From: Podarcis gaigeae
Taxonomy: Eukaryota
Length of the DNA: 63,964 bases
Strand: one strand, 5' to 3'
Assembly: GCA_964106915.2 (NCBI GenBank)
Contig: OZ066914.1
A program made the position numbers and the translations under genes. The notes under the pieces are model-generated. The model had not been told where the DNA came from. It searched no databases and saw nothing but the letters and a program-made list of their open reading frames with translations. Positions 1-63,964 of the stretch are shown here, one piece after another; within the stretch, counting starts at the first letter, position 1; each line of letters starts with the position of its first letter.

Positions 1-85
1 TATTAAGGGGCAAGGGCAGGATACATTATTTAACTGACAAACCCGCCCTATATTCATACACAAAGAGAAGTGGGGGGAGGGAGAG

Positions 86-176
86 GCTGCAGATCCTAAC
101 CCCGTTACCTGGTAGTAACCTCCATTGAATCCAATAAGACTTACTTCTGAGTAGACATGGTTAGGATTACTCTGCG
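86..176. repeat. Exemplar of an abundant ~90-bp palindromic dispersed repeat
   Basis: GGCTGCAGATCCTAACC..TTACC..TAGTAACC.CCATTGAATCCAATAAGACTTACTTCTGAGTAGACATGGTTAGGATT; many diverged copies throughout the window. Confidence 0.7.
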
Positions 177-1056
177 ATTTATCTTCGAATTCCTAAGGGG
201 CAATGTGGAAGACTTTGTACTAAATCAAGTGGCCAATATCGTAACCAGAAGGTCTTTACCAGGACACCAGTTTAAGATTATCCAAGTCTAGGAGTTACCT
301 GGAAGTTATAATCAGAAGAGGCCTTTTCTTGCCTCCTTACTCCTCAGCTCCCCGTGCCAACTTTGGTTGTTATTCCACAACCTTCTTTTCCACTTCTTTT
401 TATCACACGAAGGATCGCCATGAAAAACTAAAATAGGCCTCGCGAGGAGTTGTTGTTAAAGGAATGGAAGAAAGAACCTCGCGGGCTATTTGAGGAACTA
501 TAAAGAGAAGTTCTTTGTTTTGAGAAACCAGCTGAAAACTTAATTAAGAGAAGCATTTTGCTGAGCCAACACAAAACCAAAAGCAAAGAGTGACAATCAA
601 TGGAAAGGAAGTCCATCCATCTCAGAATCTCTTTGCTTTGCTACATAACATTAAGAAATTGCATTTATTAATGAAAAATTAAAACCAGTATTTATATTAA
701 AAAACAAAAAAACCGGCACGACATTAATTACACTGGAAACCCATCTTAAGCCAACGTGCTTATTGAAAGCCTCACTTGGTTGCGCCGGATGTTTCCGGAG
801 AGCACAGATTTGTTTAGAACCACAGCCGAGCCCTCCAAAGCAAAAGGAATTCAAGTCCCCCACCACGGCTTTCTAGCTAATGATTGCGTTTACATGCAGG
901 CACCTCGAAGCAGCAGCACTGGGAAGCCCTGGAGTATTTCAAAAGACATTTCGAACCAAGGCCTAACGTTTGAAAAGGAAAGTTTTTCAAAGGCGAGAGA
1001 GCAGCCCTTTTATGAAGCACATGGCTCTCTATCTTTGGTTTCTTTTGTACAACACC

Positions 1057-1058
<2 letters not shown>

Positions 1059-1109
<51 letters not shown>
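1059..1109. repeat. (AC)n microsatellite in the probable HOXD1 3' UTR
   Basis: About 25 AC units. Confidence 0.95.
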
Positions 1110-1113
<4 letters not shown>

Positions 1114-1631
1114 GGGTTCTTTCCAAAACACATACAAAAAAGGAAAACACACAAAGATTCAAAACAATCAGAGGTCCAGCTGAGCAAGCCTAAGATCTTC
1201 TGCCCGTAGTATTTCCCACGAGACTTCCTCGTGAGCAAGCAAGCCTAAGGTCAAATAAACTCAGCAAGGCCAATCACAAAGTTTAGCAGCACACAGCGGC
1301 CTAAGAGCAGCTTTCCCTGAAATGCAAATAAATAAAATGTAAACAAGTCAGACGGTGCCATTTGTGCCTTGAGCGAGTTCTGCGTAAAAGCAGCAAACGT
1401 CCTTCATTCTACACGTGATAAAGCCAGCCTTTTCCCCAAGGGGAGTGCAACAACATCAGTGCAATGATTGTCTTTCTAAATAAAACAAAGCAATCCCCTC
1501 ATCTTAGAATGTGCACGATTTAACACCATTCAGAGCTTTCGAATTTATCTGGAGTTTTTGTTGTTGCTTAATTCTCTTGAGTCTTTTCAGCCTCCTGCTG
1601 TTCCTAACGCCACTCTGTGTTTCCACAGCCG

Positions 1632-1963
1632 TCAGGGCGAGCCCTTGGCTGGAGAAGAGGGAGCAGAACGCATCGCTGGCTGTGTCGGGCTCGACTCGGA
1701 GGTGGGGCTGTGAAAAGGAACCGCAGCGCAAGGGACGACCATCCCTTCCCGCTCCCTTTTCTTCTGTTTCATCCTCCGATTCTGGAACCAGATCTTCACC
1801 TGAGTATCATTGAGGCCCAGGGATTTGGCGATCTCCACGCGTCGGGCCCGGGTGAGGTACTTGTTGAAGTGAAACTCTTTCTCCAGCTCCGTGAGTTGCT
1901 TGGTGCTGAAATTGGTCCGGACAGCACTGGGAGGGCTGGGAGATCCATAGGTGGAGAGCTTGC
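1632..1963 (-). CDS. HOXD1: Homeobox protein Hox-D1, coding exon 2 (homeodomain)
   Basis: Acceptor ...ccccatagcag| then [73 protein letters not shown]; TGA at 1634-1632; 529+332=861 nt, 286 aa; LNDTQ and linkage to HOXD3/HOXD4 indicate D1. Confidence 0.95.
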
Positions 1964-2069
1964 CTGCTATGGGGTAAGAAGAGAGTTAGGGAACTGTTAG
2001 GGAATTAATGCCCAAATCATGGGACCTGGCGCTGGTTCTAACCACACAGCGTCTGAACGCACCCAGGTC

Positions 2070-2203
2070 TGTTGATTAGAGCTTAGTGCTGATAACGCCA
2101 AAGTTTGCCGGTTTATCCCCGTATGGGACAGCTGCATATTCCTGCATTGCAGGGGGTTGGACTAGATGATCCTCAGGGTCCCTTCCAACTCTACAATTCT
2201 ATG
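2070..2203 (+). mobile_element. tRNA-derived SINE with CR1-like tail in the HOXD1 intron
   Basis: tRNA-like GCTGATAACGCCAA..GGTT..ATCCCC followed by GGTTGGACTAGATGATCCTCAGGGTCCCTTCCAACTCTACAATTCTATGA; related copies at about 14795-14925(-), 24653-24803(+), 35190-35397(-). Confidence 0.75.
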
Positions 2204-2724
2204 AAACCCGGATTGGCTTATGCTGAAGAACCGCCACGTGTGCTTGTTTTAACTTCAAAGTCAATGTGGCTTGACAAAGTGGGGATGCGCACCGTGCGCC
2301 ACGTCCGTTGAACATGAATTATGTTAAGCAATAAGAACCCCCACCCCAAACGCGTTTCCTGGCTTTCACCCAGCTGCTCTTCCAAAGATATGCGCTTAGG
2401 GTCACAGCCTTAGAAGCAGGTAGATGGAAGCGATCCAAGTTCAGGAAAGGCTCTTTTACATCGGGGAAAAAGAAAGCCCCAGGTCCATGCTTTACGAGGG
2501 GTTGAACAAGTTTCCTTTCATTTCCCGCCAGATCTTAAAACCCTTTTCCATTGAATGGAAGAAAAGTACCGTCAACATCAGCAGTACTTGTTTCCAGAAT
2601 GGAAGATTGCACAGGTACTTGGGAGTAAGCCCCACGAAGTTCAGTGGCGCTCACTTCCGAGTTAACCAGCGCAGAACCAGGAGGGAGGTGGGACATGTCG
2701 GTTTCAGGCTCAGAACCCAGGACC

Positions 2725-2873
2725 CAAGGATGCCAACTTGAATAAAATATTGGGGGCCCAGGTAAGCCCTGCCCCGCGTAATAGATCACAAAACGTGGCG
2801 CGCATACACCATTTTAATAGCAATGCCCATTAACTTTGGGGGGCGAAGGGACTCTTAAGAGTTGCCTCCTACG
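2725..2873 (+). mobile_element. hAT-type MITE (family A) in the HOXD1 intron
   Basis: GCCAACTTGAATAAAATATTGGGG ... GAGTTGCCTCCTACG; 8-bp TSD CCAGGACC/CTAGGACC. Confidence 0.75.
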
Positions 2874-2938
2874 CTAGGACCCGAGTATTGGACAGCCCAC
2901 AGCTCACTTGGCGCGCCCACCCAAGGCGCGACACTTAC

Positions 2939-3467
2939 TTTTCGGGGGCGCGTTCCTCTTGACTTTCATCCACTCGAAGGTGCTGAGCGCGATCCGGGAG
3001 CCGGCCTTGACGCAGAAGTCCGAGGAAGGGGGCGGCGGGGGCGGCGCATCCTTGGCGCAAGGCTGGAAGGTGTCGCTGAGCGCGCCGTAGTCCACTTGGA
3101 GGTAAGCGCCGCCGCCGCCACCACCACCCGCAAAGATAGACGTGGTGGCGTAGTGGAGGGGAGCGCCGGCCTCGTCTGGGCCGCCGGGGGCCGCGTAAGG
3201 CGCCTCGGGCCGGAGCAAGCTGTACTCTGCCGCCGCGAAAGCGCTGCGCGCCAGGGCGCAAGGCGCCAGCTGTTGCTGCGGTTGCGCCGAGCGCGGGGAG
3301 AAGTCCGGCAAGCTTCCTGCCGCCGGCGTGGGGTAGGCGCCTTCCCCGCCCGCGGACAGGGGACAGGGCGGCCGCAGAGCCACGCCACCGGGCTCGGAGC
3401 TCCCGAATTTGGTCGCCAAGCTCAAGCCATCTCCGCCCCGCGCGAGATACTCCAGGAAGGAGTTCAT
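2939..3467 (-). CDS. HOXD1: Homeobox protein Hox-D1, coding exon 1
   Basis: ATG at 3467 (MNSFLEYL, Hox1-type N-terminus); hexapeptide TFEWMKVKRN; donor A|GTAAGT at 2939/2938; 529 nt, phase 1. Confidence 0.95.
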
Positions 3468-3609
3468 GGCGGGTCCCTGAGCAAGCGGAGAGCGCGCCGG
3501 AGAAGGGGCAGCAGGGCGACTACGAGGCAGCCACCGCGCCCGCTGCGCTCTCTGGACCACCTCCTCCTCCCTCAACCATGGTAAAGCCGGCTGGGAGGGT
3601 AAATAAGTG

Positions 3610-3662
3610 CCCTAATATAGAGCCAGGGGAGCTGGCACGTGCTCGCCGGCTGGCCAATGGGA
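3610..3662 (-). promoter_or_regulatory. HOXD1 proximal promoter (CCAAT box, E-box, TATA-like)
   Basis: CCAAT 3654-3658, CACGTG 3636-3641, TATATTA on minus at 3619-3613, about 150 bp upstream of the ATG in CpG-rich DNA. Confidence 0.65.
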
Positions 3663-4486
3663 GCCGCGAGTTAGGCGCGCGACCTGGGATGCAGCCGGCC
3701 CGTCCCGGGCATCACCAGCCACAACTTTGCCAACGGAGAAGCTGATGCAGGAAGCAGCAGCAGCGATGCGGGCGGGGGCACAGGGAGGTGCCTAGTCATG
3801 CCTGAGCCTCCGAGAAGGGTTAGGGACCCAGAGAGAGAGAGAGACCCCGGTAAGTGTGGTAAGAGACCCGTTTCTCTCATTAGCGCTGGAATGAGGTTGC
3901 TTTTACGGAGAGGGGACTCTGACCAAAGTTTGACTTTGTGCAAACGGGATCACCACCCAAGTCCATCGGGCGAGCCTTCTCAGCAAGGGATAAGCCGCTG
4001 GGACAAGGGATAAGGCGCGCGCGGAGGGCAAGGAGGGCTGGGATGCAGCTGGGAGGGAGGGTAACTAACTAGTCCGCTTCCATTAAGCGTCTCGCCCACC
4101 CCACCCCAAGAATGAATGGAAGAGTGCTCGTGTTCAGGCTCCAAGTCAGAGGTTATTCTAGGCTGGAAAATAAGTGAGAACTAGTCTGGTGTTAAGTTTA
4201 GGCGCGGGGAGAGAGAGGTCCCCTTGACCTGAAAGTAGATGTCAGTGAACTCTACAGAACTTGCTTTCAGAGTTAGGACGGGATTACCAGACAGAATCCT
4301 CTCTTTATCCGCTTGCCTTGGCCAAATCGCTGTGGTCTCAACATCTAACAGGAATGGTTATGAAATGAAATATTAATTTTAAAAGTGGGACTTTAATCCT
4401 GTTTAATGCTCACTGATGAATTTAGGCGCACCTAATAGGGTCGGGGCTCTAAAAACTGCTATAGCAATCATTTATCTTCTCCACCT

Positions 4487-4680
4487 CATAGGAGCCAACT
4501 CTTAGAGGCTGAGGTCCCTTCGTGTCCGTCCCCCCAATAAAATAGTTGAGGGACCCGAGCCCCCAAAGGTGATGGGCATTGCCATTCATGTGCGAGCGCC
4601 CCATGATGAACGCCGTGATGATGCAGGGCGGGGCTTACCGGACCCACCCCCGCAATATTTTATTCAAGTTGGCACCGCTG
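4487..4680 (-). mobile_element. hAT-type MITE (family A)
   Basis: CATAGGAGCCAACT...TATTCAAGTTGGCACCGCTG, reverse copy of the same family. Confidence 0.75.
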
Positions 4681-5854
4681 CCCCAGCTACACACACACAC
4701 ATCCTTTGACACTGTTCTCTCTTAGGCAGTCCTCTATGCTAACTGATGAGCGAAAGGCTGAATAGTTTGTTCGGTTCCACCTCTGGCTTCGCTTCCCAAA
4801 GAGCGGATATCAAATAACCTCGGCTCGGGGTTCCTCCACCTCCAGGCTGACGAGCCTACAGTCTTCTTTGGGTTGACTTGGGAGTCAACCTGAACTTCTT
4901 GGAATTGCTTTCCTCGCAGAGCCTGAACAGGGCTGCGCTGAGCCAATTCTTCAGCAATCGCTCCCTCACTCCAGTTTGGGGCGGGGAGCTCCAAACCTTG
5001 GCGCGCTCCCGCACCGCTGCCGCTTTCCATCCTGCCCTGCCCGGCCAAAGACGGGTAAGCTCTCGTCCTGCCAGGCTGGACATTAAGACGGGACTCGAGG
5101 TTCTTCCGGAACATAATAGAGCAGGTGCTTCCACTCTGCAGCAGCTGTAGTTCGAAGAGGAGTGGGGTGGGAGAAGTTCTCCACTCAGTCTAAAGTCCTG
5201 GGTCCTCCCCTGTCGTGATGTGAACGGAAGCACTGTGGTTTCCAGTGAAACTAAGTTATCGGAGTGAGGGTGGTTCGCTGCAACCTTTTCCTTCTGTCTT
5301 TGCTCAGAGAACTGAAGCACATCATCTCTCTCTCTCTCCCCACCCCCGGCGCCCCCGCGTGCGCTTTCGAATGCCTCTTTGCGCTAGGCTAAAAAGCATC
5401 CGGAAGCCAAAACAGATCAGGATGGTGTCAACAATGCGCGCTACTGTACGGAGCAGCTATTAATGGTCCTCGGCCAGCCAGTAAGTGCTCTGCGGGTCTT
5501 TGCAAGTGAATCTGAGGCCTCGCGATGTTAATGGGATTTCTTGTTTCCCTTGATAATAATAACAGCCTTGTTGCTTTAATGACTGCTTTCAGTTGGCATA
5601 GTAGAAAAGAAAGGAAGTGGGCTTACAAATGGCGAATTTTTTTCCTCCCTCCCTGTTTTTTTTTGCGGGGGGGGGCAGGCGGGGGTATTTTCCTGCTGCA
5701 GCAGAAAATTACTCCCTTCCCACCCAAAGTTTCAGATGATCATCCTGATTTGTTTCTAAGCAGTAACAAAGTACTGGCTTTTCAAAGCATAATTCTGATG
5801 ATGTCTAACTTCTGCTTTGGAGTTGTGTTTGAATCCAGGTGTCTATGCAAGAAG

Positions 5855-6444
5855 TGTGGGAATGTTCAGGGAGGCAGGAGAGGATATATTGTTTAGTAAT
5901 ATCCTTCCCAACTTGTGTTAGCAAGTTCTATAATTTAGCAGAGTAACATTCCCTTTTTAAACTTACACAGCAGATAACTTGTTGCCAGGCTTGCTTAAGT
6001 CTCTAAAATAAGTTTCCTGGTAATTCTCTTTTATTCCCTCCTAAAAAGAATAGACACGACACAGTCTTGGTATAAAATAGTTTACTCACACATTCTGTTC
6101 ACAGATGGATCCCAGAAGTCAGACTTAAGTTACAAAATATATACGCTTGGATTCTATCCCATAAGGAGATAGTTCCTTTGTCCTCACTTGGCTGGAGGCC
6201 AAGAGAGCATCTCAGGCTGAGCAGCTGATGCTTCTACAATGAAAGCAAGATGGAGGAGAGAGAGAGAGATGATGGCCAGCCCTGTGCTTATGTTACCTGC
6301 ACAGGTAAGGTCCCGCCCACCTCTTGTCACATGTGGAGGAAGTTTGTCCCAGCCTAGGAGGAAACAGGAAGTTCCAACTGGCTGGTACAAACATGGCCAC
6401 TCTAGGAATGTTGTATTTGACTGCTCTGTGTTTCACATCCCACA
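5855..6444 (-). mobile_element. Solo LTR (copy 1)
   Basis: TGTGGGA...TCCCACA termini; 5-bp TSD AGAAG (5850-5854 / 6445-6449); homologous to copies 2 and 3; strand inferred from AGTAAA plus GT-rich tract on minus. Confidence 0.85.
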
Positions 6445-7354
6445 AGAAGACCCCCCCACCCCTCAGTCTTTTGTATTTAAAATCAGTAGTTTCAGAAAAA
6501 GAAGAGCTGACATTCACACCTGATTGAAAACCATGTCTTGGACCCTGCATAGAAGGCCTTCCCTGGAGAGGGATGTCTGCTTCAGTAGTAAGGGTAATGT
6601 ATTCCAAGTCGTTGTTTTGGTACTAGTTGTATATCCACTGTTTATCATACTCTGGATATGACAGTTGGATATCACCCAGAACTTTATGGAACAATCTTAC
6701 ATTTACAGAGCAAAATATCTTCTTGAATTATATACCCAGCACATGGAACCTTACAAAAAGGCAATACAAGTGGACTTTTCGTGCCCTGGCTACAGCAAAA
6801 AGACTGATACTGTTGAATTGGAAAAATAAACACAGACTTGCCATGGACAAATTCAATGATATGTGGAATCCATTCTTACAAATACTGTGATAGGTTAAGA
6901 CAGTGCTTTTTTCTTTTTTAAAAAAATGTTTATGGGTACTCTCATTAGATTCACAAAATGTTTAGGGGTATGTGCCCCCCTGCGCCCCATCCACCCCCAA
7001 ATAAAAGCACTGGGTTAAGATCTGGTGAAGTACAATAACCACCTTGTAAAGTATACATTTTGGGAGTTTTCCCCCTCCCCACTTTATTTTCCCTTCTACA
7101 TGGGATCTGTTTCTCTTTTTCTTACTCTCTTCTTTTATTTACGTCTCACAATGTTTAGTGCACATATAATTATGTACTTTTTGAACTTTCAATATATATT
7201 TTTTAAAAGAAAGAAAGAAAGAAAGAAAGAAAGAAAATATTAAACTGCATCTCAACGAAGCTTCCCAGGTTGATATCCAGTATCAACAATAAAACCTTAA
7301 AATCATCAATAAACATAAATAATTGGTCCAACAATTTTTAGCAGTACATAATTC

Positions 7355-7988
7355 TGTGTGAGTGTTCAGGGTGGCAGGAGAGGATATATTGTTTATTAAT
7401 ATTCTTCCTAACTTACGCTAGCAAGTTCCTTTATGTAGGAGAGTTACATTCCCCTTTATATATACACAGCAGATATGTGGTTGCAGGCTCGTGTGAGCCT
7501 CTCACTATTATACAATTCAATCTGTCTCAGACTGAATTGTACGTTCCTGGCAAATTTCCTTTAATCCCTCTTAAAAGAATATAGACACAACAACCTTATT
7601 TAAAGTCAATAAAAGAAGTTTACTCACATCAGTTCACAGTTGGATTCCTGAAGGCAGACTTAGTTACAAATATGCACATGTGGATCTACCCCATATGGGG
7701 GAATAATCCCAGTGTTTCTGCTAGCTGAGAGCTAGCAGAGCAGTCCTAGGTAGAAGCTGGTCAAACAAAGAAGCAAGTCAAAAAGAGGGAGGTGTGCTGT
7801 GTGACTCGTCCTTTTGTTACCTGGGCAGGTTAGGTCACGCTCGCCTTCTATCACATGCAAAAGGAAGGATGCTCCAGCCAGGAGGAACAGGAAGTTGCGA
7901 CTGGCTGGACCAAACATTCCCTCGCATGTCTTCTCTAGCATTACAAGGAATGCTGTACTTGTCTGCCTCTCATGGATCACATCCCACA
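7355..7988 (-). mobile_element. Solo LTR (copy 2)
   Basis: TG...CA termini; 5-bp TSD AATTC (7350-7354 / 7989-7993). Confidence 0.85.
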
Positions 7989-8863
7989 AATTCCACAGCT
8001 AACGAAATAGCTAGCCATTTCACCAGTCCCTGAAGGCCAGGGGGGGAAGTGATATCAGTGAGGGAGTAGGCCCTACCTCTAATGTTAGCAAGGTCTTCAA
8101 TTGGGGTGCCATAACAGATAAAACCCTGCAGTGCCCCGCTGCAAAGGGAGCCATGTCTATGCATGGAATAACCAGCAGAGCATGCTCAAAGCCTCTCCGT
8201 CATAACTTCACATATGCTTGGCTGAGTGTACATATTGCAAAGTTGAGCACTGGTGAACTCTGTTTCTGATCAGTACTGCTATTTTATGAATGCAAACATG
8301 GGATCAAGTCCTACTGAACACATTTCCTTTGGTGTAAACAATAAGATCAGACTATCAGTTAACAGAGCTTCTAAATCATAGAGGCATCACTTGTTTTTAT
8401 AGTTTCTTGGTCTCTGTGGGTGCTCCTGCAGGGTAAGGAGCCAGCCTTATGCTGCAAGCCAATCACAGCTTTCAACTTGTTGCCATACAAATAAGGCTGC
8501 AATCATAGGCAACCCTAGAGCCTAGCATGTATGGCTTGGGTTGAAAGCATGCTGCTCTCTAGATAGGCCTGGCCCACCCATGAGGTGGAATGAAGCAGCC
8601 ACCTTAGGTGGCAGAAACCTGAGACAGCACCCACACAGGTGGCATAGCAGGTGGCGTGGTGCAGCGGAGGCAGCGGCAGGGCAGGGTGGCACTTCCCATT
8701 TCACCTCAAGCACCAAATGGGACACACCAGTCCTGCCTCCAGAACTTATTGGACTCCAACTCAAGATGTCTTTGGATCATAGAAGCCAGCCTGGTCAGGG
8801 ATGAAGGAAGTTCTAGCCCAGCAACAACTGGAGGGCCACAGGTTCCCCATCCCTGTTTTAGAG

Positions 8864-8999
8864 CAGGCATAGGCAAACTCTGCCCTCCAGATGTTTTGGG
8901 ACTACAGCTCCCATCATCCCTAGCTAACAGGACCAGTGGTCAGGGATGATGGGAGTTGTAGTCCCAAAACATCTGGAGGGCCGAGTTTACCTATTGCAG
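8864..8999. mobile_element. hAT/Charlie (URR1-like) palindromic MITE
   Basis: GGGACTACAGCTCCCATCATCCC ... GGGATGATGGGAGTTGTAGTCCC inverted arms; 8-bp TSD TTTTAGAG (8856-8863 / 9000-9007). Confidence 0.85.
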
Positions 9000-11376
9000 T
9001 TTTAGAGTATTCACGTCAATGTAATTGCATTGCTATCTTTCCAACAACCTGTTATAAGGTCAGTATTATTATCCCCACGTGGAGCTGAGGTGGAGAGAAA
9101 CTGGATTGTTTGAAGCCACCCAGTGAACTCATAGCAAACATGGGCATAGCCAGGAGTTATGTTAGGGACGGCAGGAAACCCACCTGTCACCATTCTCTGT
9201 CTGGCTCATTTTCTTTTGACCCAAGGGCTCAGAAAAATCTGCCAAAATCTTCAGTCATTTGAAAACTAGCAAGTTAAATAAGAAACGAACAACAGGGAGT
9301 ACCTTTCATGTGGTTAACGAGTATATTTTGCAAAATTACAAAGAACATGTTTTTTATTTTTTTTAAAATCTAAATTAAAACAAGATTTCTTGGATTTGCT
9401 GAAAGCCTTTTCAGCACTTCCTTCTCAAAATTCCTCCTTTCCCCAATGCAACTTTTCTGTGCGCATTCAGTAAGCAAAGTCCATTGTCAGGTCTTTACTC
9501 TCCAGAAGGTTCTGAATGACCGTTCAATGGTACAAGTGACCTCAGCGAGCATTTCAGTTTCAAATATTATAATTATTATTACTTTTAGTTAAGTGTTTTT
9601 ATTTATTTACTTGATGCGGGGGCAGCTTCCCCCCCACGTACACCCATGATAGCAAACATGAGATCTGAACCAATGATTCATTGAACTGCTGCTCAGATTC
9701 TTAGCCACTAAGCTATACCAGCTTCCTACTAAAGAGTGCAGCCCATTGAGCTTGGTTGGGAAATATTTCTGAATAATATGATTATGCCAAAAAGTCAATA
9801 TAATGTGTGCACCCAGCAGCCTGTTTATAACTAGGGTCTGTAGCTTCGGGTGTGATACCATTTACTTCTAAAGCATTCCCAGTAGGCCCAGTTGAATGAA
9901 GGGGTTTTACGACTGTGGTCTGAAGTTTTGCAAAACTCTTCTGTCATTTCAGGCACTGGTGTCATTCTAGTGCCGAGGGGGATTGTTTTTCAAAGAAGTA
10001 TATTCCAGCTGTCGTGGAAGTAAAAGAAACAAAAGGCCACATGATAGAGAGCACTTAGGTATAGAAGTCGCTTGCAGCGTGTATTGAAGAAGACTTGGCT
10101 CCGCAAAGGACCCTTCCCATATACAGATAGGTAGCCTCCATCCTTGTTGCAAACCCGGCCCTACCATGAGGAAAGTGATGCTGCCTCAGGCAGCTGATTC
10201 TGGGTGTCATGAAAGGGAAGCAAATTGCTAGTTGTTTAATTCTCTTCCTATTGTACTTGTACTGCCTGAGGACTTCTGGGATTTTCCACCTCCAGTGCCA
10301 AAATAACTCAACTACTCTTGGGTCCCTTGCATCTTGTGAGGGCCAAATTTGTTCCTCTGCGTGAGACACACAATGTCTTGGCCCAGCCTTGAAGAGCAGG
10401 GTGGGTGAAAATGTGAGCAAAGCTGCAAAATGAGTCTAGAAACAACAATTCATGTTGGGGGAAACTCCATATTGAAGGCTGGTAGAGGCTAGGTGAAACC
10501 ACACTGCATTCTATTGCCATGGTGACTGATACCCATTGGGACTGGTAGGGCAGAAGACAGAGAGCCCAACAGTAGGTGAAGACAGAGAGCCAACATCAGA
10601 CAGAGCCTACTAACTCTAGGCTGCCCCCCATCCTCCTCTTTTCATGAGTTCTACAGGGGACAACTCCTACTGGTTTCTCTGTCTTGTGATTCCTGATAGC
10701 AAAATAATTTCAGAAATAGACTTAGTTGGTCTCTAAGGTGCTACTGGAAGGAATTTCTTTATTTTATTTTATTTAGTTTCAATCTAATGCATGTTTGCTT
10801 AAAACTTCCCACAGCTCATTCGCACCCATATCTGCTTAAAACTGAACCCCGTTTTGTTCAGTGGAGTTTACTCCCAGGTGAGTGATTATAGAGTTGAAGC
10901 CTCACTGTGTAAATGGGGCTTACTTATAGGTAAATGTGCATGGATTGCAGCCTTACAATGTGATCCCACTCAGTAGTAATCCCACTATGGGTTACAGTGC
11001 TAAGTACACTTACATGCAAGTAAACCTCACTGAACTCCATGGGACTTATTTCTGAGTAAGCATAAATAACATTAGCAAATTGGGTCCCTTCGTGTCCTAT
11101 CCAGCCAGAGCCGGCCCAATGCAATTTGGCACCTGCGGCAAACCACAAAATGCAAAGAAGAGGTGAGCGAAAATTGACATTGGGAACAAGGGAGGAATAA
11201 GGATCTACATTGGGATCTGCTGCCCCTGGGGATCCTGCTGCATGAGACGGTCACCTCACATTGTCTCTCATGGGCGGACTGTCCCTGCTTCCAATTCTGT
11301 GATTTTAAGCTAAGAAGATATAAACTAGCTGACTTAACTAACTTAACTAATTTATCATTCAAATTGTTCAAAAGGA

Positions 11377-11413
<37 letters not shown>

Positions 11414-11532
11414 TTGTAACTTAGTGTGGGGGTACATTATTATTATTTATTTTATAATGCATACAAAGCACGTAAACACTTCTAAGTGCTGTACATATAT
11501 TGGAAGATAAGCCATTAGTCCTATAAAAAAGA

Positions 11533-11909
11533 GGTAAAGGACCCCTGGATGGTTAAGTCCAGTCAAAGGCGACTATGGGGTTGTAGCACTTATATCTTTT
11601 TCAGGCCGAGGGAGCCAGATTTTGTCCACAGACAGCTTTTCCAGGTTGGTGTGGCCAGCATGACTAAAGGGCTTCTGGCACAACAGAACACCATGACAGA
11701 AACCAGAGCGCACGAAAACGCCATTTACCTTCCCATTGTAGCGGTACCTATTTATCTACTTGCACTGGCATGCTTTCGAACTGCTAGATTGGCAGAAGCT
11801 GGGACAGAGCAATGGGAACTCACTCCATCGCAGGGATTCAAACCACTGAGCTTCTGATCGGCAAGGCCAAGAAGCTCAGTGGTTTAGATCACAGTGCCAC
11901 CCACGTCCC
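11533..11909 (-). mobile_element. Sauria SINE
   Basis: tRNA-like head GGGACG..GGTGGCACTGTG on minus; core GGTACCTATTTATCTACTTGCAC; ACCTTT-type tail; homologous to copies at 20089 and 23853. Confidence 0.88.
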
Positions 11910-12644
11910 TAATCAAAGTAGTAGGTGAAATTTGTGTCCATATTCCTACTTGTGCTATGAAATTCGCTGGATGACCTTGTCTCTCACAGAGTTGTTCTGA
12001 GGGTAAGATGAGGTAGCCTTATACTCATTTGAGAATGAGGGACATAAATATAACTAAAGCACTGAAAAATAAAGATGGCATCTCAGACCGGATCATTTTT
12101 CAAGCTGCCCATTCTTACTACTTTATAGCGTTGCCTGTTACCATTGCCTAACTGTAGGGAAATGAACACCAGGGTTCAGCTCTCTTTGAAAACAATGCCC
12201 TACTATATAATCCTTGACTGCTCTGTGACTCATTAGTGAGGAAGACGAACTCTTCACCTGGAGCATTTTTTAAAATGCTGGCAATCCAGTCAAGCCATTC
12301 TGTTGAGGTTTGTCCTGTTTGGTGGCTGAATCCTGACAATAGTTCAATTGCATTCATGTCCTGTTTACAGGCTTCTTATTTATTCATGTACTTTATTGCA
12401 GTTATATCTCACTTTTTTCTCCTTGGAGCTCAGTGTGACATACGTGGTTCTCCCCCTTCTTATTTAATCGTCACAATTGCCCTATGAGATAGGTAAGATT
12501 GAGTGCTGTGATCTCACAGACCCCAGTCCAGCACTCTAAACATTATGCCACACTGGTATCTGGTTGGCCACTGTAAGAATAGGATGCTGGAACAGATTAT
12601 TTTCATACATTCTTATGGTGAAAAGAATTTCTGAAGCTGAATCC

Positions 12645-13263
12645 TGTGGGAATGTTCAGGGTTCCAGGAGAGGATATATTGTTTATTAATATCCTTCCTA
12701 ACTTGCACCAGCAAGTTCCTTTACTTAGCAAAGTTTACATTCCCCTTTTTACATGCACAGCAGATAGCTGGTTGCAGGCTTGTGTAAGCCTCTCACTATT
12801 ATACAATTCAATCTGTCTCAGACTGAATTGTACGTTCCTGGTAAGTTCCCTTGAATCTCTCTTAAAAGAATATAGACACCACAATCTCATTCAAAGTCAA
12901 TAAAGAAGTTTACTTCAGTGTGATCCCTGAAGGCAGACTTAGTTACAAATATGTACATGTGGATCTACCCCAAATGGGGGAATAATCCCAGTGCTTCTGC
13001 TAGCTGAAAGCAGAGCAGTCCTAGCTAGAAGCTGGTCAAACAAAAAAGGAAGTGAAAAAGAGGGAGGTGTACTGCGTGACTCATCCTTTTGCTACCTGGG
13101 CAGGTTAGGTCACACCCACCTTCTATCACATGCATAAGGAAGGATGCTCCAGCCAGGAGGAACAGGAAGTTTTGACTGGCTGGACGAAATATCCCTAATC
13201 ATGTCCACTCGATTAAAACAAGGAATGTTGTATTTGACTGCTCCCAGTGGATTACATCCCACA
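12645..13263 (-). mobile_element. Solo LTR (copy 3)
   Basis: TGTGGGA...TCCCACA termini; 5-bp TSD AATCC (12640-12644 / 13264-13268). Confidence 0.85.
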
Positions 13264-14164
13264 AATCCTAGAAAGTCCTGGCTAAAACAAAAGCACCCAA
13301 ATGATAGTTTTCACATCCTGTGCAATATTTCTAGTAAAACATGAGGCTTTAAAAAAGAACAAGGAAAAATAATAATGCTTGGGGAGAATATAAAACGGTG
13401 GCTGTAGTTATAAAGAGGAAGGCTTTATTACAACTTTCTGTGGTCTTTGTGGTTCATAGGGGAACAGTAATGTGGCCAGAAGCCACTTCTGACATATTTT
13501 AGGCAAAGAAAATGACATATCCTAAACCACACACCACTGGTTGATGGTTTACTTTGCTATAGTGTGTGTTGAAAACGTGTGTTATGTGTTTGTGTGCATA
13601 TATATAATGCTTTTATTAATTTACTGGATTCTTTACCCCCTAGCCATCAGCAACTGTGGCACTGCAATCTGGCAGGACTGAACTGTACTCTAATTTTTAA
13701 CAGTGTTAAATGTGAAATTGAAGAACATTTGTATTTTAAAAAATGAGCTTCGTATATAGGTTAAAAACTGTGTATATCTCACCAGATATACATATAGCTC
13801 AGAAATTAAGCTGTCTTCCTTGATGATGTTGTGGTATAAATTTGATGGGGGCTGATAGAAAGCTAACATTTATTTTCTCTTAAATACAGGAAGCTGATAT
13901 ACTCTGAAGAAGGAATGATGAAGCACGTGGATTAATTTTTTTAAAGAAACAGAAAAGGTGGAGGACAAATGGCTTACCAAATGGTCAGCAAGCCCTACTG
14001 TGAGGGAAATAGCCATTCGTTCAGATTTTCTCTGGAGTGATAAAGCAAGGCCTCAGTAAGGCACACATACATACAAACTTCTAAAAATATCCTATATGGT
14101 TTGAAGGAAGAGGAAGTATGTGTCCTTTGACACATCTGATGTAGAATAGAATTCAGCTGCATGG

Positions 14165-14780
14165 ATGCTACTAGCCCAGAGATGGAAGGAAGAGACAATC
14201 CCAACCAGAGAAGAATGGCAAATCAAGTTGATGGACTATGCCGAAATAGCAAAATTAACTGGGAAGCTCAGAAATCAAGAAGACAAGAACTTTAAAAAAG
14301 AATGGGGAAAGTTTCTAATTTATACAATGGTACCTCAGGTTACAGACGCTTCAGGTTACAGACTCCGCTAACCCAGAAATAGTACCTCGGGTTAAGAACT
14401 TTGCTATAGGATAAGAACAGAAATCGCGTGGCAGCGGGAGGCCCCATTAGCCAAAGTGGTACCTCAGGTTAAGAACAGTTTCAGGTTAGGAACGGACCTC
14501 CAGAACGAATTAAGTTCTTAACCCAAGGTACCACTGTATACAAGATCACTGTAAGCACATTAAAACATTAGCAGGATTTTAAATACACTTGTAATGAACA
14601 GAATGTATGGAAAACTTAGAAAGACAAAAACTTGGAGAAGCAGTGATATGCAGCTGAAAATAGATTCAAAAGGACCCATGGAAGTGGGGGTAGTCAGGAG
14701 ATTCAGAGTAATCTTGACACTTGAATTTAGAACTGATTTTGTTGTATGTGTATATTTCTGAAAATCAAATAAAAATTTAT
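14165..14780 (+). mobile_element. L1-clade LINE 3' fragment (interrupted by the mariner MITE)
   Basis: LLAQRWKEETIPTREEWQIKLMDYAEIAKLT...KKEWGKF resembles a non-mammalian L1 ORF2 C-terminus; ends with AATAAA near 14768. Confidence 0.6.
14325..14536. mobile_element. Tc1/mariner (Tigger-like) MITE nested in a LINE fragment
   Basis: CA.TGGTACCTC.GGTTA ... TAACCC.AGGTACCACTG TIRs; TA TSD; near-identical copy at 24880. Confidence 0.85.
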
Positions 14781-15751
14781 TGGGGGGGGGGAATAGAATA
14801 ATAGAATTATAGTGTTGGAAGGGACCCTGAGGATCATGTAGTCCAATGCAGCTGTCCCATGTGGGGATCAAACCTGCAACCTTGGCATTATCAGCACCAT
14901 GCTCAAACCAACTGAGCTATCCAGCCTCTATATCACAAAAGGCAATATGGAACTAGAGAAAGGAAATGGGGCTAGACAGGGTGGAAAGCTTTTTCTCCCC
15001 GGCAAACCATTTTTGCCCTATAAAAAGTGTGAGAAAGTAAGTTTCCAAAACAAAACATCATTTCAGTAACAACAGCTGCATTGTGCACAACATCTGAGTC
15101 GCCACTGTGAGTGTCCTTCCACAAAAAGACAGTTTGTCCATTGTGCAGTCCAGTGCACAGTCTGATCCTTCACAAGTTTACTTAGAAGAAGACCCCATTG
15201 CATTTGGCGGCCTTTGCATCCAAGCAACTTTGCATAGGTTTGCAGCCTGAAAGTGCAAAGGCACGTCCCGGGCCTGCCAACCCATGAGGCCAGGTGAGGC
15301 GACTGCCTCAGGCAGCAGGGTTCACAGGAGAAGCAGGTCCCGATGCAGATCTTTCTCCACCTTCACCCCTTGTTCCTGATGTAGATCTTCACTCACCCCT
15401 TCTTCGCTGGGCACCATTTTGTGGTTCACCTCAGCAGGTGCCAGAATGTATTGGGCCAGCCCTGGTCGCAGCATTAAGGTTCCCACAGAGGAAATGAGCT
15501 TAGACAAGACTGGAACACTCAAGGTTGCAGGTGCAGATGCACAGAAGAGACCAAGAGTGAGAAGAATGTCTGGGATACAAAAAGCTTGCAGGACACAATG
15601 TGAGAAAGACACAAGAGCCTGGTCTCCATGTGTATCACAATGAGGTAGCAGAAAGGACAAGAAAGGGGGTGTTGCTTACATCCCAGCACTTCCAGCAAAA
15701 TTAAACCGTTTGTGTGAGTGCTCCCTCTTCACACACAAAGTAGCCTGATAT

Positions 15752-16733
15752 CAGGGCCGGATTTAGGCTTGATGAGGCCCTAAGCTACTGAAGGTAATGG
15801 GGCCCTTTATATGTCTCACTGTCCTTTCTCAACAACAAATTGTCGCTGTTTTTTGTGTTGAATTTATGCTATATGGTAATTTATGGACCTAATAGGTATC
15901 TAAAGTCATTCGCACATGTTGCCAAGCAACCAGTCCATGCAGAATGTAGGCACCCTATATAGAGAAATGAGCAAACCAGTGATATTTTAGGGAGCAGGCT
16001 AGCAGGCGGGGCCCATGACTTACATCATAGGAGCCTACACAACACAAAACACTGTTGCTGTATGTAGGTTTTATTTTATTTGTTTTTTATCTTATATTTT
16101 GGAAATGTACATCCAGGTTTCATTTCCTTTAATTTTTTTTGGGGGGGGCAAGAGAGTGGGGCCCTAAGCTATAGCTTGTTTTGTTGTTGTTTAGTCGTTT
16201 AGTCGTGTCTGTCTTTTCGTGACCCCATGGACCAGAGCACGCCAGGCAATCCTGCCTTCCACTGCCTCCCACAGTTTGGTCAAACTCATGCTGGTAGCTT
16301 CGAGAACACTATCCAACCATCTCATCCTCTATCGTCCCCTTCTCCTTGTGCCCTCCATCTTTCCCAACATCAGGGTCTTTTCCAGGGAGTCTTCTCTTCT
16401 CATGAGGTGGCCAAAGTATTGGAGCCTCAGCTTCACGATCTGTCCTTGCAGTGAGCACTCAGGGCTGATTTCCTTCAGAATGGATAGGTTTGTTCTTCTT
16501 GCAGTCCATGCGACTCTCAAGATTCTCCTCCAGCACCATAATTCAAAAGCATCAATTCTTCGGTGATCAGCCTTCTTTATGGTCCAGCTCTCACTTCCAT
16601 ACATCACTACTGGGAAAACCATAGCTTTAACTATACGGGCCTTTGTTGGCAAGATGCTATCTAGGTTTGTCATTTCTTTTCTCCCAAGAATAGCTTGTTT
16701 AGCTTATTTAGCTTATACGTAAATCCGGCACTG
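15752..16733. mobile_element. Non-autonomous hAT element hosting a nested BovB fragment
   Basis: CAGGGCCGGATTTA ... TAAATCCGGCACTG TIRs; perfect 8-bp TSD CCTGATAT (15744-15751 / 16734-16741). Confidence 0.85.
16182..16689 (-). mobile_element. RTE/BovB LINE, 5'-truncated 3' fragment
   Basis: Translates to KAMVFPVVMYGSESWTIKKADHRRIDAFELWCWRR...YFGHLMRREDSLEKTLMLGK (BovB C-terminus); (CAA)n tail; TSD ATAGCTTGTTT (16171-16181 / 16690-16700). Confidence 0.92.
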
Positions 16734-17507
16734 CCTGATATTGTGGAGGAGAGCTGCAGTAGGAGACAGACAGTATATGATACAATCAGGGGGACTCACA
16801 CTTGTGACAATATGGAAAGGTGTGGCAGTTCCCACTACCATTCATGAGACTGACAGAGGATTCCAAGAAGCAGGTAGGAATGGGTGTATGTTTACTGCTA
16901 TTGCATAAATCCTCTGCATATCTTCCCAGGAGTTAATTTTATTCACTGGGACTTACCAAAAGTGTGCATAAGAGTGTATAGGATTTCACCTTTAAATATT
17001 TATAATCGTGTTAGAAGTTCAGCAGTGCCTGACCCCTCTAAACTCCGGGATCCAGTAAATGTTAGAAGCTAATCAAGCCAGATAGCTTCCCACATTCAGG
17101 TGATCACCTGGGAGATAGGTCATTAGGAGAACAAAGGAAAGGGGGCTCTGGGCCAGGTGGGAAATGAGTGGGGGTTCCTCCTGCAGCTCTTAGTTTGAGG
17201 GCAGAGCTTGCTGTGATGTGGGGGAGCTTCATGCTGGAAAGGCAGAGAGAGAGCCATGGGTGATTTCTGCTTGAATCCAAGGCTGCCAGCTCGGAGAAGC
17301 AGGACAGTCTTTGGGCTGTTAATGCTGTGAATCCTTCCATCATGGCTCAGGTTGTATTTATGTGTAAGTAAACCGTATATCATAAAGACACCACAGTCTC
17401 TGTTGTGCCTCATTCCCAAAAGTAAACATGAACCCTGGATGATCACTTGGAACCCCTGGAATCTCACACCACTTGAAGATTGGGGTGGCGTGCAACAATA
17501 GCCTTTT

Positions 17508-17983
17508 NNNNNNNNNNNNNNNNNNNNNNNNNNNNNNNNNNNNNNNNNNNNNNNNNNNNNNNNNNNNNNNNNNNNNNNNNNNNNNNNNNNNNNNNNNNNN
17601 NNNNNNNNNNNNNNNNNNNNNNNNNNNNNNNNNNNNNNNNNNNNNNNNNNNNNNNNNNNNNNNNNNNNNNNNNNNNNNNNNNNNNNNNNNNNNNNNNNNN
17701 NNNNNNNNNNNNNNNNNNNNNNNNNNNNNNNNNNNNNNNNNNNNNNNNNNNNNNNNNNNNNNNNNNNNNNNNNNNNNNNNNNNNNNNNNNNNNNNNNNNN
17801 NNNNNNNNNNNNNNNNNNNNNNNNNNNNNNNNNNNNNNNNNNNNNNNNNNNNNNNNNNNNNNNNNNNNNNNNNNNNNNNNNNNNNNNNNNNNNNNNNNNN
17901 NNNNNNNNNNNNNNNNNNNNNNNNNNNNNNNNNNNNNNNNNNNNNNNNNNNNNNNNNNNNNNNNNNNNNNNNNNNNNNNNNNN
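17508..17983. other. Assembly gap (476 N)
   Basis: Run of N. Confidence 1.
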
Positions 17984-18395
17984 CTTGGTTGCTTTACTGG
18001 TTTATTATTTAAACAGCTTTGGGCACTTCACATTCCAATGTGGCTGCAGACTGAGGTACATGCCCCTATAATATAAATAAAGCAAAACCTTTATGTGAAT
18101 CATTGGTCTTAGGTGTGATTCATTCTGGATAATTCAAAAAATTGCTCTTTCCTTGTAACATGAATGTTGGTCCTACTAAAATTTCCTCAGCTGTGGCCTT
18201 TTGAAATTTTACTAGTGTTTCTCTAGCATCAGCTTCATGGGACTCTGAATGGCATCTTTCAGAACCTATTGTTTTTAGGCGTCATTTTGAAAACTTAAAA
18301 GGATGTCAGAAATAGGAGAAAATGTTTGCTACATCAATTAAAAATAAGCCACTTTTTAATGCATTTTATTTATTTGCAAATATTTTGATACAACC

Positions 18396-18471
18396 AAATT
18401 GAAACAATTTCTACATAAATTTCTACATAAATTGAAACAATTTCTACATAAATTGAAACAATTTCTACATA
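18396..18471. repeat. 22-bp minisatellite
   Basis: AAATTGAAACAATTTCTACATA x3 plus one partial unit. Confidence 0.9.
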
Positions 18472-20088
18472 AGAAGATCTAAATATAAAGACACAAGCAT
18501 TAATATTAATATCAATGACAATAAAACTCAACAAAGCACCGTAAACAATGCCACAACACAAGTCTGTTCAGCAGCTTTTGTAGTTTGAGTCAGTCAGAGC
18601 CCCACCTTCCCAGGCCTGGTGGGAAAAGGCCAGCAAGGCAGGGATCAGGTCTTTCAGGACTCACAGCCAATATGGTTTCTGGCCATGTCAGTAGCTTCAG
18701 CTTTGTAGCTGGAGTCAGTCCACCCTCCCAGGGAAAAAGGCCAGCAAGGCAGGGAGCAGATCTTACAGGACTCACAGCCAACCATGGCTCAGGACATAAA
18801 GCTGATTTCATAAAATGATTATTTTTCAGGCTTATTGGGAAGTCCCACTCAGCTCAGTAGGACGGTTGTGTAAACATGTACAGGATCATGACCCATGTCT
18901 GATTTTGCAGAACTTCGTACACATCCTCCTTAAAAACATGTCTGAGAAGATAGGTGTTTCCATTAAAAAAGTGTGTGTGTTTAAAAAAAGTGACTTAAAA
19001 GAAAGATTGTTCACAAATTCTTTGGTAAGATCTCTTCCTTCCCTCCTTTTCAAAATCCTGAGTGTTTCAGCGTTCAGAGAAACATTCAGTAATGCTAATG
19101 CTCCAGTTCTGAGAATGTGTTCTATCAGTTCATCTGCCTTCAATGCTGTTGTTATAATGACACATTTGGCACCCATTACACTGAGTCAGCAGTTGGCAAA
19201 CCCCACCATAAGTACACACATGCTGGTGCAGCAAATTAGGGACTTCAGTAACATACATTTCCCTTATCCCTGTACAGTTTGGATGAGCAACAAGAAAAGG
19301 AACAGGCCTATTAACCAAGTGCCTTTTTAACCAGCAAATCTGTTAGTTAACTACATTAAATTATATTTCCATTCGACCATTGACTTATTAGAAGACTGCA
19401 TGTTAGAAGCATGTTTCCCTAGAAGGAAGTCTCACTCAGTTCAGTGGTCCTTACTCCCTAGCAATTGTGCTTAGGACTGCAGCCTAAAATGTGATCCTAT
19501 GCCTGTCTACTTGTATTCAGTGGGACTCAGGCCAAGATTTGTGTGCGTAGGGCTTCATTATTCAAAAACTCCCTTTTTGAAATGCAAAAGGAAATGCGAT
19601 GTCAATTTCCTTACAATGTCAATTAGAAGGAAAGGTCATGGTTAATATTTTCTTCTTAATTCCCTATTTCTGTTAGCGGGGTTTAATGGAATAAGGTTTA
19701 GGGATTGTGATGCCGCTGAATATTTAGAATAGTTCTGTATTTATTTTATTTTTCATATGGTGGGAGGCTGTGGGTTGGGCTGAACACCTAAAGTGATACA
19801 ACTTTTTGGAAAGGTGAGCCAGCAGAAATTATGTCACATCTCTCTGGAAAAAGCATATTCATGGGCATTTTAATTAATGATAGGCAAAAAAGCCTATTTT
19901 TATTTTGTTTCTTTGCACGTGGATTTTGTTGACATGTATTGGAAATCCTTGAAGGGGGAGAAAGCCTTTCATACTTGAAATGACACTACATTTCATATCA
20001 ACTGTTAGTTGAAGCTGTACTTCATGTGGTATTTGGATTTAAGGGAGGAGTGGTATAGTGGTTAGAGTGACAGACTAGGACTTGGGAG

Positions 20089-20423
20089 TAAAGGTAAAGG
20101 GACCCCTGACCATTAGGTCCAGTCGTGACCAACTCTGGGGTTGCGGAGCTCATCTTGCTTTACTGGCCGAGGGAGCCGGAGTACAGCTTCCGGGTCATGT
20201 GGCCAGCATGACTAAGCCACTTCTGGCGAACCAGAAACACTGTTTACCTTCCCGCCGGAGTGGTACCTATTTATCTACTTGCACTCTGACGTGCTTTCTA
20301 ACTGCTAGGTTGGCAGGAGCAGGGACCGAGCAACGGGAGCTCACCCCGTCGGGTATTGAACAACCGACCTTCTGAGCGGCAAGTCCTAGGCTCTGTGGTT
20401 TAACCCACAGCCACCCGCATCCC
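20089..20423 (-). mobile_element. Sauria SINE
   Basis: Near full-length copy with AAAGGTAAAGG tail; sits immediately downstream of the Hox2 relic. Confidence 0.9.
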
Positions 20424-20507
20424 AGTCAAGAGATTAGTAGGTGCATATTAGACAGCTCCTCCTGGCCGTGCTTTCTGGCTGAATTCCATCTGGCCCCGGA
20501 CGCGAGC

Positions 20508-20574
20508 GGGAGGAGGAGGAGGAGGGGCTGCTGTCGAGTGAAAAGTGCACACACGGAGTGATTGATGAACTCTT
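20508..20574 (-). pseudogene. Relic of Hox paralog-group-2 exon 1 (putative HOXD2 remnant) containing an intact Hox/Pbx site
   Basis: Minus strand AGTTCATCAATCA-ctccgtgtgtgcactttt-CACTCGACA-gcagcc-CCTCCTCCT reads SSSI-(19 nt, +1 frameshift)-HST-AA-PPPPPP, versus the Hox2 motif SSSIKTSTLSHSTLIPPP; lies between HOXD3 and HOXD1 on the Hox strand. Confidence 0.7.
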
Positions 20575-21368
20575 CATAGAACTACAAAAATTATTTTAAA
20601 AAAATCCGCCCCATTGGCCCTCCTGTCTCACCGCGACTGCCCTGCTCCCAGCAGTAAGGAAGAACACACAGCCCTCCTTCCTTCCCCACTGGGAAACGCG
20701 ACTTCCCTTGGTAATAACCAAAGAAGAGATTTGTTTCTTGCTGGCGATCAACTTACCATTCAGTCTCTCTCCTGATGAAAGTAGCTGAGGCCCCCAAAGT
20801 AGCGGAGACCTGGCCAAGCTCTCGCGCCTTTCCAGAGGCGGCGCTGGGTTAATGAATGAGCGCAGTGCCTGCCACGTGGTCGCACAAAGAGGCTCCGCCA
20901 ACTCGTCTCGGGCCACGCAGCGAAGCGAGAGTGGGAAGAGCGATTCCCAACCCCGCACTCCTGCGCGCTATTGTTCGATTTCAGGCTCCCAGCCCTGGGA
21001 TTGCGCGAGGAAGAGACTCTTTCCAAGAGTGTGCCTGGCCTGGTGTTGTTGCTGGCAAACGTTTGCCATTCCAAGCCAGAACCTTCTTGATTTATTTATT
21101 TTTTAAACCATTGTGCTGTGTGTGGTTAGGGGAGGTTGTTTGGTTTTTGGAAAGAGTCTGGTTTCTGCGCCTTGGAAGGCAAAACGGAGCCTGGTGAAAG
21201 ACGTCGGGGGCTTCCTTTTCTTAAGCTGCAATGTTTCTGCCAGGGTGGTTTGGGAGAGGTGACTGCAACTGCCACCCTAATCGTGGACTGCTGTATATAA
21301 GAAAAAGCAGCCTGAACAGGTTTATTGTGGCACGAACTTTGTGTGCCACAATAAATCTGCTTTCCAAG

Positions 21369-21558
21369 CACAGAAGCCAACTCCTAAGGGCCGAGGTCCC
21401 TTTGCCCCCCTAAAATATTTGAGGGGTTCTCCTCCCCCCAAAAGTTGATGGACACTGCCATTCAAACAGTGTGTGCGCCCCATGTCATGTGATTGATTAT
21501 GTGGGCGGGGCTTACCTGAGGGCCCCACCCCAATATTTTATTCAAGTTGGCACCGCTG
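21369..21558 (-). mobile_element. hAT-type MITE (family A)
   Basis: Same family; TSD TTTCCAAG/CTTCCAAG. Confidence 0.75.
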
Positions 21559-22412
21559 CTTCCAAGGGTTAGAAGGGTGGTTCTGCCACAACGTTCTAGC
21601 GTAGCACTCTAGAAAAGAATTTTGTTGCAGCAACAAGCGCGGAAGACCAGTGAAGTATCCTAACTCTGCACAAGGCCGTTGCCTTTGCTGTATTTCTTCT
21701 CTGCACAGTACTGGAGCCTCTTCTTTTCCTTCTGTCACACCACAGACCAGCACGGCAGGGTTTTAAATGAATGGATCTGGGATCCAGAGCTCTTTTGGTT
21801 CCTATAGCAAGCTGACTCTGTTTTGCATGAATTGTATTAATTTGTGTGTGTGTGTAATATGCATAATTTGTATAACTGGGTTAAAAAATGGAAAATCAAT
21901 ACAAAATAATTGGCAAAAAAGAGAGAGTTTTGCCTAGTCTACGTATGTCAGTGGTGTCCAAACTTTTTTCACCAGATTTGATGAAGTGAATGGCCGACCA
22001 AAGGGCCAACCAAAGTTGCTGAGGGGTTTTTTTAAGGATTTAACCACAGGTAATAAATTGCCATAGGGACCGGATTAAACCGACCAGCGGGCCGGATTAG
22101 GCCCCCGAAAGGGACTTTGGACATTCCTGACGTAGCTGATCCGGATTGGGACCGGATGGGTGGATTTCCATCTCCTGACATTAAGTGGTGGTGTGGTGCC
22201 CCTGATCAAAGGCATCTTGGCACCGATGGCTTTGCCCCACCGAAAGCACTAGACAATGGTCCTCTCTGCGCTCATTAATCACCACCACTTCATGACCAGA
22301 GGAGTCCGGGACAGAATCCCCACGTGACGAGGCCCCAATGATTGGCTGAAAGGACGGATGAGGAGGTGATGGAATCCATCTATTTACCACCCTGATTGAG
22401 AGTACACCCGGG

Positions 22413-22593
22413 CAGAGGTGCCAACTTGAATAAAATATGGGGGAGAGGGCAGGTAAGCCCTGCCCCGCATCATCGATCACAAGACGCTCGCGCCCTATTT
22501 GAATGGCGATGTCCATCAACTTTGGGGCGGCCACCCTCAAATATTTATTGGGGGGCCCGAAGGTACCTCAGCCCCTAGGAGTTGGTTCGTATG
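22413..22593 (+). mobile_element. hAT-type MITE (family A)
   Basis: Same family; TSD CACCCGGG/CACCTGGG. Confidence 0.78.
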
Positions 22594-22627
22594 CACCTGG
22601 GTGGGCACCGTGCACATGATTTAGTAT

Positions 22628-22775
22628 CAGTGGCTTAGCGTGGGTTGTCTGCACCCGGGGCAAGGCAAGTAATTTGCGCCCCCTAACCCGTGGATTTGCG
22701 CCCCCTAACCCTAACCCCCAGATGTTGCTCCCGGTGCGGCCGGGCCCCCCCCTGCACCCCCACGCTACGCCACTG
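22628..22775. mobile_element. hAT-type MITE
   Basis: CAGTGGC.TAGCGTGGG ... CCCACGCTACGCCACTG TIRs; perfect 8-bp TSD TTTAGTAT. Confidence 0.8.
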
Positions 22776-23852
22776 TTTAGTATACGCGCGAAGGCTGGAG
22801 CAACGCGTAATCGTGGTCTTGCGCGGTAGAGTTTGGGAGTGGAGTGGGTGGGTTCGGTTTCCACGTTCTGCAGAATGGAACGCTGAAATCTAACAACTAA
22901 GGTTTGTCCTGGACTACACCACACCGGGGAGGAGGCATTCTTCAAGCATGCATTCAGAAGAGTGCGGGAATAAAATAAAACAGACCCCATTTGCAACCTG
23001 AAGTAGTGCAGCCTAGGAAAAGTTTTACCTCTGCGCGGAAAATGGAAACAAATAAAATGCCTCGCATTCCTCATTACCGAGGAAGCCCCGCTTAGAAATA
23101 AATCATTCACTTGGAGGATTTAAATACGCGCGCGCGCAATTAGACTCTTTCCTCCCCCCGCTCCGCCCACGTAAATAACTTTATAGGAAGGGTTACAAGT
23201 ATTTACACATCCAGCCCTTTCAGCTTTGACTGAAGCTCTTTGGCACAGCCCAAATGAATGCAGTTCAAAGAGTCTTTGGCAAAGGCAGCCTTCCTTCCAA
23301 GAAGCTAAAAACAACAACAACTACTGTGCTAAATGACTTGGCATTTATTTTCTCTTCTTATTTTCTCCCCATTTGCTCGAATGTGTCGTGCCCTTCCCTC
23401 CTGCAACCTCCTAGCCCGTGCCAAAAATCCCCAGCGGTCCAGCTTAGCTCCACAGACTTTCCAGGACAGAAAATAATAGAAGGCAGCTGGCAAGCTAGAG
23501 ACCGTGCACACAGCAGAGAGACGGGCGAGGGCAAAGGGGGCTGGGCTGGGGGTTAGCACTGGAAGTCTGGACTAGGCGATTGAGGTTGACTCCGACCTGA
23601 ACACAGGCCCCTGTCAGTGCCACCAGTGGGACTTAACTTCCAAGGAACTGCTCAGGATGGGTGATATCAGTTCCCCGTCCCCACCATTTCGAAACACACT
23701 TCGGACGGGAACTAGTCAGGGGGAAGCACTTTGGCACCCATATCCTATGCCTGAGTGGGCGTCAAGTAACTTCGACACAGAGCAGACCCAGTGAAATAAA
23801 TTTACTCAGGTTAGCCATGTGCATTTTTTCCCATGGGCCTAACATTGGATAA

Positions 23853-24202
23853 GGGACACGGGTGGCGCTGTGGGTTAAACCTCAGAGCCTAGGACTTGCT
23901 GATCAAAATGTCGGTGGTTCCAAACGCCGCGACAGGGTGAGCTCCTGTTGCTCGGTCCCTGCTCCTGCCAACCTAGCAGTTTGAAAGCACGTCAAAGTGC
24001 AAGTAGATAAATAGATACCACTCCGGCAGGAAGATAAATGGCGTTTCCCTGCGCTGCTCTGGTTCACCAGAAGTGGCTTAGTCTTGCTGGCCACATGACC
24101 CGAAGCTGTACACCGCCTCCCTCGGCCAGTAAAGCGAGATGAGCGTCGCAACCCCAGAGTCGGCCATGACTGGACCTAATGGTCAGGGGTCCCTTTACCT
24201 TT
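23853..24202 (+). mobile_element. Sauria SINE, full length
   Basis: GGGACACGGGTGGCGCTGTGG head to CCTTTACCTTT tail; 14-bp TSD CCTAACATTGGATA (23838-23851 / 24203-24216). Confidence 0.92.
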
Positions 24203-24879
24203 CCTAACATTGGATACAACCTCGCGCGTCTCTACGGGAAAGCATGCCCTCCTGAGTTCAAGTGAGCCACTTTCTCTATAGCTCACCATGTCGTGACGTT
24301 TTGGTTGGTCCTAACAGACGCAAAGATTTTGGCATTATTGTCAAGCAAAAGGCTGCTGCTTTTACGGATTGGTTGTTGAACTCAATTGAATTCTAAATCT
24401 CTTGGGGTGGGTAGTTTTCAATCACTCTGCTCAGCCCCATTGCCTTTGGTGGAACTCTCCCACGAGAGGTATGTGACGATTGGGTGCCAAACCAGTACTT
24501 TCGATGCTAAGTACTGTACGCTTACTTGGCAATAGGTCATATGATATTGGACTCCGGTGGGACTTCTTCTGAGTAACTACGCGTAAGATCAGGTTAGAAC
24601 AGCCAGAATGCTACAATACTAAACGGAACTGAAACCCACCCTGCGCTTGTATCCTGTGGCGCAATGGGTTAGTGCGCCTGGCTGCTAACCAGAAGGTTGG
24701 TGGTTCGAGGCCACCCAGGGATGGCTGTGGGCGGGATTCGTCCTATTGCACAAGGAATTGAACTATGAACCTCGGGGTTTCGTTCAACTCTATGACTCTA
24801 TGTTTCCCTGTCCCAAGCAAACTGACCACTCTCCGATCCTACTTCTGACCTTTACTTTTGTGTTTAAGGTAGGATGTTA

Positions 24880-25105
24880 CAGTGGTACCTCGGGTTACAG
24901 ACGCTTCAGGTTACAGACTCCGCTAACCCAGAAATAGTGCCTCAGGTTAAGAACTTTGCTTCAGGATGAGAACAGAAATCGTTCTTCAGCGGCGTGGCGG
25001 CAGCAGGAGGCCCCATTAGTTAAAGTGGTACTTCAGGTTAAGAACAGTTTCAGGTTAAGAACGGACCTCCGGAAGGAATTAAGTATTTAACCCGAGGTAC
25101 CACTG
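24880..25105. mobile_element. Tc1/mariner (Tigger-like) MITE
   Basis: CAGTGGTACCTCGGGTTA ... TAACCCGAGGTACCACTG perfect TIRs; TA TSD. Confidence 0.88.
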
Positions 25106-28100
25106 TACTTGGGTTCCACCAAGTGAAACATCCTTCTACATAATTGCGGGTTTTTTTATTTAAAAAATTAAAAATATGGGTGTCTCCTAACGGCATCTAG
25201 TGCACATGTGTCTATGTCCTAATGCCTCTAAATAAGTGCTATTTTGAGAAGGGAATTTAATGAATATAGATGTTTCTACTGATTAAAGGACCACGGAGGG
25301 GCATTCATTACTGGGGACGTTGTCTTAAACGTGAATTGGGGGTGATATATGTCACTTGTATTTTGAATCAATAGAAACGTTATGATTTGTTTCCTTGCCT
25401 GTTTATTTTTATTGCGGGGGCAGCATCAAGAGATTTATTAGAAAGCTGAGAACGACCCTCACAGCACTTGCACGTGGAAAAAAATTCCAGAAAGGAGACC
25501 ACATTTAATCTGCAGATGGACCAGTGGTCATTTGCATGCAACTAATTATTATTCCCAGTGTTAATCAAGATAGCGTTTAGAAATAATACTACTGGTGTAA
25601 ACACCCTTGTGAACCCTTTACAGAAAACCGCTTTTAGCTGGTAAATAATGAATTTGGTTCGGTAATGTAAAGTATGAAGACTCCTGTCAAAGCCCTATTA
25701 TATGCCACTAATATTTTCCCAAAGTTGCCTGGCTGCGAACTAGCGAACTTCGAACTAGCCCTGAGTCCAGTGAGTGATATTCCGATCCAGGCCAACTTTG
25801 CTTTGAAGTATATCCCCTAGATTTTAATAAAACTGACTTCCAGGTTTTGGATCGCGATGTCAATCATCTTAAATGACACGGCGATACTTCAGTTTATCTC
25901 CGCGGTGGATCGGAGCGGGTTTTCTCAAGCCGCCTTTCTTTCCAAGAGGTCGGCCACGTGACTAGCTGAATAAATTCTGGAAAAGCTGAGGAGACGCTGC
26001 AGGGTCTATTTAAGCAGAGCTATTTTACAAATGGAGGCAAATAAAGCCGCACATTCGGTTACCATTGCAATTGATGTGAAATTTCAGAAAGGCTTATATA
26101 CACCTTCGTTCGTAAACGGATGGCGTGATCTGCGTCTCGGTCATTCATCCTTCCTAACTGAACACGCTGCCACTTACTCCTTGAGTAAACATGCATAAGA
26201 TTGCGCTGCAATTTATTTATTATGCTAGAAATCGAAGAAATATCCAGCTATCTTCCTGTGCAGCCCGACCCCTATATCTGTTTATCCTGCTATGTTCAAT
26301 GGGACTTAACACGCACATTTACTTGGGAGTAAGCCCCAGTGAAAACAGAGGGCTTGCTTCTGACTAAACATGTATAGTATAGGATAGGACAGCCTCGAAT
26401 TACCTTAAACCAAAGAGGGGAAGAGGGCTTAAATTTGACTGGATTGGAACCAGTAATAGAATCCCTGCTTTAAGGGATTTTAACGTCCTCATTCACACCC
26501 ACCCGATCCAAAAGACATTGGGAAGAAGAAGCATTCTAAAGGCAGGATCCTCTCCAGCACTCCTCCTCCTCCTGGGTTTCATGCTAGTTAGGTGCTACTC
26601 AAGCCGGATCGGCGGATCCTGTGTATTTGACAAGGAAGGAAGCCTAGCGGAGTTCAATAGGACTTGATCCTAAGGAAGCGTTCGCCGGAGTGCAGCCTTC
26701 CATGAATCAGAAAGGAGTACTAATCAGCCTTGGCAAGTATCTGAAATGCTTTGTAGAACCCAAACCTAAGCATGTACACTCAGAATTAAGACCTACTGGG
26801 TTCAGGAAGCCTTACTCTAGAGTAAGTACACAAAGGCAGGAAATACACGGTCTATGTATGTATATTCACTGGGTTCAATGCGGCTTACAGTGTGAACAGG
26901 ACAATGCACGCTTAGACTCAGGAGTAAGCAAGTATATAGGACTGGAGCCTAAGACTCTCTTCTGGTCGCGTCTTGGCTACTTCAGCCCTGTAGTGCGCAC
27001 TATCTTCTGGAGCGCAAAGAGAAGGGGGAGCTGCCTTATATGTGTTTTAAGTTCTTTTCACCGGCGGCTCCTTTCTTTTATTTTTATATTTTAAAGATCT
27101 TCCATACCACAAAGGGAGGCCTCCCAGTCTAACGTCTAAATGCTACGCCGCAAATAAACCGTGCGCGCTTTTGTGCCTTGCAAGCGGAGTTTCTAAACCA
27201 AAGAGGCGCCTCTTTGCTTTGTTCCGTTGGCGACCTCTGCATTATTATTCCTGTGCAAAAATGGCTACCAGGCCCCTTTGTTTGCACACAGCTCTGTTAC
27301 AGTTGGAGAGGGAGAGAGGCAGGGGAGGGGGAAGGAGCCAACGAGAGAAGGCAGGCGGACGGGCGGGCGGGCAGCCTCTATGCAGCGGGTAGGCTGCTGT
27401 ATCATCCACGTCGCCTTGCAAATAGCTTCAGCAAAGCGTATCCCCCACTGACCCCGTCGAGGGGTGTCCTATCCGACGGACGTTGCTTAGCTACAGGGTT
27501 TACTCCAAGCCAATGAGGAAGGAGACCCGGGAAAGATGCAGCGCCTCGTTTCTTTACCTAAGTGTGGGAGTATCAAAGCCCGTCTAGGCACAGGAGGAAG
27601 ATTAGGGAACCGTCTGAAGGCCCCTCTCCTCCCATTCGGAGGGGCTTATACCTGCGAATAAAAACGGGGAGCTAAATCTAGTCTAAATGTTTGCTCCTCG
27701 CTCTGCCTTCCTCCCCTGCTTAGAACAGCCGGAGCCCTGGAATCGCCTCCGAATCGACGGGCAGGAGGCTACTACGGATCCGTGTTGGCTGCTCCTTGCG
27801 TGTCAAAACATTAGGTTCAGTCCCATGCCCGCTTCTTTCCCAGGAGTAAGTACCATGAAATGGTACTTATTTCTGAGTAGGAATGCCTAGTCCAGGAGGG
27901 TGGGGGTGGATGCCGTTCTGAAGGGAATGAAGAGGAAAACAAATGGTGACTTATGTGACTTGGTGACTTATGGGGCCGATGCCAAGCAAGTTCACTTAGA
28001 AGTCAACCCAGCTGACTTCACCCAATATTACTTTCCAGAAAGCTCTCTTAGGATTGCCCCCCCTAAAGAGAGAACTGGGGTTGTGGGGGGCATGTGCCTC

Positions 28101-29894
28101 TGATTCTCAGGCTCTCTCGCGCACACATTCACACGCACGCGGATCTTTCCTTGTCGCCCTAGCTTCTTTCTGCCCACATGCAATACCACAATAAGCCACA
28201 ATCGAGTTTACCACTTTGGGGTGCAGTGGGTAAGTCTAAATTAAAAGCGAAGGCACGCCACGCAATAAAATCAAGGGCAAAAGAGGAAGACTATTTCAAA
28301 ATTTAGACTTTGTTTCCCTTTAAGAAGGGAGAAGGGAGTTTGTTAGGGTAGCCTAGTCCCTGTTTTTTCTTTCTTTTCACCTTAACCATTGAAAAAAATG
28401 GGAGGGGGGTAATGCTGGCGTCCTCCAAAAGCACATTCTTGGCTTTGGCCAGGAATCTGGCGCAGCTAAAATGAAGATGAGTTACATTTAAAGGCAAGTC
28501 CCCGCGACCTTCCTCCTGGTGTTCTTGAAAAGACATGGGCTTAGATGCTCCTGGGGAGAAGGACTGTTGACTCTTTGTAAAAAGGGGTGTGGGGGGGGAG
28601 AGAAATATTCTTGGACCCGCTTACAGCACATTGTATTTGATTCAGATAACACCCCACCAATTCAGGAAGCTAAACGGAGCAAGATTTATGTTAGGTGTGG
28701 AAACGGGTTGTATATCATTTATGACGATCCGAAATGCGCGCGAAAGCCAAAGGGATGTTGTGCCAGAAACGTCTTTGAGCTTAAAGCAGAGCCATTAAAA
28801 TCCGTGGGAGAGTTGCCATTGACTTCTATGAAGAGTCCCTCCTCTCCTCCATCTCTCGCTCTCGGGCACGGATCCCACAGCTGTTTACTTGGAAGTAAGC
28901 GCCAATTTAATCAATGGGGCTTTCTGGCCAAGTAATTTGCTTAGCCTCGGCGTGTTCCTCCGGGGCTGGCCTCCTGAGTCGGGGGGGGGGGAGAGCCAGA
29001 AATAGAGCCAAGAGGAGACGTCGCTGTCCAGTAATTGGGTTACGCTTTAAATGGAGCCCTATGCCAATTCTAACAATATACTCCTACACAATCCCTGAAA
29101 TGTACGATTTCGAGACTCACTTATGAAGGCTATAATGTATATATGTATAGCGCAGTCTGCTCAAATCCCCATTGAGAGGGTGCCAATTGAGTGCTATGAA
29201 TATTTTGAGAAAGGCTATCCCAATTTTTCTACGTATGTACAGAACTGTGTGTGTGTGTGTGTGTGTTAGTTTATAATCCCTCCCAGCGATGCTTATAAAT
29301 TATCGTGTCCCCTTTACTTGACTTTAAGAGGGAATAATAATGCAAGCCAGCCAAGGCACCATTTGAAGTCGAGCCCATAAAACATTAAGCTGTGCATAAC
29401 ACGTTGGGCCTCCCAGTCCCGCAGACTCAGCGGATGCCTTCTGAGTGACACACCAGACCATAAAAGGCCCACAGGGTTGGACTCTTTGTGCATTGTTTTG
29501 ATTTATAGTACTATGTGAAATATGCCCTCACATGAAGAACATAAAAATAAAATCTACATGCACTATTTATTTATCAATTCAGTTGCCGGGAATTCCCTAG
29601 AAGACATATTAGAAAATCATTTTGTTGTGGTTGTAGCAGCTCACCAGTTGTGCGTATTATTAGTTATTGTATTGTGATTATTGTTTTTTTTTAATGCTGG
29701 AAGAAACAGAAACTGCCATAGAAAGCCACTTTAGATCTGGAAGTGGTTAAAATATTTCTTCATTTGAAGCTGTTTATTCTGTTTTGTTTACAGATCTACA
29801 ACACTTGGGTAAAAGTGAGATTTAACAAAACGATACATTTCCCCCTCTTCTCTCAGTTAACAACATGGTATTTTTTAAAAAAGATAACGAGGTG

Positions 29895-29897
<3 letters not shown>

Positions 29898-29943
<46 letters not shown>
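29898..29943. repeat. (TA)n microsatellite
   Basis: Direct inspection. Confidence 0.95.
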
Positions 29944-29948
<5 letters not shown>

Positions 29949-30525
29949 GTTATACTATATATATCCATATCCATCCTCGTTGTCTAGACAGACACAAATG
30001 TAGGAGTAAAAACCTCTCACACACAAAAAGAATTGCAGTAGTTGCCATCATAGGACGTGGAGAGATGGAGCTGCATTATTAGTCAAACTGAAAAGTGAGG
30101 TTTTGCTACTGTTCTGTGGGACTTCAAAAGATCTGAATCTTAACTGAGTGCTTTTTAAAGCGATAAGGGATGCTTCCTTCTGAATTAATGGGCTTGTATC
30201 GCTTCTAACGTGTACCTAATGCCACTTTCATGTTGAGAAAAGCTTTATAAAACCCAGTAAGAGATTAAATGCAACATACAAATAAAGAGGAAGAGTGGGG
30301 CGGGGGAGGATGTTTGCGTTTCCTGTCCCTTCTAGGCTCGGGGCAGAAACATTAGTTTACACAAGGATTGTACCAATGTCTGCTACAGAAGACTATATTA
30401 AATATTGATAGACCTAATTTCCTATCTCGAAAGCCATTCTGAGCATTTCAGAAGGACTTCGGCTCCTAAACCCTACCGCAGTCTTTCCTTTGTAGATACT
30501 TGATTGTCAATATTTCATTCAAAGT

Positions 30526-30585
30526 TTCTTCTTCTTCTTCTTCTTCTTCTTCTTCTTCTTCTTCTTCTTCTTCTTCTTCTTCTTC
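30526..30585. repeat. (TTC)n microsatellite in or near the HOXD3 3' UTR
   Basis: About 20 TTC units. Confidence 0.95.
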
Positions 30586-31859
30586 CCTCCCCTCCCTGTT
30601 CAGCAAAAGTAAGTTCGCGTTTCCAGTGACTTGTACAAAATTGATTTATGGTTAGCATAAATATCATATCATATAAATAATAATAATAATAATAGTAACA
30701 AAAATAATAACTGAAACAACAGTTTTAGCCTGAATCGCTAAGAAAATCCTAATTACATCAACAGTATTATATTGCTCCTAAATGTCAGTCTGAAGGTGTT
30801 GCATATTTTAGACTTTAAAATTATAAACAAGCAACCAGGCGAAATGGTGTGTGCAACAGATAGGAAGGAACCAATTTATGTATGCAGAAGTTGGTCAAAG
30901 ACCAAAGAGTCAACTGGCCACTATATAGCAGAATATAACAATATATGAGATATAAGGTAGCTTTTAATGCTAAGTAAAACCATACCAAACAATCTGAAAT
31001 AAATAAACATGTGATATATATAGATAGATATATATTAAAATAAAAAATGTATCGGCTCTTTTGTGTAATGTTTCAGTTTTTGTATTAATCTATGACTTAC
31101 AATTTGCTTAATCCTTACATAAACTACAAACACCAGCCACTGTTACAACTGTTCAAAACTACTCTTTCTATTTCAGACCAAATATACTAAATAGGTGAAA
31201 ATGTATAGTCACCAAAGACCTGAATCAATCTTCCCAAGTTAAGGGGGAAAGGGGGTGTGAAGAAACTCTACAAATATCCACATAAATACATTGAAGACCA
31301 GGATTAAATAATCAATGATACAAAAAAAAAGAGTTCCTCTTAAAATAATAAATACATCTTATTTAAGTCCAAAGCAATCTTTCACATTACTGGAGAAAAA
31401 AAATCTTATAAATTATAACTCTCGAAGTAAGTCTCCGTTTTGGTCCCAAATGTTGTAAACGCCTCATCAGGACTCACTTTCGCCGAGTTCTAATGGATTT
31501 CTACAACTTACCTTCCAGTACATCGTTACCAATTATTACTCCCTTAAGGGAATGATTAGATTTATTTATTTTTGTTAAGGATATTGCACTGCCATGCTTT
31601 TAAACGGCTAAAACATTTAAGAGGACAACAAGGGGTGGGGGGTGGGGCGGAAATAATTCTCATGGACTCGGTCGCCAAAGAAAACAAGAAAAAGGTAGCT
31701 TCTACCGGGGACACACAAAAAAACCCACTGTAATACTCAAAGTAATACTGCAACGTCAGGGGCAAAGTGAGGTAATTTAAACGCGAATGCATTTCAATCT
31801 CTCTCTCTCGCTTTCTTTCTCTCTCTCTCTTTCTTTCTTTCTGAACGCGTTTCAGTCTA

Positions 31860-32608
31860 CTACAGATGCGTCAGTTTGGGCGCCTCCTGAATCCTTCCCT
31901 GAGATGTGTGGTGAGAAGTGAGATCTGTGTACGTGGGATGGGGGTCACAAGGTCCATGGTGATGGTTGCCTGGGATCTGAGCAGCGCAGCTGTAGTCCAC
32001 GCTGGCAGATGAAGGATGGGAGAGGTGGCCGATGTTGAACATGGGGCCAGAGGCTGGCATGGAATCAACGAAGTTCCCTCCGACATAGACGGGGCTGCCC
32101 TGCAAATTGGGGTTGGCGAAGCCGCCGTTGCTTTGCATGGCGTGATGGTCGTACTCGGCGCCTGGGTATCTCTTCTGCTGGGGCAAGCAGCTGCTGAGAG
32201 GCGCCGTGTAAGCCGCCAGCCCGTACATGTTTTGCTGCGATTTGGCAAAGGACGTCGGCGACGGGGCGTCGTAGCTCAAGCTGTTGACGGTGGGCAGCTG
32301 GCTGGAGTATCCTACATGGTTGGGCCCGCTCAAAGGCGGGCTCCGGTCTGGGGACTGCCCTACCGGGGAGTGCATAATTCCTTTCGCTTTTTGGTCTTTT
32401 TTGTACTTCATCCTCCGGTTCTGGAACCAGATTTTGATCTGGCGCTCCGTCAGGTTCAGCAGGTTGGCCATCTCCACCCGGCGAGGGCGGCACAGATAGC
32501 GGTTGAAGTGGAACTCCTTCTCCAGCTCCACTAGCTGCGCGCTGGTATAGGCGGTGCGGACCCGCTTGGAAGCGGGGCCCGGGGGGCTTTTGTCCTCGCA
32601 GTTCTCTC
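31860..32608 (-). CDS. HOXD3: Homeobox protein Hox-D3, coding exon 2 (homeodomain)
   Basis: Acceptor ttttggacag|; [73 protein letters not shown]...QEAPKLTHL*; 556+749=1305 nt, 434 aa. Confidence 0.97.
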
Positions 32609-35560
32609 CTGTCCAAAAAGGAGAGAAAGAAGAAAGAGAGGAGGTTGGCTGGCTGGCTGGCTGGCTAATTTACAAAGCCTGAGAGTATTAACATTGCAGC
32701 GGCCGGGGGAGGGAGGGACGGGGGAGGGACGGGAAATGCTTTGGTACTCCGGGGCAGCAGAGGACTAGGTGCTAATTTTGCGGGGCGCGGAGCGAAAGAG
32801 GCGCACAAATCGCTATTATCACGCCGTTCCCACACTGCGGGAGACCTGCCCGAATTGGTATTATCCTCTATTTGTGGAACATCTTTAGCTGTTCACGATC
32901 TTCTTTTTTCCTGAAGGTCCCTCTCTTCCTGAAATTCTAACCCATCCACACTCCACTTTCCCCAAAGTATTAAATCTGGACATTCAAAGCGAACTGAAAC
33001 AGGACGGGAAAAGGACCAGGATATGTCCTCCCCGTGCACAATTGCCATTAATTAGCGAGGGTCGTTGCCTCATATCCGCACGGGAGAGGCGTGATTTAGG
33101 GACAGGGTGATCCAAACGACACTTCCCCCAAATCCTTCGATTTCATTGGATTTTATTTTATTTTCTTGAGACGGGCGGTGCTACAGTCGAGGTTTTCAGC
33201 TGCGGACAACACTCCCTCCCTCCGTCGCCCAGTGTCTACAATGAGAATGGGGTTCGATCTCTCAACTCCGGGGTTCTCAGAGGGTTAGGAAAGTTACAGT
33301 TCCAGATGAGAGAGCTGTAAATCATCTAACTTAATTGGAAGAATCGATCGATCCCTGACAGAGCCCAGGAAGGTTCTCTTGGCTGGTCCCAAATAGGAGC
33401 AGGCCCCGGCCTCCAAACTTGGAAGACAATGGAGCCGCCGCCGCCGCCTCTGGTACAGCTAACAAGAGAAAATCAGGCGCGTTCATTAGGTCCGAGGCGG
33501 TGCTCTAACTAGCAAGGCAACAGAAGTGGGGAATCCCATAGGAAGAGCGCCGGGCGCGCGGGGTGGGGGAGAATCTGGGTTTACAACTCTCCACGCTCCC
33601 CTTCCCCAGGAAAGTTGGCAGCAGCCATTTCAAGACAAGGGAGAAGGTCGCAGTGGTTGGATCTGCGACCACGTCAGCGTGTCTGCATAATAAACACATG
33701 TTTTGTTAGACTGCGTGTTTGCATTTTGTACACACCTTTGACACTGCTCGGGTTTAGACAGTCTGTAAACTTTCTGCATGCCAAATAAGGGGAGGAATGC
33801 TTGGGTCTCCACCTTGTCACCACCAAGATGGTTTCAGAGGACAGAGTCGCCAAAAGCAGGCCACACACGCTTGGGGACAGAAGGTCTCAGAAGGTGATGG
33901 ACCGCTACTGTTTATTTGTGATGGGGGAGTTATAACTGATTTGATACTTTTATTGCTTTATTGTGCTTATTGTAAATCGCTCTGTAGTTTTTTTAGAATG
34001 AAGAGCGGTCTAAACGCTAAGTAAGTAAGTAAGTAAGCAAGCAAGTAAGGGACAGAGGGAGGGAGGGACAGAGGGAGGGTGGTCGGTCCACTCTGGATCT
34101 GGAGAAGAGACCGGCCTGCTAGAATATAGATGGGGATTTATTGGTTCATTGTTTCTTGGAATCTGATGTAAAGCACCATGGATAAGTTACAAAATGGTGG
34201 GAATTGTGGGAAGAAGGAAGCTCTATGGTCTGTGGATGACTGCAATGTGCCAGAAGAAAGCTGGACACTTGGAACGCAAATTGGTGATATTGTATGTTGT
34301 AGTGATTTTCATTTTTTATTGTGTTGGGCATTTGCATTTTGTACACTTTTTGGATATTTCTTATGTTTAGCAATTTTTAAAGTTCTTAAACAAATGACAC
34401 TTTCAATAAAGAAGACACCTCTTAAAATAAGACTTCTAGCAATGCATTTTGCAGTGGGGATCCTTGCGAGCCTAAACTTTGAAATGACAAAAGAGCAGGA
34501 GTTTGTCAAATTCCATTCCCCACCCTTGCACTTTTATTTAATTTTTCTCTTCCTACCCCAGACTAAAATCCTTACTGAAGACCAATTCCCATCTATTTAA
34601 ATGAGACTTTACCCCTTAAATGCACTTGGGTAACTAACCTCTTTGAGAAGGGGCAAGGGAAGGGCAATATTAAAGGAGGAAATCTTTCGGCTGGTGCAAT
34701 TTCTATATGAAATCATCAGTGTAGGCTTTGAAGTTGCACAGAATTCGCCCTCTGGCTGAACGTTCAAATGACAGCTGCAGGGGGGAGGAAATAAATGTTG
34801 CCAAGACAAGTCATTCCATTTGCATGGCTCTCCCCAAGACCAGCAAGATGTTTCCAACTCACTAGTATCTTGCAGGGCTGGGGGAGTCAGATAAACGTCA
34901 CAGCCTGGTCTCTGATGTTCTAGATGGATCTCCTCCCTTCAATATTGGGGGGGGGAGTTAAAAAGGGGGACTGTGTACACCCATATTAATGACTACTAGT
35001 CATGAAGGTTCTGCACTACCTCCAAGTTCAGGAACAGTTTGCCAATTATTGGGTAAGATGGCAAAAGAAGGCTCTTGCTGCTCTGTGCTGCTTGGAGGCT
35101 TCCCATTGTCATTGGTTAGACACTGCAGGATGCAGCATGCTAGACTAGATGGGCCTTTGGTGTGCTGGTGGAGGGGAAGGGGATTAGATTCATAGACCCA
35201 TAGAGTTGGAAGGCACCCTAGGCCAGGGTTTCCCAAACTTGGGTCTCCAGCCATCATCACTAACTAGCAAGACCAGGGATGACCAGTGGTCAGTGATGAT
35301 CCCTGCAATACAGGAATATGCAGCTGTCCAATATATGGATTGAACTTGCAACCTTGGCATTATCAGCACCATGATCACACAAACTGAACTATCCAGGCTT
35401 AGCCTTTTTTGTTACTGTTTTCAGGGGTTTTTGTGATGTATTTTGTGCTTTTACGTTGTTGTTTTTAGCTTGTGAATTGCCCTGAGCTCTATAGGTGACC
35501 AGTTTGGTCCATCCAACCCAAACCCAGACCACTGGGGTCGATCCACTTCATAGCATTGTC

Positions 35561-35752
35561 TATAGGAGCAAACTCCTAAGGGCCATAAAAACTCCATAAA
35601 ATATTTGAGGGGGCTGCCTCCACAAGTTGATGGATATTGCCATTCAAATGGTGTGTGTGCGCACCGCATCTTGTGAATGATTATGCAGGGTGGGGCTTAC
35701 CTGGGTGTCTCCCTCCTTCCACCCCAATATTTTATTCAGGTTGGCACCCCTG
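35561..35752 (-). mobile_element. hAT-type MITE (family A) in the HOXD3 intron
   Basis: TATAGGAGCAAACTCC...TATTCAGGTTGGCACCCCTG. Confidence 0.72.
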
Positions 35753-36009
35753 AAATTGCCTAAACCCTGATTGGCAGCGGCTCTGAACAGCACCACTGAG
35801 CGAGGCACTTGGGAATCGAACCTGCGACCTTCCGCATGCAAAGCGGGGCTACAGCCCCTCCCTTGGCAGGACTCCTGCTGCTGCTGCTCTCTTTCCTGCC
35901 TCCTGCTCTCTGATTCGCGGTGTGTCTGGACTGGAGCAACCAAGGGAAACCCCCTTGAAGGGCACAGAGGGCCTTGCTGCTCCCCAGGAGGTGGAGCTCG
36001 ACTGGGTAC

Positions 36010-36565
36010 CTGCGGGGGCGCAGCTGCTCTTCTGCTTGGAGTTCTGGCGGGACTCCTTCATCCAGGGGAAGATCTGCTTGCTAATCGTGGCCGCCGAGCC
36101 GCCCGAGGCGTTGGCCCCGCCTTTGCCCTTTTTGGCGGGAACCGAGTGGGCGGGGTTGCTGCTGGGCGGCGAGGGCGACGGCAGCGCGGGGGGCGGAGCC
36201 TGTTGCTGAGGCGGCGGTTGCTGCTGCTGCTGCTGTTGCTCGGCTAGGCCCGGCGGCTGCTGAGGGCCTCCCTGGGCGCCTCCGGCGGGGCGCATGCAGC
36301 TGCCGCTCAGCTCGGCGCTCTTGTGGGCCGGAGGCGCCCGGATGGCGGCGGCGGCGGCTCCTTGGAGCGAGCAGGCCGAGCCTGGGTAGTCGGTGTCCAG
36401 GGCGGGCTGGGCGTAGGGCTGAGGAGGGCCCGGCGGGTAGCCGTAGGCGTCCGCTTTGCTGTAGCCGCCGTAGGCCCCGAAGAGGCCCGCGTTGTCGTAG
36501 TAGGCGGCCTTCTGCATGGTGGGCTCCGCCGTCGCCAAGGCCTCGGCAGCCCGCTCAAATAACAT
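36010..36565 (-). CDS. HOXD3: Homeobox protein Hox-D3, coding exon 1
   Basis: MLFE...[11 protein letters not shown]-terminus characteristic of HOXD3; hexapeptide [17 protein letters not shown]; donor GCAG|GTACCC at 36010/36009; 556 nt; acceptor ctcttccag| at 36643 implies an upstream non-coding exon. Confidence 0.96.
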
Positions 36566-37713
36566 GGGCCGCCGCCCACCCCCTCACGCGGCCTGGCCTC
36601 CCTCGCGCCACGGGCCTCGGCCAGTCGCTGCCCCAGAAGCCACCTGGAAGAGAGAGAAGCGGGATGGGGGCGGGTCGCAGAGGCAAGAGAGAAACAAGAC
36701 AACCGTCAGTGAGGGAGCGGGGAGGGCGCGCGCCTGAGGGGAAAGCGGGAAGCGGTTTCCTCACACGTTGGCAACTACCTAGGAGGGCAAAGGGCTCAGG
36801 AACAGCTGCCCTCTTATACAAACACACACACCGTTGCAGTTTCACCTTCACACACACATTTCCCGTTCCAAATTCACCTTCACGACACAGACACTCCATT
36901 CCAATTTCACCTTCTCACACTCCTTTCCAGTTTCGCCATCACAACACCACACAAGCTCTTTCGATTTCACCTTCACACCACACGCACAAACACATGCCAG
37001 TCATATGTTCACAAGGCTACCTCATAAAACACTTCCGTGGCCTCATTTGGCACGCCTCTCACAAGTCTTATTAATTGTTTATTAATCAAATTAATACACT
37101 GCCCTCCTGCAAGATCTCAAGGCGGCTCACAGAATAAAATACAAGATAAAATGCGTGTAAATATTTAAACCAAGACATCAAAACGATAACTCCGCCTTTC
37201 CATAGACATATTTAAAAGGCTGTGGAATATTAATCAGCCAAGGACCTGGTTGAAGAGGAGCGTTTTAGCCTGGCGCCTCAAAATATGTAATGAAGGCACC
37301 AGGCGAATCTCCTTGGGGGAAGCATTTCACAACCAGGGAACCAGTATAGATTCTCTTCATACATTCATGATCTATACTAGGGCCAAGCTCACAGGCTCGT
37401 GCACGTTCTGATCATGTGGAACTCCTGAACGCGCCATGAAAATCACACACGCGTGTACACTTGGATGGAATCCAGAGGCAATCCGTGCATCCCCTCGCCC
37501 CTTCTCAAGCGTGCACAAAACGGACAAAACCAGAGGGCTCTGCGAAGGTGCTGTCTCGGAACAGGTGCAAACTTATTTATAATGCTCACAGAAACAGTGG
37601 TCCAGCTGTGTTCTGAGATTCGAGCAATCTCCCCAACAGAGGGGGAAAGTTGCTTTGTCGCACACATGCATACACACGATCTTCGTACCCATTCTCCCTT
37701 GCCAGTAAGAGTC

Positions 37714-37912
37714 CATAGGAACCAACTCCTAGGGGCCGAGGAGCTCCCTTCAGCCCCCCAATAAAATATTTGAGGGAGTCAACCCTCCTCCCAAAGTTGA
37801 TAGACATTGTCATTTAAACAGTGTATGCGCGCCATGTCATGTGATTAGTTATGTGGGTCGGGGTTTACCTGCGCGGCCCCCCCCCCATATTTTATTTAAG
37901 TTGGCGTCCCTG
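37714..37912 (-). mobile_element. hAT-type MITE (family A) sharing its right flank with the 21369 copy
   Basis: CATAGGAACCAACTCC...AAGTTGGCGTCCCTG; no matching TSD on its own. Confidence 0.72.
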
Positions 37913-40900
37913 TTTCCAGGGGTCTGAAGGGTGGTTCGGCTCTAGCGTAGCACCCTAGAAAAGCATTTTGTTGTGGCAGGAAGTGCGTAAGGCCAGTGTA
38001 GTAGCATAACTCTGCACAGAACGGTAGCCTTTATATTTCTTCCCTGCACACAGTCCCCATCCCCCACGGTTTCTTTCACACATGCACCACGTGGTAAACA
38101 ACCCTCATACAGCATCCTTGCATCGCCTCTTCCGCTGGGTCCCTTGTCGGAAATCTTGCCCAGCCCAAACTATCATATGACTCCCCCTCTCCCTCATCAC
38201 TGCTCCTCCCTCTCCCCTAGCAAGAAAGTAACTGGGTGCCCTCTCCTGCCAATTCTCACGGACGTTTTTTGCACGCTCTCTAATACAGTATAGTGCATTT
38301 CACCATTGGCCTCGCTTACCAATCATCCTCCCTTCTCTCTCTCAAGAGCGCATTCCAGAACAATTAGCAATGCACCCCGCTCTTAAACACAGTTAACCGG
38401 GGTGCACGATCCATTGGAATCAATGGTTTTCTTCTCTTCCAGGTATAGGTTTCGGGAATCGGGTGTAAAGAAATGAGTGGTCCAGAGCCATTATGCCACA
38501 GTGGCATGGGTTTTGAACTCTTGCCGCTGGAAGTGTACAACTCTGAAATAAATTGTACCGGCCTCCAACTAACAGTGTGGGGGGTGGGTGACTCTACAGC
38601 GAAAAGAGATGCCCAAACCAAGCCGAATACAGTAATGGATAAACGGGTCTCTGAAGAGTTAGGAAGGCATAGGTCCTTCTGTACAATGTTCCCTTTGTCC
38701 AGCTAGGGTGAGGAGGAGTGAAATGTTTGCCCCTGATTTCCCAAAAACAGAGTGTTAAAGGATGGCTTTCCATAACTTTATTTTAGTATTACAATAAACT
38801 GATGTTATTCCTAATGTAATGGGTGTGGATGTTTGTTTTTTAAAGGATCAGGTATTTTGCAAAGAAGGAAGAATTATCATTTAGCTTGGCGTGCTAAATT
38901 ACCTTGGATCAGCTGTTACAAAAATAAGTTTGTTCAAGTGATTTCATTTCTAGCCTTCAAATTCTTACTGCTTTTGCATATCTATTTTTTTACGGTGCTC
39001 GAAAACCAAACACTTCTACAATATTATTTTCTTCTACCATATTATTATATATCTCTTTATTTTCCCGGAGGCATTTTTTATGGGCTCTACATTCTATCCC
39101 TTTGCCATTTTGGTATAAATATTAACCAACATTTTGTTGTTGTTCCTTTTTTGTCTCTTCACTCCCCCACCCTTGGGGTTTTATTTTTTCCTCAAGTCAC
39201 GCATGCGCGCGACTATTTGTGAGCCAGGAGTGACATGATGGATTGAACCAGAACTGGAACCTGAAAAACCAGAGAAAATTCCATCTCTATTGTAAATCCT
39301 GTCTCTTGGTGTTTTGCTTTGTTTTTCCTGGGAAGATCTCTACGAAGTTAAAGTGTAACTAAGGGCATTCAATAACTTTCATTTGCAATATAAAGAAGAA
39401 ATACATAGGTCAGCTACCTTAGCTCCTAGTCTTTAGAGATATTTCAACTAAGGTTTCTTGCAGATTGTTTTGACGCAAAAGCTATCTAAAGTAGAGAGAA
39501 GCGATTTCCAGGGCAGGGTTTTTCGCTGCAAAGGTCTCTTGTTTGTTTACTACCATGCAGGAAAGATTCCTGGTTGGGGAAATCCCTTATTACTGTATTA
39601 TGTAGCATTAGATCTCCACTATTTCCTTTATATAAAAACCTGCATTTTGTGGGTGTTGGAAGAAGGGATTGTTCTTCAGTTATGGGGAAAGACCACTCTC
39701 CCCCCCTTATTTTCTAGATTCTGATGAGTGTGCTTAGACATATCTGTGGCCCAAAATATAAAAATATGTGTGCGGTGCTCAGAGTTATGGGCTTAGACTG
39801 GAAAAACTTGGGTTCCTTTCTCCATTAAACCCAGAAGCACCCTGGGTAACTTTGGCCAGCCACTATATCTCAAACTAAACTACTTTATAGGGAAATTCTG
39901 GAGATAAAATGGATTGGGGAATGTATGGAGACCCAAGCTTTTTGGAGCAGAATTCAATAGATAAATAGATAATTGCTTATCAGTGTATATTTGGATACCT
40001 TGTATGAAGCATACAGTATATTTTTAATAGGCCAGTCCATTGAATTTACATCTGTGCTTAGAACTGAGATGTCTAGGAAATATTTTCTGAAACTCCTAAT
40101 TTCCAAAGATGAAAAGTGTCATTTGCAATCAGTGATCATTGGGTTCCTAGCACATCACTTATAAATGTATTCCTCAGAGATAAGACTGAATTAATTCAAT
40201 TTAAATTTATTCACAAGTAAGTGATGAACAGTCCAATCCCATCCCTGTTTTATTTAGAATCTCTACTGAGTTTGTATGGGACTTTCCCCTAACAGTTAAA
40301 GTATGCACTGAATTGCATCTTTTAAGATCACAACCAGCAAGTAGTTGTCAGCTCCAAATGCTGTCTGAAATGCTACCCCTCAAGCAAGTTTGCTAAAGGA
40401 TGCAATTCATAAGCCTTTGAGCCTGAAGGCACAATTTCCAATTATTTAATTGTGTGGTTACAGCTTTCAACCCCTGCATTTTTGGTCCCCAAATAATCCT
40501 ATGAAATTAAAATCTCTGTGGGAGCTGACTGAGTGCTGGTGAATCTGGATGTTTACATCCGAATAAATCAGCTTATGATCACAAAATGTAGTGTTCTGAT
40601 AATGATACCAGACAAGCTGATGTCTGTCACTAGCAGCCTCCCCCAAACAGTTTTGCATTGTTTGTATTTATAGGATATCTTTCTTTTTGCCTTATATGTT
40701 TTCTGACTCCCCAATAATCATTTATGGATGTCATAGCTACAACTTAATTTATCACACAACATATTTATCATAAAACATTCCTAATTACTATGTTTTCTCA
40801 TCTTTGTCATAATCTACTACCCTCACTTTAACCTACAAAACATTCCAGGTGCCTGCATTTTAAATTGGAGAACAATAGTTGGGTGAGTTGGTTGGTTTGG

Positions 40901-41134
40901 ACACATTTTGGTTCTTTCAGTTAGGTTCCTTACAGTGTAATCCTATACATGTCCACTCAGAGGAAAGACCTTTTTAGGATAAATGATAAATCGTTCCTAG
41001 GTAAGGCAGTATTAATTTCAGCCTAAGAGTGGTGACTTTTTTAAAAAGGCAACTTTAAATAAAATACAATTTAGGACATATTCCATATATCCATTCCACC
41101 TCCTTCAGAAATCTAAAATATAGTGAGCACTTCT

Positions 41135-41260
41135 AGAAGGGGTAGCAGTGTTAGCCTGTTACAACAAAAACATCAAAGTCTCGTGGGACTTTTCAGGCTG
41201 ACACATTTATTGTGGCATAAGCTTTCTTGGTCTTGAAGTCCCCTTCATCAGATGCATGAA
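41135..41260 (-). mobile_element. Degenerate Penelope-like terminal fragment
   Basis: Minus strand CTGATGA...GAAAGCTTATGCCACAATAAA, a decayed hammerhead-like core plus polyA signal. Confidence 0.55.
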
Positions 41261-41665
41261 GTTTTTTCCTCAAACACTGGGATAAATTTATATCTATAAA
41301 CACACACGGTTTGTTGCAAAATGCCATGAAATACAAGAAGGATACGGATTTTTTAATTTTTAACAAAGATGAAGAAAGACCAATAAGGAGTTACATGATT
41401 TCCTTCCATGTATCTAATCACGTTGAATCACTTATTTATTCACGAATGATCATCTATAATCAGAAAGTTCAACCCTCAGCCATTTACAAATTCACTGGTA
41501 GTCTGCTCTGAATTGTTTTTATTTATTTCAACCCAGCACCCTCTCGCTGCCTCCTGCTTCATTCACCAAAACCAGGTTTCTCCCAAATAGCGCACGAAGC
41601 CTTCAGAGAGAATATTGCTGCAAAACTGAGGAGCTTTATTTCTTTTCTGAAATACCAACTGCTTG

Positions 41666-41682
41666 TGAACTCTGCTTGAACC
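41666..41682 (-). promoter_or_regulatory. DR5 retinoic acid response element (Hox3-type RARE)
   Basis: GGTTCA-agcag-AGTTCA on minus; next to TGATTTAT (Hox/Pbx-type) and ACAATG (Sox-type) motifs at about 41703-41721. Confidence 0.85.
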
Positions 41683-42416
41683 TAACAAGGAGGCAAAGGG
41701 CCATAAATCACATGGACAATGCTCTACTGTTTGGTGGCTCATCTTTTTAGATCTACACACACGCGCGCGCACACATTTTCTCCCTCTTTCCTTATTTTCT
41801 TTCCTTCCCTTCTCTCTTTTAAAGCAACAACAACAACCCTAATGGCACGTTTTGCTTTTGCCAGGATGTCATACGCTAAAAGCAATGGGGTTCTTTTCGT
41901 AGGTAACACCCAAGCACTTAGTGGTTTGGCCCGAACTGTTTACAAGCTGCGTGGGAGGCAGAGCAGGGAGCAGAATTCGCTCCCGAGCCTTAGGAAGCCA
42001 CAAAATATCCGTGCCCGTGTTTCGAATTTCCTTTTGCAAGCATCCGGAGAGGTTAACCTTGTCTGAACCGTTGTGCTATTAGGCAGAGTAATGGATCCCA
42101 TTGTTCCCTTACTACTACTCTCAATCCACTGCGAGGAATAATCTCTCCAAATCAAACTGACTACGGGGCGTGGGGGCGGAGAATGAGAGTCTCAGCAACT
42201 ACCTACCCCCTTCCACACACCCCTCTCTCTCTCACACACACACCCCACCACCACGCACAAAACACCACGTGCCACAGAAGAGCCCCCAAACTCCGCTTCT
42301 GACAAGTTCCCGGGCGCTGACAATTGCGTTCGATCGGATCCCCAACCCGCATATTCATACGAAGCAAGTCCTCTACTAATGCGTCCACTACACTTAATTC
42401 TGCTGGGGATCAATAC

Positions 42417-42575
42417 CTAATATGATCCCGAATAAATAAAAAGCAGTATGAGAGAGAGAGAGAGGGAGAGGGAGAGGGAGGCCGGAGGAGTGGTTAATAA
42501 GCAGCCGGAGTTCTCACTGCGCATATCAATGCACCTGTCACGGTGCTGTGTAGCAAAATTTATGACTTGCTGGCG
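42417..42575 (-). promoter_or_regulatory. Candidate HOXD3 promoter / non-coding 5' exon
   Basis: Non-repetitive block with TCATAAA, TGACAG and TTGAT motifs ending at a possible donor TAG|GTATTG (42417/42416); HOXD3 coding exon 1 has an acceptor at 36643 that needs an upstream exon. Confidence 0.45.
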
Positions 42576-43305
42576 CTAGGGCAGTAAACGCTTCAGTAAG
42601 GAATGAAAGCAGCGAAGGGGGGAAGAAGAAGTAGGAGAAGGAGAGAGAAAGAAAAAGAAGGGGGCTGGTGGGGGGGAGGGGAAAGACCTGGGCACGGCGG
42701 AGTGTAAGACAGGCTGCGTAGGAAGGGGAGACCGGCGAAAGAATGCCCCAGTCTGCAAAAAAATTCCCTTCTCTTGCAGCCTACGAGGGGGCAGATCAGT
42801 ATATAAAAGGGCCGAGCCGTTGTCCTTTTGGCGCTTTCCCCGCTTCTAAAGCAAGGCTGATATTCACACCGCGCCGTGGCAACCTCTAAGTATGTTCGGA
42901 GTCCAGGAGAAGCCCTTTTCTACCGACGGAAGGACTCTCCGGGTCTTTGCTGGGAAGAAATGCAGGGTTGAACCCAGCGATCCGCTGCGGCCGCCAGGAA
43001 AGAGCCTGAGGAAATGAGCTATTCTTCGAGGGAGGGAGGGAGAGAGAGAAATGGGTGATGGATGTAAATTGACCATAACTGCCATATTCTATCACCGTCC
43101 TACTGGATCATTTTGGCTATCACCGCCATGCTGGCAGAGGCATTGTGTATATTCGGTGTTATGAGCTTGTACACAGGAGCTCATGCGTTATGATGAGATG
43201 TAGATGCTTCTCTTCCTTCTGTTCATCTGTTTGTTTCCAGTAACTCGCAGTCTACAACATAGTCATGCTCTCTCAGTACATTGGCTCGAAGGGCATATAT
43301 ATACA

Positions 43306-43378
<73 letters not shown>

Positions 43379-43380
<2 letters not shown>

Positions 43381-43650
43381 AGGTTTTGGTGTCCTCGGGT
43401 GTCTTCCCGTGTAAAAGTTGGGGTGTCTAGGCGACGTTTCGACGAGGTCTCACTCGTCATCTTCATTCGTAGATTTTCATGGGTACAGGAATGCAGGTTT
43501 TGGTGTCCTCGGGTGTCTTCCCGTGTAAAAGTTGGAGATGACGAGTGAGACCTCGTCGAAACGTCGCCTAGACACCCCAACTTTTACACGGGAAGACACC
43601 CGAGGACACCAAAACCTGCATTCCTGTACCCGTGAAAATCTACGAAAGCA
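43379..43650. mobile_element. Penelope-like element terminal repeats in inverted arrangement
   Basis: Partial tandem minus copies (43381-43535) abut a forward copy (43536-43650); flanked by (TA)n on both sides; nearly identical to 63411-63525. Confidence 0.75.
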
Positions 43651-45240
43651 TATATATATATATATATATAGGCATAGACTTCATCTGTAGCCTTGGGGAA
43701 GATACGTCCTGTTGGGAAGAGAACTAGCTTAACACTATGTATGCTCCTTGAGTAAATCTACTTCGAGCGTAACTGTGTAGTAAACCTCGAGTTGGGGGAA
43801 CGGGGCATGATCCATTAAAAAAAGGAGCACGTTAAAACCCAACAGGTTTCAACGGCAGATATCTGAAATGCTTAGCTAGTGCGGAATCATGACTACATTT
43901 TCCTCCAGCCTTTGGTTTCATGTCCTTAGACGGTCGCTGGCATCTGCGTTTTGGGGGACCGAGCAGGACCCTTGTGGCACAGCTTCATCAAAGGCTTTTC
44001 CTAGCCCACCACCATCTTTAATAATGATCTACTGAAGCGGCATGATAGGATATCAATTCTGCTTAGGCAAAACAAAATAACCTCCGTGGCAATAACCTTT
44101 TATCTATGTACTCCAAGTATTTGTTTGAGGCCACTGAATATTAACAATATTTATTTATTTTTTTGAAAATCGATTGTCAGTTACATTATATCATGTGTAT
44201 TAGTGCTCCTAGGGGGATGAACTGCCAGGATTTTCCCCCCCCCACACACACACACAAATACACGCTTCCTGCTCCATTTAAAATCCATCATCTACTGGTA
44301 AACCTCACGTGGAGAAGGAAAAGTAACAAATGTAGCCGAAACCATATTTTTAAAAAAACAAACACTCACCACAGTTACGTTTTTTCTTGTACTGTATTTT
44401 ATCTGTAACACTTTTGATAGGATCTTCAGATTCCTTTGGAAAAAACGTGGAGATGTACCTGGAACAAAGGGGAAAACTCAGTGGATCCCCCCCCCGTCGC
44501 GTTTTTAACCAGGGGCATCATAAATAATGTATATATTAGGCAGAGCTAATACATGTATAATGCAATAGGACATGCTCCCAGATAGGTGCGCAGAGGGGCT
44601 GCTGTCCTCTTTGACTTTACGGTTTTAAGCGGGTTTCTTTTTCTTTGTTAAAAATGATGTCTAACTTTCTTTTTATTGAAATATTATACCCAAAGTGCTG
44701 GGGCAACTTTCTGAGCTTGGGATATACTCTGTGTGCAAATCTACACAGAATCAGAGTCACACGCATCCATGCACACATGCATGCTTTTCTCTCCCCCCCC
44801 CCCTTAATATTTAACCATTTGGGGAAATAAGGAATTGCAGAAGCCCTGAACTCAAACTTTCAGAATCTTTTTCACACGCACACATGCACAGGGCTCCATA
44901 GCATCTCTATGTGCCCGGCTGAGAATGGAGAAGAAATACCTCCCCCAAAATTGTAGTTGTTGTGAGCAGGAACTTTACAAGCACCCACAAAAAGCGGGTT
45001 TGGTGTACTCCAGCGCCAGTACACCCCGCGCCCCAGAAAGCCATATGCATCAGGCGTAAGAATGGAAAGCTAGCAGGGAGACCCCCGCGCCATAACCCGA
45101 GGCTCATGCATTATGTATGGATGTAGTGAGCTTGGGTATGTCACAGGGAGAAAAGCCCGGCCATCACACACCCCTTCCAGAATCTTAACAGCCCTTCTGC
45201 ACTTTTCACACGAGGGCTGCTCCATGCAAGACGCAGCCAG

Positions 45241-45306
<66 letters not shown>
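45241..45306. repeat. (ATT)n microsatellite
   Basis: About 22 ATT units. Confidence 0.95.
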
Positions 45307-48300
45307 TTGCTGATGCTAAGGAGTGATTTACCTACCCTCCCTCCCCAGAAAACCAGCTCGCGCCATTAATTTGGGGCTACCGTTACCATTTCGCATCGGA
45401 AATCTGCCAACTAAGAACTTTGAAGAACATTAACAGAGCTAGTCGGTAGGGCAAGTGGGCAGGCGGTGGGGAATCCCTCCTCGATGAAGCCTGGGTCATT
45501 ATAAAGAGAAATATCTAACAAGCATAAGCCTTTGAAATGACCTTTGGCTTGTATAGCAATAACTCACCACTTAATGAACAACCAGCGGAAGCCCCCTCCA
45601 AGAGCTGGCAAGGAATCGAGATTCCAACTTTTCTTCTCTTATCCCTCTCCAAGCCCAACTGGGAAGCAAAGCAGCCCCTTCCTTCCCTCTTTCCCCGAGC
45701 CACCTCTAATTTATGCCGACAAAGTGGAGTTTGTGAGGAAGTGGAGCTGGCTGGTCACACACGATGCTCTAACCAGATCTTCGGTTTTCCAAGGCCTGTG
45801 CCCAGCAAACGTCTTATATAATACATCCACGTGGGCGGACGTCAACTTTAAGTGGTTTTATTTATTTTTTTCGCCCTAACCCCTTTCAAAACGCAGTTCA
45901 TTAGAAATAAGCAGTGCCTCTGTGCGTGTGTACAGTATAAGAAGAAAGCTTAAGTTGAAGGGGGAGTGTGGTCAGCATCAGAGAAGCCCCTGAGCTGAAG
46001 GATCATTATTTGCATATACAAAAAAAGGCACAGACATTGTTACCCGCTGTTGATTAACGTGGTAAGTTTTCATTTTGTGTCTAATTAATTATCGACTTCT
46101 GAATCCTTCTACAGCAGCAATAAGACAACGCAGAAAGATGCTGATGGGAATCTCTCTCTCTCTCTCTCTTTAACAAAAAAACAAAGAAAGAGTAAGCCAA
46201 AGCAAATGTTTAACATGCTAGTTTGGGGTTTGTTTTGATGCGCAAACTGTCGCCCGAGTTTCCTGTTTTCTGCCGCAGCCTTGGGCGCCTCCTGAGCAGA
46301 AGCGGCTTCCAGAAACAGAGACCTCAAGCCTGAGCTCTCCCCCAAGGGCTGTCAGGGATTTGCTGAGACCCCAGGGCCGATCTCTGAGGATTCCCCAGCG
46401 CTCCCCCACTCCAAAATAGAGAGAAACGATTGAAATTTTAGGTGAAGTTCCAAGCAGGAGACTCCTCCGCCGCGTAAGGAAATGAAATGCCGCTTGTCGT
46501 AATTGGATTCAGCGAACTAACTTGTCAGGCCCGCAGCTTGGAGGCAAAAGGGACTCTAAAGGTGCGTGGAATGGGGCGGGGGTGGGTGTGGGAAAGTCGC
46601 TTGCTTCGAAACCTCTTCTGATAGAGACCAGCGCAGAACATTTACCAAAGTGCTGCTTGCTTCCCCTTTCCATTGTTTAGCGAAAATAATACGAATTAAC
46701 ACTATGTGTAGGATGTGCGGAGTGGTGGAAACTTGCGTGGGGGAGCGACATAAAGATCATGTGTCTATTCATTCCTTTTCTACATGATCATACGATGAGC
46801 TGAAAGCTATGCATTACTTCCTAGGGAGCAAGTCCCACTGAACTTAGTTGGACTTAACTTCTAAGTGAACGTCCATTAAGACTGGACTGCATGAGCAGAA
46901 CGCTGCACGCTTACGATGCAGCAAGTTTTCATTGAAATCAGTTCGATTATTCCAGGTAAAAATGCTGTGGATTCAAGAATACCGGGATGCTATTCGCAGT
47001 GCTAGCTGTAAATTCCCACTGAAATCATCTAGACTGAAATCCAAGAAAGACAGCGATCCTTTCCTTACTTACCTGGGAGTGATCTGCATTGAGTTCAATG
47101 TGCAAGATTGCTCTCAAAGTGGATTTAAACCGGAGTGGCTTTTAAGGCCCCTGATTTTAAACAGGATCGAGTTTCTTTGGATATAAAGAAACGGAGTAAA
47201 AGACAAATGAGCTATCTACCCACTCGATATTTTTAATAATGTGATCCCTGCTTGATGGCAATTGGCCGCGGTCCAGCACAGAGCTCAGTACACCTGTGTT
47301 GCAGTCCCAAAGGCACCTAGGGAGTAAGTCCCGTTGAATTCAGTGGGATTTACTTCCGAGTAAACAGGCGGCGCAGATGCGGCTGCACTGTTTGTTACTA
47401 TATGTGGGATTGGTTGCGCCTAACTCGGATGAGTTGTAGCTCTTACTTATTTCGATTATGGGGTGGTTCATACACACAGGCAGATACCCAGACCCTAGGA
47501 AACGCCGCTGTAGATGGAGCCATGAAAAATATTTCAGAAGTATGACAAAGAAGTGGTTCCCCACCCCCACCCCCCAGCATTTTGCTTTTGTTTGTTTCTT
47601 GCGGGAGGGAACAATTCAGAGAAGGTGGCAGATTCATTGTAAAACAAACGCGAAGTATGAAGGGCGAGTCAACGTTTCCAGAAAGAGCCACCAGAAGCAA
47701 TAGGCAGTGACACGATTTCCACTAGTTGTGTTTAGAATATTATATATATATATATATGCATGTGTATATACACACACATAGTGAATGAGAGAGAATTCCA
47801 TTAAGTCTGGCAGTCCGAGGCTAACAGAGCAGTCTAGAGCCATTGAAATACATAGGATGCTTGCCATAGGTCATGAATCCTAACCCAAACTGTTACTTTT
47901 TGGTTTCTTGTTTGAACACAAATATATGTCTTCCTTTGAAGTGCCTAATGGAAAATCCTCTTTCCCCCCACTTCCAGGTCACCCCAGCACTTGATGTCTT
48001 GGGTTGGGGAAATGCAACGCAGAAAAGCCCTAAGTTTACTACTACTACTACAGCCTCCACAACAACAAAACATATTATTACGTCTATACATGCATATATA
48101 TAGTTCTATAGACTACTAGCACGTTCTATTTCATCTCCCATTACCTTGGTGGTGGGGAGTGGGGGGCGGGCAGAAAAAAAGGGGATCTGGGATTCAGGAT
48201 TCCATCTTTGTTCAAGCTCATGCAGTCGCTTACCTGTATCCTAAAACTGTCCTCTTCGGTCAGAAATTGCGCGCTTTCAGCTTGGAAGATATATCCTTCC

Positions 48301-51149
48301 TCCTTTGTTCTGCAGACAATACACTCCTAAACCTGATCTTGCGGGTCTGCTCGAGCATTTCCATAGACCAGTATTCCCGGTAGAATATTTTTTTTTCAAG
48401 AGCAAGCCAAGATTGCAGCAGCTCCAATAAAAGAGGGCGAATGGATTCTGAGTTCGTTAGGTTTAATAATAATTTCGGAAATCCTTCACAATCAACCCCA
48501 TGGAATAAAAAAATAAAGCCAGCAGGTCAAGCTTATCGTTTTGCTTTGTTTGTAAATAACAAGCGATGAGGCCACATACGCATCATCTTTTCAATTATAG
48601 CTACATATATATATTATCTTTAAAAAAAAAAAGAGCCGCCGAAGAAGCCTTCGGTAATAAGAAATACAGGCGCTGCCTTAAAATATAAGCATATTTGTTC
48701 ACGTGATCCTGAGAGAGGAGATGGTTCTGATTAAGGCTGGAACTTTCACTCGGGTTATCCTCTGTAAATCCTCCCCCATGTATCCTCGGTCTAGGTGGCT
48801 GCGGAGCTGGGGTGGGCTAACCCACAGGGCCAAAGGCACCCACAAACCTTCCTAGGTGGGGCGGGGAGCGAGTCGTAATAACCTGCTCTAGTCAAGGTGT
48901 CCATTCACCGTCCAAGTGCCCAGGGGCATCACACACACAGCGTAGTTTTCAGAGCCCTCTTTAGAAATCCACATTGGCTTCATCACCTTAGCAAACTATT
49001 TCACAGAGTAGGTAGGGATGGTGATGAGGAGGAGCGGGCGTGGGGGGCGGCGGCGGGAGGGAGGGAGGGAGAGATTGGGGTTGAGGCTGGGGAGGGGGTT
49101 TGCAGACCTTGTCGGATATTCGCGGCAAGTTGAACCAACATCACAGCAAATTTGGCTCCAGGATCTCTATAGGGTATAATAACCCGCGATCAAAACGAAT
49201 TGCGGGGGGGGGGGGGTGAGCCTCATGTTAATAGTAGGGGTGGGGCTTGTCCCCCATTGCTCCTCAAAATAATTATTATAGTTTCATAATGAAGGAAGAT
49301 GTGTGGGCTTGCCTTGCTTTGCTATTTCTGTAAAATCCACTGACGATAGAGGGTGGCTGTAATTCTGTCCTAGTTACCCTTCCATTGTATAGAATAATCT
49401 CGTTCTTTTCACCTTTCTTGTTGTTGTAGGGGACAAACAAATTCGGCAAAGTTGGGTTTGGTCTACGATGAAGGTTGAAGATCAACCTTGTCTTCATGGC
49501 TTAATAAAGAGCTCCTGGTGTTGGGGAAGCATCTGATCTCTGTCCTACTCTGTCCTAACTCTCGCTTCTATTTATGTCTGTGTAGAAACCTTCTTCAGAT
49601 ACAACCATCTCGCGAGTTTGTCACACAAATAATGTCCGAAGCAAGTCAGATTATTGCGCAGCGTTGTTGTTGTTACTATGATGATGATGATGACGATGAT
49701 GATGATTACTATTACAGCTCTTTTGTCTAGTGTCTCTAAAAGTAACTTGGAGCTATAAAAGCGCCCAACCTAATCTAGAATCTCCTAAGATTTCATTACC
49801 ATCCAAAGCATGGGGAACTTGACAGTAATGTATTACCTTACAATACGCACCATAAGTGTGTGGTAGCATTTATCTAAATTACTCTGCTTTATCCTGACTT
49901 TGCAAACCAGTCTTTTTTTAAACACAAACACACACACACACCACACACACTGGTGGAAGAGGAGATAAACTGTAGTCCTGTTATCAAAGCTCAAGCAGAA
50001 ACTCATATTCAAGAATCTGCTGTCACTTAAAACCTGCGGGCACAGGATCCAGCCGCGTTTTATGCATTTCTGGAGTCTGACTACATGCATGCTCACAGGG
50101 GAGTAAGCTCCTGAATGTGAGACATAATTCCAGGTAAATCCCAGGTACTCAGGATTGCATCCCATTGATGGTTCCAGTGGGAACGAAGCGTATGAGCTGA
50201 ATTGGGAGCCCTCTACTTTTTCCTGTCAGATGTCTCTTCGTCTAGCTGTAAAACCTGTCGGCGTCGGAAATAAAAGCTGGTTCCAAAAATAATTTAACCT
50301 GAGAAACGCATACTAACAAAATCAAGCAGAGACAAAAGGAATAAGGATGCTGAAGAAGAAGCGGGAGAAGCGACTTCTAAATATTTTCAGGGGGGTGGGG
50401 TGGGGTGGAGATCGCACCTTCCAGAAGGGCCACCTATAAATTATGCGGCTAAAACAAACAAGCCAGCAACAACCCTACGAAATTAAGGCTGAAAACGCTG
50501 CAAGCCAAGTGTGAAGCTCACCGAGAGGGCGGGAGGTGAGGGGGACTCCCAGTTTGGCCGAGATGTGCCTCCGTAAAGGATCTAAGGCTTTTTCAGTCCA
50601 AACATATGTTCATAGAGCAATAAAATGGAAAGATTTACAGTCCTTGCTGGGCCTCCTTCTTTCTCTTTCTCCCCCTTCCACGTCGTACCACCCCTCCATC
50701 ACACACACACACAAACGCAGGCGATCAGCATCGCACCCTTCCAGGAATTACTTACGATGATTTATAACAATAAACCCGGCAATTGTCAAACTGATAAAAT
50801 ATACTGGGCGATACGCAGGAATCAGCGTTATCATTAAAGGGCCTTTTCCGTTTAGGTTCGGGTTTCTTTGCCTCTCCCCCTCTCTGTGTCTGTGTCTCTT
50901 GCTCTGTCTCCTGTGTAGTTTGGGATTCTTTCTGGGACAAACCAGAAAGATATATATAAACTTTGCTCGTGTGTGTGTGTGCGCGGACAAATTCGGAAAG
51001 AGCAAATCTGATTCTTAAGTCACTATCCCAAACCAAAAGCATTTGTCATCTTTGAATAACTGAATCAATGTGTTATTGTTTGAATGTATAATTCACAACG
51101 CAGGAAACTCTGTCTTTGTCCTGACACATAGCAGAAGTAATAAAAATAT

Positions 51150-51150
<1 letters not shown>

Positions 51151-51200
<50 letters not shown>
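51151..51200. repeat. (TAT)n microsatellite
   Basis: About 16 TAT units. Confidence 0.95.
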
Positions 51201-51201
<1 letters not shown>

Positions 51202-51928
51202 ACAAGCTCTCCAAGTAACGCAAGAAAGACCACACCGCTGGCCAGAAACAAAACAAAGCATTTTCAAAGAGCCAAAGGCTTAGGAAGATAGCTCTTGGCT
51301 TTGTGATATACACACCCATATATGTATGTGTGCCTATGTATTTGCGTGTATGGTTCTATCTATGTGTACACACACAAATGCATAGACAGACACACGCACT
51401 GCAGTTCAAAATTCCCACTTGCTAAAGCGAGTCTTTTCCCCGCCACCCAAAACAAAACAAAACCCAGACTGGCTGGGTGTCTTCTACAAAATATTCAATG
51501 CCGACTCCAGTGGGACTGTCCCCATCTTCAGGTATCCCACCCCTCAGTGGTTCCAGAACGCCATCCCTCCCCACAAATATAATGCCGAACGGAACATCTG
51601 AAATCACCCACGTCTTTGTGTGACGGCACCATAGTGTATAGCCTAACCGGGTCGGGAGGGTGGCGGCGGTGGAGTGCCCTTAGAATTCATTATCTCTTGG
51701 TTAAAGTCTGCCTTGGGTAAAATTTCAACTCCGTTTTATAGCCTTCTATTATGACGCAAAGGGGGGAAAAATTTACGACCCTCGCTTGAAAAGAAGATCA
51801 GGGCCTTTTCTCACCATTTAAGAATGGGGCAGCAGATGCCCTGACAGCTATCTTTGTTCCCAGTAAGATATAAACAACCAGTAAATCTTCACCCATTTCC
51901 CCACACAAGCAGCTTTTGGCCAGACCTC

Positions 51929-51931
<3 letters not shown>

Positions 51932-51989
<58 letters not shown>

Positions 51990-51992
51990 CTC
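51932..51992. repeat. (CT)n microsatellite
   Basis: Direct inspection. Confidence 0.95.
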
Positions 51993-53426
51993 TTTCTCTT
52001 CTGCTGTGGAACATAGAAAGATCCTTTCCTTATTCAGTACCAGAATATATCATAATAAAGAGTAAACATTGGGGTGTCTCTCCCCCCCCCCCCATATGCC
52101 TACTACAGCTTCTGACTAGGGAAGAGTTGCAAATCAGGAGGAGAAGGGCCCCTATTTGTCAAACATTTGACAGCTAAGTTCATTAAGGATTTCGAAATAT
52201 AAAAGGAAAGAAAGAAAATGTGTACCTACCAAGCTCCGCTTTCTTTCTTTCTTTTATTATTGGTAATTTCCCCCCCTTCGGCTGTAGCCAAAGAGCTAGG
52301 TGTGCATAGAAAGAGCCTGCGCCCCTTTGTATATTATATTCTTGGGATCTCTTCAGTTTTCAAGTCTGATAGAGTCCTTTGCTTGGCAGATTAATGACGA
52401 CTCCGTGTTTCTTAAGGGACGCGCTGAATTAATTATTTCGCCCATCACGTGGTCAGGACTTGGAGAAAAATCTATTCTTATCATCTTCCTTGCACTTTGA
52501 GAGGCTGTCTGCTGTGACTCTTCCCTAGCAAAAGATGATTTGGGTCTACATGCTTAGATTTAACCCTCTCCTCCACCTCCTCCTCCACCTCCTCCACTAC
52601 CACCATCTTCCTGACACACACACACGCACGAAAGAAAATAAAAGAAATCGGGGGTGGGGGGAGCTTTGGCAAACATGGCCGATGGAAGCTACTTGAGGCG
52701 CTCCATTGAAAAGTCCCTGTTTACTATACTGTAGAGAGGATTTGTTCTGGATCCTGCCTCTCCCCCCCCCAGCCCCGCCCCGCCCCGCTTCCGCACCATA
52801 AGGACTAGCGGCGAGGCAATATACAAACTGGAATTGATGGCAACGGGAAGAGCACAAGGCAGCTGAGAAGCCTTCAGCGTAAATTTGTGTCCTGAATCTT
52901 TACCACTCGTGGCTGTGGCGGTGCGCTGACAAACAAACACACAACGATCCCTCATCAGTCTCTCCTGTCTAAAGGGGGGGGGGGGGATCATACTTCGCTC
53001 CAATACATGGATGGGGGTTTCTTGTTTTCATTCTTCCAGGCTGGATGATTTGGTTTTCGACTCCAGTTTTGGCTGCTCTTCCAAGAGAAGACAAGTCAAC
53101 ATGTGTAAAAGGGGGAAGAAGGCGGGGGAGCGAGGGGGAAACAAATCAAAATATATCCGATAAAAATAGCGCCATCGACCTCCTAGACAGATAAATGCTT
53201 TATTGCTGTCAGGGGTGTTTATGTCGGAAGGAAGGAGGAGCCATTCATGTTAGAAGTGTACAGGAACTTTCTGAGTGCTCAAGTCGTCTACAGATTGATT
53301 CCTAAGGAATATAAGATAATAGGTTCCTAGGAACAAAAAAAGGGGGAGGCCTGTTTCTATCTGCAGAGTGTGGACTTCAAGTTTTGGCGGTTATTCCTCC
53401 ACAGAATGATTCTGATTCATATACAG

Positions 53427-53561
53427 CAGGCTTTCCCAAACTTGGGTCTCCAGCTGTTTTGGACTACAATTCCCATCATCCCAGACCACTGGTCTTGCTA
53501 GCTAGGGATGATGGGTGTTGTAGTCCAAAAGCAGCTGGAGACCCATGTTTGGGAAACCCTG
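53427..53561. mobile_element. hAT/Charlie (URR1-like) palindromic MITE
   Basis: CAGG.TTTCCCAAAC ... GTTTGGGAAACCCTG TIRs with internal GGACTACAA.TCCCATCATCCC arms. Confidence 0.82.
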
Positions 53562-53667
53562 CTATATAGTAATACCACATATCACACAGAAACATGTATG
53601 ATGGGTCCAATTGACCTTACCTTCTATCAGTTAACACAGCAACAATAATGTGGGATAAGGCTATCAG

Positions 53668-53880
53668 TGGCTACTAGTCAAGATGGCCATGGGCTATGTA
53701 CTATCGTGTCAGAGCAGGTATGCCTCTGAATACTAGTTGCTGGGAATCTCAAGTGGGGAGAGTGCTGATGCAACCAGGTCCTATCAGTGGGCTTCCCATA
53801 AGCCTCTGGTTGGTCACTCTGAGGACAGGACACTGGACTCGGTGGGGCTTTGGTCTGATCAGCTATTATTGTGCTCTTAA
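53668..53880 (+). mobile_element. Old LINE (CR1-like) 3' end
   Basis: GGCTACTAG...CTGGTTGGTCACT.TGAGGACAGGA..CTGGACT...GGTCTGATC; related pieces at about 34990-35165 and 12555-12615. Confidence 0.55.
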
Positions 53881-56800
53881 GTACAACAGAAGGCAATTGA
53901 TATCAATGTGTTGAAGGCCTCCATTTTTGATTGTGACTCCTGTGTTGCCAGCACATTATTAAGCCACATTAATTCTGGAACTACTCCATTCATCAACTGA
54001 GTGAGACTCAGCACCATTAAAACTGTTAAAACCATTAAAGCCAAGGTGAGTTCTGCCGTACTTTTCAGCGACATGTAGGTTACATCTCAGTTTTGTGGAT
54101 TCTTGTCTAAAGTTGCAGTCCAAAAAAACCAGCTAGAAAGTAAATTCCACTTATTAGTTAATTTTGCTAGAATTCTAATATCCAAATTCTGTGTGTGTGT
54201 TTACTCTCAAGCAAGTGAGTTCAGTGGTGTTCAATTAAACATATGTTCCAAGTAAGCAGGCATTGGATTTTCAGCTGGAAAAAACACCTATTAAAATCCA
54301 TTACTTATAACACATCCACTACCCAGTTACCTGGGAGTATGTACAAATGAACCCAGTGGAACTTACCTCTAAAAAGACATCTACAGTATAGGATTGCATT
54401 TCTGGGAAGCAATTCACCTGAGAGCAGGGAAGGCAAACTTTTTAAGTCTGAGGGAGTGTGTTTGCATCTTTTGCCAATCAAATATGAGATGTGGTGTGTA
54501 GAGCAATGTACCATAGTATTCAAAGCTTGTATCAGCCATGAGCTCATCAGGAGGCCTTAGGGATACCATCACCTTTCATCCTCAGGCTCCCACCTGTGAC
54601 ATTTAATAATGATATTAGGCTACCCTTACAGCTACTTGTGTGCCTTACAGTATATCCATACCGGGAATACAACCACCCACCCACTATACTCAGAAGTAAG
54701 GTAAGTGAGTATGGGTTTTCAGACTGAGACTTGACGCCCTAAAAATTGACTAAAAGGGTTTAGCAATAATTGGCACTCTAATCTTCAATACACTGGACCA
54801 GATCCAAAGAGCTTAATTAATCTCACCTAGGTGCTTTGTTGAGCTGGAGGGAAATTACTGTTTTTAAGTTGGGAGAGTTTGCATACAAACACACACAAAA
54901 TGCTTTCAAAATCCCTATCAGCTTGTTATGAGATTGGAGGAGGGCCTGCTGTCTGAGAAAGGCCACCCAAGCTGCATATGCACCTAAGGAATTAGTTACA
55001 AGTTTTTTGGGATCATGGCGAAAACTTGGAAGTAAGTCCCACTGAAATAAGTAGGATACTGTCAAATATATCTGATAATATTAAAGGCTTAGGAAAGAGA
55101 GTGAAAGGAGGCAAAGTCACAGCCTATTTTAACATGCTGTCTGTCACCTATTATATATTTTTATTTTCCCCCTTCCTTTCTCCTATTTTTGTAAACCATC
55201 CTGGGAGCTTGGCTGAAAGGCGGGATAGAAATATGTAAAATAAATACATTTAAATGTAAATGGCAGTTGCCACAGCTTTTGATACACATGCCCCCCCTCC
55301 CTACCCACAATTAATCAGCCATAATCTCCACTGAAAACAGTGAGGTTTCATTCCAAATCTGACTGTGTCCCTAAATAAATTTATTTGGAAGCAACTGCAG
55401 CTGGGATTAGTGAAATTTACTTCTGAGTCAATATGCTTGGGCTGAACTATAAAAGGTCCTGTGCAAACTTACTTGAAAGCAAGCCTGTGGAACCCAGTGG
55501 GTTTAATATAAACATAATTGGGTTTCCAATGTAAGGCAGCAAGCCTTTGAACCCTTACTTGGAAATGAGCCCTATTGAAATCAGCGATACTTACTTCTCA
55601 ATACAGGATAGGATAAGATAGGTTCTTCCTGCATACTTCATTAACTACTGTTTGTAGAGTTCTACTATGAGATGGCAAACATGTCAAGGGAGGATATTAG
55701 AAGATAGCACACCTCTCTTGGGTCGCTATCAATTCAAAGCTTTTTTGATCGAGGTACAATAGAATACCAGTATTTATTTCGGTATGTGCGTGTCAAACAT
55801 GTATGCTTAAAAAGGACTTAGACGGAAAACAATTTGTATAAATAGTTCTTTAATCAGAGGCAGCAAAAAAAATTGGCAAAGTCTAGAAAACATCTCAGGG
55901 TCACAACTGCCGTAGAGACAACGCAGCTTAATCACAGAGGTCATGGTAATAATATACAATTTTGTGTCTCCAAGGGGAAAAGAAAAGATTCCCCTACAAT
56001 CTTCAGTGTGGTAGGAGGACGATCTCTGCATAGTTCAAAACAAGTACCATCATTATAATTACTTTCATCAACAACTCCACTCACCCCCAGAAAAGTGAGA
56101 AGAGTTTGTAGGAAATGAATGGGATGGTAAGGTTGTGTGCGTCGTTTTCTTTTAAAATCATTTTTGGCCAAATGTTTACATCAAGCAGAAACCCTTTGAT
56201 ACTCTCCCACTTCCATCACTCTCTTTCAAGAGTGGACCAACATCACTGCGACCAAGATTTAAGACTTCAAGAAGAAGAAGAAAGAGCTCAAAGGGTTTTT
56301 TTCCCCCCTAACACAACTTTAAGAGTTTGAACCAAACATTTGTCCAGAGGACATTTACATTACAAAAGGACTTTGGCCGAGTTCTGCCCCCACCCCTTTC
56401 TTCTTCACACGTTCTTCAGTTCACGTCATTTGGGTTGGGGATGGATGAGCTACATTGTGAAGTCAAATTTGTCCTACTGACAGCCCTACTGGAAACATGT
56501 TTACTCGGAAGCAAGTTCCACTGGGTTTAATAGGGATTGTTTCCTTGCAAGCAGTGGAGCATTACTGCCTCTTCCCCTTTGCTAAACCAACCTTCAGCGG
56601 CAGCGTGGCCATATTTGCCATAGATTGAGCCCCATTGAAATCAGTTACACCTAATTCTGAGTAAACATACAAAGGATTCGCGAACGCAATCCTGAACACG
56701 TTTAAGGAAGAAATCCAGGCCAATAAAGCCGATGGACCAGAACTTCCTAGTGAAACGTGTTCAGGATGGAGAGACGCGCAGACACACAAAGGAAATCCAT

Positions 56801-57393
56801 TTTCTCCTTCCCTCCCGTTTCCCAGATTATCCTCACCACCACCAACCTTACTTACTTTCTAGGATATTACTCTCCGCGGTTACTAGAGAATACCCCACTG
56901 AACGCAGGATTTACTTCAGAATCACCGTGCCCAGGGACCAGACGTTTACTAAGCCCCGCGAAGCTCAGGCAGTCTTGCCTTGGGCTTTAGACTGCAAGAA
57001 AGCTAGGGTTGTTGACTTCTCTTTCCCAAACAACACGCTTCCATGGGACAAAATGACTCAACACAGGCCATATGTAAACAATGGTTGGTTTCCCTGTTTT
57101 TAAATCAATCTAAACTAGAGCTTCTGTTGAGAAGAAGATTTCGAAAGGGACGTGATGAAATCTGAGCACAGTGAAAATCTGGGGTTAGGAAAGATGCTTC
57201 CCCCCTTTAAAAAAATGATTTTAGGGTTTAGATCTCCAAATTTGAGGCTAGGTCTTGACAACAAGCCCTGTTTTTCTCTTGGTACTTTTTTCGGTGCCAG
57301 CAGAAAAGGAAGGGGAACTCCAGGTCCAAGAGGTTAAGGGTTCAGAGGTCATTCCTCCCGGCTGAAATACGGCGAATCGAAGGGGGGAAAACG

Positions 57394-57410
57394 TGTCCTC
57401 TGGATGAACC
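57394..57410 (-). promoter_or_regulatory. DR5 RARE of the HOXD4 3' neural enhancer type
   Basis: GGTTCA-tccag-AGGACA on minus, about 2.4 kb downstream of the HOXD4 stop; same form as Hox4 3' RAREs. Confidence 0.85.
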
Positions 57411-59837
57411 TGTTTCTACAATTTAGCCCGAACTTCAGTAAAATACCTTTTCAGCCTCTCAACGTGAAGGCGTCAGAAAAGAAGACGTCTCCACTATGTA
57501 TGAACTGGGCGCTTTTTGTCATAGACAATGACGCGCAGTGAATGCAGGAATATCCATCTTTAATATCACGGACGGGCAGATATTCAAGGGGAGCCCCCGT
57601 AAGAGTCTGAGAAGTAGACTCAGCTAAAAAGAGAGAGGAGAGAGAGAGAACAAAGAAGGGGCTCCAGGACCCAACACAAAAGAACACAGTCTTCTAAGAC
57701 CCCGATCCTAAATACCTCAAAGTAAGCCCTACTGATCGTCTAAGGACTGTCTTCCAAATATGCCTGCTTGGTTACTTTGGTGGGGAAAAAGCACAAAAGA
57801 AACTGCCAAACTGCCGTGATTTCCATGATCCACTACATTAAATATGTGCCTCTCGTCCTATTATTTAGACACATCCATCTCTCTTCTTCTCTCCCCTCCC
57901 ATCTCTTTTTCTAATCAAGGAAAGCCTTCAGAACTTGGGCTATGCGATTATAAGATGAACCCAATGTGGCTATTTGGCATGGAGGAAATAACACAGACCC
58001 CATTCTAGAACACAGAAATGTCAATTCTTGGAATTCAGAATTCTCTTGCAACACTCGGTAGGCTGAGTGGGTTGGCGATCCTATGCACCCTTACCTGAGA
58101 GTCAGTCTTATTGAATTCTGCGGGGCTTACTTCTGAGTAGGCAGGTCTAGGGTTGTGCTAGAATTCTCGTCGAAATCAACATGACTGGGCAATGGCTGTT
58201 CATTTAAGAGGGATGCGAGCTTAACAAACAAGCTGATCTACCTTTCTTCTTTTTTCTTAGCATACTGATTGCGGGGAGGCGTGTTATAGTTACTTCGTTC
58301 CTATCCAAAGTTGTAATTGGAAAGGACGGCGGTTTTAGCATCGTTTATGTAAGGTTTGCATTGGTTCAGATACTTTCAACCAAATCTGGGTTGATCTACA
58401 CAATAGTATAAAAGGCATGGATGCGTGCCGAGGTATGCTATTAGAGCATATTCTTCCCTCACTAAGCCTACCCGCTTCCTCTGAAATTATATTAAAACAG
58501 ATCCAATATTTCTTATTTGGGTGTGAATAAAAAAGAAACACAAGCATTTCCATCCGAAACATGCAGTTCATTCCTGGGCTTTTGTTTCGTCTGTTTTGCT
58601 TTGAAAAACCAACACGATGGTTTAATTCAAAACATTATAGTAATAGTAAACACCATGCCACCTTGTTTGTTTGTTCCCCATATCACAAATCCCTTGGAAT
58701 ATTCACTTCATTTTTTCCGTTTTGCTTTCCTTTTGTTTATAATTTGCTCTGTCCCTCCTCCCACACAACACCCCTCCCTCCAACCCCGCCTTGGCTCAAA
58801 GTATAACGCGTGAACAAAAGGAAACGTTTTTAATCCATTTCATTTAAAAACGATAATAATGTTTTGCTCCTCGTCTCTAAAAGCTAGAAAATATTTGCCT
58901 ATATACAGAAGAAATTAAAAAAAAAACATGGGGTCAGGGAGTGGGGGGGGGAAGAGAAAGATCTCTATTTTTATGGGAGATAAAAACACTGAATAAAATT
59001 GAAAGGAAGGGAGAGTACACGCTTGCGTTCTCTCTTTCTCTCTCTCTTTTTGGTTTGTCTCTCTAACTTTTTCTTTCTCCTAAACAAGAAATAAATAAAT
59101 ACGCTAATACAGTACAAAAAATAACAATAAAATAACCCGTTTCACATCATATTTGTATTAAATATTTCTGAAAAGTTAGAAGGATGGAAACGCTTTCCCC
59201 TCCCCTTAAGAAACAAACAAAAAAATTAACGGTAACAGCGGAGATGAGCGGGGGACGAGGGGAAGAGTTCACAGGTTTTCAGAGACTTCTGTTTAGGATT
59301 TACCCAAATGCACAACCCGGAATGGCATTGGGGTGGGGTGGGGAGGAAGAAATAACGAAATTAAGAGAATCAATTCCACCACCACCCAAAAAAACCTCTC
59401 TCCTTGGAGATCCCAGACGAAACAACACAATACGATCCCGTTTGTAATGGTGCAATAGCTGTGTGTCGGCAGAGGAGTTTTATTTTAAAAATATTTTTAT
59501 CTATCTTTCTCTCTCTCTCTCTGTATATATATCTATATATATATTTATAGTTATCACTTTCTCACCACCTGGATGCAGAGTTTGTTTGAGTGTGAATGGT
59601 TGTGCTGTTTTGCATTATTCCTACGAAGTCCATAATATCGTTGGGTTTGTCTTCAGTACCTTAAAGCAGGATGAGGACAATTTGGGAGTTGTTGGCTGCT
59701 ACGTGCAGGTTTCTGCTTTTAGCCGGCATGTGCGTTTGTTTGGGTGCTTGTTTGTATATTTGTTTGTTTGTTTGTGTATTCCTGGACAGTTCAGTTCCGA
59801 ATCAACCGGGTCTGAAACGGACCATCTTCCAAGTTCC

Positions 59838-60148
59838 CTACAAAGTTGTCAAGTCTGTCTGAAGCTCCTTGGAGACAGTCTGTGAGTGTTGGCTGGGGGC
59901 CGAGGAAGAGCTAGAGGACCGGCCCTTGGTGTTGGGCAGTTTGTGGTCTTTTTTCCACTTCATCCTCCTGTTCTGGAACCAGATCTTGATCTGGCGTTCG
60001 GAGAGACACAAGGTGTGGGCGATTTCGATCCGCCGGCGCCGAGTCAGGTACCGGTTGAAGTGGAATTCCTTCTCCAGCTCGAGGACTTGCTGCCTCGTGT
60101 AGGCTGTCCTGGAGCGCTTCGGTTCTCCTCCGGTGTAATTAGGATTCA
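59838..60148 (-). CDS. HOXD4: Homeobox protein Hox-D4, coding exon 2 (homeodomain)
   Basis: Acceptor ccccgctcag|; [79 protein letters not shown]...DLTTL*; total 741 nt, 246 aa. Confidence 0.97.
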
Positions 60149-60362
60149 CTGAGCGGGGAGAGACAAATCACAGGCAGGACTTAACAACCAACCCTCCAAA
60201 ACAACAACAACAGCAGCAGCAGCAAACCCACAGCCTAATCTTGACTTTATCATTAGGCGTTAAGGAAGAGAGAGAGAGAAAAGGGAGTCTCTGGTAACCA
60301 TGTGGCCGTTATATACACCATTACATTTGCTAATAACAGATGGCCATGCTTTCTCCCCCCCC

Positions 60363-60401
<39 letters not shown>

Positions 60402-60513
60402 TAACCCCCCTCCTTCCCTCATAGAAACAGCGGACCTTTAAATATCTCTAGCATCTTTCTGAAATGGAATATTCTCATGCCCACAACCACATGACCAAGA
60501 GGCCTATTTCCCC

Positions 60514-60544
60514 GGCCATAAAAATTTATGGCGAGTGTAATTGG
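60514..60544 (-). promoter_or_regulatory. HB1-type conserved homeodomain-binding element in the Hox4 intron
   Basis: CCAATTACActcGCCATAAAttTTTATGGC: a TAAT site plus inverted TTTAT (Cdx-type) sites about 130 bp into the intron. Confidence 0.8.
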
Positions 60545-60673
60545 CTACCTCGCTTTCAACCCGCGTCGCGAAGCCTGGAAAGGACTTTGGAGGGGTGGGG
60601 TAATGAATCAAGAAGGGGGAGGCGGAGTGGGGTGGGGTGGGCGAGGTGGGTAGCAGCAGAATGGGATGCTTAC

Positions 60674-61103
60674 CTGAGTTAACGTGGACTTTCTTCATCC
60701 AAGGGTAAACCACCGCTGGCTGCTTCATTGCTCCTGCTGCTGTTGGTGGCGATGACCCGTTGGGGCTTTTGAGGCTGGGCTGCTGGTTGCAGGTCCTCGT
60801 GGCGGGCATTGGAGGCTGCGGACAGTGCTCAGGCTGCCCGGGGAAGTGGCTCGCTGGGCCGGATTGCTCCTGCCCGTGACCCCGCGGCTGCACTGCCGAG
60901 CCTTGGGCATTGCTACAACCGTAGGGCTGCTCGCTGTAGTTTGACCGTGGGTAGATTCCCTGGTGCTGGAAGTCAGAGCCTTGCGAGGCACCGTAATAGT
61001 CTGAGCTTTGCTCAGCAAGGTAGCTGTTCTGCAGATATTCCTCGCAAGGGGGGAATTTGGGGTCCACATACTTAGAGTTCACCATATACGAACTCATGGC
61101 CAT
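60674..61103 (-). CDS. HOXD4: Homeobox protein Hox-D4, coding exon 1
   Basis: [25 protein letters not shown]; hexapeptide [13 protein letters not shown]; donor CAG|GTAAGC at 60674/60673; 430 nt. Confidence 0.97.
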
Positions 61104-61230
61104 TAATTTCGGAAGGTAGAAAATACTAATTTTTCTCGTGTTGTCTTTTTTTCTCCTTCCAGAGAGCCCTCCTACTTGCTGTCAACTGAATAAAGTTAGG
61201 CGCCCATGTGACCTGCTCAGCCAATCGGGA
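61104..61230 (-). promoter_or_regulatory. HOXD4 proximal promoter / conserved 5' UTR
   Basis: ATTGG (61225-61221) followed by GTCACATG; TGACAG site; Hox4-type leader ...GAAAAATTAGTATTTTTCTACCTTCCGAAATTAATG. Confidence 0.7.
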
Positions 61231-62384
61231 GGCAGAGAGGTTTATCACCGGATTTGTGTGTGCACCTCATAATTTCCACAAATTTCACTAAATAATATAC
61301 GGGTAATCAAGTGGACCCACATGCTGTCTGATGATTCGCGTGGTTTCCCCCCCCCTCTCCCTCCCTCCCTCCCTCCCTCCAAAAGGAGATATGAATACCA
61401 TAAAACACGATTCATCAATAGATGGCCGTCTCCCTGACACCCACGCCCCAACCCCATCTGCCCTCTTCCCCCCCTCCCCCAGGTAAATCAAAGCCTTTTG
61501 TCTCATCTGACTTTCTTAACCTTTGATGCCCTTTAGTTTACAATTTCGGGGATCCTATGAAAACATTAGTTGGTTACATTTCAGAAATCAAGAGCCAAAG
61601 CGTTAAGTTCAGGCAAGGGGAGCGAAGGAAGCGTCGAAAACCAGGGAAAGGACAGAAAATCAGAAGAAGACATCAAACAAGAGGGCAATATGATGTACAA
61701 TGGATCTCCTCTGCCTTTGTTTGGCAGGGGTCAACCAAAAGTTACCAGCATCTAGTTGGGCAGAACAAAATTAGGCAATAAGTAACTAGCTTCGAATTTA
61801 CATTGCAAGTGTCGAAACAATCTGTTTTTGTAAACTCCATACAGATAACAAACTATCCTGAGACCTCTAAAGTTCAACCTAAAAAAAAGATATATTTTTT
61901 TAAAAAAATGGCTGGTTTTTTATTTTAAAAAATGGCTGGTGTTTTTTTTAAAAAAAGCTTTAATAAGATAATTCCAATGTTCAAATTGTTCATAGCCTTA
62001 TTTCAGAGTACAAGAAAACGAGGCGACTGTTTCTCTTGGCGTCCAACGTTAACATAAAAATCTGGAGAAAATTGGGGCATGGGAACGAATGCAGAAATCG
62101 GTATTATCAAAGTTACTTTAGCCACCCTTTATTATTATCTGCAAGCACATATTAACTGGCCAATTAGCATTTTCACAAATTCTTTGCAGACTAATTATAT
62201 TAATACGAACAGGTTTATGGTGAGATATAAATAACTGTAATATTTTTTTAAAAAAATAAGCAACAAATATAGAACTATTCTTTTTAATGTCCTAGTATAC
62301 CAGAGTGAGGCAATAGCATCCAACATGCATGTGTCTTTGAGCATCTTCTATGTTTATAACTTATAACCATTTGCAGAAAGGTGA

Positions 62385-62485
62385 AGTTTTTGCATCGACC
62401 ATATATTCCCCTAGAATCGAATCTGTGACTATGTAAACACCACACAAATTCGGTTCTACAGGGTATATATAGACAACGTAATAAC
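62385..62485 (-). ncRNA. MIR10B: microRNA precursor miR-10b
   Basis: Mature 5p UACCCUGUAGAACCGAAUUUGUG at 62465-62443; 3p ACAGAUUCGAUUCUAGGGGAAU at 62426-62405; located just upstream of HOXD4 as in other vertebrates. Confidence 0.98.
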
Positions 62486-63394
62486 ATTTTGCTTTCGTCT
62501 ACAGAGGGTGGGTAACAAAGGCAGCGTCACTGTAGCGTCCTGATCCCTCTGACTCGCTCGCGAGGAATTCATACTACTCTCTGTTGGGGTAAAGGTCTGA
62601 AATTATGGATTTGAAAAATATAATGATTTCATAGGAAAGCATACCAAAAAAGTGTCATTTTTGTGACTTTGGTCTTTTTCAAGACGTAACGAGTTCTCAC
62701 GACGGGATTTTCAGATAATCTACGTGACAATCGCTCTGGATTCTTCAGCATTTAAAGCACTTGCGCTTAAAAAACACACCATTCAAATAATAACTGTACA
62801 CTTTCAATAAAAAGAAAGGCTGTCAGCTAATTTATTTTTGTCAATAGCATGATGTTGATCTAAACAACCCGCCTTTCAATCCCATAATAAAAGTCTTGGT
62901 GCGAAGAGACCTTTATATAGGAGAAAGCTAACTATTCGTTTCTGAAAACAACTAAATGGAATTATTTCTATTTCTATTTTTTGTATTTTTACCTTGATGG
63001 CACTAGCATCAAGCTGAATATTCTCCTAACTGCGGAAAGTATCTGAGCCTTATAAAAAGAAGGGGGGGGAACCTCCACACCACTGTCCTTTGGTTTTCAT
63101 GCAGTAGTGTTGATGGTGAAGGGCAGGGCAAGAGGTCATTTTAAATCATTTACAAACATATCCCAGCGTTTCATTATTTCTACTTTGTCGACGGCAACAC
63201 ACAGGATTCCAAAAGTTCATGCATTGTGGCTGACCCGGTTCCTCTGTGTTGTCTTGCGGTCAGTTCCCTTCCATTCTCCCTCTGTTGGGTATTCTAAGCA
63301 AACCAACTTGGGATAAATCAGAGCGAGAGTGAATGGGAATATATGTACGTGTCTGCGTGTGTGTGCATATATGTATATGTGCATGTGTGAAGCC

Positions 63395-63527
63395 GAAAGC
63401 ACCAGCCTGAAGATGACGAGTGAGACCTCGTCGAAACGTCGCCTAGACACCCCAACTTTTACACGGGAAGACACCCGAGGACACCAAAACCTGCATTCCT
63501 GTACCCGTGAAAATCTACGAAAGCAAA
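63395..63527 (+). mobile_element. Penelope-like terminal repeat with a minimal hammerhead-ribozyme core
   Basis: CTGAAGA-t-GACGAG-tgagac-CTCGTC-GAAA-CG-TC at 63407-63440. Confidence 0.72.
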
Positions 63528-63964
63528 TACATATATGTATCTATAGACATGTATGCATATATATCACTAAGCATCTGTGAGCAAATGGCTTTTTAAGCAA
63601 CGACCTGCTCGTTTTCATGGAATTAGGGGTGGCTTTTTCTTTCCAGAAGGTGGTCTCCTTGGAACAGAAATGGAAGAGCAAGTGGATCACTTTACGGATT
63701 TCTGAATCAGTACCTGCTCTCTGAGTTGGCTAAAGAGGCATTCTTATTTCTAATGAGAAGAATGCGTGGGTACTCTTCACTCTTGCTCCCTTTGATGAGT
63801 AAGTATTTAAGCAAGAAATGCAAAACGGTCCAATTCTACAGAATATACGTTTTCAAATGTTACTTCTAGGGGAAAGCGGAATTAAGGGGTGGCCTGGGAC
63901 AGGACTAATCGGAGAAAGGGCTTTCTTTAATTTAATTTAAACAAAACAAAACATTTTTAAAAAA

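What the first reader, a model, noticed from the sequence alone, without database searches (positions are those of the whole stretch)
20508..20574. Fossil HOXD2 exon 1 surviving as a Hox/Pbx enhancer element
Seen: between HOXD3 and HOXD1, on the Hox strand, the sequence reads AGT TCA TCA ATC [19 nt] CAC TCG ACA GCA GCC CCT CCT CCT CCT CCT CCC, i.e. SSSI..HST-AA-PPPPPP with a +1 frameshift. TGATTGAT(GA) at 20559-20568 is intact. Established: HOXA2/HOXB2 exon 1 encodes FQSSSIKxSTL(SHSTL)IPPP, with 18 nt between SSSI and HST in HOXA2. The SSI codons overlap an ultraconserved Hox-Pbx responsive element of Hoxa2 that is active in rhombomere 4. Tetrapods have no functional HoxD2, whereas cartilaginous fish keep it. 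Inference: this is the remnant of HOXD2, in which the protein code decayed but the exonic enhancer stayed under selection. It could now serve HOXD1/HOXD3 or a local lncRNA. The Hox2 comparison is from memory, and I cannot tell whether this remnant has been reported.
Basis: partly seen in the sequence, partly recalled or inferred. Interest (0 to 1): 0.88.

Follow-up and report, generated by a model that had tools for sequence, protein, structure and literature searches.

The report
Ancient Hox2-exon copy upstream of HoxD1
This short stretch is not the corpse of the lost HOXD2 gene but a separate non-coding copy of part of a Hox2 exon, kept beside HoxD1 by jawed vertebrates from chimaeras to mammals, most likely as a switch bound by Hox and Pbx proteins.

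Summary
The sequence is as described, and its likeness to Hox2 exon 1 is real, but it is not the HOXD2 fossil. The window is a squamate HoxD cluster. The stretch is the core of a ~125-bp conserved non-coding element (20457-20586) with orthologues in cheetah, turtle, bowfin, elephant shark and a teleost. Elephant shark and bowfin carry it 2.9 and 1.4 kb downstream of an intact HoxD2. The teleost contig holds both the true decayed hoxd2 exon 1 (Pbx/Hox site mutated) and, 1.8 kb on, this element (site intact). A profile built from the element alone picks out Hox2 first exons (B2, D2, A2) and nothing else, so it is a duplicate of that exon segment older than the shark/bony-fish split; the donor is unresolved. 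TGATTGATGA, identical to the tested Hoxa2 site, and an E-box are kept in all six species; no frame or RNA fold is. No copy was found in the A2-A1 or B2-B1 intervals examined. Best reading: a Pbx/Hox response element for HoxD1 or its neighbours; activity is untested. I found no report of this paralogy, but key Hox CNE papers were not available. The scan had not found it on other DNA.

The parts
20457..20586 (-). Gnathostome conserved non-coding element, paralogous to the Hox2 exon-1 segment coding roughly TFQSSSIK..PPPFEQ
   Evidence: HMM envelope; orthologues L001:20347-20477, L002:17930-18041, L003:19341-19462, L004:12794-12919, L011:6265-6348
20559..20568 (+). PBX-HOX site TGATTGATGA (fits TGATNNATKR), identical to the Hoxa2 exonic HRE
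   Evidence: All 10 columns invariant in six species; site tested in PMC2425489; unique in window
20531..20547 (-). Middle block (GCACTTTT..TCGACAG), partly inherited from the exon, partly element-specific
   Evidence: Alignments; degenerate in turtle
20508..20526 (-).
20487..20492 (-). E-box (CAGATG here and in the teleost, CAGCTG in the other four) inside a nearly invariant GCCAG-TGG block; not present in Hox2 exons
20087..20423 (.). High-copy interspersed repeat ending ~35 bp from the element; not part of it
   Evidence: Further copies at 23853-24205 and 11532-11927; very high contig depth
31860..36517 (-). HOXD3 coding region (upstream neighbour; stop 11.3 kb from the site)
1632..3467 (-). 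HOXD1 coding region (downstream neighbour and likeliest target; ATG 17.1 kb from the site)

Best explanation
Before cartilaginous and bony fish split, about 85-110 bp of a Hox2 first exon, including its Pbx/Hox site, was copied in the same orientation into the HoxD2-HoxD1 interval (shown: homology, position, minimum age; inferred: local duplication). The copy lost its frame, gained an E-box and, in fishes, a MEIS/PREP-type site, and has since been kept as a DNA element in its own right (shown: conservation pattern). It most likely works as a Hox1/Hox2-Pbx response module that feeds auto- or cross-regulation to HoxD1, or to HoxD3 or the local non-coding transcripts (inferred; not tested). It outlived HoxD2 in amniotes and in a teleost.
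For: Coexists with intact HoxD2 in elephant shark and two bowfin assemblies and with a true pseudo-hoxd2 exon in a teleost. Shark vs cheetah element 79% over 114 bp; shark element vs shark D2 exon 72% over 85 bp. The six elements form one clade, 100/100. An element-only HMM hits B2 (E 1.8e-5), D2 (1.7e-4), A2 (1.1e-3) and lamprey Hox2 (0.087) exon 1, next best hit 0.39. The 10-mer and an E-box are kept in all six, with changes that preserve CANNTG. 16 of 61 conserved columns differ from conserved exon bases, so it has its own constraint. CTGTCA lies 26 nt from the site in elephant shark, TTGTCA in bowfin. The same 10-mer binds Hoxa1/Hoxa2-Pbx (PMC2425489). Xenopus Hoxd1 autoregulates with Meis3, element unknown (PMC3065463).
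Against: No activity or binding data. No TGACAR within 200 bp in lizard, turtle or cheetah; a conserved PBX-HOX site alone gave hindbrain activity in only 7 of 29 CNEs (PMC4489388). The Hoxa2 UCE alone had no activity in chick. The target gene is inferred from position only. The turtle and teleost copies have drifted a lot outside the two motif blocks.
Confidence: 0.7

Rival explanations
1. The element is the last relic of a whole extra Hox2-like gene that once sat in tandem between Hox2 and Hox1; its function today is the same DNA module.
For: Same orientation as the Hox genes and a gene-like slot. The segment copied is the part of Hox2 that also carries a cis-regulatory constraint. The tree does not reject a split older than A2/B2/D2 (p-AU 0.36).
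Against: No promoter, start, hexapeptide or homeobox remnant near it even in elephant shark or bowfin. True Hox2 pseudogenes in teleosts keep more of the gene, though they are much younger.
Confidence: 0.15
2. Its main role is as a promoter or start-site module for a non-coding RNA in the D3-D1 interval rather than as a distal enhancer.
For: It sits in a CpG-rich stretch in the lizard and in GC-rich DNA in cheetah and turtle. Mouse has Haglr and two other non-coding RNAs in this interval (PMC5676926). Low-depth contigs from putative RNA runs lie next to it at 20614-20941.
Against: Those contigs have depth ~3, may be DNA and show no strand; no listed piece spans the element. The CCAAT/GC-box-like flank of the lizard is not conserved in the other species.
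Confidence: 0.08
3. It is kept so that an antisense RNA from HoxD can pair with Hox2 mRNAs in trans.
For: Antisense transcription crosses this interval in mouse; trans-antisense Hox pairs have been proposed (PMC1831499).
Against: Identity to exons is only 66-72%, with a longest perfect run of 13 nt; 16 conserved columns and a fixed 1-nt gap differ from the exons. It is not among the trans pairs of that paper. No conserved RNA fold on either strand.
Confidence: 0.03
4. Chance or convergence: an unrelated CNE that shares a Pbx/Hox site with Hox2.
For: The lizard copy alone is only modestly similar to D2 beyond the motif (324 of 50,000), and part of the match is a CCT run.
Against: Shark and cheetah copies beat nearly all of 50,000 random windows with the motif excluded; near-colinear match over 85 bp, E ~1e-8.
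Confidence: 0.02
5. One reading: it is the decayed exon 1 of HOXD2 itself.
For: It lies between HOXD3 and HOXD1 and resembles Hox2 exon 1; no other D2 trace was found in the amniote intervals examined.
Against: The lizard sequence aligns better to the downstream element of shark and bowfin (local scores 30, 36) than to D2 exon 1 (13), and those species keep HoxD2 intact.
Confidence: 0.02

Closest known systems
Hoxa2 exonic Hox-Pbx responsive element in a 205-bp UCE (PMC2425489)
   Same: Identical 10-bp site and homologous flanks over ~60-85 bp.
   Different: Non-coding, in the HoxD2-D1 interval, lacks the 5' half of the UCE and the intronic partner sites, and has its own E-box. Activity untested.
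Regulatory exonic remnants left after teleost genome duplication (PMC2831330)
   Same: Exon-derived non-coding sequence kept after its coding role went.
   Different: Here the copy sits a few kb from an intact parent-type gene in the same cluster, predates the teleost duplication, and derives from a developmental gene rather than a bystander gene.
True Hox2 pseudogenes (psi-hoxd2 fragment in Pantodon, PMC4166920; teleost loci L010 and L011 here)
   Same: Hox2-derived, non-coding.
   Different: They occupy the Hox2 slot, and the two examined here have lost or mutated the Pbx/Hox site; this element keeps it and lies further 3'.
PBX-HOX plus MEIS/PREP hindbrain CNEs (PMC3261376, PMC4489388) and the Hoxb1 autoregulatory element
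   Same: KR-type site; full two-motif syntax in elephant shark; position 5' of a Hox1 gene.
   Different: The MEIS site is missing in the three amniotes. The six HoxD CNEs named in PMC4489388 are other elements as far as the supplement passages show. No homologue in the B2-B1 interval.

Membership tests
Unitary pseudogene of HOXD2 | Orthologous to HoxD2: occupies its slot and is absent as a separate element where HoxD2 is intact | tested here: not met
   Separate orthologue beside intact HoxD2 in elephant shark and bowfin and beside pseudo-hoxd2 in a teleost
Unitary pseudogene of HOXD2 | Other D2 remnants nearby (promoter, start, hexapeptide, homeobox) | tested here: not met
   blastn and tblastn of shark D2 against lizard, turtle and cheetah intervals found none; turtle and cheetah covered for 10 kb only
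Exon-derived conserved non-coding element | Significant homology to a coding exon beyond a short motif | tested here: met
Exon-derived conserved non-coding element | No conserved reading frame | tested here: met
   Frame-breaking indels and stops differ among orthologues
Exon-derived conserved non-coding element | Syntenic conservation across distant vertebrates | tested here: met
   Lizard, turtle, cheetah, bowfin, teleost, chimaera; birds, amphibians and coelacanth not examined
PBX-HOX/MEIS hindbrain enhancer | Conserved TGATNNATKR site | tested here: met
   Invariant in six species
PBX-HOX/MEIS hindbrain enhancer | MEIS/PREP site within 40-100 bp | tested here: not met
   Absent in lizard, turtle and cheetah; CTGTCA in elephant shark and TTGTCA in bowfin
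PBX-HOX/MEIS hindbrain enhancer | Hox/Pbx binding and hindbrain reporter activity | not testable with these tools
   Needs ChIP data or transgenics
Structured or known non-coding RNA | Rfam match or covarying structure | tested here: not met
   No Rfam hit there; consensus folds -5 to -6 kcal/mol without a favourable covariation term
Paralogous CNE from the two vertebrate genome duplications | Counterpart at the same place in another Hox cluster | tested here: inconclusive
   None in paddlefish A2-A1, elephant shark B2-B1 or 10 kb after one lamprey Hox2; HoxC and other cyclostome clusters not examined
Transposable element | Repeated elsewhere in the genome | tested here: not met
   Single copy in the window; one long contig per related-lizard DNA run spans it at ordinary depth, unlike the flanking repeat. 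No TE library was searched.

The most novel reading that the evidence does not exclude
The element is the only surviving trace of an unrecorded extra Hox2-type gene that sat between Hox2 and Hox1 in an early vertebrate cluster, and its exonic enhancer was recycled as the missing auto/cross-regulatory element of HoxD1.
Probability: 0.15. Interest if true: 0.85.

Novelty: new variant of a known kind. Interest (0 to 1): 0.6.

Why it matters
It gives a traceable origin for a deeply conserved enhancer-like element: a copied piece of a Hox coding exon that split protein code from binding-site code while the parent-type gene was still alive, then outlasted it. It shows that a local duplication happened inside a Hox cluster in early jawed vertebrates or before. 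It also names one 10-bp site to test as the direct element for HoxD1 autoregulation, which PMC3065463 left unlocated. It warns against annotating this stretch as pseudo-HOXD2.

Tried and rejected
HOXD2 fossil: rejected. Other D2 remnants in amniote intervals: none. Homeobox or other Hox2 parts near the element in shark and bowfin: none. Donor (A2, B2, D2 or older): no topology rejected, p-AU 0.33-0.44. The first null was contaminated by the real elements and was redone with them masked. Small ORF 20574-region (47 codons from the ATG): frame not conserved. RNA family or fold: none. A weak site in the shark B2-B1 interval (L006:14176, HMM E 2.8) is not significant. Expression: putative RNA hits were mostly the flanking repeat. 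Failed look-ups: swift and coelacanth HOXD3 loci not on record; bichir gave a gene table (D3, D2, D1) without DNA. Literature: ten counted searches found no report of this paralogy; the elephant shark Hox paper and the Hox CNS footprinting paper were not held. The metagenome DNA-pattern scan was not run, to avoid pulling human contigs. No human contig was fetched; human rows and coordinates shown in paper supplements were not saved or aligned. The N gap at 17508-17983 was left as is.

Full report
Setting. The window holds HOXD4, HOXD3 and HOXD1 on the minus strand and miR-10. HOXD3 exon 1 is closest to Rhineura, Tiliqua and Heteronotia proteins, so the genome is a squamate. The finding lies 11.3 kb past the HOXD3 stop and 17.1 kb before the HOXD1 start.

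Observation. The letters are as reported. TGATTGATGA at 20559-20568 is the only copy in the window and equals the Hoxa2 exonic site whose mutation abolished Hox response and r4 activity in PMC2425489. To avoid memory I fetched real Hox2 genes: elephant shark D2 and B2, bowfin D2, paddlefish A2 and a lamprey Hox2. Excluding the motif, the next 45 nt of the lizard copy match B2 and A2 exon 1 better than all but 24 and 22 of 50,000 random windows, and D2 better than all but 324; shark and cheetah orthologues are matched by 0-8.

The test that changes the reading. In the elephant shark locus HoxD2 is intact at L001:15977-17497, yet the best match to the lizard stretch is L001:20366-20421, 2.9 kb past the D2 stop. 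Two bowfin assemblies show the same order: D3, intact D2, the element 1.4 kb later, D1 2.6 kb after that. An unnamed teleost contig (HoxD3 exon 2 98% like anchovy) carries hoxd3, then a decayed hoxd2 exon-1 fragment 82% like bowfin D2 whose Pbx/Hox site has one substitution, then the element with the site intact, then hoxd1. Cheetah and turtle have the element 6.2 and 5.6 kb past HOXD3. Shark and cheetah copies are 79% alike over 114 bp, against 72% over 85 bp for the shark copy and its own D2 exon. The six copies form one clade at 100/100. The lizard stretch is therefore orthologous to this element, not to HoxD2. No other trace of HoxD2 was found in the amniote intervals examined.

Origin. 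An HMM built from five element copies, with no exon in it, finds only Hox2 first exons as further hits: B2 1.8e-5, D2 1.7e-4, A2 1.1e-3, bowfin D2 0.033, lamprey 0.087; the next hit is 0.39. Invertebrate Hox2-like proteins already carry a related ETF..SSI stretch, which suggests the coding exon is the older sequence (inference). So a piece of a Hox2 exon was copied before chimaeras and bony fish split (about 450 million years, from general knowledge). The donor cannot be fixed from ~110 columns: sister to D2, B2, A2 or outside all three are equally acceptable (p-AU 0.33-0.44). No counterpart was found between paddlefish A2 and A1, elephant shark B2 and B1, or within 10 kb after one lamprey Hox2. 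HoxC and other cyclostome clusters were not examined. No start, hexapeptide or homeobox remnant flanks the element in shark or bowfin, so a small segmental copy is simpler than a dead whole gene, but age could have erased the rest.

Anatomy. All ten bases of the site are invariant in six species while the bases around them vary. A second block holds an E-box 65-76 nt away in all six, CAGCTG in four and CAGATG in lizard and teleost; Hox2 exons lack it. Of 61 columns conserved among the elements, 37 equal the exon consensus and 16 differ from conserved exon bases, so the element has its own constraint and is not tracking the exon. A 1-nt loss relative to the exons is shared by shark, bowfin and cheetah; the lizard added 2 nt and expanded the CCT run. 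No frame is kept. Elephant shark has CTGTCA 26 nt from the site and bowfin TTGTCA; the amniotes have no TGACAR within 200 bp. There is no Rfam match or supported fold. In DNA runs of two related organisms the listed differences fall beside the 10-mer, not in it, but the table is truncated.

How it most likely works. Shown: conserved DNA motifs and a fixed position 5' of HoxD1. From the literature: this exact 10-mer is bound by Hoxa1/Hoxa2 with Pbx (PMC2425489); Xenopus Hoxd1 autoregulates with Meis3 by an unlocated element (PMC3065463). Inferred: the element is a Hox1/2-Pbx response module, aided by a bHLH site, acting on HoxD1 or possibly HoxD3 or the non-coding RNAs known in this interval in mouse (PMC5676926). 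My odds: not the HOXD2 remnant 0.97; derived from a Hox2 exon 0.95; works as a DNA-binding module 0.8; HoxD1 the main target 0.5. Rhombomere-4 activity in amniotes is doubtful, since a PBX-HOX site without a MEIS site predicted hindbrain activity in only 7 of 29 tests (PMC4489388). Expression data were uninformative: putative RNA contigs covered mainly the adjacent repeat, plus depth-3 pieces at 20614-20941 that may be DNA.

Comparison and novelty. It works like the Hoxa2 HRE and resembles the regulatory exonic remnants of PMC2831330, but it fails membership as a HOXD2 pseudogene and, in amniotes, the two-motif hindbrain syntax. What differs from known cases is a local copy kept beside an intact parent-type gene and surviving that gene's loss in two lineages. 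As a plain CNE it is probably listed in Hox alignment catalogues; I could not check the main ones. Ten searches found no mention of its Hox2 origin, which is not proof of novelty.

Noticed in passing
window 22321-22340, - strand: A CATTGG-N-CA(C/T)GTG pair. On the Hox strand the same pattern occurs elsewhere only at Hox2 and Hox1 promoters among the loci held. It lies 1.8 kb upstream of the element, where a D2 promoter could have been, but has no flanking similarity to fish D2 promoters, is absent from turtle and cheetah, and abuts a repeat.
   Followed up: partly
L011:4439-4594: True decayed hoxd2 exon-1 fragment in a teleost, with no homeobox found and the Pbx/Hox site mutated; similar fragments are P0293, P0295 and P0299.
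   Followed up: partly
L010:1050-1954: Teleost Hox2 pseudogene next to a hoxa1-like gene; keeps its start and a broken homeobox but has lost the HRE.
   Followed up: partly
proteins P0130, P0133, P0147, P0152 and P0122-P0127: HoxD2 proteins of sturgeon, gar, bowfin, reedfish, sharks and rays are labelled 'Hox-A2-like' by their sources but group with elephant shark HoxD2.
   Followed up: yes
window 31031-31397: About 350 bp just past the HOXD3 stop conserved to elephant shark at ~70%.
   Followed up: no
window 29333-30154: Three amniote-level conserved blocks downstream of HOXD3, shared with turtle and cheetah.
   Followed up: no
L006:14176-14198: Isolated PBX-HOX-type site in the elephant shark B2-B1 interval at a similar distance from Hox2 as the D element; weak similarity only (HMM E 2.8).
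   Followed up: partly
window 24651-24723: tRNA-like Rfam hit (44 bits) inside the D3-D1 interval, probably a repeat head.
   Followed up: no
window 3467-31860: The D3-D1 interval is 28 kb, against 7.5 kb in bowfin, with several repeat copies inside the cluster.
   Followed up: no
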